Shown here one piece after another: positions 1 through 43,747 of a stretch of DNA of 43,747 nt (its first letter is position 1; every line of letters starts with the position of its first letter). The translations under genes were made by a program, and so were the position numbers. Source of the DNA: Bradymonadia bacterium (GTDB lineage Bacteria > Myxococcota_A > Bradymonadia > UBA7976 > UBA1532); contig JBKAGE010000065.1 of the NCBI GenBank assembly GCA_046290225.1, positions 1 through 43,747 on the forward strand. The letters run 5' to 3'. Under the pieces are notes generated by a model. The model was not told where the DNA came from, ran no database searches, and was given only the letters and a program-made list of their open reading frames with translations.

Positions 1-85
1 AGGAGCGCCGGATGCGGGAGATCCGCACGTCCGGTGCGATGGGGGGCGGGCAACGCGGTACTACGCCGCGACCCGCCTACCCTAC
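1..85 (+). mobile_element. 3' end of a group II intron (domain V, domain VI, 3' splice site); the rest of the intron lies left of the window
   Basis: 5-37 reads GCGCCGGAT-GCGG-GAGA-TCCGC-AC-GTCCGGTGC, a DV hairpin with GNRA loop, AC bulge and CGC triad. 41-50 GGGGGGCGGG pairs with 72-82 CCCGCCT-A-CCC, leaving A79 bulged as the branch point, 7th nt from the end. Inner stem CGCGG/CCGCG. Ends ...CCCTAC (AY). Confidence 0.88.
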
Positions 86-397
86 CGGGGCTCGTGCGTA
101 GGTGGGTTATGGCTTTGGGGTTTTGGTTCTTTGGGGTTTTTACGTGGGTATGCGGGTCTGGGCGTTGAATCGTCGGGAGACGGCAATGGGGCCGAGGCCA
201 ACATCCTTCAGCCAGGAAGCACATTCATTTCTTGTTGGAGCTGTGACTTACCTGGATCTGAGGTGCACGTACTCAAACCGCCGCAGGCATCTCGCTCAAC
301 TATGTGTCAGGAGGCATCGACATGCGCGATTCAGCATGCCCAAACAGCTCACCACTCTACTCCCACAAAGCCATGACCCACCTATGCAAGAGCCCCG
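86..397. mobile_element. MITE-like non-coding element with 35-bp terminal inverted repeats
   Basis: 86-120 CGGGGCTCGTGCGTAGGTGGGTTATGGCTTTGGGG is the reverse complement of 363-397 at 31/35 positions. A further inner inverted match links about 156-172 and about 328-346. No credible ORF. Confidence 0.6.
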
Positions 398-561
398 CGG
401 AGGCGCGGAGGTGGCGACAGTCGTCGTGAGGTCGGTGAGGTCGTGTGCAGGCGCGGCTTTTCACCCGCAGGGGTAGCAGCGCTACCCCGAGGACGGAAAA
501 GTTGTGCCTGTGCGCGAGATCGCCGGCGTCACGGCGGCTGACGCCACCGCAGTGCCGGAGC
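398..561 (+). repeat. 164-bp long-hairpin repeat, copy 1
   Basis: Gap-free match (139/164 by hand) to the reverse complement of 43502-43665. Folds as one long imperfect stem. Ends 3 bp from the stop codon of the upstream minus-strand gene. Confidence 0.9.
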
Positions 562-564
562 CCG

Positions 565-1602
565 TCAGCTCGCGTTGGCGCGGCGGCGGCGGACGCCGGG
601 GAGGTGGGGCTCGCCCGCTTCCTCGTTCACGAGGGGGGCCACGTTGCTCTCAGCGGCTTCGGCAGGCGTCTCATCGGTGTTTGCCGGGGCAGAGGGCCAG
701 AACCAGACCCGGTCCTGGTTCTCGTCCAGATCAGCGCGGAAGGGCTGCTCCACGCCGTGCTCCTTCGAGAGGCGCTTGATCGGCTCGATGATGCCGCCCA
801 CGGCCACAGCACGGGTCAGGCTGAAGGCATCCAGCACATCCTTGATCCTCAGCTGCTTCTGCTCGCGGAGAAGCTCCATGAACTTGCGGGACTGATCAGG
901 CAGCGCATCGATGAAGGCGTTGAATTGAGCCTCTTGTGCTGCGTTGCTCTCAGACTGGGACGGCGTAGCAGCCTTGGGGGCTGCAGTGGGGGAGAGCACA
1001 GGTACCTCGCCTTCCACACCGATCCAGACCCAGGCCTTCTCGTCGCCGACGATCGTGGGCAGGAAGGGCACGCGGATGCCGCGGTTCGGCGCCCAGCGGG
1101 AGATCGAGCCCGTGATGCCACCGAGCTTCTTCGGAGCCTCGATCCCCAGAGCTTCCATCGCCTCTTTGATCGTCACCGTCTTCCGCTCTTCGAGCAGAGC
1201 CAGGAACGCCCGGGGGGTGTCTTTCAGGCCCGCCTTGAAGGCTTCATAGCGCTCAGTGGGCGTGCCCTCGAAGGTCGTGGGCTTGGCCACGGGGCGGGGG
1301 CGACGGCGCTTGCGGGGGGCTGGGGCCTCCTCCGACCCGGAGGCGCCATTTTGAAGCGCGTAGGCCTTCAGAGACTCGGCGAGGCTCACCGACTTTGCGT
1401 TGCTCTTCTGGGTGAAGGCTTCTGCTGGGGGTATCGCCGCCTCTGGCTGTGGTGCTGAGGGTGCAGCCGGCGCTGCGTCGGGCACCACTTCCTGAACGAG
1501 CGTGCCCACTTCGTCGCCGAGGGCGAGCATCAGGGCGCTCATGGCCTGAGCGACATCCTGGTTTTCGAGGGCGGTCAGGGGCAGTGAAATCCGAACAGTC
1601 AT
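565..1602 (-). CDS. hypothetical protein with two tandem winged-helix-like domains
   Basis: Start moved to ATG 1602 (RBS GAGGAG). Two internally homologous ~75-aa units (YEAFKAGL...GGITGSISRW...PF...WVW and FNAFIDAL...GGIIEPIKRL...PF...WFW), plus the basic linker PRKRRRPRP. Confidence 0.7.
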   Translation of the reverse strand: MTVRISLPLTALENQDVAQAMSALMLALGDEVGTLVQEVVPDAAPAAPSAPQPEAAIPPAEAFTQKSNAKSVSLAESLKAYALQNGASGSEEAPAPRKRRRPRPVAKPTTFEGTPTERYEAFKAGLKDTPRAFLALLEERKTVTIKEAMEALGIEAPKKLGGITGSISRWAPNRGIRVPFLPTIVGDEKAWVWIGVEGEVPVLSPTAAPKAATPSQSESNAAQEAQFNAFIDALPDQSRKFMELLREQKQLRIKDVLDAFSLTRAVAVGGIIEPIKRLSKEHGVEQPFRADLDENQDRVWFWPSAPANTDETPAEAAESNVAPLVNEEAGEPHLPGVRRRRANAS

Positions 1603-2178
1603 CTGGTTCTCCTCAAAGGGGGCTGAACATCCCATGTACCAGTGATGGGTGCCCGATGATGGGTCTCTCGTGTGATGCGTTAAGTGCCCCTGGGGTTCAG
1701 GGAAGGCGCATTTCACTGCACACGGCAGGCTGAATGCCCTCACATTGCCCCATGGACCTGTTTAGTTTTCAAATTCGAACTGAACGTAGAGCACCTTCAA
1801 CAAGCACAGCATCCAGTGATGCTGTACGTATCGTGCGATTTTTCTGCAATCTGGCCCATATGAAACGCGTAACCATGAGTCATGGCCTGCTGTTTTTAAG
1901 ATATAGCCATTCTTAAATGATCATTCAACCTGCACTCCTCAGCCATACAACAGCCGCAGCTCAGGAGATCTTGAGGAGGAGAATGAGAGAAATACCTCTA
2001 CTTTCAAAGTCTTCGGCTTGGTTGGGAGAAAGGTTTTTAGCGAAGAGCAGTTCAAGAGGGTTTCTCTCGAACGCTGACGCTGAATGGACCTGTCTCATGT
2101 CCACCCGCCGATGGGTGGATGTGTGCCACAAAGAGGCATGGAAATCAAAAAAAAACGCCCCGATTACGGGATCTTCGT

Positions 2179-2198
2179 TTGTCCACAAGTTATCCACA
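2179..2198 (+). promoter_or_regulatory. tandem DnaA boxes
   Basis: TTGTCCACA (2179-2187, 1 mismatch) and a perfect TTATCCACA (2190-2198), 2 nt apart, in an AT-richer ~800-bp intergenic region. Confidence 0.55.
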
Positions 2199-2416
2199 AG
2201 CAGGTGGTGAAAGTCACATGGACAGGCATCGGGAGCCAAGATGACAGGCATCGAAAGCATCCCGCATGAGATGAATGGCCTGGATCGCACTATCGGATGG
2301 CTATCCGGTGGCTCTCTTGGGATCTCTCCGACACCTCACCGTCGATCGTGGCATCCATGCTCACTGGTTGAGTGATCTGGTTGACGTTGGGCTTCGGATC
2401 CGACAGGGATCCATCG

Positions 2417-3163
2417 ATGATGCTTCGTCGACCCACAGCCTCGCGGCTCGATCGCCGCCTCTTCTGCGCCGGCGCTGCGGCCGCGGTGATCTACCCGAGC
2501 GTTGCCGGCGCCTACTTGCTCCCTGAGCGTTTCATCTTGAAGAAGATGGCCACCCACCTGAAGCGCAGGCCCGTACTCCAAGTGACCCTCACCGGTCGTG
2601 CGGTGGTGGGCAAGCAGGTGATGTCCGTGGGTGAGCGTTGGATGTTCGATCAGCGCCAGAAGACCTGCCAGGTCGACGTGAACGGCACGGGAGGCGCCAA
2701 GGTCTCGTGGCGCTGGCAAAAGGGGCAGCCGCTCTCGGGGATCACCGAAGGAGAAGCTGGCCTGTTGCCCACAGAGGTCGAACGTTTGACCCTCGGGCAC
2801 CTCGTGGCCTTCGCGGATCCGGTGGGGTTGCTCGACGCGTTGCAGGTCGATCGCTCCACAGTGCGATTGGGCTTGCTCAAAGATCGCGCGATGTACGTCA
2901 TCGGCGCCGGGCCCCGAGAGCCGGGGTTGCCCCAGGTCTGGATAGATCAAGACCGGTTCACGGTGGCGCAGGTCAGATATCAAGATGGTGCAGGTCGGCT
3001 GGTGCAGCTGAGCTGTGAGGGCTGGTGGGGGCCGCCGCGTCCTGGTGTGTTCCCTGGCCGCTTGAGGGTGCAGGTGGGGCGCACTTTGATGCGACAGGTA
3101 GAGGTCTCCCAGATCAAATCGCCGATTCAGGAGGCCCGTGAGCGTCGGAGGTCCGGGGGATGA
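2417..3163 (+). CDS. exported hypothetical protein (possible Tat signal; LolA-like C-terminal motif)
   Basis: Likely start ATG 2417. DRRLF plus a hydrophobic stretch resembles a twin-arginine signal. QVWIDQDRFTV resembles the LolA-superfamily strand. Stop overlaps the priA start (ATGA). Confidence 0.6.
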   Translation: MMLRRPTASRLDRRLFCAGAAAAVIYPSVAGAYLLPERFILKKMATHLKRRPVLQVTLTGRAVVGKQVMSVGERWMFDQRQKTCQVDVNGTGGAKVSWRWQKGQPLSGITEGEAGLLPTEVERLTLGHLVAFADPVGLLDALQVDRSTVRLGLLKDRAMYVIGAGPREPGLPQVWIDQDRFTVAQVRYQDGAGRLVQLSCEGWWGPPRPGVFPGRLRVQVGRTLMRQVEVSQIKSPIQEARERRRSGG

Positions 3164-5610
3164 GCGAGGGCGCAACGATCGAAGAAGGTTTTGCCGAGGT
3201 GGCGGTGCCCGTGCCGCTGCGTCGGACCTTCCACTACATCGTGCCACCAGAGATGGAGGATCGGGTGCGCCCGGGTGTAAGGGTGCTCGTGCCTTTTGGT
3301 CGCAAGCGGCAGCTGGGCTACGTGATCTCCCGAGAGGTGCCTCCACCTGACGGCATCAAGCTGCTGCCGGTGAGCAGAGTGCTCGACGACACGCTGCCCA
3401 CCTTCGAAAAGCCCATGATCGCCATGCTGCGCTGGATCGCGGATTACTACCGCGCCCCCATTGGTGAGGTGATGCGTGCGGCCCACCCCGCCGGGACCAA
3501 CGTCAAGGCGGTGAAGGCCATCGAGCTCACGGCAGAGGGCCGGGCTGCGCTCTCTGATGGGGCCTCTCTGGTGCCTGATTTGAAGGTGCTGGGCTGGCTG
3601 AAGGCCCTCGCTGAGGGGGCTGTGGCTCTGACGGCGCTCGATCCTACGCCAACTGCAGCCCAGGTGAAGCGCATGGTGAGCGCGGGGCTGGTGACGGCCA
3701 CCGACGTGATCGAGGCGCCCCGTGTGGCGGTGCGCACCGAGCGGGCGGTGAAGGCCATGGCGCCCCTCCCGGCCTTGGGGAGCGGCAGCGGCGGGCGCAT
3801 CGTCAAGCGAGACGAGATCCACCGCTGGCTCATCGGGAAAGGCACCGTGCCGGTTCGAGAGGTCCGGCAGATGTTCCCCAGGGCTGTGGGTCACATCAAG
3901 AAGCTCGTCACCGAGGCGCGCATCGCCGAGATCGACGTGGAGGTGCTGCGAGATCCGTTCTTCGGCGAGGCGGTGACCCGCGACACGGCGCCCACCCTCA
4001 ACGAGGCACAGAAGGCGGCGGTTCAGGCGGCCCTCGATGCCGATGGGTACGCGGGCTTGCTGCTGCAGGGCATCACCGGCAGCGGGAAGACCGAGGTGTA
4101 CCTGCACGCCATCGAGGGCATGCTGGCCCGAGGCCGAGGTGCCCTGGTGCTGGTCCCCGAGATCGCCCTCACGCCTCAGCTCGTTCGACGCTTCAGGGCT
4201 CGCCTCGGAGACACCATCGCCGTGCTGCACAGTGGCTTGTCCGATGGGGCCCGCTTCGATCAATGGCGCCGCCTGCGCCGAGGCGAGGTGAAGGTGGCCA
4301 TCGGCGCCCGGAGCGCGGTCTTCGCCCCGGTGGCTGATCTGGGGATCATCGTCGTCGACGAGGAGCACGATCCGTCGTTCAAGCAGAGCGAGGGCGTGCG
4401 CTATCACGCCCGGGACATGGCCATCATGCGCGCCCACCGTGAGAAGGCGGTGGTGATGATGGGCTCGGCGACGCCCTCGATGGAGAGCATCAGCAACGTC
4501 GAGCAGGGGAAGCTCCGGCGCCTGGTTCTGGCCACCCGCCCCACAGGGGGCACGCTGCCCGAGGTCACCCTCGTGGATATGCGCGATCCGGCGAACCGGC
4601 CAAAAGAGAAGGGCAGTCGGTTCTTGTCGAACCCGCTCCGCGATGCCATGGCCGAGAACTTGCGCCGCGGGGAGCAGACGATCTTGTTCCTGAACCGGCG
4701 CGGCTATAGCCCTTTCGTGATGTGTCGCAACTGCGGTCACGTCTACGAGTGTGATCAGTGCGCGATCTCGATGGTGTACCACCGCAACACTGGCTATCTG
4801 AAATGCCACTACTGCGACGCGGGTCAGGCGATGCCGGAGACCTGCGGGGTGTGCGGCTCGGAGGACATCGGCCTGCTCGGGCAGGGCACAGAGCGGGTGG
4901 AGGAGGCCCTCAATGCGCTCTTCCCCGCGGCACGGGTGGCCCGCCTCGATCGCGACACGGGCACTGGGCAACGCCTGCAGGACACCCTCAAGGCCATGCA
5001 CGACGGGGCCATCGACATCCTGGTGGGCACTCAGATGGTGACCAAGGGCCATGACTTCCCCATGGTGACCCTCGTAGGAGTGCTCGCCGCCGACGCGGGG
5101 CTGAAGTTCCCCGACTTCCGGTCTGCAGAGCGCACCTTCCAGTTGCTCTCCCAGGTGGCCGGGCGCGCAGGCCGCTCTACCTTGCCAGGGCGGGTGCTGG
5201 TCCAGACCTATGATCCCGATCACTTCTGCTTGCGGGCGGTGGTGGCCCATGATCACGCGTCGTTTGCTCAGGAGGAGATGCCCCTGCGCAACCTCATGGG
5301 GTATCCGCCTTACACGCACGCAGCGTCGATCCGCATCGACGGCGCTGATCCGAGATCGGTGGAGCGCGAGTCCCGCCGCATCGCCGAGATCCTGCTCCGA
5401 GCGGGGGTGGGCCGTGACGCGACTCACCTTCGAGGACCCGCTGCTGCGGCCATCGAGCGCATTCGCGGGCGCACCCGATGGGCCATGTTGCTCACCGCGG
5501 ACAAGCGCGGCGCCCTGGTCCGCTTGCTCGAGGCGGTGGACGCGGCGGAGCCGCCGAAGGATAAAGACCTGCGCATGGCCATCGACGTCGACCCCCATGC
5601 CCTGCTCTGA
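3160..5610 (+). CDS. priA: primosomal protein N' (replication restart helicase)
   Basis: Walker A GITGSGKT, LVPEIALTPQ, DEEH, SATPS, LNRRGY, four CxxC pairs, GTQMVTKGHDFP, QVAGRAGR, C-terminal IDVDP. Confidence 0.97.
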   Translation: MSEGATIEEGFAEVAVPVPLRRTFHYIVPPEMEDRVRPGVRVLVPFGRKRQLGYVISREVPPPDGIKLLPVSRVLDDTLPTFEKPMIAMLRWIADYYRAPIGEVMRAAHPAGTNVKAVKAIELTAEGRAALSDGASLVPDLKVLGWLKALAEGAVALTALDPTPTAAQVKRMVSAGLVTATDVIEAPRVAVRTERAVKAMAPLPALGSGSGGRIVKRDEIHRWLIGKGTVPVREVRQMFPRAVGHIKKLVTEARIAEIDVEVLRDPFFGEAVTRDTAPTLNEAQKAAVQAALDADGYAGLLLQGITGSGKTEVYLHAIEGMLARGRGALVLVPEIALTPQLVRRFRARLGDTIAVLHSGLSDGARFDQWRRLRRGEVKVAIGARSAVFAPVADLGIIVVDEEHDPSFKQSEGVRYHARDMAIMRAHREKAVVMMGSATPSMESISNVEQGKLRRLVLATRPTGGTLPEVTLVDMRDPANRPKEKGSRFLSNPLRDAMAENLRRGEQTILFLNRRGYSPFVMCRNCGHVYECDQCAISMVYHRNTGYLKCHYCDAGQAMPETCGVCGSEDIGLLGQGTERVEEALNALFPAARVARLDRDTGTGQRLQDTLKAMHDGAIDILVGTQMVTKGHDFPMVTLVGVLAADAGLKFPDFRSAERTFQLLSQVAGRAGRSTLPGRVLVQTYDPDHFCLRAVVAHDHASFAQEEMPLRNLMGYPPYTHAASIRIDGADPRSVERESRRIAEILLRAGVGRDATHLRGPAAAAIERIRGRTRWAMLLTADKRGALVRLLEAVDAAEPPKDKDLRMAIDVDPHALL

Positions 5611-5640
5611 TCACCGACGTATTCGGGGAGCTGTCCTGTC

Positions 5641-7749
5641 GTGAGCGTGGAGAAGAAGATCCTCATCGTGGAGCACGAGGTGCCTGTCGCCGAGGGGCTG
5701 TCACGCCGCTTGAGGGGGCGAGGGTATGTGCCCGTGGTGGAGCCACAGCCTGATAAAGCGGCGGCCCTCTTCGAGCAGGAGCGCCCCGATCTGATCGTGA
5801 TCAGCCTCACGCTGCCCGACGATGCCGGGCGCCTGCTTTGTCGAGCCATCCGCCGTAAGCCTTTGGGTACGTTGGTGCCCATCCTGTTCATGGGCACGGG
5901 GCTCGAGACGGTGGCGAACGTGAACGACGCCATTGCCTCTGGGGCCGATCACTGGTTCCGCAAACCTGAAGACATCGACGCTCTGCTGGCGAAGGTGGCG
6001 GTGTACATCGGCCCTGGGGAGTCGGTGCCTGCCGCTCTGGGGCCTGAGCTGACCCCTGCAGGGGCAAAGCCGCCCGTGCCACCCACTTCGGCCCTGATCG
6101 AAGCTCTGGGCGCCCCGGAGGCTGATGCGCAAGATGCGTCATCGCCTCGAGAGGCATCGACGCTCTGGGCAGAGGTGAGCGCAGCCCTCAATCAGGGAGA
6201 GCAGGGTGACGATGCGCCTGCACCTGCTGGATCTGATCGAACGATTCAGGGGCAGGGGGCTCCGCGTCCTCGTCTGCACGTCACCACGGAGCACGAGCGC
6301 GATGGCCTGGCGCCGCGCCCTGAGAGTGCCAGGGCGCAGGCAGCGGGCCTCCAGCTGACGCCACCTGCGCTCCGGGCGACCCGTCGCCCCACGGGGCCTC
6401 ATCCAGTGGTGCGCCCCATGGAGTCGGATCGCGAGGTCGGGCCTGCAGAGGCGCCCTGGCGCCGAGCCGAGCAAGGGTCCGACCTTCGAGGGGCGGAGGC
6501 GCCCGCTCAAGAGGCGCTGCCTGCTGCACGCAGAGCACCTGAGCCACAGCGGCCTGATCAGTCACCGCTGCCCCAACTGAGGCCCGGCCCTGGCAGTTGG
6601 GCGCCAGCAGAGCCCCCAAGTGCACGGCCAGGGGCACATCTCGCGCCCCTCGACTTCGGCCGTGCTGTGCCCCTGGCACAGCGTGGATTTGGGGCAATCC
6701 TTGCTGCGGTGGCCCACAGCGGCCTCACCGGGCGGGTGGAGATCGCCGCCGTGGGCGTGCTCAGGCGCGTCTTCGTAGAAGGCGGGCGCCCGGTGTACAC
6801 CGACACCAGCGATCCTCGCGATGATCTGGCGGGCTACCTCGCAGGAGAGGGGTTGCTTGATCGGGCCATGCTCGAGCAGGTCCGCAACCACGCCCGCCAG
6901 CAAGGCGTGGCGGTGGAAGAGGTCCTGATGGAGGCGGGCTACCTCCGCCCTGAGGAGATCTACGAAGCCCTGCGCGGCTATGTCACAGAACGGGTCATGG
7001 CCCTTTTTGGCCTCGAGTCTGGAGAGTCGGTGATCATCCGCGGTGGGGGTGGTGCCCTCGATCCTGTCGACCTGGGCATGGCCCCAGGGCGGTTGATTCT
7101 CGACGGGGTCCGGCGTAAATACGGCCGCCTCCGGCTGTTCCGGGTCTTCGGCACCTCCACGGTGGTGCCCCGGCCCTTGCTCCAGCCTGGAGATCCGCTG
7201 CCCTCGGGCTTGTCGCTTCGGCCGGCGGAGGAGGCCACCCTCGACGCCGTCGATGGCCACCGCACCGTGTCCGAGGTGGCTCGAGCTGCTCGGGTGAGCG
7301 AGGTCGATGCCCTGGCGATCCTGTACGGGTTGTCGGTGATGGGCGTCGTGGAAGCAGGTCCCGGCGGTCGCCGCCCGGGTCACCTGCCTCCACTGACTTC
7401 GGAGGCGGTGGGCCGTCTCGGCGCCCCTCGCACTGCGGAGCAGATGCCTGGCTTCGCGGAGATGGTGCAGGCACGGCACCACGAGATCAGCCACGGCGAT
7501 TATTATGCCGTGCTCGGGGTGCCTCACAATGCCACCCCTGGGGAGATCCACGCCGCCTGGGAGAAGCTCAAGCGGCAGTTCGATCCCCACCGGGTGAGAA
7601 AAGACGGGCCCTTCTGGGTGCCGGTCCAGGAGATCGCGGAGGTGGTGGACGACGCCTACGCCATGCTCTCCGACGGCCGCCGCCGGGCCCTCTACAACAA
7701 CCACCTCACCCACAGCCCACACGAGGGTGAGGCCGACGGTCTCGACTGA
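5641..7749 (+). CDS. receiver-like + Pro/Ala linker + DUF4388-like + J-like domain fusion protein
   Basis: N-terminal REC fold (ILIVE...PDLIVI...GADHWFRKP), central LTGRVEI...VFVEGGRPVY, C-terminal DYYAVLGV...AYAMLSDGRRRALY. Catalytic residues are degenerate. Confidence 0.8.
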   Translation: MSVEKKILIVEHEVPVAEGLSRRLRGRGYVPVVEPQPDKAAALFEQERPDLIVISLTLPDDAGRLLCRAIRRKPLGTLVPILFMGTGLETVANVNDAIASGADHWFRKPEDIDALLAKVAVYIGPGESVPAALGPELTPAGAKPPVPPTSALIEALGAPEADAQDASSPREASTLWAEVSAALNQGEQGDDAPAPAGSDRTIQGQGAPRPRLHVTTEHERDGLAPRPESARAQAAGLQLTPPALRATRRPTGPHPVVRPMESDREVGPAEAPWRRAEQGSDLRGAEAPAQEALPAARRAPEPQRPDQSPLPQLRPGPGSWAPAEPPSARPGAHLAPLDFGRAVPLAQRGFGAILAAVAHSGLTGRVEIAAVGVLRRVFVEGGRPVYTDTSDPRDDLAGYLAGEGLLDRAMLEQVRNHARQQGVAVEEVLMEAGYLRPEEIYEALRGYVTERVMALFGLESGESVIIRGGGGALDPVDLGMAPGRLILDGVRRKYGRLRLFRVFGTSTVVPRPLLQPGDPLPSGLSLRPAEEATLDAVDGHRTVSEVARAARVSEVDALAILYGLSVMGVVEAGPGGRRPGHLPPLTSEAVGRLGAPRTAEQMPGFAEMVQARHHEISHGDYYAVLGVPHNATPGEIHAAWEKLKRQFDPHRVRKDGPFWVPVQEIAEVVDDAYAMLSDGRRRALYNNHLTHSPHEGEADGLD

Positions 7750-7772
7750 GGAGACCCGGGGAAGGGGGACAC

Positions 7773-8363
7773 ATGGCCCTTCGCACGGTTCTGCACTGGC
7801 CCGACGAGCGCCTCAAGCACGTCGCCGAGCCCGTGACCCGCTTCGACGACGCGCTGCGACAGCTCGTCGTCGACATGGCCGAGACGATGTACGACGAAGA
7901 TGGGGTGGGCCTGGCCGCGACGCAGATCGGCGTGCCGCTGCGGGTGGTGGTGATGGATTGCTACACCGGCCCCGAAGACGATCCCCACAGTTTTCGGGCG
8001 TTGATCAACCCCGAGATCATCTCCTCGGAAGGTCAGGTGATTTGGAATGAGGGCTGCCTCTCGGTGCCCGGCATTCAGGCCGAGGTCGAGCGGGCCGCCG
8101 AGCTGAAGGTCAGGTTTCACACCGCTGACGGCGAGCTCCGAGAGATCGAGGTCGACGCCCTTGAGGCGGTATGCATCCAGCACGAGATCGATCACCTGAA
8201 CGGGGTGGTGTTCATCGAGCACCTCGGGGCCATAGAACGGGCCCACGCCATGCAGTCCTATGACCCCACGGCGCCAAAGCCCTCTCGAGCGGACATCTCG
8301 GAAGACGAGGTGGACGAAGAGGTGGCCTGTAGCCCGGAGGAGGTGCTTGATGAAGTTGAATGA
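7773..8363 (+). CDS. def: peptide deformylase
   Basis: Motifs GVGLAATQ, EGCLS and QHEIDH; directly upstream of fmt. Confidence 0.97.
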   Translation: MALRTVLHWPDERLKHVAEPVTRFDDALRQLVVDMAETMYDEDGVGLAATQIGVPLRVVVMDCYTGPEDDPHSFRALINPEIISSEGQVIWNEGCLSVPGIQAEVERAAELKVRFHTADGELREIEVDALEAVCIQHEIDHLNGVVFIEHLGAIERAHAMQSYDPTAPKPSRADISEDEVDEEVACSPEEVLDEVE

Positions 8364-9288
8364 GTTGAGGGTGCTCTTCATGGGCACACCGGGCTTCGCC
8401 GTGCCCACCCTCGAGGCCCTCTTTGCCGCGGGCGCTCAGGTGGTGGGTGTGGTGAGTCAGCCTGATCGGCCCAAGGGTCGAGGCATGAAGCTTCAACGCA
8501 CCCCTGTGGCGGCCTGCGCTGATGCCCATGGCGCCCCGGTGTTCCAGTGGCCGCGGCTGAACAACGAGAGCTTCGCGGCGCTGAGCGCGCTGAAGCCCGA
8601 TCTCGCGGTGGTGGTGGCCTATGGCAAGATCCTGCCCCGGCGATACCTCGAGCTGCCCACCCACGGCTGCTTGAACGTGCACGCCAGCATCCTGCCCAAG
8701 TGGCGCGGGGCGGCGCCGATTCAATGGTCGGTGATGGCCGGCGATGCCGAGACGGGCATCTCGGTCATGCAGATGGACGTGGGCATGGACACAGGCGATG
8801 TCGCCCGCATCGCCACCACCCCCATCGGCCCCGACGAGACCGCCGGTGACGTGCACGATCGCTTGATGGTGATGGGGGCTGATCTGCTCGTCGAGTCGGT
8901 GAAGGCGCTGTGCGAAGGCACGCTCACCTTCACCGAGCAGGACCACGGGCAGGCCACCATGGCGCCCATGTTGAGCAAGTCCGACGGCCGCATCGACTTC
9001 AACTGGCCCGCCCAGAAGGTGCACGATCGCATCCGAGGCGCGTCGCCCTGGCCCGGTGCCTTCATCGAAACCAAAGAGGGCCCGCTGAAGCTGCACGCCA
9101 GCGCCCTCGCCGAGGGGCAGGCCGGCGCTGCGCCGGGCACCATCCTGGCCCATGATCCCGAAGGGCCCCGCGTGGCCTGCGGCGATGGCGCCATCACCTT
9201 GTTGCGGTTGCAGCGCCCGGGCCGAAAGGCCGTCGCTGGCGCTGATTTCTTGAGAGGCCGGCCCCTGCCGGTGGGAGTGTCTTTGTGA
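8350..9288 (+). CDS. fmt: methionyl-tRNA formyltransferase
   Basis: Start moved to ATG 8350. Motifs FMGTPGFA, QPDRPKGRG, NVHASILPKWRGAAPIQ and MDTGD. Confidence 0.96.
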   Translation: MKLNELRVLFMGTPGFAVPTLEALFAAGAQVVGVVSQPDRPKGRGMKLQRTPVAACADAHGAPVFQWPRLNNESFAALSALKPDLAVVVAYGKILPRRYLELPTHGCLNVHASILPKWRGAAPIQWSVMAGDAETGISVMQMDVGMDTGDVARIATTPIGPDETAGDVHDRLMVMGADLLVESVKALCEGTLTFTEQDHGQATMAPMLSKSDGRIDFNWPAQKVHDRIRGASPWPGAFIETKEGPLKLHASALAEGQAGAAPGTILAHDPEGPRVACGDGAITLLRLQRPGRKAVAGADFLRGRPLPVGVSL

Positions 9289-11285
9289 GTGATGATCGGC
9301 CCAAAGAGGGCAACCTGCCTTCGGGCCAGGTGCAACCGACCCGCCGAAAGGCCCGCCCCAAACCCCCACCGGAGCCCAACGCCGAAGGCGAGTCTGCTCA
9401 GCCCCAGTGGGGCGGCGGCTGGGGAGACGACGGGGATCGACACCGTGCAGATCGCCCCCGAGCTGACCGTGGCAGTGACGAAGGTACGCAGTCCGATCGC
9501 CCGGAGCGGGACGACCGCCGTCGGGACGACCGGGGTGATCGAGATCGCAGAGACGATCGCTCCAGATCAGATCGCGGCCGTGACGATCGCCCTCGCCGTG
9601 ACGACCGGCCACGCCGTGACGACCGGCTACGCCGAGATGAACGTGCCCGTCGTGATGACCGGCCCCGCCGAGATGGGCCCCGCAGAGATGGCCCCCGTCG
9701 CGATGATCGTCCTCGCCGGGATGGCCCACGTCGTGACGACCGGCCCCGCCACGACGGACCACGTCGGGATGGTGCTCGCCGAGACGGCCCGCGCCGGGAT
9801 GGCCCGCGTCGTGACGATCGGCCCCGTCGAGATGGACCTCGCCATGGCGGTCCGCGCCGGGATGGCGGTCGCTTCGACGGCGGTGGCCGCTTCGACTCCA
9901 GGCAGAGAGCAGGGCTCGCGGCCCGTCAGGTGGCCCTCGAGGTCCTGTTGGCCCTCGAGGAGGAAGAGGCCTTCCTGCAGCTCGCCCTGGAGGCCCGCAA
10001 TGTCTCTCACGATCTCGATCCCCGAGATCGGGGCCTCGCCTTGGAGATCGCTGCCGGGGTGGAGCGTTGGCGTCAGTGGCTCGATCATCACCTCGCGCCG
10101 TTCCTGCAACGGGGCATCAGCGAGACAGCCAAGCCGCTGCTCTTGATCTTGCGCATGGGCGCTTATCAGATCCTGCGCCTCGATCGGGTGCCCGATCACG
10201 CGGCTGTGGACAGCGCCGTGGAGTTGGCCCGAGGTCAGGGCGGCCCCAAGGCCGCTGGCTTCGTCAACGGGGTGCTCCGGGCGTTCCTGAGGGCCCGTGA
10301 CGACGGCAGCCTCGCTGTGGTGCCTGATGGCGCTGATGCAGCCTCCGTGGCGATCCGCATGAGCCACCCCCAGTGGCTCGTCGCCCAGCTGCTCGAGACC
10401 CACGCGGTCGAGTTCGTCGAGCAGCTGTGCGCGGTGAACAACACCCCAGCGCCGCTCATCATCCGCGCCGATGGCCCTGCTCGGAGCGCCGGCGAGCTGT
10501 CGGCGTTGCTGAAGAAGAACAAGGCCACCGTCACCGAGCGCGCCCACGCCCCAGAGGCCCTGGCGCTCTCCGATCTGCCTCGGCCCTTCAACCACCAGAC
10601 GTTCCATGATGGCTGGTGGCAGGCCCAGGACGAGGGCTCCCAGCTCGCCGCCCTGATGCTGGGCGTAGAAGGGCATCACCGGGTGTGGGACGCCTGCGCC
10701 GCCCCTGGCGGCAAGACCGCGCTCCTCGCTCGGGAGATGGGTCTGAGCAAGGGCTGGGTGCATCCTCGCCCCGAGGGCACGCTCTGGAGCACCGACGTGC
10801 ATCCGGCGAAAGCCCGCCGGCTCGGTCAGCGCTTCAGTCGTGTCGAGGGCGTCAGCGCTGATCGGCACGACGCCTCTCGCACCCCCGAGCGCACCTTCGA
10901 TCGCATCATGGTAGATGCGCCCTGTACTGCAATGGGGCTGCTCAGGCGTCACCCGGAGATCAAGTGGCGCCGACGAGCAGAAGACATCGCCGAGGCCGCC
11001 TCGCGACAGCGCAAGATCCTCGACGCTGCCGCTGCAGCCCTCGAGCCCGGCGGGGTGCTCGTCTACAGCGTGTGCTCCATCACCGAGGCCGAAGGCCCGG
11101 GTGTGGTGGCGAGCTTCCTCGCTGATCACCCCGACTTCGAGCGGGTGGCCCCCCCAGAGGGCGTCGGTGTAGATTGGAGCGCGCTCGTCGACGCTGAGCA
11201 CCAGCTGCGGCTCTGGCCCCACCTGCACGACACCGATGGCTTCTTCGCTGCCCGTTTGCGCCGCAAGGCTGGAGATGGGGCATGA
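9285..11285 (+). CDS. rsmB: 16S rRNA m5C967 methyltransferase RsmB with a long N-terminal low-complexity extension
   Basis: NusB-like part (ARQVAL...GFVNGVLR), [27 protein letters not shown] and DGFFAARL; def-fmt-rsmB-rpe order. Confidence 0.92.
9510..9900 (+). repeat. coding tandem repeats (RRDDRP / RRDGP) in the rsmB N-terminus
   Basis: At least 15 consecutive 15- or 18-bp units, conserved as peptide but varied at synonymous sites. Confidence 0.85.
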
Positions 11286-11962
11286 GCGTCATCATCGCCC
11301 CCTCGATCCTGTCGGCGAACTTTGGCCGCCTCGCCGAGGAGGTGGCCGCCGTCGACGCCGCGGGGGCCGACTGGATCCATGTCGACGTGATGGACGGCCA
11401 CTTCGTGCCCAACATCACCATCGGCCCGGTGGTGATCAAAGGCATCCGTGAGGCCACGGACAAGTTCTTCGATGTGCACCTGATGATCAGCGATCCAGAT
11501 GCCTATGCGCAGGCATTTCGCGACGCCGGCGCTGACGGGATCACGGTCCATGCCGAGGCTGTGAATCACCTGCACCGTTCGATTCAGGTGGTCCGCAAGA
11601 CGGGTGCCCGAGTGGGGGTGAGTTTGAACCCTCACACCCCGCTCTCGGTCTTGGAGTACGTGCTCGATCAGATCGATCTGGTGCTGCTCATGACGGTGAA
11701 TCCGGGCTTTGGCGGGCAGGCCTTCATTCCCCAGGTGGTGCCCAAAATCAGGGCCCTGCGCAAAATGATCGAAGAGCGTGGGTTGTCCGTTGACATCGAA
11801 GTCGACGGAGGCATAAACTCCGCCACCGTTCTCGAGGCCGCGAAAGCGGGGGCCAACGCCTTCGTCGCCGGCTCTGCGGTGTTCACCCGTCCCGATTATG
11901 GGGTGGCCATCGCCGAGCTCAGAGCTGGGGCAACCCAGGGCGCCGGTCTCAGAGAGGCTTGA
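11282..11962 (+). CDS. rpe: ribulose-phosphate 3-epimerase
   Basis: [38 protein letters not shown] and EVDGG. Confidence 0.97.
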
Positions 11963-11987
11963 TGATGCATCATCACGAGCCGCCTGT

Positions 11988-12061
11988 CGGGGTGTAGCGC
12001 AGTCTGGTAGCGCACTTGCTTCGGGAGCAAGGGGTCGAAGGTTCAAATCCTTTCACCCCGA
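11988..12061 (+). tRNA. tRNA-Pro (anticodon CGG); CCA not encoded
   Basis: Acceptor CGGGGTG/CACCCCG-A, D arm GCGC..TGGTA..GCGC, anticodon stem CTTGC-TTCGGGA-GCAAG, T arm GAAGG-TTCAAAT-CCTTT. Confidence 0.96.
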
Positions 12062-12065
12062 CAGT

Positions 12066-12100
12066 AAAAAGCCGGGTCCCATCACGGGGCCCGGCTTTTT
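12066..12100. terminator. bidirectional intrinsic terminator between tRNA-Pro and folE2
   Basis: AAAAA-GCCGGGTCCC-ATCAC-GGGGCCCGGC-TTTTT between convergent genes. Confidence 0.9.
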
Positions 12101-12128
12101 GATTTTCGAACGGTCGAAGTTCAGCGCC

Positions 12129-13259
12129 TCAGCGCGCCGAAGCCCAGGCCAGGAAACCTTCCGGATCAGCCTGAACCCGAGCGAGCAGTTCCGCAGGGAT
12201 CACCCCAGCACGCAGGTAGAGCTTGAGCGGATCTTGCCCGAGGGCTTCGGCGAGGGCCCCCAGGCAGGCCTCCCCTGGTGCCTTCGTGCCATGCTCCACC
12301 TTGCTCAGGAACGAGGTGCTGCAGCCCACCTTCTGGGCCAACTCGCTCTGCCGCATGCCCAGGTCCTGTCGCAGGCGACGCAGCCACTGGCCGAAGGGCA
12401 GAGGCTCGGAGGGCATCTCCTCAGAGGCTGATGGCGTGCTCTGAGGCGGCTCTGCGTCGCGGCGCCAGGTGAGCTCCGCGTAGGCCGAGTGGTTGTGGAT
12501 CGACTCGAAGTTCTCCGCCGACACCGAGATCGATTCCACCCCATCCAAAGCCTGCAACTCCAAGAGCACCTCGCGCACGAGATCTTCCACAAAGCGCGGG
12601 TTGTCGTAGGCGTACTCAGTGACCCACTTCTCGTCTTCGCGCTTGAGCAGGGCGAAGAGCGGGGCCGAAGCGGCACCCTCGACGGCATCGACCACCGACT
12701 CGATGCTCACAGGGCGGCGCCCTTGGAGCTTGACCCGGACCTCACTCCGCTGGTTGTGCGCCCCGTAGTCACTGATGGCCTTGCTGCAGGGGCAGAGGCT
12801 CTTCACCGGCACCCCCACCTCCAGAGTGAGTGTGGGTGTCGGGGCCTCGGCGTCGGAGATCACCGTGAGGGCGCAGGTGTAGCTCATGAGGGAGCGCACC
12901 CCGCTCACCGGCGCAGCCTTGTCGATGAAATAGGGGAAGCTCAGCGTCAAGCGCGCTCGGGGTGTCTCCAGGCGTCGGCGCATCTCCGCCACCATCTCGA
13001 GCAGGGTGGCCGGGGTGATGGCCCCGCGGTGGGCGTTGAGGACCTCGATGAAGCGGCTCATGTGGGTGCCCCGGGCGTCACCGGGCAGCGCCACAGCCAT
13101 GTCGATCTCCGCCACCGTGTGCTGCGTTTGACCATCCGCGCTGCGAATGCCCACAGGGTATTGCAGCCGGCGGATGCCCACGGCGTCGATGGGGATGGCG
13201 CGCTCGTCGCGCTCAGAGGCGTGATCAGGCAGTTGTTGCCGTTGAGGACGATGGTTCAT
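12129..13259 (-). CDS. folE2: GTP cyclohydrolase IB (FolE2) fused to a C-terminal XRE-family helix-turn-helix
   Basis: FolE2 motifs GTHMSRF, LCPCSK, GAHNQRS, NPRFVED and ESIHNHSAYA, then a linker and FGQWLRRLRQDLGMRQSELAQKVGCSTSFLSKVEHGTKAP...LAEALG. Confidence 0.9.
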   Translation of the reverse strand: MNHRPQRQQLPDHASERDERAIPIDAVGIRRLQYPVGIRSADGQTQHTVAEIDMAVALPGDARGTHMSRFIEVLNAHRGAITPATLLEMVAEMRRRLETPRARLTLSFPYFIDKAAPVSGVRSLMSYTCALTVISDAEAPTPTLTLEVGVPVKSLCPCSKAISDYGAHNQRSEVRVKLQGRRPVSIESVVDAVEGAASAPLFALLKREDEKWVTEYAYDNPRFVEDLVREVLLELQALDGVESISVSAENFESIHNHSAYAELTWRRDAEPPQSTPSASEEMPSEPLPFGQWLRRLRQDLGMRQSELAQKVGCSTSFLSKVEHGTKAPGEACLGALAEALGQDPLKLYLRAGVIPAELLARVQADPEGFLAWASAR

Positions 13260-13328
13260 GGCGACCCTCGGGAGATGAAGAGGGCTGTTTTAGTGGGGGT
13301 TGACCTTTGTGGCAAGTGGTTCTTGACC

Positions 13329-13764
13329 TTGGGCGGACGGCCGCGCCTTCGGCGCTGCCTGTAGCGGACGACCCAGCTTTGCTGCGTCTGTAGCGGACGG
13401 CCGTGCCTTTGGCACCGCCTGTAGCGGACGCCTCGCCTTCGGCGAAAGCTGTAGCGGACGCTCATTTGCCTTCGGCAAATTCCCTGTAGCTTTTTGAAGA
13501 TCACTTTGGGGGAGTTGACTTGTCTACCGCGAGCACTGTGGGCCTCTGACGGACCACCTCCAGCGTTAGCCTCAACTGGGCTGAGAAGCCCAGCAACAGC
13601 ACCAGAACTCTCTTAGAAAGCTACAGCTCAGGCTGCCGGAGGCAGACTCGGCGTCCGCTACAGCTCTCGCCAAAGGCGAGGCGTCCGCTACAGACGCAGC
13701 GCAGCGAAAGCTTTTGCTGGGTCGTCCGCTACAGGCGGCGCCGAAGGCGCGGCCGTCCGCTCAA
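13329..13764. repeat. mirror-symmetric array of CTGTAGCGGACG units (REP/REPIN- or MITE-like)
   Basis: Full units at 13359, 13388, 13419 and 13449 (+), inverted units at 13652, 13682 and 13723, with partial units at both inner and outer edges. Period about 30 bp. Most spacers are hairpins with TTC/GAA, TTT/AAA or TCC/GGA triloops. Confidence 0.85.
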
Positions 13765-13767
13765 CCA

Positions 13768-16314
13768 TCAGCGTCCGCGAAGGGTCTGGGCGATGCGCAG
13801 CACGTCGCCGAGCACCCCAGCTGCCGTCACCGAGCCTCCAGCGCCTGCACCCTGCACCGTGAGGGGGTAGTCTTGATAGCGTTCGGTGGTGAAGGCCACG
13901 AAGGCCTCGGTGCCTTTCAGGCGGGTCGATGGGTGATCGGGCCCTACGCCCACGGGCCCTACGGTGATGACCGGCGCCTCGGCGCCGCGGGGCTCGATGC
14001 GGGCGAGGTATCGGAGCACTTGGCCTTGCGTTGCGAGGGCATCGAGACGGTCGGCCATCACGCCGTCGTAACCTTCGAGTGCTGCGAAGAAGCCTTCGAG
14101 ATCTGCAGCATCAGCCCCCACCTCGGCAGGCACCAGGGGCTCCACGGAGATCGACTCCGCCGACAGCCCCAGCTCTCGGGCGAGGATCATTGCCTTGCGG
14201 GCCATATCGGCCCCGGAGAGGTCCTCCCGCGGGTCGGGCTCGGTGTAGCCCAGGGCGTGGGCCTGCTTCACCGCTTCGGAGAGCGTCTGCCCTGCAGAGA
14301 GCGCGTTGGCCAGGTAGCCGAGGGTACCCGAGAAGGCCCCTTCGATGAGCAGCACCCGATCGCCCGTGCGCACGATGTTCTGCAGAGTCTCGATGATGGG
14401 CAGGCTGGCGCCGCAGGTGGTCTCGTAGCGATAGAAGCGGCTGTGGTGTCGGGCCGCGCCCATCAGCGCGCGATATGCCGCCATCGACTCCGCCAGAGGC
14501 TTCTTGTTGGCCCCCACCACGTGTACGCCCCGTTCGAAGGCTGCGGTGTAGAGCGGAGCCAGGCCACCGGAGGCCGTGCAGTCCACCAAAATGGGCGCTT
14601 CGAATCGCTGCAGGCGGTCGAGCAGGCCCATCACCGGGTGATCTGGAGAGACATCGCCACCGGGAGGGCCGGCCTCACCCCACGCGACATGGGACACCCC
14701 ATCGAGATCGCCCGACGACAGCGGCAGGCCATCGGCGGCGAAGCGGTATCCACGGGAGTCGAGGAGCCCTACGACTTTGATGCGGACGTCGTGATCCGAC
14801 TCGAGGGCCTCTCGCTGGCTCTCGATCTGCGCCATCAGGTGGCCGCCCACAGTGCCCTTGCCCATGAGGAGCAGGCTCACCTCCTGGTGGGCGAGGTTGA
14901 AGGCCGAGTGCACCGTGCGCACCGCCAGGGGGGTGTCGGCAGCGTCGATCACACACGACACCGAGCGCGAGCTCGCCCCCTGAGCGATGGCGCGGATCAG
15001 CACCCCGACGTTGCCCAAGGCGCTGAACAGCCGGCCTGCGACGTTGGGGGTGCGGCCCATGGCCTCGGCGACGAGGCTCAACAGCGTCACCGGGGCCTTC
15101 ACGCCGAAGTCACCGACCTCGTTGCGGGCGATCTCCGTGGCGAGCTCGGCCTTCAGGGCCTCGAGGGCCACGTCGACCTTGTCCTCGGGCACCACCACCG
15201 CCCCCGCCTGACCGTGGGCTGCCTGATTGAACATCCACACCGTGAGCTGGGCTCGGGACAGTGCCGCGAGCACCCGCTCACCCAAGCGAGCCCGCTGGTT
15301 CACCCGACGCCATTGGAAGTCGATGAGGGCCAGGCGCTCGAGGGAGGTCACCGAGGTGGGCCGGTCGAGATCGTCGTCGCCCTGGGCGTCGACTCGGGTG
15401 CCCGGCGCCGCTGGATCCATCGTGTTGCGAATGCGCATGGGGATCCCCGAAGCCATGAGGGGGATCATGGTCCGGGGGTGGAACATACGGGCGCCGAAGG
15501 TGGCCAGCTCCAGGGCTTCCATATAGCTCAGTCGGCTGATGGGCCGGGTCTCGTCCACCAGACCCGGATCAGCGGTCATCACCCCGGAGACGTCAGTGCA
15601 GATGTGCACCTCGCCGGCCTTCAGCGCCCGGGCGAGCAGGGTGGCGGTGTAATCAGATCCGTTGCGACCGAGGGTGGTGGTGCGGCCGTCGGCGGTGCGG
15701 CCGAGGAATCCGGTCACGATGGGCAGCTTGCCCGACCACTCAGGCACCAGGCGCTGCAAGCTGGCTTCGGTGGCCGGCCAGTCCACCAGGGCGGTGCCGA
15801 AGGTGTCGTCGGTCACCGTCCAGGTGCGGGCGTCGACGAAGGTGGCGCCCTGGGGCAGCACCCCGTCGAGCAGGGCCGCGAGGATCGAGGCGCTCAGGCG
15901 CTCGCCGAAGCTGAGCACCAAATCGAGGGTCTGGGCGGTCTGCTCTCGCACCAGGGAGACCCCGTAGAGCAGCTGTCGCAGGGGCGCGAGCAGGTTGCGC
16001 ACCGTGGGGGTGATGGCCACCGCCTCGCCTGAGATCTCAAGCCCCTGGGCCACGGCGAGACCGTTGGCCACGGCCAGATCGGCCACGCGGTCCACGACGG
16101 CTTCGGCGGTGGTGTAATCACCTGCAGCGGCGGCCTCCATGGCCTCGATGAGCCAGTCGGTGGTGTCGCCCATGGCCGAGACCACCACCGCCAGAGGGCC
16201 CTCGGCGGCGGTCTCGCGGATCATGTGAGCCACCCGGAGCAGCCGATCGGGGCTGCCTACGGAAGATCCACCGAACTTCATCACGCGCCAGGGGCTCGGC
16301 CTCTGCTCGCTCAT
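13768..16314 (-). CDS. thrA: bifunctional aspartate kinase / homoserine dehydrogenase (ThrA/MetL type)
   Basis: MKFGGSSVG, TTLGRNGSDY, TDVSGVMTADP, ACT region, GKGTVG, ANKK, YETTCGASLP, GYTEPDPREDLSG and GAGAG. Confidence 0.92.
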   Translation of the reverse strand: MSEQRPSPWRVMKFGGSSVGSPDRLLRVAHMIRETAAEGPLAVVVSAMGDTTDWLIEAMEAAAAGDYTTAEAVVDRVADLAVANGLAVAQGLEISGEAVAITPTVRNLLAPLRQLLYGVSLVREQTAQTLDLVLSFGERLSASILAALLDGVLPQGATFVDARTWTVTDDTFGTALVDWPATEASLQRLVPEWSGKLPIVTGFLGRTADGRTTTLGRNGSDYTATLLARALKAGEVHICTDVSGVMTADPGLVDETRPISRLSYMEALELATFGARMFHPRTMIPLMASGIPMRIRNTMDPAAPGTRVDAQGDDDLDRPTSVTSLERLALIDFQWRRVNQRARLGERVLAALSRAQLTVWMFNQAAHGQAGAVVVPEDKVDVALEALKAELATEIARNEVGDFGVKAPVTLLSLVAEAMGRTPNVAGRLFSALGNVGVLIRAIAQGASSRSVSCVIDAADTPLAVRTVHSAFNLAHQEVSLLLMGKGTVGGHLMAQIESQREALESDHDVRIKVVGLLDSRGYRFAADGLPLSSGDLDGVSHVAWGEAGPPGGDVSPDHPVMGLLDRLQRFEAPILVDCTASGGLAPLYTAAFERGVHVVGANKKPLAESMAAYRALMGAARHHSRFYRYETTCGASLPIIETLQNIVRTGDRVLLIEGAFSGTLGYLANALSAGQTLSEAVKQAHALGYTEPDPREDLSGADMARKAMILARELGLSAESISVEPLVPAEVGADAADLEGFFAALEGYDGVMADRLDALATQGQVLRYLARIEPRGAEAPVITVGPVGVGPDHPSTRLKGTEAFVAFTTERYQDYPLTVQGAGAGGSVTAAGVLGDVLRIAQTLRGR

Positions 16315-16320
16315 CGCGCT

Positions 16321-17331
16321 CTACTCCAGTTCCAATGCCAGGGCTTGACGTAAAATCGGCCCGAGCTGATCCCACTCGATCAAGAAGCCGTCGTGACCAT
16401 GAAGGCTGCTGATCTCGGCATACTCCGCCACAGGCACTCGTAGACGCAGCCGCTCCACCAGACGTCGCATGTGCACGGGAAAGAACAGCTGATCAGAGTC
16501 GATGCCCACAGCGAGCGTGCTGGCCGTGATGGCGCCGCCCTGTCGCTCGAGATCGTGATGATCCATGGCCCCGAGCTGGCACAGGTAGGCCTCGGGTGCG
16601 AACCGTTGCGCCAGCTTGCGCCCCTGGTGATCGAGGTAGCTCTGCACTTGATATGGCAGGTCGGCGCGCCATGACCGCGCGTCATGCCCGGCGCTGTGGC
16701 GCTGTCGGCGCCCATGGCGTTGAGTCAGGCCAGGCTCGGCTCGATAGGTGAGCATGGCGAGCTGTCGAGCGAGCTCAAGGCCTCGTTGCCGATCAGTGGC
16801 GTCGAGGATCAACTGCCGGGCGACGTGGTTGAAGCCGATGATCCACGGGCTCGCCGCCTCACAGCCGGCGATGGGGGCGATGCGCTCCACCCGCGTGCCG
16901 AGCATTCGTGCCAGACACAGGGTCACCATGGCGCCGAGAGATCCGCCGGTGACGAGGTGCAACTGCGACACGCCCAGGGCGTCGAGGGCCATGGCGATGC
17001 TCCGAGCCATATCCCATGGGGTCACCGCTGCAGGCAGACCGTCGATCATGGGAAAGCCCTGCACCCCAGGTCCGCTGGTGCCGTAACACGAGCCGAGATT
17101 GTTGAAGCAGAGCACTCGGTATTGGTGTGTATCTATCGGTGATCCTTCACCGATCATCGGAAACCACCATCCACCTTCAAGTGCTGCTTGAGCATTTCCG
17201 GTGAGGGCGTGGATCACCAGGACCGCCGGGCCATCTTCTCGGCCCCAGGCGAAACCGCTCACGTGATGTGGATCGACCGCTGGCCCCGACTCGAGCGAGA
17301 GGGCCGGCAGATCGAGCTCGATGGGGGTCAC
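16321..17331 (-). CDS. metX: homoserine O-acetyltransferase family protein
   Basis: HALTG, NNLGSCYGTSGP, GGSLG nucleophile elbow, DSDQLF and HGHDGFL; immediately upstream of the AK-HSDH gene. Confidence 0.88.
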   Translation of the reverse strand: MTPIELDLPALSLESGPAVDPHHVSGFAWGREDGPAVLVIHALTGNAQAALEGGWWFPMIGEGSPIDTHQYRVLCFNNLGSCYGTSGPGVQGFPMIDGLPAAVTPWDMARSIAMALDALGVSQLHLVTGGSLGAMVTLCLARMLGTRVERIAPIAGCEAASPWIIGFNHVARQLILDATDRQRGLELARQLAMLTYRAEPGLTQRHGRRQRHSAGHDARSWRADLPYQVQSYLDHQGRKLAQRFAPEAYLCQLGAMDHHDLERQGGAITASTLAVGIDSDQLFFPVHMRRLVERLRLRVPVAEYAEISSLHGHDGFLIEWDQLGPILRQALALELE

Positions 17332-17449
17332 TGCTGCCCTCCAGAGCCATCGTGGACGGCTGGCAAGATGCCGGATTGCCCAGAGCAGATCCAGGGCTGC
17401 CGTGCGCCTTGTCTCAAGGCAGAGGGCGGTTCACACCGATCTCCGACCT

Positions 17450-18556
17450 ATGCGTCGTGTTCTGCTCATCTTCACTGTGATGATCTGGGCCCCTCTCGCG
17501 TGGGGTCAGACTCAGCCCTTTGCCTTCGAGGCGTGGCCCGAAGCGCCCCTGAATGCGGCTCAGGCAGAGCGACACTTGATGACCGCGGCGGTCATCGGTG
17601 ACGGCAACGGCGCGTTGGGTGATCCCCGTGGCGCAGCGAACGTCGAGCGGCTGCGTCATCTCGGCGAAGCGGCTCAGAGCATGCTGGCGAAGAGGATGAG
17701 CACCCCACTGCAACGGGCCTTGCTCGCCCGAGCGGCTGTGTGGATGCCCCCTGGACCTGCCCTGTCGTCGCTGATGTCGTCAGTGGCGCCTGAGGACGCA
17801 TCAGCGCCCTGGCCAGAGGGGTACGAGAGACTTCAGCCCACCGCCGAGCTTGTGCGTCGAGCCATCGAGCATCACGGTGACGCCGTGTTGCCATTGTTGG
17901 CGCAACATCCACAGTGGGCTGCGGATCGAGGCCTCGCAGGGCAGCCCCTCGTGGCGCGCTTGCCCGAGCGCCTGAGCGATGTCGAGCCCTGCCTCGGGCT
18001 CACGGTGGCCGCAGAGCGTCATTCGAGGGCCCAGCGGCGACTCGCCGGGGCTCTGCTCCTCGAGCGGCTGGCCCGAGAGTGTCCTACTGATGCAGCCTTC
18101 GGAGTGACTCTGGGTGCGTGGTGGCGAGCCAGCGCCATCGGCGCCCTGGAGGTGGGTGACTTACGTGGGGCAGAAGCCCTGATGCGACGCGCGTGGTGGA
18201 TCACCGGCCTCGAAGACGACGGCGATCTGCTCGCCGACGTGTTGGTGGAGCAAGCCCGGGCTCGATTTGCAGAGGAGGCCTACGCCGAAGGCCAGGCCCT
18301 GTGGCGGGAGGTCTCAGCGTTGCGGCCCGATCGGCCCTCGGTCATCGCCTTGAAGCGAGATCTCCCCCGGACCTCGGGCCGAGCCCGTGTCGGGGTGTTG
18401 ATCATGGGTATGGTGGTGCTGTGGTTCGCCGTGAGGCGGTTGAGGCGGCTGTGGGGGCCGAGTCGGCCCATTCGGTTCACCCGAACCCGCTATGCCGATC
18501 GCGCCCGCAGAGGGCGGGCGCGGTGGTATGGCCGGAGAGGTCGCTCTAACGCTTGA
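17450..18556 (+). CDS. hypothetical exported helical (TPR-like) protein with C-terminal TM anchor
   Basis: Start moved to ATG 17450, giving the signal peptide MRRVLLIFTVMIWAPLAWG. C-terminal hydrophobic segment followed by an Arg-rich tail. Confidence 0.6.
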   Translation: MRRVLLIFTVMIWAPLAWGQTQPFAFEAWPEAPLNAAQAERHLMTAAVIGDGNGALGDPRGAANVERLRHLGEAAQSMLAKRMSTPLQRALLARAAVWMPPGPALSSLMSSVAPEDASAPWPEGYERLQPTAELVRRAIEHHGDAVLPLLAQHPQWAADRGLAGQPLVARLPERLSDVEPCLGLTVAAERHSRAQRRLAGALLLERLARECPTDAAFGVTLGAWWRASAIGALEVGDLRGAEALMRRAWWITGLEDDGDLLADVLVEQARARFAEEAYAEGQALWREVSALRPDRPSVIALKRDLPRTSGRARVGVLIMGMVVLWFAVRRLRRLWGPSRPIRFTRTRYADRARRGRARWYGRRGRSNA

Positions 18557-19700
18557 AGAGGGAGGACAAGAACCCGCCCTTCTTCGCCTCGCTCTTCTCC
18601 TGCTTGAAGGGGCAGGCCTCGATCACGCCGTCGGCGAGCTTCAAGAAGGCCGCCGCCTGAGGGCTGTCGGGCATCGTCTCCGTCACCGGCTTGCCGTTGT
18701 CGCCGCCGCGCTGGATATCGACGTCGATGGGCACCTGCGCCAGCAGCTTCACCCCGTTCTTCTCCGCCATCTTCTCCGTGGTGCCCTCGTTGAACACGTA
18801 CTCCTCGTGGCCACAGTTACGGCACACGTAGCTGCTCATGTTCTCCACGAGGCCCAGGACCGGGGTGTCCACCTTGCGGAACATCTGCAGGCCCTTCACC
18901 GCGTCGACGAGGGCCAGCTCCGAAGGCGTGGTCACGATGACCGCCCCGGTGATGGGGGCCGACTGCGTCAGGGTGAGCTGAGCGTCGCCGGTGCCCGGAG
19001 GCAGGTCGATCACGAGGTAGTCCAGCTCGCCCCAATCCACGTCGTCGAGGAACTGCTTCACCACCGAGCCCACGATGGGCCCGCGCCAGATGACCGGCGT
19101 GTCGTCGTCGACGAGGAAGCCGATCGACATCACCTTCATGTCGTAGGCCTCTACCGGCTGGAACCGCTTTTGATCTGCCGTCACGCCGGGCTTGGCGTTG
19201 GGCACCCCCAACAGGATCGGCATCGAGGGGCCGTAGATGTCGATGTCGAGCACGCCCACCCGAGCCCCGCGGCGCTTCAGGGCTACGGCGAGGTTTGCTG
19301 ACACCGTCGACTTGCCCACCCCACCCTTGCCCGAGGCCACGGCGATCACGTTCTGCACGCCGGGGAGCACGCGGCCGGCCTGCTGGGCCGTACCACCTGC
19401 CCGGGCGTTCGACTGCGAGGGGCTCACCCCGCCGGGGCCGCTCGGATCAGCGACGCGGCCGCCCTCCACCACGATGTCCACTGTGGCCTCTTCGATGCCC
19501 TCGAGGGCCACCAGGGCGTTGTAGACTGTGTCTTCGATGGTGTGGCGGGTCTCTTTGTCGACGTCTTTGAACTTGAGGACCACGATGGCCTCGGTGCCGT
19601 CGAGATCCACCTCGGAGACCACACCGGCCTCGATGAGGCTGGCGGAGCCATCAGGGGCGGGAATGTCGGCGAGGGCTGCGCGAATGCGTTCGATACTCAT
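18546..19700 (-). CDS. apbC: Mrp/NBP35 (ApbC) Fe-S carrier ATPase
   Basis: ASGKGGVGKST, DIDIYGPS, IWRGP, DLPPGTGD and ENMSSYVCRNC. Confidence 0.93.
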   Translation of the reverse strand: MSIERIRAALADIPAPDGSASLIEAGVVSEVDLDGTEAIVVLKFKDVDKETRHTIEDTVYNALVALEGIEEATVDIVVEGGRVADPSGPGGVSPSQSNARAGGTAQQAGRVLPGVQNVIAVASGKGGVGKSTVSANLAVALKRRGARVGVLDIDIYGPSMPILLGVPNAKPGVTADQKRFQPVEAYDMKVMSIGFLVDDDTPVIWRGPIVGSVVKQFLDDVDWGELDYLVIDLPPGTGDAQLTLTQSAPITGAVIVTTPSELALVDAVKGLQMFRKVDTPVLGLVENMSSYVCRNCGHEEYVFNEGTTEKMAEKNGVKLLAQVPIDVDIQRGGDNGKPVTETMPDSPQAAAFLKLADGVIEACPFKQEKSEAKKGGFLSSLFKR

Positions 19701-19806
19701 GAGGGATCACCCGGTGTGATAAAGAGGCTGGTGCCAGAGGGTTTGTGACAGAAGGTTTGTGGCCGTGACGCCCTTGAAGATGCAAGACAGCACCCAAACG
19801 CTTCGA

Positions 19807-20046
19807 TCAGAAACCGAAGACCTGATCTACAGTCGTAGCTTCGAGCAGACGATCAAGACATTCATCCAAGCTGTCTTTCGAGCCGATACGAATACGACCT
19901 CTGGCTTCTGAGGTGACGCTCCCGAACTTCTTCTCGATCAGGCGGGTCAGAATCTCCTGCCTGATGCGAACCTCGGGATCACCCTTGGCAGCAGAGTTCC
20001 ATTGATCGGCGAGGGACTTCATCTTGGTCTTGCCATATTCGGCCAT
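19807..20046 (-). CDS. small DUF4351-like protein (resembles the C-terminal tail of Rpn/PD-(D/E)XK proteins)
   Basis: Strong RBS GGAGGTG. ILTRLIEKKFGSV...RIRIGSKDSLDECLDRLLEATTVDQVF matches the L-x-R-x-L-x-x-R/KFG...L...ll-A-sleevF pattern. Confidence 0.7.
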   Translation of the reverse strand: MAEYGKTKMKSLADQWNSAAKGDPEVRIRQEILTRLIEKKFGSVTSEARGRIRIGSKDSLDECLDRLLEATTVDQVFGF

Positions 20047-20207
20047 GGCTCACCTCCATCGGGCGCGTCGGTTCGATGACAGCGACAGCATGACGACTTT
20101 CGTCATGGGTCTGTCTGATGACGGCGGGGAGGATGCCATGCAATTCAGGACTTGGAAACCGGTGCGCATCGAGTGGTGCGCCGGACAGCGCGAGAGGGGA
20201 TGGGCGC

Positions 20208-20846
20208 ATGCGCAAGCGCATTGGTGATTTGTTGGTGGACTCGGGCATCATCGACGGAGAGACCTTGAAGGATGCCCTCGCCGAGGCCGCACGAGGCGGC
20301 CGGCGACTCGGTGAGATTCTACTCACCAACGGCTATTGCACTGAAGACGACATCATTCGGGCGCTCTCCGACCAGCATCGGATCCCCGTGGCCCCCCTCG
20401 GTGGCATGGCGAGCATCCCCAGCGAGGTGCAGGACCTGATCCCACGCTCGGTGGCGATCTCCCGGCAGGTGCTGCCCTTGCGTATGGAAGACGAAGTGCT
20501 CGTGGTGGCCATCGCAGATCCGTCGTCTTTCGATCTCGTCGACGAGCTGCGCTTCGTCACAGGTCACCCGATTCGCCCCATGGTGGCGGGCATCGAAGAG
20601 CTGAGGCTGGCCATCGACCGCCTCTACCCCGAGGACGACCAGACCTTCACCCCCACGAGCGACGATCCGGAGAACGAGACCGAGGCGCTCCGACGTGAGG
20701 TGGAGCGCTTGAGTGCTCGGGTCGAGGATCTCACGCGTCGGCTTGATGACGCTGCCGCAGCACATCATGCCCTGCTCGATGCTCTGGAGAACTCTGGTGT
20801 GCTCCGTGCGCCGACACTTCCCCCTGAGGCTTCCAGCGAAGGATGA
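20208..20846 (+). CDS. stand-alone MshEN / T2SSE_N domain protein (likely c-di-GMP receptor) with C-terminal coiled coil
   Basis: Tandem motifs RIGDLLVDSGII...L..AL and RLGEILLTNGYC...IIRALSDQ, then VLPL...LVVAIADP...DELRFVTG. No ATPase domain. Confidence 0.85.
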   Translation: MRKRIGDLLVDSGIIDGETLKDALAEAARGGRRLGEILLTNGYCTEDDIIRALSDQHRIPVAPLGGMASIPSEVQDLIPRSVAISRQVLPLRMEDEVLVVAIADPSSFDLVDELRFVTGHPIRPMVAGIEELRLAIDRLYPEDDQTFTPTSDDPENETEALRREVERLSARVEDLTRRLDDAAAAHHALLDALENSGVLRAPTLPPEASSEG

Positions 20847-20865
20847 CCCCAAAATCTCAAGAGGG

Positions 20866-20940
20866 TTTTCCACACCCCCCCGAGGCATGATCCGTAGTCT
20901 TTTCAAGACCTTTCGTGTAGAACGCTCAAGCTGTGGATAA
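20866..20940. promoter_or_regulatory. two DnaA-box consensus matches
   Basis: TTTTCCACA (20866-20874) and TGTGGATAA (20932-20940), followed by an AT-rich tract. Confidence 0.45.
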
Positions 20941-21055
20941 CTTTGTAAGCCTCTGGAATTGCTTAAAAAATAGGTGCAAAAATTTGGTGGATGCTGCCGA
21001 TGGATCATATAACCGATGCATCGACAGCGAGCGTTTGAAGAAAGGCTGAGTGGTC

Positions 21056-21400
21056 ATGAAGAAACGCGACATCCGGACGGCGACCACCACCGTCACCACC
21101 ACCGAGCAGATCACCGAGCACGTCACCGAGCAGGTCGACGTAGAGCCCCTTACCGCAGAAGAAGAGCGCGTACTGCGCATGCGGTCGGGTGTGAGCGTGC
21201 CTGATGATGCGCCTCTACATAACAAGCTCGATACCATCGAGAACCCTCTGGCACGGGCCGATGCAGCCGAGCGTATTCGGCTCATCGAGTACATGGCCAT
21301 GGAAGAGATCAAGGCGCGCATGGCGGCCGTCGAGGCCCGCCCCAGCGTGAACGAGGCCCGCAAGCAGCGGATCGTCTCCGCGCTGCAGAAGAAAGACTGA
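21056..21400 (+). CDS. small protein resembling an isolated sigma-70 region 4
   Basis: LTAEEERVLRMRSG resembles region 4.1 (LTPREEKVLRMRFG) and AERIRLIEYMAMEEIK resembles region 4.2 (RERIRQIEAKALRKLR). A GC hairpin follows at about 21405-21426. Confidence 0.7.
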   Translation: MKKRDIRTATTTVTTTEQITEHVTEQVDVEPLTAEEERVLRMRSGVSVPDDAPLHNKLDTIENPLARADAAERIRLIEYMAMEEIKARMAAVEARPSVNEARKQRIVSALQKKD

Positions 21401-21544
21401 GATCGCCCCTCGCCCGATCGAGGGGCTGCCCTGACCAGTTCAGTGGCCATGGCCATCTCATCTGTCACCTCTGTGGTCACAGGATCTGGCTCAATTTGAG
21501 CCTCTCATACCTCTAAAAGCTCCAGTTCACCCATCGCATCACTG

Positions 21545-21559
21545 CGGCACGATGTTTGC
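21545..21559 (+). promoter_or_regulatory. candidate sigma-54 -24/-12 promoter
   Basis: CGGCACG-ATGT-TTGC with GG-N10-GC spacing, 70 bp upstream of the vWA gene. Confidence 0.45.
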
Positions 21560-21628
21560 CAGTGTGGGATTTCCTTATCATCCACGCTTGCGTACACTGT
21601 ATGGCGTGGTAGGTGAACAGGAGGCTTT

Positions 21629-24346
21629 ATGCGTCATTTCATTCATGCGTTGACGCTCTTCGCCGTGGCTTTGGGACTCACCAGCCAGGCGCACGCCCAG
21701 TACGAACCCCGAGTGTTGGTGATCTTCGACACCTCGGGCTCAATGCTCTGGGATTATGAGGGGACTGGGGATTGCTGGGGCGATGGCAGCCTCGAATTCC
21801 CGCACCGTAACGGCTGCAATCTCGGCAGCAAGATGTTCCACGCCAAGGAAGCCCTGGCCACCATCGTCGAGGGCGCGCCTGACGTGGAGTTCGGCCTGAT
21901 GCGCTATGGGCAGCTTGAGCCCGGTGACGCAGGCTTCGGCGAGCTGCAGAACCTCGTCGGCGCGCAGTACCGCGACGCCGCGGGGAACATCGAGGCCACC
22001 AACTACGATGGCTCCACCAACGGCTGTGGCCCTGCAGACATGCTCGTCGACCCGAACGGGTTCTCCAACGACGACGTGATGCTCTGGCTCGACCGCTCGG
22101 AGAACTACCCGAACGATCCCGAGCTGCGGTCCAACGGCTTCACCCCCCTGACTTTCTCCATGGAGACGGCCCGGCAGGAGCTGGTCCGCATCATCTCCAA
22201 CGATCCCAACGCCAGCTGCCGTCCGTACTTCGTGCTGCTGCTCACCGACGGGTTCCAGCAGTGCCCCGCAGCGCAGTCTCAGGATCGCGAAGACGTGGCC
22301 GCCGAGCTCTTCGCCCGTACCCTGGGTCTTCGGGCCCTCTCGGTGATGGGTGAGCTGCACGACGTGCGCACCTTCGTGGTGGGCTTCGGCCGTGGCACCG
22401 CCTTCGTCACCGAGCTCGACGCCATGGCCCGGGCCGGCGGCACGGCGGTGAACGCCCAGGGCAACCTCGACGTGTTCAACGGCACTGCCTACCAGGCCAA
22501 CGATCCCGAGGGCCTGGTGGCTTCGCTGCAGGGCGCCATCGACAACGCCCAGCTGCGCGAGCTGTGCGACGGCGTGGACAACGACTGTGATGGCCGCGTG
22601 GACGAGGACTTCCCGTTGCTCGGCCAGGGTTGCAGTGTGGGTCAGGGGCTCTGTACTCGGAACGGCGTGGGTCAGTGCAGCGACGACGGCGAGCGGGTGG
22701 AGTGTTCGGTTGAGGCCTTCCCCGGCACCCCCGAGCAGTGTGACGATCTGGACAACGACTGCGACGGCACCACCGACGAGGGCGTGCGCAACCGCTGCGG
22801 CGCCTGTGGCCCCGAGCCCGCCGAGATCTGCAACAACCGCGACGATGACTGCGATGGTGCCACCGACGAGGGCACCCGCAACGCCTGTGGCGAATGCGGC
22901 CCGTTGCCTCGAGAGGTCTGCAACAGCCGGGATGACGACTGCGACAACCGCGTAGATGAGGGCACCCTCAACGCCTGTGGCGTGTGCGGCGACAACCCCG
23001 TCGAGGTCTGCAACTGCGAGGACGACGACTGCGACAACCGCATCGACGAGGGCCTCAACTGCGGCCGGGACTGTGATTGCGATCCCGCCGCCGGCGGTGA
23101 GATCTGCAACGGTCGCGATGACGACTGCGACCTGGAGATCGACGAGGGCTCACTCAACCGCTGTGGTCAGTGTGGTCCCGAGCCCGAGGAGATCTGCAAC
23201 GGCCTCGATGATGACTGCGACGGCAGCCTCGATGAGGGCTTCCCGAACCAGAACATGACCTGTGGCACCGATGAGGGCATCTGCGAGTCGGGCATCTGGC
23301 GCTGCGTCGACGGCTCCGAGCTCTGCGTGGGGGCCATCGAGCCCATGCAGGAGATCTGTGACGGCCAGGACAACGACTGTGATGGTCGCGCCGACGAAGA
23401 CGCCTTCAACATGTGCGGTTACTGCGGGAACCTGCCCGACGACATCTGCGACAACATCGACAACGACTGCGACAACGATCTCGACGACGATCCGCAGTGC
23501 CCCACGGGCTTGGGCTGTGTGAACGGCGAGTGCGCCCCTGCCTGCGAGGCTGGTGAGTGCTTCGGTGATCGCGTCTGTGTCGAGGGTCAGTGCGTGACCC
23601 CCTGCTTCAACACCGACTGCCCCACGGGCTGGGTCTGTCAGGACGGCGTGTGTGCGGATCCGTGTGGCGAGATTCAGTGCCCCACGGGCACTTACTGCAC
23701 CCTCGGCGAGTGCATCGCCGACGATTGTTACAACCTGCTCGGCGACGCCGCCTGCCCCAACGGTGAGGTCTGTGACGACGGCATCTGCCTGCCCGATGCC
23801 TGCGCTCAGGCGAACTGCCCCGATGGTGTGGGCTGCCTCGACGGCGAGTGCTTCCCCGGCGAGTGCGTTGAAAACGCCGACTGCCCCGAGGGCCTGGCCT
23901 GTGTGAACGGCCGCTGCGCCGACGACCCCTGCGCCCGGGTGACCTGTGCTTTCCCGCTGGTGTGCCAGAACGGCCAGTGTGTGGGTGATCCGTGCTTCGA
24001 GGTGCCTTGCCCCGTGGGCCACATCTGCGTCGAGGGTGCCTGCGTCGACGACCCTTGCATGAGCATGATCTGCCCCGAGGGCCAGACCTGTCACCGGGGC
24101 CGCTGTCACGGTGGCGGCGGTGGCAACCTCGGCCCCCGACCCGACATGGGCGTGGGTGGTGGTGGCGACGGCGCAGACATGGGCAACCCTATGCGTCAGA
24201 ACGATGCCGAGCCTCTCGACAGCACGGGCAACCCCATCATCAGCGGGGCCAACGGTTGCGACTGTGAGGTCGGCCGTCCGAGCCCCGTGGGCGGGGTCGG
24301 TTTGATTTTGCTCGCGCTCATGGGCATCATGCGCCGCCGACGCTGA
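21629..24346 (+). CDS. cell-surface vWA-domain protein with MopE-type Cys/Asp repeats, Cys-rich repeats and a MYXO-CTERM-like tail
   Basis: Signal peptide, MIDAS DTSGS...TP...LLTDG, nine (E/D)xCxxxD(N/D)DCD repeats, and C-terminus GCDC...LILLALMGIMRRRR. Confidence 0.85.
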   Translation: MRHFIHALTLFAVALGLTSQAHAQYEPRVLVIFDTSGSMLWDYEGTGDCWGDGSLEFPHRNGCNLGSKMFHAKEALATIVEGAPDVEFGLMRYGQLEPGDAGFGELQNLVGAQYRDAAGNIEATNYDGSTNGCGPADMLVDPNGFSNDDVMLWLDRSENYPNDPELRSNGFTPLTFSMETARQELVRIISNDPNASCRPYFVLLLTDGFQQCPAAQSQDREDVAAELFARTLGLRALSVMGELHDVRTFVVGFGRGTAFVTELDAMARAGGTAVNAQGNLDVFNGTAYQANDPEGLVASLQGAIDNAQLRELCDGVDNDCDGRVDEDFPLLGQGCSVGQGLCTRNGVGQCSDDGERVECSVEAFPGTPEQCDDLDNDCDGTTDEGVRNRCGACGPEPAEICNNRDDDCDGATDEGTRNACGECGPLPREVCNSRDDDCDNRVDEGTLNACGVCGDNPVEVCNCEDDDCDNRIDEGLNCGRDCDCDPAAGGEICNGRDDDCDLEIDEGSLNRCGQCGPEPEEICNGLDDDCDGSLDEGFPNQNMTCGTDEGICESGIWRCVDGSELCVGAIEPMQEICDGQDNDCDGRADEDAFNMCGYCGNLPDDICDNIDNDCDNDLDDDPQCPTGLGCVNGECAPACEAGECFGDRVCVEGQCVTPCFNTDCPTGWVCQDGVCADPCGEIQCPTGTYCTLGECIADDCYNLLGDAACPNGEVCDDGICLPDACAQANCPDGVGCLDGECFPGECVENADCPEGLACVNGRCADDPCARVTCAFPLVCQNGQCVGDPCFEVPCPVGHICVEGACVDDPCMSMICPEGQTCHRGRCHGGGGGNLGPRPDMGVGGGGDGADMGNPMRQNDAEPLDSTGNPIISGANGCDCEVGRPSPVGGVGLILLALMGIMRRRR

Positions 24347-24360
24347 TCCCAGGAGGCCCC

Positions 24361-24723
24361 ATGGCCGACACGCCCGCCCCGAAGCTGCCCCTCAAGTCCC
24401 CCCGAAGCATCACCGGTGCTCAGCGCCGAGCGCTCCGCGCCCTGGGCCATCACCTGAAGGTGATCGTGCACGTGGGGCAGCGGGGGGTGAGCGAGCAGGT
24501 CATCGCCGCCGCCGCCGAGGCCCTCGAGCACCACGAGCTCATCAAGATCTCCACCCTGCGGGATGGCCCGGTGGGCCACAAAGAGGCGCCTCATCTGCTC
24601 GCCGACGCCGTGGGCGCCCATGTGGCCCAGATCGTGGGCCGTACGGCGCTGCTCTACCGCCGTCACCCTGAAGATCCTCAGGTGAAGATCCCCGGCGCCA
24701 TCGATATGGGGGATCCCTCGTGA
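24361..24723 (+). CDS. yhbY: YhbY/CRM-domain RNA-binding protein
   Basis: ITGAQRRALRALGHHLK...VGQRG...HELIKI...QIVGRTALLYR. Confidence 0.9.
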   Translation: MADTPAPKLPLKSPRSITGAQRRALRALGHHLKVIVHVGQRGVSEQVIAAAAEALEHHELIKISTLRDGPVGHKEAPHLLADAVGAHVAQIVGRTALLYRRHPEDPQVKIPGAIDMGDPS

Positions 24724-25331
24724 TTCTTCAGGTCGATCAGCGCTATCCGGCACCTCGCCGGATCGAGCGGGTGGTGACGTTCCTCAAGGACAATGGGGTG
24801 ATCGCCATCCCCACCGACACCACCTATGCGCTGGCATGCTTGCCCGACAACAAGGCGGCGGTGCAGCAGCTCATGAGCTTGCGTCGGCTCGACCCCAAGA
24901 AGTCGCTGGCGCTGGTGTTTCGCGATCTGAAGCACGTCTCCGAGTACGCCGTGGTGGACGATCAGGCCTTCCGCCTGCTCAGGCGCCTGCTGCCGGGGCC
25001 TTACTGCTTTATCCTCGAGGCCAACCGTAAACTGCCCCGTATGATCGGCGACAACCGCAAGCGCATCGGCGCCCGCGTACCCGACAACGTGGTGGTACAG
25101 GCCATCATCGATGCTGTAGGCATGCCCCTCATCGTCACCAGCGCCATCGACCCCGACAGTGAGACCAACCTGGTCGATCCGTGGTCGGTGGAGGCCACCT
25201 TCGGCCATGGCCTCTCTGCGGTCATCGATGCCGGTGACGTGCCCGGCCAGTTCTCTTCTGTGGTCGATCTGACCGCCGACGGCCCGGAGATCGTCCGGGC
25301 CGGCCTCGGAGATGTCTCGATCTTCGAGTGA
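24720..25331 (+). CDS. Sua5/YciO/YrdC family protein (YciO-like)
   Basis: GVIAIPTDTTYALAC, LLPGPYCFIL, IGARVPD, VTSA and SSVVDL...IVRAG. Confidence 0.9.
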   Translation: MILQVDQRYPAPRRIERVVTFLKDNGVIAIPTDTTYALACLPDNKAAVQQLMSLRRLDPKKSLALVFRDLKHVSEYAVVDDQAFRLLRRLLPGPYCFILEANRKLPRMIGDNRKRIGARVPDNVVVQAIIDAVGMPLIVTSAIDPDSETNLVDPWSVEATFGHGLSAVIDAGDVPGQFSSVVDLTADGPEIVRAGLGDVSIFE

Positions 25332-25528
25332 GTCGCGCTCATACATCAGCGCGCGCCCTGGCCCGGTGCCCTGTTACATGAGAACCCGTAAACCATTTTG
25401 CGTCTTTTTGTATTTGGTTTTCGTGTTTTGAGCGGGTGGAGATGAACCTCCCTCATGCTGGCATTGCAGTGCACCGATAGTCCGCTTGTGGGTCAGCAGG
25501 TAGGGCCTGTGTGTCTTGTGCAGAGGCA

Positions 25529-26530
25529 ATGGCAGATATGAGCATCTTCGAATCGGCAGAGTTGCTGCTGACAGCTGCGTCCATGACGGAGCATCAGGAT
25601 AGACGGGCGTTGGAGCAGAGCCTGCTCAGCGCTCTGATGGAGTTTTTGCCCATTGGTCGGGCGGCGATTTACACGGTGCTGTCCAGCAGTGGCGGCATGC
25701 GACTGAGCTGTCGTTTACAAGAGATTGCCGATGGCACCCCCTCACACCGTGCTGAGGCGGTTGAGGAGTTGCCTGAGGGTCTCAAGGCATGCCTGAAAGG
25801 CGTCGAGGTTGATGCGCCCGACTTCATGGGACGGGCGACCCGTTGGTTTCCGATGATGGTGGGCCCGCGGGCAGAGGCCTTACTCGCCATCCGACCTGAC
25901 GATGGCGTCGAGTTCGACCCCATGATCGTCAGGGCCATGGTGCGCATCTGCACCAACTACCTCTCGGTGCTCGATCGCAGTCAGCGTGACACCCTCACAG
26001 GCTTGCTCAATCGCCAGACGTTCGACGATCAGCTGCTCAGGCTCAGCGGTCATGAGCGCGCGGACTCGGAGCAGGGCCGCTGGCTCGCGGTCCTCGACAT
26101 CGATCACTTCAAGCGCATCAACGACACCTATGGCCACCTGTACGGAGATGAGGTGTTGATCTTGATGGCCCGCCTGATGGACGAGTGCTTCCGCGGGGCC
26201 GATCTGAAGTTTCGCTATGGTGGCGAGGAGTTCGTGGTGTTGCTCGCCACCTCGACCGTGGACGGCGCGTGTATGGCTTTGGAGCGCTTCCGCGCCCTGG
26301 TGGAAGGCTACGATTTTCCTCAGGTGGGCAAAGTCACCGTCAGCATCGGTGCCACTCGTCTCCGCAATACAGGCAACATTCACGAGATCTTCAGCTGCGC
26401 AGATCAGGCGCTCTATTTTGCCAAAGAGCATGGGCGCAATCAGATCTGCGTCTATGAACACCTCGTGGCTTCGGGGGCTCTGGTGCCCAAAGCCAAGACG
26501 GCTGACTCAGGGGACATCGAGCTCTTCTGA
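25529..26530 (+). CDS. diguanylate cyclase (GGEEF) with N-terminal sensor region
   Basis: DTLTGLLNR, DIDHFKRINDTYGH, and an RGAD I-site five residues before GGEEF. Start uncertain (25511, 25529 or 25538). Confidence 0.92.
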   Translation: MADMSIFESAELLLTAASMTEHQDRRALEQSLLSALMEFLPIGRAAIYTVLSSSGGMRLSCRLQEIADGTPSHRAEAVEELPEGLKACLKGVEVDAPDFMGRATRWFPMMVGPRAEALLAIRPDDGVEFDPMIVRAMVRICTNYLSVLDRSQRDTLTGLLNRQTFDDQLLRLSGHERADSEQGRWLAVLDIDHFKRINDTYGHLYGDEVLILMARLMDECFRGADLKFRYGGEEFVVLLATSTVDGACMALERFRALVEGYDFPQVGKVTVSIGATRLRNTGNIHEIFSCADQALYFAKEHGRNQICVYEHLVASGALVPKAKTADSGDIELF

Positions 26531-27250
26531 GTCGGCGATGGCCTCGATCGCCGCAGACTGAGTGATGGCTTCTTCCACGGTCATCAGTGGCGCTGCCATC
26601 CGAATCACGAAGTCACCGACGTAGATGCGATCATTGGCTTTGATGACCGTAGGGGCGCTGATCTTGCGGCCGTTGAGGTAGGTGCCGCAGCCGCTCTTGT
26701 GATCGACGATGACCGCTTTGCCCTCATGGGCGACGAGTCGGAAGTGTCGCTTGCTGACATTGGGTTTGCTCAGGGCGATGTCGTTGCCCCATACGCGCCC
26801 CACAGTCAGCTCGTCTTTGCGAAAGACCATGATCTCTTCGCCGCTGCCCTTTTCGGAGATCGCCAGAGTCCATTGCCATGTGGGCCAGCCCTCGAAGGGG
26901 CGGGGCGGCTCTGGTCGAGTCACGTGCGCCTCGCCACGGCTCAGGCATCGCACCGTGCACTCGCCGAGCATGATGATGTCACCGGGCCACAACAGTGCCC
27001 GTTTGTTGACACGGCGCCCGTTGACCCAGGTGCCTTGCGCTGTACCAGCATCTGCGATGGTGTACCGCTCGCCCATGGCCTGCACGGTGGCGTGATGGGG
27101 GGCCACGCTGGGGTGGTCGATCTGCAGGTGCGGGGCGTCGGAGGGGGCTTCGGCGCTGCGGCCGAGGGTGAGCGGGCCCTCGATGGGCTGTTGTTGCCAC
27201 TGATGATGCATGCCAGGGCGCAGCCACGAGAGGGCGAGGGGCTCACTCAT
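26507..27250 (-). CDS. tandem FHA-domain protein
   Basis: LGR...SVAPHHA...GTWVNG and VGR...NVSKRH...GTYLNG. Confidence 0.85.
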   Translation of the reverse strand: MSEPLALSWLRPGMHHQWQQQPIEGPLTLGRSAEAPSDAPHLQIDHPSVAPHHATVQAMGERYTIADAGTAQGTWVNGRRVNKRALLWPGDIIMLGECTVRCLSRGEAHVTRPEPPRPFEGWPTWQWTLAISEKGSGEEIMVFRKDELTVGRVWGNDIALSKPNVSKRHFRLVAHEGKAVIVDHKSGCGTYLNGRKISAPTVIKANDRIYVGDFVIRMAAPLMTVEEAITQSAAIEAIADSEELDVP

Positions 27251-28844
27251 GGGTGGAGAGCCTCCACTTCAGCTTGATCTCCGACTGGCTGTACGGCGGC
27301 AGGGTGTGGGTGGTGGTCCACATGCCCTGGTCGTCGACCTCAATGCCGACGCTCTTGCCGTCGGCGCTGGCATTGAGCATCTGCACCTTCACTTCAGGCA
27401 CCTCGGAGACAGGCACGCGCTCGGTGACGTGCAAGCAGCGCTCTTCAGGGCCGTAGTTGCTGAGGTAGAGCACCAGCCGGTGGTCTTTGTGCACCCACTT
27501 GTCCACCGGATCGGTGTCGCTCTTCACGGTGACCTTGCGCACCACCTGCACGTCGGGGGCGGGGCCGAAGCCCAGCTCCATGGGGGCGCCGGGGGCCACG
27601 AAGAGCACCGTGCTCTCACCGACGATGCCGCCCTCGCGGATCAGCTCTACCGGCCCGGCGAGGATGGGATGAGCGCCGCTGTGATGGGCGGTGACGGCGA
27701 GGTGGGCCCCAGTGTCGATCTCCGCCATGAGCCGCCACTCGCAGTGAGCCGCGCTGGTGAAGCTGAAGAGGGGCACCCGCACGGGGCGGCCGTTGGAGGG
27801 TACGGTGACTGGCTCAGCGGCCTGCAGGGTGCGCACCTCGCCGCCGTCGTCCACACCAGGGAGCTCGACGGACCGAGGCATGGCCCCGCCTTTGCCCGTG
27901 GGGCCGGTGGTCTGCACCTCGACCTCACGTGTTTCCAATGGGGGCGGTGAGCCCTTCCGCTGGGCGTTGAGCAGATCGTCGCTGAGCAGCGGGGGCTCGT
28001 GGGCGGTGGAGCTGCGGGCGGTGGAGAACTTCAGCGTGGCGTTCGCCCAATCTTCGCCGGTGTGTTGCCAGAGGGTGGCGTCACAGGAGAACTGCAGCTG
28101 TGCACTGTCAGGGCCTTCGATGAGTCGTGCGCGGTGGCAAGGCCGCCACAGGGCACAGGGCACCACATAGGCCACCTCTACCTGGTAGAGGCCGTCGCTC
28201 TCCACGGTGAGATCGAGCTCTACCCGAGCTACGAGGGTGGCCCGGGCGTCGTTGAGGGTGGTCAGCGCGGTGATGTGGCGCTCGATGTCTTTGTGCAGCT
28301 CGATGCCTTTGAAGAAGCCCTCGAGATCTTCGGATTCGAGGGTGCCGAGCTGGTCGAAGAGCCCGTCAAAGACTTCGTTCCAGCGATCTGGATCGTGCCG
28401 GCCCCAGGCTACGTCGCCCGACAGCTCTGCAGCGCTGTGGTCGAGCATCTCGTCCACCATCTGCATTTGGCCTTGAGACCAGAGGCGCGACTCGGTGAGG
28501 GCGATCTGTTGTCCACGCAACGCTTCGAGTTGTCGTGTGTGCTCGGCGATTCGCAGGGCGCGCTCGCCTTCGGGATCTTGCAGGTGGGGCCGCCGGGCAC
28601 GGACCAGCCGGGTGTCGCTCACTCGGCCATTGCCTGGCCCCGAGAGACCGCCTCGCACTGAGACGTCCTGAGCAACAGGGGCCACGCCGGCGATGGCCAG
28701 CTTATGGGCGCCCACGGTGAGGGCCACCATGCCCCGGCGGATCACTTGTGCTCGATCTTCGAGCAGGGTGACCTCGACGACGGGCAGGTCCAGCAAGACG
28801 CGGCCCTCTTCCAGCGGGGGGAACACATGCTCGCTCGTCATCAC
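27243..28844 (-). CDS. DUF4140/DUF4139 family protein
   Basis: VVEVTLLEDRAQVIRRG, YVVPCALWRP, QHTGEDW...LKFSTA, ILAGPV and ERVPVSE. Confidence 0.8.
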   Translation of the reverse strand: MMTSEHVFPPLEEGRVLLDLPVVEVTLLEDRAQVIRRGMVALTVGAHKLAIAGVAPVAQDVSVRGGLSGPGNGRVSDTRLVRARRPHLQDPEGERALRIAEHTRQLEALRGQQIALTESRLWSQGQMQMVDEMLDHSAAELSGDVAWGRHDPDRWNEVFDGLFDQLGTLESEDLEGFFKGIELHKDIERHITALTTLNDARATLVARVELDLTVESDGLYQVEVAYVVPCALWRPCHRARLIEGPDSAQLQFSCDATLWQHTGEDWANATLKFSTARSSTAHEPPLLSDDLLNAQRKGSPPPLETREVEVQTTGPTGKGGAMPRSVELPGVDDGGEVRTLQAAEPVTVPSNGRPVRVPLFSFTSAAHCEWRLMAEIDTGAHLAVTAHHSGAHPILAGPVELIREGGIVGESTVLFVAPGAPMELGFGPAPDVQVVRKVTVKSDTDPVDKWVHKDHRLVLYLSNYGPEERCLHVTERVPVSEVPEVKVQMLNASADGKSVGIEVDDQGMWTTTHTLPPYSQSEIKLKWRLSTHE

Positions 28845-31216
28845 CGCTCCCTCCGATCACCGCCCACCAATTCGTTGTTGGCGTAGATTTTCACTGCGTA
28901 GCGGGCTTTGAGCTGCCGTCGACCGCCGGCCTCCAACGTGATGCGCCATCGGCGCCCACCTTCGAGGGGCCTCTTGCGCTCCCTCTGAGTGTAGGCCTCC
29001 CAAGCGGGCTCGACGTGAAGCTCGTCCACCACCACCTCGGCGTCTTTTGCGGGTTGGGGGAGACGCTCTCTGATCTCGATGTCCGCATCTCGCCGCAGCC
29101 GATTCACCAGCTCAATGTCGATATCGTGGACCAGCTCGGTCATCGCCACCACGCGCTCGCCGCTGCGCTGCGACTTGAAGTGGGTGTTCCGGGCGCAGGC
29201 GATGGCCTGCTCCACCCCGAGGCCCAGCTCGAAGCGGGCTTGTGGTGCCACCGTGGGTAGGGTGGTGGTGAGCACATACTCGTCGCCGATGTAGATCTCT
29301 GCGGGTCCGGCGAGCATGGGGGCTCGGGTGGGGTTGACGATCTGGGCGAGGCGGAACACTTGAGGGTCTTCTCGGGGCACGACCACATAGCGCACCTCGC
29401 ACTCGCCGGTCCGCGTACCCAGAGGGATGCTGTGGAACCGCCCGTCGCTGGGGACGTCGATGGGATCGTCGGCGACGTAGGTGTAATCGAAGAGGCCTGC
29501 GGATTGCCTGATGTCTTGTGTACCTGTGGGGTACGACAGCCCTTGCTGGAGGGAAGCGCGTTCGATGGCGTTTTGGAGCGCGATGTCGAGGTTGAAGGAT
29601 ATCTGCAGGCCAAAACGGCGCAGCCCGTCGTGGTAACGCTCGGTCAATGGAGCGGGTTCGAGCCCTGCCTGGTTCGAGCTGTCGGGGCTCGGCAGGTGTA
29701 ACATGTTGAAGGATGGCCTCTGGTCAGGGGGCCGAGGGCCACCACGACCACCCACTGCTGACGGGTCGGCTCTGTAGTTTGCTGCACTGCCTGCCTTCTT
29801 GAGCACAGCTCGACGCCGGCTCCTTGCTGGCTTCGCGACTGGAGAGGGTGGTGGCGGTGGCATGTCGGCTGCTCGAGTGATTTCGGAGAGCATGTGCATC
29901 TCATCAACAGACAGTATGCTGTTCAGGCCATCGTCCTCGTCGAGCATTGCAGAGCCTCCTGCCGCTGCTGGGCCTCCTGCCGCTGCTGGGCCTCCTGCCG
30001 CTGCTGGGCCTCCTGCCACAGCACCTGCCACTGGAATGCCACCAGCTGCTGCTGACACGCCGAACGCTTCCTCCATATCGTCGAGGCTCTTGTACTCAGG
30101 CAACATCACCTGGCTGAGGCCATTGATGAGCGAGTGAGCGCCTTGCGCCAAGCTTCGAGGTGCCACGGTGAAGTCCTTCTCTTCCACCTGTGGTGTGCTG
30201 GGGGGATCGAGGGGGCCTGCGAGCGTATTGCGATCACGGGTGAGGTCACGCAGCAGCGCCTGCGTGCCTCTGGATGGTGGCCGAAAGCCAGAGGCAGAGG
30301 GAGGCGATGGCTGTGCCCGGCCGATGCGCTGTGACTTCAGCTTCGGCAGCGCGGTGAAGGCTCTGGGCATGGCCGTGGACAACTGAAGCCGTACACCTCG
30401 CCAGTCTTCACCGGATCCTTGAGCCACCACTGCCCGCAGCGCGATGCGGGCCTCAGTGCCATCTGCGTCGAGGCTGATTTGATACTGAGGGCGCCAGCGG
30501 GCGCCAATGACTCGATACGACAGCTCCAGCTCGATAGGGCCTGAGGTGTCGTCCGTGGGCGAGAGGTCGATGTGCACCGATTTGCTCACCTGGCTGGCCC
30601 AGACCCGGCGTGCCGTGGAGACAGCCTCTTGCTGAGACACCAGGTCAGCGAAGGCTTTCTCTTGCTGGCCGAGTTGCTCGACGAGATCGCCCTTACGGGT
30701 CATGCGCTTGCGAATCTGGGTATCGATGAACTTCGCCAGAGCGAGTCGAGCCAGCATCGGAGACTGCTCTGGGCGGGCTGGACCGCCCCCTTTTCGGGTC
30801 TGAGGCCGGCCCGGCATCTCGATGTCTCTGAGCTGCGCGATCTCCGTGTTGAGCCTGTGTAGCTTCTGTGCGGTGCGCAGCACCTCGTGCTGAGCCACTT
30901 GTACCGCTTGCTCTTCGGGGGACTCTGCGACGTGCTCAGGCGCTTTCGCGAAGAGTGTGGTGTGACATGCCCCAGCGACAGCCGCGCCGCTCAGGATGCG
31001 GACCCTCACGGTGCTGTCGTCGAGGGCCATGGGCAGCCCTGCGATCTCCACCACTGACGGTAAGCCATCAGCCATGTCGACCACGCCGCGTCGATACACC
31101 GTGGCACCGCTCTGGTGCACCTTCACGGTGTGGATGTCAGCGTCGATGAGCAGGGGAGGAGGGCCGGGCTCCGGGGCCTCGGGCATGTGAACGGGCAGCG
31201 ATGTGGCAGATGCCAT
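28841..31216 (-). CDS. DUF4140/DUF4139 family protein (long form)
   Basis: IHTVKVHQSGATVYRRG, QGSGEDWRGVRLQLSTA, DVPSDG, PMLAGPAEIY and GGDRRE; paralogue of the adjacent gene. Confidence 0.8.
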   Translation of the reverse strand: MASATSLPVHMPEAPEPGPPPLLIDADIHTVKVHQSGATVYRRGVVDMADGLPSVVEIAGLPMALDDSTVRVRILSGAAVAGACHTTLFAKAPEHVAESPEEQAVQVAQHEVLRTAQKLHRLNTEIAQLRDIEMPGRPQTRKGGGPARPEQSPMLARLALAKFIDTQIRKRMTRKGDLVEQLGQQEKAFADLVSQQEAVSTARRVWASQVSKSVHIDLSPTDDTSGPIELELSYRVIGARWRPQYQISLDADGTEARIALRAVVAQGSGEDWRGVRLQLSTAMPRAFTALPKLKSQRIGRAQPSPPSASGFRPPSRGTQALLRDLTRDRNTLAGPLDPPSTPQVEEKDFTVAPRSLAQGAHSLINGLSQVMLPEYKSLDDMEEAFGVSAAAGGIPVAGAVAGGPAAAGGPAAAGGPAAAGGSAMLDEDDGLNSILSVDEMHMLSEITRAADMPPPPPSPVAKPARSRRRAVLKKAGSAANYRADPSAVGGRGGPRPPDQRPSFNMLHLPSPDSSNQAGLEPAPLTERYHDGLRRFGLQISFNLDIALQNAIERASLQQGLSYPTGTQDIRQSAGLFDYTYVADDPIDVPSDGRFHSIPLGTRTGECEVRYVVVPREDPQVFRLAQIVNPTRAPMLAGPAEIYIGDEYVLTTTLPTVAPQARFELGLGVEQAIACARNTHFKSQRSGERVVAMTELVHDIDIELVNRLRRDADIEIRERLPQPAKDAEVVVDELHVEPAWEAYTQRERKRPLEGGRRWRITLEAGGRRQLKARYAVKIYANNELVGGDRRER
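29954..30017. repeat. perfect 18-bp in-frame tandem repeat, about 3.5 copies (AAAGGP)
   Basis: GCCTCCTGCCGCTGCTGG three times, plus GCCTCCTGCC. Confidence 0.85.
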
Positions 31217-31295
31217 GGAGAGAAGGTTCAGCCTTTCTCGGCCTTCTTGCTCTTCTTCGATTTTTTGGCTGTACCTCTGATGCTCTTCCCAGCGC

Positions 31296-31372
31296 GAGCC
31301 GCCCTGCGGGCAGCTCTCCGCGACTTCGGCCTTTGGCCTACGTCGACTCCAAGCTGTCCGGCGAAGCCGGAC
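31296..31372. repeat. cluster of three short palindromes (REP-like)
   Basis: GAGCCGCCC-TGC-GGGCAGCTC, GGCC-TTT-GGCC-TAC (GTAG on the minus strand) and GTCCGGC-GAA-GCCGGAC. Confidence 0.5.
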
Positions 31373-31389
31373 GACTCACACTGTGAAGA

Positions 31390-32448
31390 TCATTGCTTCG
31401 ACGCCGCCTGCACAGCAGGCAGCCCCTTCACGAAGGCACGCACCTCTTTGTTGTATCGGGCAGAGCAGTCCATCTGGAGGGTGTGGCCGCAATCCTCCAG
31501 GGTCACGAGCTTAGATCCTTTGATGCCCTGATGGCCATACTCCATGATCTCTCGTGTGGGCGCGCCGTGCATGAAGGGGTTCGGGATCAAGCGATCCATG
31601 TCGCCGTGGATGATCAGCGTGGGCACCTTCACCTGGTCCAGGCTGCCGCGGACGAAGTCGTTGTCCGCGAGGCCGTGGATCGACTTCACGTTGGCGTAGG
31701 CGTAGCTGTTGAAGTCGTCAGTCTTCACCACCCGCACGCGCTCTTCGATGAGCCAGTTGTACTCCGACTTCCAGTTGTAGAAGTTGTTCCGGGCGATGCT
31801 GCCCCAGATGTTGTACTCGCCCTGAGACTTGATGAAGGCCACGCTGAGCACCGAGCGGAACCAGGCCTTCTCGCGGCGGCTGAACTTCTCGAAGCCCGCC
31901 GGCGCCGTGAGCACCAGGGCCCGCAGCTCGTCAGGAAACTGAATCGCGTACGACAGCGAGGTCTGGCCACCCATCGAGTGCCCCACCAAAATGGGCTTCT
32001 CGACCCCCTTCGCCTGCACCACCGCCCGGACCACCTGAGCCATGGCCTCCATCGTGTAGGGGAACTGGGCCGGCTTGCTCGACTTACCGTAGCCCAGCAT
32101 GTCGATGGCGATGACCCGGTAGCCCATGTTGGCGAAGTGGTTGAGCTGGTAGCGCCAGAACTTCAGGTACGACCCCAGACCGTGCACGAAGACGATGGTC
32201 TCCGCCCCCTTCGGGTTGAGCTCCACATAGCTGATCGTGGTGTTCACCGGCAGCCCGAAGCCCTCGTTGAGCTCGGGGATCAGCAGGTAGTCGTGGGGCC
32301 ACTCTTCACCGCCGGGGCCCAGGTAGGGGTAGGCCGAGAAGGGCAGAGGCTCTTTGTCAGCGTACGACTTGGGCATGTTGGCACAGCCCGACATCATCAG
32401 CCCGGTGAGGGCCAGCAACACAGAGACGTAAAAAGGTGTCTTCCGCAT
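31390..32448 (-). CDS. alpha/beta-hydrolase lipoprotein (lipase/esterase)
   Basis: Lipobox MSGC, FVHGLG, GHSMGG, HGDMD and CGH. Confidence 0.88.
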   Translation of the reverse strand: MRKTPFYVSVLLALTGLMMSGCANMPKSYADKEPLPFSAYPYLGPGGEEWPHDYLLIPELNEGFGLPVNTTISYVELNPKGAETIVFVHGLGSYLKFWRYQLNHFANMGYRVIAIDMLGYGKSSKPAQFPYTMEAMAQVVRAVVQAKGVEKPILVGHSMGGQTSLSYAIQFPDELRALVLTAPAGFEKFSRREKAWFRSVLSVAFIKSQGEYNIWGSIARNNFYNWKSEYNWLIEERVRVVKTDDFNSYAYANVKSIHGLADNDFVRGSLDQVKVPTLIIHGDMDRLIPNPFMHGAPTREIMEYGHQGIKGSKLVTLEDCGHTLQMDCSARYNKEVRAFVKGLPAVQAASKQ

Positions 32449-32450
32449 GA

Positions 32451-34154
32451 TCAGAACCCATACCAGGTGAAGGTGGAGAAGGCGGCCCAGGCGTTGCCGT
32501 CGACTTGCTCGTTGGCGTTGTAGAAGTTGCCGGTGAACATGTAGCCGGCGTGCAGGCCGAAGGTCATGAGGTACTTCAGGTGGTACTTCAGCTCGGCGTT
32601 CACCTCGGCGCCGATGGTCTGGCCGCGCTCGATGATCACGTCGTCGGCGTCATCGAAGTCACCGTCGTTGTTGCCATCGATCTGGGCGGGCTGGGGCTTC
32701 ACCGCAGACTGGGCCACCGCAGCGCCGAGCTTCAGGTTCAGGCGCTCGGGGAGCAGATCCTTCTGAGCGGTGACGATGGCCGTCTGCAGGCCGTAGCCCT
32801 GGTTGCTGATGTCGGTCACCGCGCCGGTGTAGTTGCTCACCGTGCTGGTGAAGGGGAACAGCAGCAGGGTCTTGTGGTTGAACCACACCGCGCCGGGCAG
32901 GCCGTAGTTGTTCAGGGTGAAGGCGCCAGAGTACTCGTCGTCACCGGGGTCTTCGTCACCGTTGGTGAGGAGGAGCTCGGCGGTGATGACGTCGTTCACG
33001 GTCTTGCCGTGGTTGTACATGAGCTCGAGGTTGGCGGCGTAGCCCCCGATGGTGAGCTTCTCGTTGAGCTGAGTGTCCTCTTCCTGAGACTCGTACTCGC
33101 CGCCGTTGTACATCAAGAAACCCGAGGCCCCGAAGTTGCCGGTCTTGAAGTCCACGTTGTGGTGGAAGTGCATGCCGAGGTAGCCCACGGTGCCCGTAGG
33201 CTGGCGGATGCGGAAGTTCGGCGTGCCGGTGTAGGCGAAGAGACCCGTGGACGACGGGCCGCTGGGCACGAGGCCCTCAAAGGCGAAGCCGCGGCCCTCG
33301 GTGTTGTCTTTGAGCACCATCAGGGTGAGGCCCACGATGGTGCCCGGCATCACCTCTTGCGCGTAGTCCAGAGAGCCCATGTGCACGTAGTACAACCGGG
33401 CGTCGTTCTCCGTGGCCTTCTTGGCCTGGGCGGCCCCCACGGGCAGGTACATGGCCTTGAAGTAGTGGTTGCCGAAGTGGCCGAAGACCGCCGCCCCCGT
33501 ACCGTCAGTGCCCAGGTAGGTGAGCTTGTAGCCCGTCTTGGTGATGGTGAACAGCGAGGTGATCGTCGGATCGTAGATGCTGTCGTACACCGACTGCGTA
33601 CCGATCAAGATCGACAGCTGCAGGGGGTTCTTCGTGGGATAGAGCGCCACATTGACGTTCTTGGTCTGGATGTTCACCTGATCGGCGTTGAGACCACCAC
33701 CCTGGTTGTTCTGAATCTGGTTCGCCGCCTGGCCCCAGGCGTAGTCGATCTCGAACTGAGCCCGGAAGGTGGCGTAGCCATCGACGAAGTTCGGGCTGTA
33801 GGCGATGACCGGGATCCAGCGCTGCTCGATGTACAGGGCGGTGTCGGCCCCCACGCTCGTGGCGCTGCCTGCTTCACCGATGCCGATGGGCCCCAGCGAG
33901 ACCCCTCGAAGACCCGCAGGGTCAGCCACCATGTTCGTGGCGCTGCCCCGGGTGAAGAAGTAGTTGATCAGCTTGAACTCGGAGGGCTCCGGCTCAGCGC
34001 TGCGATCGTGGCGCGACATCCAGTCCACGAAGTAGGGCCCCGGGCCCACCATCGGTGTGGGGCTGGCCTCGGCGGGGCTCGAGAAGGTGGCGGCCATGAG
34101 CACGCCACCCGCGAGGGCAGCGCGCTTCAGGGCGCCCTTCACCTCAGTGTACAT
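32451..34154 (-). CDS. probable outer-membrane beta-barrel protein
   Basis: Start moved to ATG 34154, giving a signal peptide ending AEA. Alternating amphipathic strands and a C-terminal beta-signal FSTFTWYGF. Confidence 0.7.
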   Translation of the reverse strand: MYTEVKGALKRAALAGGVLMAATFSSPAEASPTPMVGPGPYFVDWMSRHDRSAEPEPSEFKLINYFFTRGSATNMVADPAGLRGVSLGPIGIGEAGSATSVGADTALYIEQRWIPVIAYSPNFVDGYATFRAQFEIDYAWGQAANQIQNNQGGGLNADQVNIQTKNVNVALYPTKNPLQLSILIGTQSVYDSIYDPTITSLFTITKTGYKLTYLGTDGTGAAVFGHFGNHYFKAMYLPVGAAQAKKATENDARLYYVHMGSLDYAQEVMPGTIVGLTLMVLKDNTEGRGFAFEGLVPSGPSSTGLFAYTGTPNFRIRQPTGTVGYLGMHFHHNVDFKTGNFGASGFLMYNGGEYESQEEDTQLNEKLTIGGYAANLELMYNHGKTVNDVITAELLLTNGDEDPGDDEYSGAFTLNNYGLPGAVWFNHKTLLLFPFTSTVSNYTGAVTDISNQGYGLQTAIVTAQKDLLPERLNLKLGAAVAQSAVKPQPAQIDGNNDGDFDDADDVIIERGQTIGAEVNAELKYHLKYLMTFGLHAGYMFTGNFYNANEQVDGNAWAAFSTFTWYGF

Positions 34155-34198
34155 AAGGTCTTCTCCGTCTGGGCGGGCGGGGGTGAATGCGCCTGAGT

Positions 34199-34915
34199 TC
34201 AGGGCGCCTCGCTGATGCGGTAGAGCATGACGGCGTTCCCCTCGAAGGGGGTGTCGGCGCCGTTGAGGAAGACGGTGCCCGGAGCACCGACGGCGCCATC
34301 TGCGCAGCGGTGACCCACGGCCTGATCCTTGAAGTAGAACTCCAGCTCGATGGTGGAGCCGTCGGCGCTGATGCGACCGCGGCCCTCCTGGCCGAAGCCG
34401 GGGTAGGTGGCGGTGACGTCGAAGCACTCGCCGTTGCCCTCGATGTTGGTGAGCACCACGGCGGTACTCACGAACTCGAGGGGGATCCCCTCCACGTCGC
34501 GGTTGCAGGTGCCCACGTCACCGGTCTCCGGGGCGTTCTCGAGGTTGCCCAGCACGGTGCGGGTGGTCCACTGCGTGCCCAACACCGTGATCTCGGTGAG
34601 GTTGTAGCACTGGGTGGCCTGACCGAAGTTTACGTTCTCGTCGAAGCCGTTGGGGTGGCTCGGGGTGTCGGCGCCGGCCATCAACAGCACCTTGCCGTCG
34701 AGGTAGGCCTCGATCTTCGAGGTCGAGGTGAAGTCGAGCTCTCCACCGATGATCGCGGCGTCGCGTGCTGGCTGGCGGGCGCCCGCGTCGGCCTCGCCGG
34801 TGGCGCCGCCTTCACCGGTGACGATGTAGATGTCGTCCCCATCGGCGCAGCCGCCGAAGGCGCCGAGGGCAAGGGTCAGGCACGCTGCGGTGCCGAAGTT
34901 CTTGAGGGTGTTCAT
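34199..34915 (-). CDS. hypothetical lipoprotein
   Basis: Start ATG 34915, lipobox FGGC, four further Cys, strong GC3 bias. Confidence 0.7.
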   Translation of the reverse strand: MNTLKNFGTAACLTLALGAFGGCADGDDIYIVTGEGGATGEADAGARQPARDAAIIGGELDFTSTSKIEAYLDGKVLLMAGADTPSHPNGFDENVNFGQATQCYNLTEITVLGTQWTTRTVLGNLENAPETGDVGTCNRDVEGIPLEFVSTAVVLTNIEGNGECFDVTATYPGFGQEGRGRISADGSTIELEFYFKDQAVGHRCADGAVGAPGTVFLNGADTPFEGNAVMLYRISEAP

Positions 34916-34987
34916 GTCTCTCGCCTCGGCCCAGAGGGCCCGAAAAGGTGCACAGCCCCGCAACCTTGCGGGGCGGTCGAAGTGTGA

Positions 34988-37216
34988 TCAGCCCTGGCGG
35001 CTGCGCTGACGACGGCGGAGGCCGAGGAGCATCAAGCCGAGCACCACGGCGCCCCAGGGGGCCTTGCCGTGAGCGCTGGCGCTGCAGCCCCAGTACTCCT
35101 TACCCACCTTCCGGGGGCCTTCGTCTGTCGCCTCGCCACCGGCCCCGGCAGTGCCACCACCGCCTGCGCCACCGGCCCCCGCTGCGCCACCACCAGCGCC
35201 GCCAGCGGCGCCCTCTTCAACGAGGTTGACGGTGATTTCGCTCTGTCCGAGAAAGGTGCCCACTGGGGGGGTGAAGGCCCGGGCCACCAGATCCTTGGGG
35301 CCCAGCTCCACGTTGCGTACGTCCCAGTCGAAGGTGTAGGGGGGCACCCGGTCGATGCCCAGGCCCTGCTCACCTTCTGGGGTGATCCAGTAGAGCAGCA
35401 CCCCGCTCACGGGGGTCTCTGCGGGGTTGGGGGTCACCTCCACCTCGATGGTGAGGATCGGACCGCTCACGTCGGCCCCTTCAGCGAGGCCCACGAAGCC
35501 CACCTCTGCCGTGGCCGCAGGCGTCGCCACCGTGACCTCAACGGGATCAGAGGTGGTCGAGTTCCCTGCGGCGTCGTACGCCACTGCGGTGAGGGTGTAG
35601 GGCCCGGGGTCGACGGCGGTGACGTCCCAGCTGACGGTGAAGGGCTCGCTGTTGGCGGTGCCGATCGGATCGCTGCCGGCGAAGAACTCCACCCGGGCCA
35701 CGCTGTTGTTGTCGGTGGCCTCGGCGACGATGGGGGCCAGGCCCGCGATCTCGCTGCCGCCGCGGGGACTGGTGAGGGTGACCTCAGGGGGCGTGTTGTC
35801 TTCGGCGCCGCCGCTCACGGTGACCTGGGTATCGGCGTCCACGCCCATGTTCCCAGCAGCATCCAGGGCCTCAGCAGTGAGGGTGTAGTCGCCGTTCACG
35901 GCGTTGCTGGCGTCCCAGGTGATCTGCCAGGGGGCGCTGTTGGCGGTGCCGATGACCTGACCGTTGGCCTTGAAGGTGACCTCGGTGACGCCGACATTGT
36001 CGTCGGCATCAGCACTCACCACGACGTTGCCGCTCACCATGGTCCCGGAAGCCGGGGCGGTGATGTTCACCGTGGGGGGCGTGCGATCACCACCACCGCC
36101 ACCACCGCCAGGGCCGCCGCCTTCACCGGTGATGCCGAAGAAGCGGGCGATCTGCAGGGTGCTGCACACCCCGACGTTGGAGAAGTAGAGACCGAAACCC
36201 GAGGGCGGACACTCATCGCCGAGAGGCACAGTGTGGCCGGCGTTGTAGCTCCAGACCTCGATGACGCCCTGGCCCTCGCCGTTGTTGAACACCTTCTGGG
36301 TGGCGGAGCCCACGTTGTTGGTCTCCGAAGGCGCGTTGATGTCGGCGTTGATGCCGTGCACGTTCGACCACTGGTCGTAGAGCTCGGTCTGGTTTCGGGT
36401 GGCCACGGTGAAGTCACTCGAGCCCTGCCAGATCGAGACCCAGGGGAGCGGGCCGTCGTAGTTGGGGTTGGCGCGGCGCACGTAGTCACCCCAGACCTGG
36501 GGCGTAAAGTCTTTACCGGGGCTGAGGCAGGTGCGGACCTCGGGATCGTAGTTGGCCTCACCAGCGGCGCCGCCGGGGGGGTCGTAGCAGAGGTAGGGGA
36601 TCCCGGCGATGGGGGCCCCGGCAGCGAAGACATCGGGCCAGGTGGCCAGCATGAGTGCGGTCATGGCACCACCGCCTGAGAACCCGGTGATGAACACCTT
36701 GTCCTGATCGACGCTGTGGTTGTCGATGGCCCAGTTGATCATGTTGATGATCGACTGGTTTTCACCATCACCACGCTCGATGTTGTCCGGCTCGCCGAAC
36801 TCGCCCCCCCAGTTGAAACAGGTGGCGGCGTTGTTGTTGAAGTTCTGCTCGGGGTAGAGCACGTAGAAGCCGTGCTCGTCGGCGAGGCGCTCCCAGCCGG
36901 CGCTTCGATAGTTACCGGCGTTCTGGCTGCAGCCGTGCAGGCCGAGGACGAGTGGTGCGGGCCCCTGGGGCGCTGGCGATGGCACATAGAAATACATGGC
37001 CAGCTCGCCGGGGTTGGCGCCGAAGTTGGCCACCCGCATGTACTGGCCCGCGCCATTCATGGCGCTCTGACGCTCGCCTGTGGCTGGGGGGGCTTCGTCG
37101 GCGGGGCCATATGGGCTTGTGGTGACATCACCACAGCCTGACAACAACGTCCCCATAAGCGTCGCTGCAACAAGGGCGGTGAGGGCGGTCGCGGTGAGAG
37201 ATGCTGGCTTGCTCAT
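34988..37216 (-). CDS. PHB-depolymerase-family esterase with Ig-like (Big) repeats and a MYXO-CTERM-like tail
   Basis: Start ATG 37216. Lipobox LSGC, FGANPGELAMYFYVP, LHGC oxyanion, CFNW, GFSGGG lipase box, WPDVFAAGA, two to three Ig-like units (DxTPPxVxITxP...), and GCSAS...LGLRRRQR. Confidence 0.85.
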   Translation of the reverse strand: MSKPASLTATALTALVAATLMGTLLSGCGDVTTSPYGPADEAPPATGERQSAMNGAGQYMRVANFGANPGELAMYFYVPSPAPQGPAPLVLGLHGCSQNAGNYRSAGWERLADEHGFYVLYPEQNFNNNAATCFNWGGEFGEPDNIERGDGENQSIINMINWAIDNHSVDQDKVFITGFSGGGAMTALMLATWPDVFAAGAPIAGIPYLCYDPPGGAAGEANYDPEVRTCLSPGKDFTPQVWGDYVRRANPNYDGPLPWVSIWQGSSDFTVATRNQTELYDQWSNVHGINADINAPSETNNVGSATQKVFNNGEGQGVIEVWSYNAGHTVPLGDECPPSGFGLYFSNVGVCSTLQIARFFGITGEGGGPGGGGGGGDRTPPTVNITAPASGTMVSGNVVVSADADDNVGVTEVTFKANGQVIGTANSAPWQITWDASNAVNGDYTLTAEALDAAGNMGVDADTQVTVSGGAEDNTPPEVTLTSPRGGSEIAGLAPIVAEATDNNSVARVEFFAGSDPIGTANSEPFTVSWDVTAVDPGPYTLTAVAYDAAGNSTTSDPVEVTVATPAATAEVGFVGLAEGADVSGPILTIEVEVTPNPAETPVSGVLLYWITPEGEQGLGIDRVPPYTFDWDVRNVELGPKDLVARAFTPPVGTFLGQSEITVNLVEEGAAGGAGGGAAGAGGAGGGGTAGAGGEATDEGPRKVGKEYWGCSASAHGKAPWGAVVLGLMLLGLRRRQRSRQG

Positions 37217-37320
37217 CGTATCGTCCTGGCAACAGTGCGGGTGGCTGCCGAACAAGAGCGCGATCCCCAGCGCTTGAGCAACGCTGGGGCGGGATTGTTG
37301 CGTTGCGTCATCGGTGGCCG

Positions 37321-37340
37321 TTGTTGACTTTGGTCAATAA
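37321..37340. promoter_or_regulatory. palindromic operator, TTGAC-N4-GTCAA
   Basis: TTGTTGAC-TTTG-GTCAATAA between divergent genes. Confidence 0.45.
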
Positions 37341-37446
37341 AGCCCGTTTGTGCCGGGTGTCAACAAGTAAAATTTTGCGATGCACCACAACTCAACTGCT
37401 CAGGGGTTTCATGCATGGGGCAGTCAATGTGGCATCATGGCATGCC

Positions 37447-38955
37447 ATGACATCTGCCATACCCACGACTGAGCGCTGGCACAGCGCTGATCCCGACCCC
37501 GAGCGTGCCTGTGTGCTGGCTTTGTTGCAGCGCTACGGATGGTCGGCCACCTCATTTCAGATCCTCGAGCCAGGTTTTCAGTACTGGTTCGACGGTGACA
37601 CCCCCGAAGACGCCACAGGTGTGGTGGCATACGTCGACGCGCCAGGCCACCGGGTGGTGGCAGGTCCTCCAGTGACCGATCCCGACGACCTCGGCGAGAC
37701 CACCCGACGCTTCGTCGAGGCCACTCGAGCAGAAGGGCGTCGGGCGGTGTTCTTTGCTGTAGAAGCCGACTTCATCGCCGTCCTCGAGGGCCTCGACCCG
37801 CCGCTGGCCCACGACGCCCTGCCCATCGCCGAGCAGCCGGAGTGGGCCCCTGCGGACTACACCCTTCAGGGCTCGAAGCGTCGCACGCTCCGTGCACAGG
37901 TGAACCGCGCGCGGAACAAAGGGGTGAGGGTGCGGCGGATCGAGCCAGAGGAGATCGCGCTGGCCCCTGGGCCACTGCGGGCTGAGATCGAGTCTGTTTT
38001 GTCGCGCTGGTTGGCGTCTCGGCGCATGAGCGTGATGCGCTTCATGGTCGACCTCGAGCCCTTCACGTTCCCTGAGGCCCGGCGGTACTACGTCGCCGAG
38101 CAAGGAGATCGCGCCGTGGGGTTTCTGGCGGCGATCCCGGTGTATCGACGCAAAGGCTGGTTCTTCGAGGATGTCATCCGGGTGCCCGAAGCGCCCAACG
38201 GCACCGCTGAGCTGCTGATTCACACGGCCATGGCTGATGCTGCAGAGCATGATGACTTGTATGTGACCCTCGGCATGGCGCCACTCGCCGGGGTGCCTCA
38301 GGATCCAGGGCCTCACCGTATGCTGAGGCGCACGCTCGGGTGGTGCTACCAGCGTCTGGGCCTGCTGTATCATTTCCCCGGCGTGCGGGCGTTCAAGGCC
38401 CGCTTTCACCCTGATGTGTGGGTGCAGCAATACATGGTGGCCTGTCCGCCAAAGGCCGGGGCGCGTTCGATTCATGCAGTGCTCTCGGCCTTCGCTGGTG
38501 GAGGCCTTGTGGCGTTTGGGCTCGACACCGCCCGGCGGCTGCTGGCCCGGCTCTCACTGGCGTGGTGGAGCTGGGCGCTCTACATGCTCGGAGTACTGTT
38601 GGTGCCCTGGACGCTGGTCCTGGCCCTCGCCGATGGCCGGCGATGGTTTGGCGATGTGTCGATCCAGTGGGCTTGGGTCATCTTCGATGCGGTGATGGTC
38701 TTCGCGCTTCTGGGGCTGGGGCGTCTGGTCAGACGCCGTCCGGGCCCTGCCCGACTGCTGGCGGTTTTCCTTGCGGGTGCCACCTGGACCGACTTCGTGC
38801 TCACCACAGTGCAGGCGTTTCACCTGCATCGGGCGGTCTCGGGGTGGTCGCTGGCCTTTGTGCTCGCGGGGATGAGTGGCCCACTGCTGGCCACGCTTCT
38901 GCTGCTGGTGATGGCCCTCGTTCTCCCCGCCCCCGTGCTTCGCCATCGCCCGTGA
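37447..38955 (+). CDS. DUF2156 (aminoacyl-phosphatidylglycerol synthase-type) domain protein with C-terminal TM helices
   Basis: Start moved to ATG 37447. VVAGPPV, LRAQVNRARNKG, APNGTAELLI, TLGMAPL and YHFPGVRAFKARF; about four hydrophobic helices at the C-terminus. Confidence 0.8.
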   Translation: MTSAIPTTERWHSADPDPERACVLALLQRYGWSATSFQILEPGFQYWFDGDTPEDATGVVAYVDAPGHRVVAGPPVTDPDDLGETTRRFVEATRAEGRRAVFFAVEADFIAVLEGLDPPLAHDALPIAEQPEWAPADYTLQGSKRRTLRAQVNRARNKGVRVRRIEPEEIALAPGPLRAEIESVLSRWLASRRMSVMRFMVDLEPFTFPEARRYYVAEQGDRAVGFLAAIPVYRRKGWFFEDVIRVPEAPNGTAELLIHTAMADAAEHDDLYVTLGMAPLAGVPQDPGPHRMLRRTLGWCYQRLGLLYHFPGVRAFKARFHPDVWVQQYMVACPPKAGARSIHAVLSAFAGGGLVAFGLDTARRLLARLSLAWWSWALYMLGVLLVPWTLVLALADGRRWFGDVSIQWAWVIFDAVMVFALLGLGRLVRRRPGPARLLAVFLAGATWTDFVLTTVQAFHLHRAVSGWSLAFVLAGMSGPLLATLLLLVMALVLPAPVLRHRP

Positions 38956-39013
38956 AGGTGAGCACCACTGCGCCATCTTCACGTGCAGGCATCCGACAAC
39001 ATCCATGAGATAA

Positions 39014-39027
39014 TTGATATGCATCAC
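39014..39027. promoter_or_regulatory. FNR-like box
   Basis: TTGAT-ATGC-ATCAC (1 mismatch to TTGAT-N4-ATCAA), about 110 bp upstream of the heme-c chemoreceptor. Confidence 0.4.
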
Positions 39028-39138
39028 ATTGATGTCGCCTCACCCTATTAAGGTATTTTGTCATGATGCACTCAAGAAGTGCCTTATCAATGTTCGATGT
39101 ATGCCCTGCGTGTCGTGGATCGCAGGCAGGGAATCTAT

Positions 39139-40902
39139 ATGTCGTGGAAAAACTCGATCAACGGGCGGCTCCTGCTGCCTGTACCGCTGTGCATTGCAGT
39201 CGCCATCATCGCCATCATCGCCATTGTGCCGGGCATGGTCGAGCGCAATGTCGAAGCCGACACCATCCGTGCGGCTCAAGAAACGGCGAACCAGTTCAAG
39301 GCGTTACGCGGGTACTACACCAAGAACGTCATCAAGAAGGTGCTCAAAAACGGAGGGCTGACGCCCACGTATGAGCACAAGACGATGGAGAACGGCATCC
39401 CTCTGCCAGCCACCGTGATTCACGAGGTGAGCCAGATCCTCGAGAAGAACGACGTGCGCATCAAGCTCTATAGTCCCTATCCATTCCCCAACCGCAAAGA
39501 TCGCACACTGGACGAGTTCCAGCAGGCGGCATGGACCTGGCTCAACGACAACCCCGACGGGGTCTACAGTCGCCGCGTCACGATGGACGGCAAAGAGCGT
39601 GTGCGCGTGGCCATCCCCGACAAGATGGTGGCCGAGGCGTGCGTCAATTGTCACAACACCCACCCGCTGACGCCCAAGACGGGCTGGGCCATGGGTGACA
39701 TTCGCGGGGTGCTCGAGGTGGACACGGTCATCGATGACTCTCTCGATGATGGTGCGGCGTTGAGCATGAGTCTGATCATCGGCGCCGTCGGTGGGGGTGG
39801 CCTGCTGTTGCTCGTTGGCTTCCTGGGTACGCGCAGCGTGACTGGGCCTCTCGGCCATCTGGCCCATGCCACTCAGTCTCTCGCGGATGGTGAGCTGCAC
39901 ATCGACATCCCCTACAACGAGAAAGACGACGAGCTGGGGCGCATGGCCATCGCTCTCAAGGTGTTTCAGCAGAATGCCATCGAGAAAAAGAATCTCGAGA
40001 TGATGCAGGGGCACCAACAAGAGCTTGCAGATGCTCGCCGTGCAGAGCTGCTCAACGAGATCGTTCATACATTTGAAGGCAGTGTGGGTCAGATCGCCTC
40101 AGAGCTGACGGGGGCTGCCCATGAGGTCAGACTCAAGTCAGAGGAGATGTCAGGTGCTGTGAAGGAGACCGCCGATAACTCTTCCATGGTGGCTCAGGCC
40201 TCTCAAAACGCCGCCACCGAGGTGGAGGTCGTGGCCACTGCCTCAGAGGCCCTGACCGACTCTACGCGCGCCATCGAGCAGCAAGTGAGCAACACCGGTG
40301 CTGTGGCACAAGATGCCGCACAGCAGGCGGACCAGGCCACTGAGCATGTCGGCGCACTCGCCGAAGCGGCTGATCAGATCGGCCAGGTCATCCAGTTGAT
40401 TCAGGACATTGCGGAGCAGACGAACCTGCTGGCGCTCAATGCCACCATCGAAGCCGCTCGGGCGGGTGAGGCCGGGAAGGGCTTTGCGGTCGTCGCCGAC
40501 GAGGTGAAGAACCTCGCCAGCCAGACCGCCAAGGCCACCGAAGACATCTCCAACCACGTGAATGGCATTCAGGGGGCCACATCCCAGGCAGTGGGGGCCA
40601 TCAGTGCCATCTCGCAGACCATCACTCGCTTCACCGAGATTGCCCAGAACATCAATACAGCGGTGGGCTTGCAGGAGCAGAACCTGCGCTCGATCAACGA
40701 GAGCGTGCACCACGCCGCCGGCGAGACCCGGCAGGTGACAGGCAAGATCATGAACGTGAGCGTAGCGGCTCAACAGGCTGGGGGTGCAGCAGGTGCCGTG
40801 CTGGACAGTGCGCAGCGTATGGAGCAGGCCGCCGAGCAGCTCAATGAACAGGTGGCGAGTTTCGTCTCTCAGGTGCGCAGCACAGGGAGCCAGCCGGGCT
40901 GA
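39139..40902 (+). CDS. methyl-accepting chemotaxis protein with periplasmic c-type heme (DUF3365-like) sensor
   Basis: Start ATG 39139. TM, then a sensor containing CVNCH, TM, HAMP (DELGRMA), and [34 protein letters not shown]. Confidence 0.92.
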
Positions 40903-41253
40903 TCAGCTGTGTGACCAGACGGCCAGCTCGTGGCCGCTGGGATCGGTGAAGTGAAAGCGTCGACCTCCAGGAAAGCTGAAGATCTCCTTACTGATCTGCC
41001 CACCCGCATCTTTCACGGCCATTTCACTCGCCTCCAAGTCATCAGAGTAGAGCACCACCAGGGGACCACCTGGGGTGACCTGCTCTGCTTGCCATAGACC
41101 CCCCATTTCTCCACCGCCGGGCTTCTGAATGCCCAGGTATGTCGGTGAGTACTCGGTGAACTGCCACCCAAAGGCCTCTTCATAGAAGCGCCGGGCCACA
41201 GCAATGTCGGTGGACGAAATCTCGATGTAGTCGATGGTGTGGTGTGTAGACAT
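40903..41253 (-). CDS. VOC/glyoxalase family protein
   Basis: IDYIEI...FYEEAFGW...FPGGRRFHFTDPSGHELAVWS. Confidence 0.9.
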   Translation of the reverse strand: MSTHHTIDYIEISSTDIAVARRFYEEAFGWQFTEYSPTYLGIQKPGGGEMGGLWQAEQVTPGGPLVVLYSDDLEASEMAVKDAGGQISKEIFSFPGGRRFHFTDPSGHELAVWSHS

Positions 41254-41300
41254 GAACTCTATGTGGGTGAGGGGTGTTGTGCGTCAGCTGCGCTCAGGCG

Positions 41301-42272
41301 TCAGCTGGCCTTGAGGGTGGGCATGCCGCCCTTGTTCGGATCAGCGCGGCCGGCCTCACGGGTACTCATGTAGGCCTGAATCCGCTGTTGCCCTGGGGGG
41401 GTGGACAAGAAGCCCAGCAGCTTCTGTCTTTGCTCTTCGGTCATCTTCGAGGGCATGGGCTTGCCCAGTGAAGCACAGAACTCGGCACAAGCCTCGAGGG
41501 TGACCCCGATGGCTGCGAGGGATTCGCCGAAGCCCGCCCGATCGAAGGGCTCGTCGGCGGGGTTCGACGAGAGCCACTGCAGCAGCTCGGTGGCGAGCTC
41601 GCTCCCAGGCTTGGCGAAGGTCTTGTTCTGCACGTCGGGGAACCGCGACTTCCAGATGTAGCCGTTGTTGTCGCTGTTCATGCGCATGATGATGTCGAAC
41701 TTGTAGTGCCCTTCTTTGCCAAAGTCGGCTTCGAGGCCCACGTTGATGGGCACCATCTTGCCCCGATCGTTCTTCTCCATGACCCACTCGGTCTTCAGGC
41801 GCAGCGTGACGATGACGTGCATCTGCACATCGTCGATGGTGTCGAGGAATCGCTTGAAGATGGGGCTGACTTCTTTCCAACCTGTGAAGTCATTGTTGCC
41901 GGATTTGTAGACGTCGACGAGCTCTTTGGCACCGCCGACACCGCTCCAGGCGAGAGAGCCCGAGTCGACGATGGCGACTTTGAAGCCACCAGCCTCGGCG
42001 GCCCTCAGGGCAGAGACATAATGGTCGGGGTGATTGTCGTAGAGCCGATAGGTGCTGAAGTCGAAGTAGTTGCGAAACTTCACGGCGCCGCCGTCGGAGT
42101 CGATGACGGCGATCTGAGACTCGGCGTCGCCCTCGACGAGACCCTGAGCGATGGCGAGGGAGGTCCAGGTCTTGCCTGCCCCAGGGCCCCCTTCGAGACC
42201 CATGCGCAAGAAAGCATCTTTGGATTTGGGGGGCGCAAAGCTGACGGTGAAATCCCGCAGTTTACGTGTCAT
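41301..42272 (-). CDS. AAA_24-family P-loop ATPase (phage Sak4-like)
   Basis: LRMGLEGGPGAGKT, IAVIDSD, Walker B AIVDS, W..V...F..F and HVIVTLRLK. Confidence 0.75.
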   Translation of the reverse strand: MTRKLRDFTVSFAPPKSKDAFLRMGLEGGPGAGKTWTSLAIAQGLVEGDAESQIAVIDSDGGAVKFRNYFDFSTYRLYDNHPDHYVSALRAAEAGGFKVAIVDSGSLAWSGVGGAKELVDVYKSGNNDFTGWKEVSPIFKRFLDTIDDVQMHVIVTLRLKTEWVMEKNDRGKMVPINVGLEADFGKEGHYKFDIIMRMNSDNNGYIWKSRFPDVQNKTFAKPGSELATELLQWLSSNPADEPFDRAGFGESLAAIGVTLEACAEFCASLGKPMPSKMTEEQRQKLLGFLSTPPGQQRIQAYMSTREAGRADPNKGGMPTLKAS

Positions 42273-42416
42273 GAGGTGCTCCTTGGGGCCGATGAGGGAT
42301 GTCTGATTTTAGTGCACGTGTGTTCAGTGTCAACGGCACTTCTTCGAAGCGCCTGAAGCACGCCGTGCGTTTCCGGTGTGAGGCCGCTATGCTGTCGAGC
42401 GCACGGAGGTGATGCA

Positions 42417-43502
42417 GTGAGCGAATGGACCACAGAGCCCGGCCAGCAGAAGCAATCTGGTACGTCTGATCGTCAAACCGCAGCTGATCAAGCGGCTGAC
42501 GCTCAACAACAACAGGCGCAGCAGGGTTATCTGCGGCAGATCTCCGAGAGTCAGCAAACACCCGCGGTGGAGAACCAGGGTCTCGCGAACTACGAAGAGT
42601 CGCTGGGCAAGTTCCTGGGCAAGCCGCTCTACAAGGCGGTCTCCAAGCAAATCACCCCCGAGAATGTCTACAAGCACGCCGAGCGGGCCATCGACAAGGG
42701 CATCAAGTACCTCGTTGAGCAGCTCGATGGGTACGACACTCAAGATCAGGTGCCCGACGCGGTCTTCGATCAGGTGAGCGCCGTGATCAAGCAGGAGGTT
42801 GATCCTGCGGTCGAGGCCTTCTTGAAAGAAGGCTACGGCAAAGAGATGGTGGAGAGCCTCGCGGGCTGGGTGGATCGAAACCCCCGCATGGTGGCCACCA
42901 TCGCGATTCTCGCCGCCATCGGCGCCATCCTGGCCAACGCCGACGTGCCCAAGCTGAAGACCAAGTTCAAGATCGCCGATGGCATCACCGCCCGTTTCTC
43001 GGCGAAGCTGGGACAGTTCCAGAACATCCACCTGGAAGAGGTCCGCGGTGAACTTCAGGCTCAGGGCACCATGGGCGACGTGAAGTACGATGCCCGGCTC
43101 TACGGTCAGTACACCGAGGAGCACGGCGAATCCATGGGTGGTAGCCTGCGCCTCGCAGACAAGGACGAGGCTTGGTGGCTGAAGGCCGGCGCCGAGCACG
43201 ATCACACTGGGCAGGCGATCGATCTCAGTGGCGGGTTCCAGCGTGGTGCCTGGTACGGTGGCGGTGAAGGTCGCTATCACACCGAAGAAGGCAAGTCCTG
43301 GGGCGCCCACCTGGGCTACAAGCCCACTGATCGTTTCAGCACCGAGATCAGGGGCTTCGAGGATCAGGCCCGAGGTAAAGGCGCAGAGGCGGTGGGCAAG
43401 TACCGCGGCGGCCGCAAGAGCAACTGGGCCGCAGAGTTCAGCGCTGGGCACAGCGAGAACATGGGCAACACCGTCAAGGCCGGCTTCAGCTGGAGCTTCT
43501 AG
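42417..43502 (+). CDS. hypothetical protein: Gln-rich/helical N-terminal half, beta-strand-rich C-terminal half
   Basis: GTG 42417 with RBS GGAGGT, strong GC3 bias, internal hydrophobic segment, ends KAGFSWSF. Confidence 0.7.
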   Translation: MSEWTTEPGQQKQSGTSDRQTAADQAADAQQQQAQQGYLRQISESQQTPAVENQGLANYEESLGKFLGKPLYKAVSKQITPENVYKHAERAIDKGIKYLVEQLDGYDTQDQVPDAVFDQVSAVIKQEVDPAVEAFLKEGYGKEMVESLAGWVDRNPRMVATIAILAAIGAILANADVPKLKTKFKIADGITARFSAKLGQFQNIHLEEVRGELQAQGTMGDVKYDARLYGQYTEEHGESMGGSLRLADKDEAWWLKAGAEHDHTGQAIDLSGGFQRGAWYGGGEGRYHTEEGKSWGAHLGYKPTDRFSTEIRGFEDQARGKGAEAVGKYRGGRKSNWAAEFSAGHSENMGNTVKAGFSWSF

Positions 43503-43665
43503 CTCCGGCGCTGCGGCGGCGCCAGCCGCCGTGACGCCGGCGATTTCCCGCCCAGCTACGACCTTTCCGTCCTCGGCGCAGCAGCGCTGCGCCTGCGGGT
43601 GAAAGCCCGCATCTGAACGAGAACTCACCGACCTCACGACGACTGTCGCCACCTCCGCGCCTCCG
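43502..43665 (-). repeat. 164-bp long-hairpin repeat, copy 2 (inverted relative to copy 1)
   Basis: Reverse complement aligns without gaps to 398-561; overlaps the last base of the upstream TAG. Confidence 0.9.
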
Positions 43666-43747
43666 GTACGTCAGGCCAAGCCTGTTTGAACATGTCAGAT
43701 GAAAGGTGCTGACCATGTGAATTGCTCGTTCGACATGTAGACCGCCA

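What the first reader, a model, noticed from the sequence alone, without database searches (positions are those of the whole stretch)
398..561. 164-bp strand-specific rod hairpin with compensatory changes, present twice (also 43502-43665), each time right after a stop codon
Seen: both copies are 164 bp with 25 differences, and most differences preserve pairing. Copy 1 arm GGTGAGGTCGTGTGCAGGCGCGGCTTTTC pairs with GAAAAGTTGTGCCTGTGCGCGAGATCGCC. Copy 2 arm GGTGAGTTCTCGTTCAGATGCGGGCTTTC pairs with GAAAGGTCGTAGCTGGGCGGGAAATCGCC. Changes include C-G>T-A, T-A>C-G, G-C>T-G and G-T>T-G. The apical stem GGGGTAGC/GCTACCCC becomes GGCGCAGC/GCTGCGCC, and its loop flips from AGC to GCT. The nearly invariant base pairs GGTGGCG-A-CAGTCGTCGTGA with TCACGGCGGCTG-A-CGCCACC. 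The many G-T wobbles work on only one strand, which in both copies is antisense to the gene just upstream. Known: integron attC sites share this bottom-strand geometry, and ERIC/REPIN-type elements are also long hairpins, but the attC AAC/GTT cores are absent. Inference: a possibly undescribed family of structured ssDNA recombination/mobilisation sites or a structured ncRNA, selected for fold rather than sequence.
Basis: partly seen in the sequence, partly recalled or inferred. Interest (0 to 1): 0.8.

Follow-up and report, generated by a model that had tools for sequence, protein, structure and literature searches.

The report
One-strand hairpin repeats behind stop codons
The two hairpins belong to a family of about 100 non-coding, rod-shaped repeats that sit right behind the stop codons of busy genes and keep their fold only on the strand opposite the gene; their tip is shared with unexplained repeats in other bacteria, and two mobile elements use them as landing sites.

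Summary
Confirmed, and larger than reported. The genome holds 81 full rods among 116 loci, 49-99% alike. Pairing is kept (182 same-branch double changes, null 41±6) on one strand: 730 G·T against 19 C·A cells. That strand faces a gene end in 73 of 81 copies, 55 within -1..+8 nt, mostly behind codon-biased genes; replication direction plays no part (34:28). No terminal repeats, target duplication, RAYT, integron integrase or Rfam match. The tip is not new: it matches 24 'predicted short RNA elements' listed for Geobacter in 2009 and occurs on MITE-like rods in relatives and in a sister family here, which show no gene-orientation bias. Best reading: an old MITE-derived family, homogenised by gene conversion and kept as a gene-end boundary structure on antisense transcripts (function inferred, about 0.45); a selfish single-strand DNA element is the main rival. 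A group IIC-type intron inserts at the foot and an IS in the loop. The scan noted this stop-codon pattern before in other genomes.

The parts
398..561 (+). Rod copy 1; the + strand is the well-folding G.T strand (G397 can pair with C561 and closes the foot)
   Evidence: 161.5 bits with model R1, of which it is a training member
465..492 (+). Conserved tip of copy 1: 3x2 GNA/GA loop, 8-bp stem, 3-nt loop; the module shared with other genomes and with the Geobacter family
330..397 (+). A/C-rich, weakly folding 5' leader of copy 1 (best conserved part 363-397; far boundary uncertain)
   Evidence: (I5)
565..1602 (-). Gene of no Pfam or NCBIfam family whose TGA lies 3 nt from the 3' foot of copy 1
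43502..43665 (-). Rod copy 2; the - strand is the G.T strand
43571..43598 (-). Conserved tip of copy 2, with the flipped loop
42417..43502 (+). Gene of no Pfam or NCBIfam family whose TAG shares its G with the foot of copy 2
43666..43747 (+). 5' end of a group II intron inserted exactly at the foot of copy 2, separating the rod from its leader
   Evidence: six identical 5' ends, all at a foot
1..85 (+). 3' end (domains 5 and 6) of another copy of the same intron; CGC triad as in class IIC (marker recalled)
86..150 (-). Leader of a third element, back to back with copy 1, whose rod lies beyond the intron on another contig (best match 86-120)
   Evidence: (I5)

Best explanation
An old, non-coding repeat family descended from MITE-like rods that carry a widely shared hairpin tip. 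In this lineage it has no terminal inverted repeats; resident copies exchange sequence by gene conversion, and selection keeps a 57-60 bp fold with fixed T.G wobbles and G.A loops on the strand opposite the neighbouring gene (shown: fold, strand, position; inferred: descent, conversion). One-sided deletions and duplications at the 3' foot have moved it flush against whatever must be kept: stop codon, tRNA end, terminator tail or ribosome-binding site (inferred). Most likely job: a gene-end boundary. A transcript entering the gene's 3' end from the other side (convergent neighbour or stray antisense) meets an unstructured C-rich leader and then the stable rod and is stopped or capped there, while the weaker fold on the mRNA itself may block 3' exonucleases as REP hairpins do (inferred, untested). 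Secondarily it is the landing site of a group IIC-type intron (foot) and an IS (loop) (shown).
For: Covariation on a tree: 182 same-branch double changes, 174 canonical to canonical, null mean 40.7, maximum 65 (75 copies, 6 with incomplete feet left out); 96.9% of cells paired on 29 copies. Strand: single changes from Watson-Crick to G.T 83, to C.A 15. Position: 73 of 81 face a gene end; 52 of 69 within 8 nt of a neighbour against about 10 expected; convergent gaps enriched, divergent ones avoided (29/39/1); in tandem gaps 32:7 for one orientation. Neighbours have high codon-model scores (median percentile 0.83 against 0.44). No replication bias (34:28, 19 undetermined) although the same test sees it for the intron. 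Rods 95-99% alike have leaders only 59% alike. Leader: A+C 0.67, C-over-G skew 0.32, half the folding energy of random intergenic DNA; Rho is present and U-tailed terminators are rare in this genome (61 of 2212 control gene ends). Sister family with the same tip has terminal repeats, 13 of 22 perfect 3-bp duplications and no orientation bias (8 of 22; Fisher p 7e-7 against the main family). Relatives likewise. REP precedent for gene-end function: bioRxiv 10.64898/2026.03.23.713779 and PMC6061677 (passages).
Against: No expression data were available, so RNA versus DNA is open. In 32 tandem cases no annotated gene transcribes the well-folding strand, so stray antisense must be assumed. Loops are mostly 3 nt and show no GNRA or UUCG tetraloops, here or in 107 metagenome tips, which is unlike most functional RNA hairpins. 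Rho loading on the leader would not obviously need a 60-bp rod, and the order leader-then-rod is the reverse of the stem-then-rut order described in PMC6061677. The one-strand fold also exists in families with no orientation bias, so it did not arise for this job. Gene calls and the expression proxy come from my own codon model. No empty site from a close strain was obtained, so descent from a MITE and the deletion ratchet are not observed.
Confidence: 0.45

Rival explanations
1. A selfish single-strand DNA element, like a REPIN or a lone attC site: the G.T strand folds when exposed, an unidentified host or trans-acting enzyme binds the tip and the paired GNA/GNA foot loops, and new copies land on the template strand at gene ends where transcription opens the DNA.
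For: GNAG tags at both feet and free 3-nt loops suit a DNA hairpin (stability of GNA loops in DNA recalled). The 3' foot is rearrangement-prone: 14 of 81 copies carry tandem re-copies of it, and shortened rods keep both feet. Orthologous nrdJ-, ettA- and rpsD-like loci of other genera lack it (0 of 56 loci). REPIN spacers also conserve length and pairing (PMC3116915, passages).
Against: No Y1/RAYT, no integron integrase (the assembly is 99% complete but its multi-copy elements are unassembled). No replication-strand bias. Near-identical rods have diverged leaders. Feet are direct, not inverted, GGAG tags.
Confidence: 0.25
2. A nearly neutral MITE relic. Arm-to-arm copying (quasi-palindrome correction) and gene conversion keep the arms matched without any function, and the orientation bias comes from loss of copies whose strong fold would lie on the mRNA of a busy gene.
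For: One copy has a left-arm block rewritten as the exact complement of the right arm (C35:546359), and one loop is flipped. Relatives carry recent, near-identical MITE-like copies.
Against: Arm copying would erase G.T wobbles and G.A loops, yet T.G is kept in 74 of 81 copies at two positions and new wobbles arise 83:15 on one strand. The sister family is tolerated in both orientations next to stop codons (4:4). The tip is conserved across phyla.
Confidence: 0.15
3. A SINE-like retro-element: the G.U-strand RNA is reverse-transcribed from its 3' foot by the intron's enzyme and inserted at gene ends.
For: Sharp 3' end, ragged 5' leader, A-rich fillers (17 of 27 bases between re-copies, 52 of 142 before stop codons against 18% background), tandem 3' re-copies, an active intron family at the same sites.
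Against: No target duplication, no poly(A) tail, internal deletions keep both feet, relatives are bounded by terminal inverted repeats, leaders do not travel with rods.
Confidence: 0.1

Closest known systems
Gmet_R1001-R1024, 24 'predicted short RNA elements' of Geobacter metallireducens (Aklujkar et al. 2009, PMC2700814, Additional file 4)
   Same: Same tip: the published central palindrome occurs exactly in 3 rods here and with up to 2 mismatches at 30 sites, all 30 inside rods; flanking GNA/GA loop and variable paired arms visible in the published alignment; intergenic, multicopy, function unknown.
   Different: About 113 nt aligned there against 164-180 nt here; no covariation, strand or position analysis in the passages read; the two GNA/GNA foot loops and the leader were not seen in that alignment; orientation to genes in Geobacter not tested.
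Bacterial MITEs (ERIC/IRU, YPAL/RU-2, Correia/NEMIS, RUP; PMC2229807, first third read)
   Same: 100-200 bp, non-coding, long stem-loop, intergenic, many copies; the sister family and relatives have terminal repeats and short duplications.
   Different: The family of this finding has no terminal inverted repeat and no target duplication, is far more diverse, folds on one strand and is strictly oriented to genes.
REPINs and GTAG-type REPs with RAYT transposases (PMC3116915, PMC3733652; passages)
   Same: Conserved ends, spacer conserved in length and pairing with compensatory changes, avoidance of divergent gaps, end often supplies the TAG stop.
   Different: GGAG tags are direct repeats that mispair, not inverted REPs; no RAYT in the assembly; longer rod with a conserved tip.
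Integron attC sites (recalled)
   Same: One-strand fold, sequence free but structure kept, placed behind stop codons with the folding strand antisense, targeted by IIC introns.
   Different: No AAC/GTT cores, no integron integrase, no cassette arrays, neighbours are housekeeping genes, no lagging-strand bias; the intron enters the weak strand here.
Targets of group IIC introns (PMC10190682, passages)
   Same: Insertion a few bases 3' of a DNA stem-loop, on the lagging-strand template.
   Different: The target is a dispersed repeat family rather than a terminator or attC site.

Membership tests
MITE (TIR type) | Terminal inverted repeats | tested here: not met
   Feet are GNA/GNA mismatch loops with direct CGGAG repeats; met in the sister family and in relatives
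MITE (TIR type) | Target site duplication | tested here: not met
   Longest flank match 4.64 nt against 4.67 in shuffled pairs, 81 copies; sister family 13 of 22
MITE (TIR type) | Autonomous IS with the same ends | tested here: inconclusive
   Multi-copy IS bodies are unassembled; 2 of 118 ORFs beside metagenome tips are IS701 transposases with their own ends
MITE (TIR type) | Empty sites in close strains | tested here: inconclusive
   No same-genus genome held; other genera lack it at 56 orthologous loci but are too distant to show junctions; laid contigs did not bridge a copy in the tables shown
REPIN / GTAG-REP | Two REP palindromes in inverted orientation with GTAG/GGAG tags outward or inward | tested here: not met
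   Tags lie on the same strand at both ends
REPIN / GTAG-REP | RAYT (Y1 HUH) gene flanked by the repeat | tested here: not met
   PF01797 and NF047646: 0 matches; no HUH motif in six frames and no such gene between repeats
REPIN / GTAG-REP | Spacer conserved in length and pairing, extragenic, divergent gaps avoided | tested here: met
attC site | RYYYAAC / GTTRRRY core sites | tested here: not met
   Consensus ends
attC site | Integron integrase or cassette arrays | tested here: not met
   TIGR02249 best 85.6 bits against cut-off 265; copies mostly single or back to back
attC site | Fold specific to the strand antisense to the upstream gene | tested here: met
Rfam RNA families incl. Flavo-1 | Covariance-model score at the family cut-off | tested here: not met
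   only chance-level miRNA hairpin hits
Geobacter Gmet_R1001-R1024 family | Central palindrome given in the legend | tested here: met
   3 exact, 27 with 2 mismatches, all inside rods
Geobacter Gmet_R1001-R1024 family | Full-length similarity to the 24 aligned sequences | not tested
   Compared by eye only around the tip
Structured non-coding RNA | Transcription of the folding strand | not testable with these tools
   no RNA holder listed
Group IIC intron target | Insertion just 3' of a stem-loop, on the lagging-strand template | tested here: met
   6 of 6 5' ends follow a foot (4 full rods, 2 foot fragments), 6 of 6 3' ends precede a leader; 10 of 12 ends on the expected strand, 1 undetermined, 1 opposite on a 7-kb contig

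The most novel reading that the evidence does not exclude
A hairpin tip conserved across at least three phyla is a binding site for an unknown host factor that reads one strand only. MITEs with unrelated ends carry it as cargo, and in this lineage the host has turned it into an oriented barrier behind its busiest genes, a termination or collision-control signal that is neither an intrinsic terminator nor a REP, in a genome nearly devoid of U-tailed terminators.
Probability: 0.25. Interest if true: 0.8.

Novelty: new variant of a known kind. Interest (0 to 1): 0.55.

Why it matters
Repeats that sit on stop codons and fold only on the antisense strand keep turning up without an explanation. This genome supplies a natural control (a sister family with the same tip, transposon-like ends and no orientation bias) and a bridge to a cultured, genetically workable organism: the same tip was listed in Geobacter metallireducens and G. 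sulfurreducens, so RNA versus DNA, and function versus relic, can be tested at the bench. It also shows a repeat family serving as a dedicated safe landing site for both a group II intron and an IS, which explains many contig breaks in this assembly.

Tried and rejected
Rfam at gathering and at loose E-values: only the intron end and a tRNA; Flavo-1, a recalled lead, gave no match. BLAST with copy 1 in 60 relatives: two marginal short hits. A basal-stem pattern found 0 metagenome loci. The tip pattern found 0 viral loci. Rod statistics used a score that was too loose and were discarded; a stricter count gave 16 of 87 metagenome tips with 20 or more further pairs against 4 of 287 controls, and only a weak G.T excess outside the tip (36:23). 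The loose sister-family pattern was replaced. re-sampled the window's own phylum under new handles and adds nothing. Ten single genomes of other groups had no tip. No RNA holder listed; three DNA runs with small shares gave short contigs only. The two reverse transcriptases in the assembly are not the intron's and lie away from the repeats. No sigma-70-like -10 enrichment in the leader (6 of 77 against 26 in shuffles) and no clear difference in intrinsic terminators (7 of 74 against 26 of 560, p 0.09). IS targeting of the loop can be explained by sequence alone: its 13-bp palindromic target stands empty at only 6 places, 5 in rods. A plasmid search with a metagenome relative gave two short hits. 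Literature searches for a description of the oriented family found only the Geobacter listing; subscription journals and bioRxiv supplements were not searchable.

Full report
Observation. The two copies are an inverted pair of 164 nt at 398-561 and 43502-43665 with 25 differences. Sixteen of the 19 differences in paired positions keep a pair. One strand folds at -122 and -116 kcal/mol, the other at about -79. Copy 1 ends 3 nt from a TGA and copy 2 shares the G of a TAG, both on the strand opposite the well-folding one.

The family. Iterated profile search gives 116 loci, 81 full length (the 116 include about a dozen weak hits to a sister family). Lengths are 164-167 nt, or 177-180 with a 13-nt insert. 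Pairwise identity is 49-99%, median 66%, with no identical pair. All 81 fold better on the same strand. Over 57 consensus pairs there are 3752 Watson-Crick, 730 G.T, 19 C.A and 115 other cells; T.G is fixed in 74 of 81 copies at two pairs and 66 at a third. What is invariant is mostly unpaired: two GNA/GNA loops at the foot, a G.A mismatch in mid-stem and a GNA/GA loop below an 8-bp tip. On a tree of 75 copies (6 with incomplete feet left out) 182 paired columns change on the same branch, 174 from one canonical pair to another, against 40.7±5.6 in a null that keeps row and column sums and 33-64 for slid partners. The pair-counting tool agrees on the 29 copies given to it. Single changes from Watson-Crick go to G.T 83 times and to C.A 15 times, so the asymmetry is being renewed and is not only inherited.

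Position. With my own codon-model gene calls, the 3' foot of the G.T strand faces a gene end on the other strand in 73 of 81 copies, 55 of them within -1 to +8 nt (a few automatic calls move either way on inspection). Among 69 copies with both neighbours, 52 lie within 8 nt of the 3' neighbour against about 10 expected. Of 91 feet, counting halves split by an IS, 63 are flush with a stop or tRNA end, 6 with a terminator tail, 5 with a start codon, 17 other; in several of these the gene reads 23-34 nt into the foot. The 5' neighbour is indifferent (32 starts, 29 ends). Convergent gaps are enriched and divergent ones avoided. The neighbours score high in the codon model (median percentile 0.83 against 0.44 for 1134 controls); by eye they include ribosomal proteins, ATP synthase subunits, glutamine synthetase and a class II ribonucleotide reductase (names recalled, not from a call). 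Orientation to replication is 34:28 with 19 undetermined.

Leader and foot. A 35-70 nt A/C-rich, weakly folding leader precedes the rod on the G.T strand. Rods 95% or more alike have leaders only 59% alike, which points to gene conversion among old residents rather than fresh transposition of the unit. Fourteen of 81 copies carry tandem re-copies of the 3' arm, often joined by A-rich fillers, and shortened rods keep both feet. There is no target duplication.

Tenants. Both window ends are intron pieces. Six identical 5' ends follow a foot and six identical 3' ends precede a leader; the 3' end matches Rfam RF00029 and has a CGC triad (IIC marker recalled). Ten of 12 ends lie on the strand that serves as lagging-strand template (sign convention recalled), as described for class IIC, which recognises a DNA stem-loop 5' of the site (PMC10190682, passages). 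This also shows that the replication test has power. An unassembled IS sits in the apical loop at 19 of 21 ends; its target is a 13-bp palindrome that stands empty at only 6 places, 5 in rods, so sequence alone may explain it.

No dedicated mover. No Y1/RAYT, no integron integrase, and the two assembled reverse transcriptases belong to another locus. Multi-copy elements are unassembled, so a trans-acting transposase is not excluded.

Relatives. The exact foot is private to this genome: 62 hits here, 1 chance hit in 110 class genomes; 56 orthologous loci of three genes in other genera carry no match. But a covariance model of 29 copies hits 26 of 110 class genomes, several many times, and the 24 best loci share the tip on rods with other ends. 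In G008, G335 and G056 the copies are near-identical, end in inverted repeats, and show no bias to stop codons (3' antisense to 5' sense 5:5 of 10, 3:5 of 10, 3:7 of 16). A sister family in this very genome has the same tip, 22 full copies, 13 perfect 3-bp duplications and 8 of 22 facing a gene end (Fisher p 7e-7 against the main family). So the one-strand fold is intrinsic and older than the orientation bias. Beside metagenome tips, 2 of 118 scanned ORFs are transposases, both IS701 with their own ends.

What is in print. No Rfam family matches. Aklujkar et al. [quoted passage not shown] That palindrome occurs exactly in 3 rods here and with up to 2 mismatches at 30 sites, all in rods. Nine searches found no account of an oriented, antisense-folding form; closed journals and preprint supplements could hold one. 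Earlier notes of this scan describe the same stop-codon pattern in eight other windows; I did not test whether they share the tip.

Mechanism. Shown: fold, strand, position, tenants, shared tip. Inferred: descent from MITE-like rods, loss of mobile ends, gene conversion, and a deletion ratchet that stops at the next needed feature. For function I favour a gene-end boundary acting on transcripts of the opposite strand (0.45): it fits the tie to gene direction and not replication, the busy neighbours, the convergent enrichment, the C-rich unstructured leader, a Rho gene and the scarcity of U-tailed terminators. Against it: no expression data, no RNA-type loops, no annotated transcript on that strand in 32 tandem cases. 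Rivals are a selfish single-strand DNA element (0.25), a neutral relic kept matched by arm copying (0.15) and retroposition (0.10).

Verdict. Real and strongly non-random; not a member of REPIN, attC, TIR-MITE or any Rfam family by the features tested; it works like a REP- or MITE-type gene-end repeat and belongs to a wider tip-defined group glimpsed in 2009. New variant of a known kind; interest 0.55.

Noticed in passing
window 13330-13765: A copy of another dispersed repeat family (about 49 segments genome-wide): tandem GTAG-tagged palindromes forming long inverted arms around a core, between convergent-free housekeeping genes; no RAYT in the assembly.
   Followed up: partly
   Followed up: partly
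G000 contig ends, e.g. C6, C15, C20, C44, C81: An unassembled IS of about 11 copies; its ends can be read as a 3-bp duplication with longer repeats or an 11-bp palindromic duplication with ends starting CTGA (IS4-like, recalled). Family not identified.
   Followed up: partly
L011/L012 (G000:C79:176000-183500): Two convergent reverse transcriptases of 579 and 465 aa, flanked by two related proteins ending in SWIM-like zinc-finger motifs (by eye); looks like a retron-type or unclassified RT defence locus.
   Followed up: no
window 12129-13259: GTP cyclohydrolase FolE2 fused to a C-terminal XRE-type helix-turn-helix domain.
   Followed up: no
window 41301-42272: AAA_24 ATPase of the kind found in phage recombination modules, standing alone among chromosomal genes.
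   Followed up: no
window 38958-39139: One contig of run X1 skips 180 bases here, an intergenic stretch that is not a repeat; single low-depth contig.
   Followed up: partly
L248 (G225) and L240 (G279): In these relatives the base of the rod is an inverted copy of the flanking tRNA end or of the last codons of the gene, suggesting fold-back extension of the arms.
   Followed up: no
L264, L305; G535: Larger MITE-like units hold two tips in inverted orientation, one per strand; an IS701 sits at their flanking CTAG.
   Followed up: partly
G000 rods of 177-180 nt: A 13-nt mini-hairpin is inserted in the apical loop of about 16 copies and, in reverse, in the left arm of 3; origin unexplained.
   Followed up: no
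window 9495-9886; 11988-12061: Arg/Asp-rich low-complexity tandem repeats ahead of the RsmB gene, and a tRNA gene.
   Followed up: no
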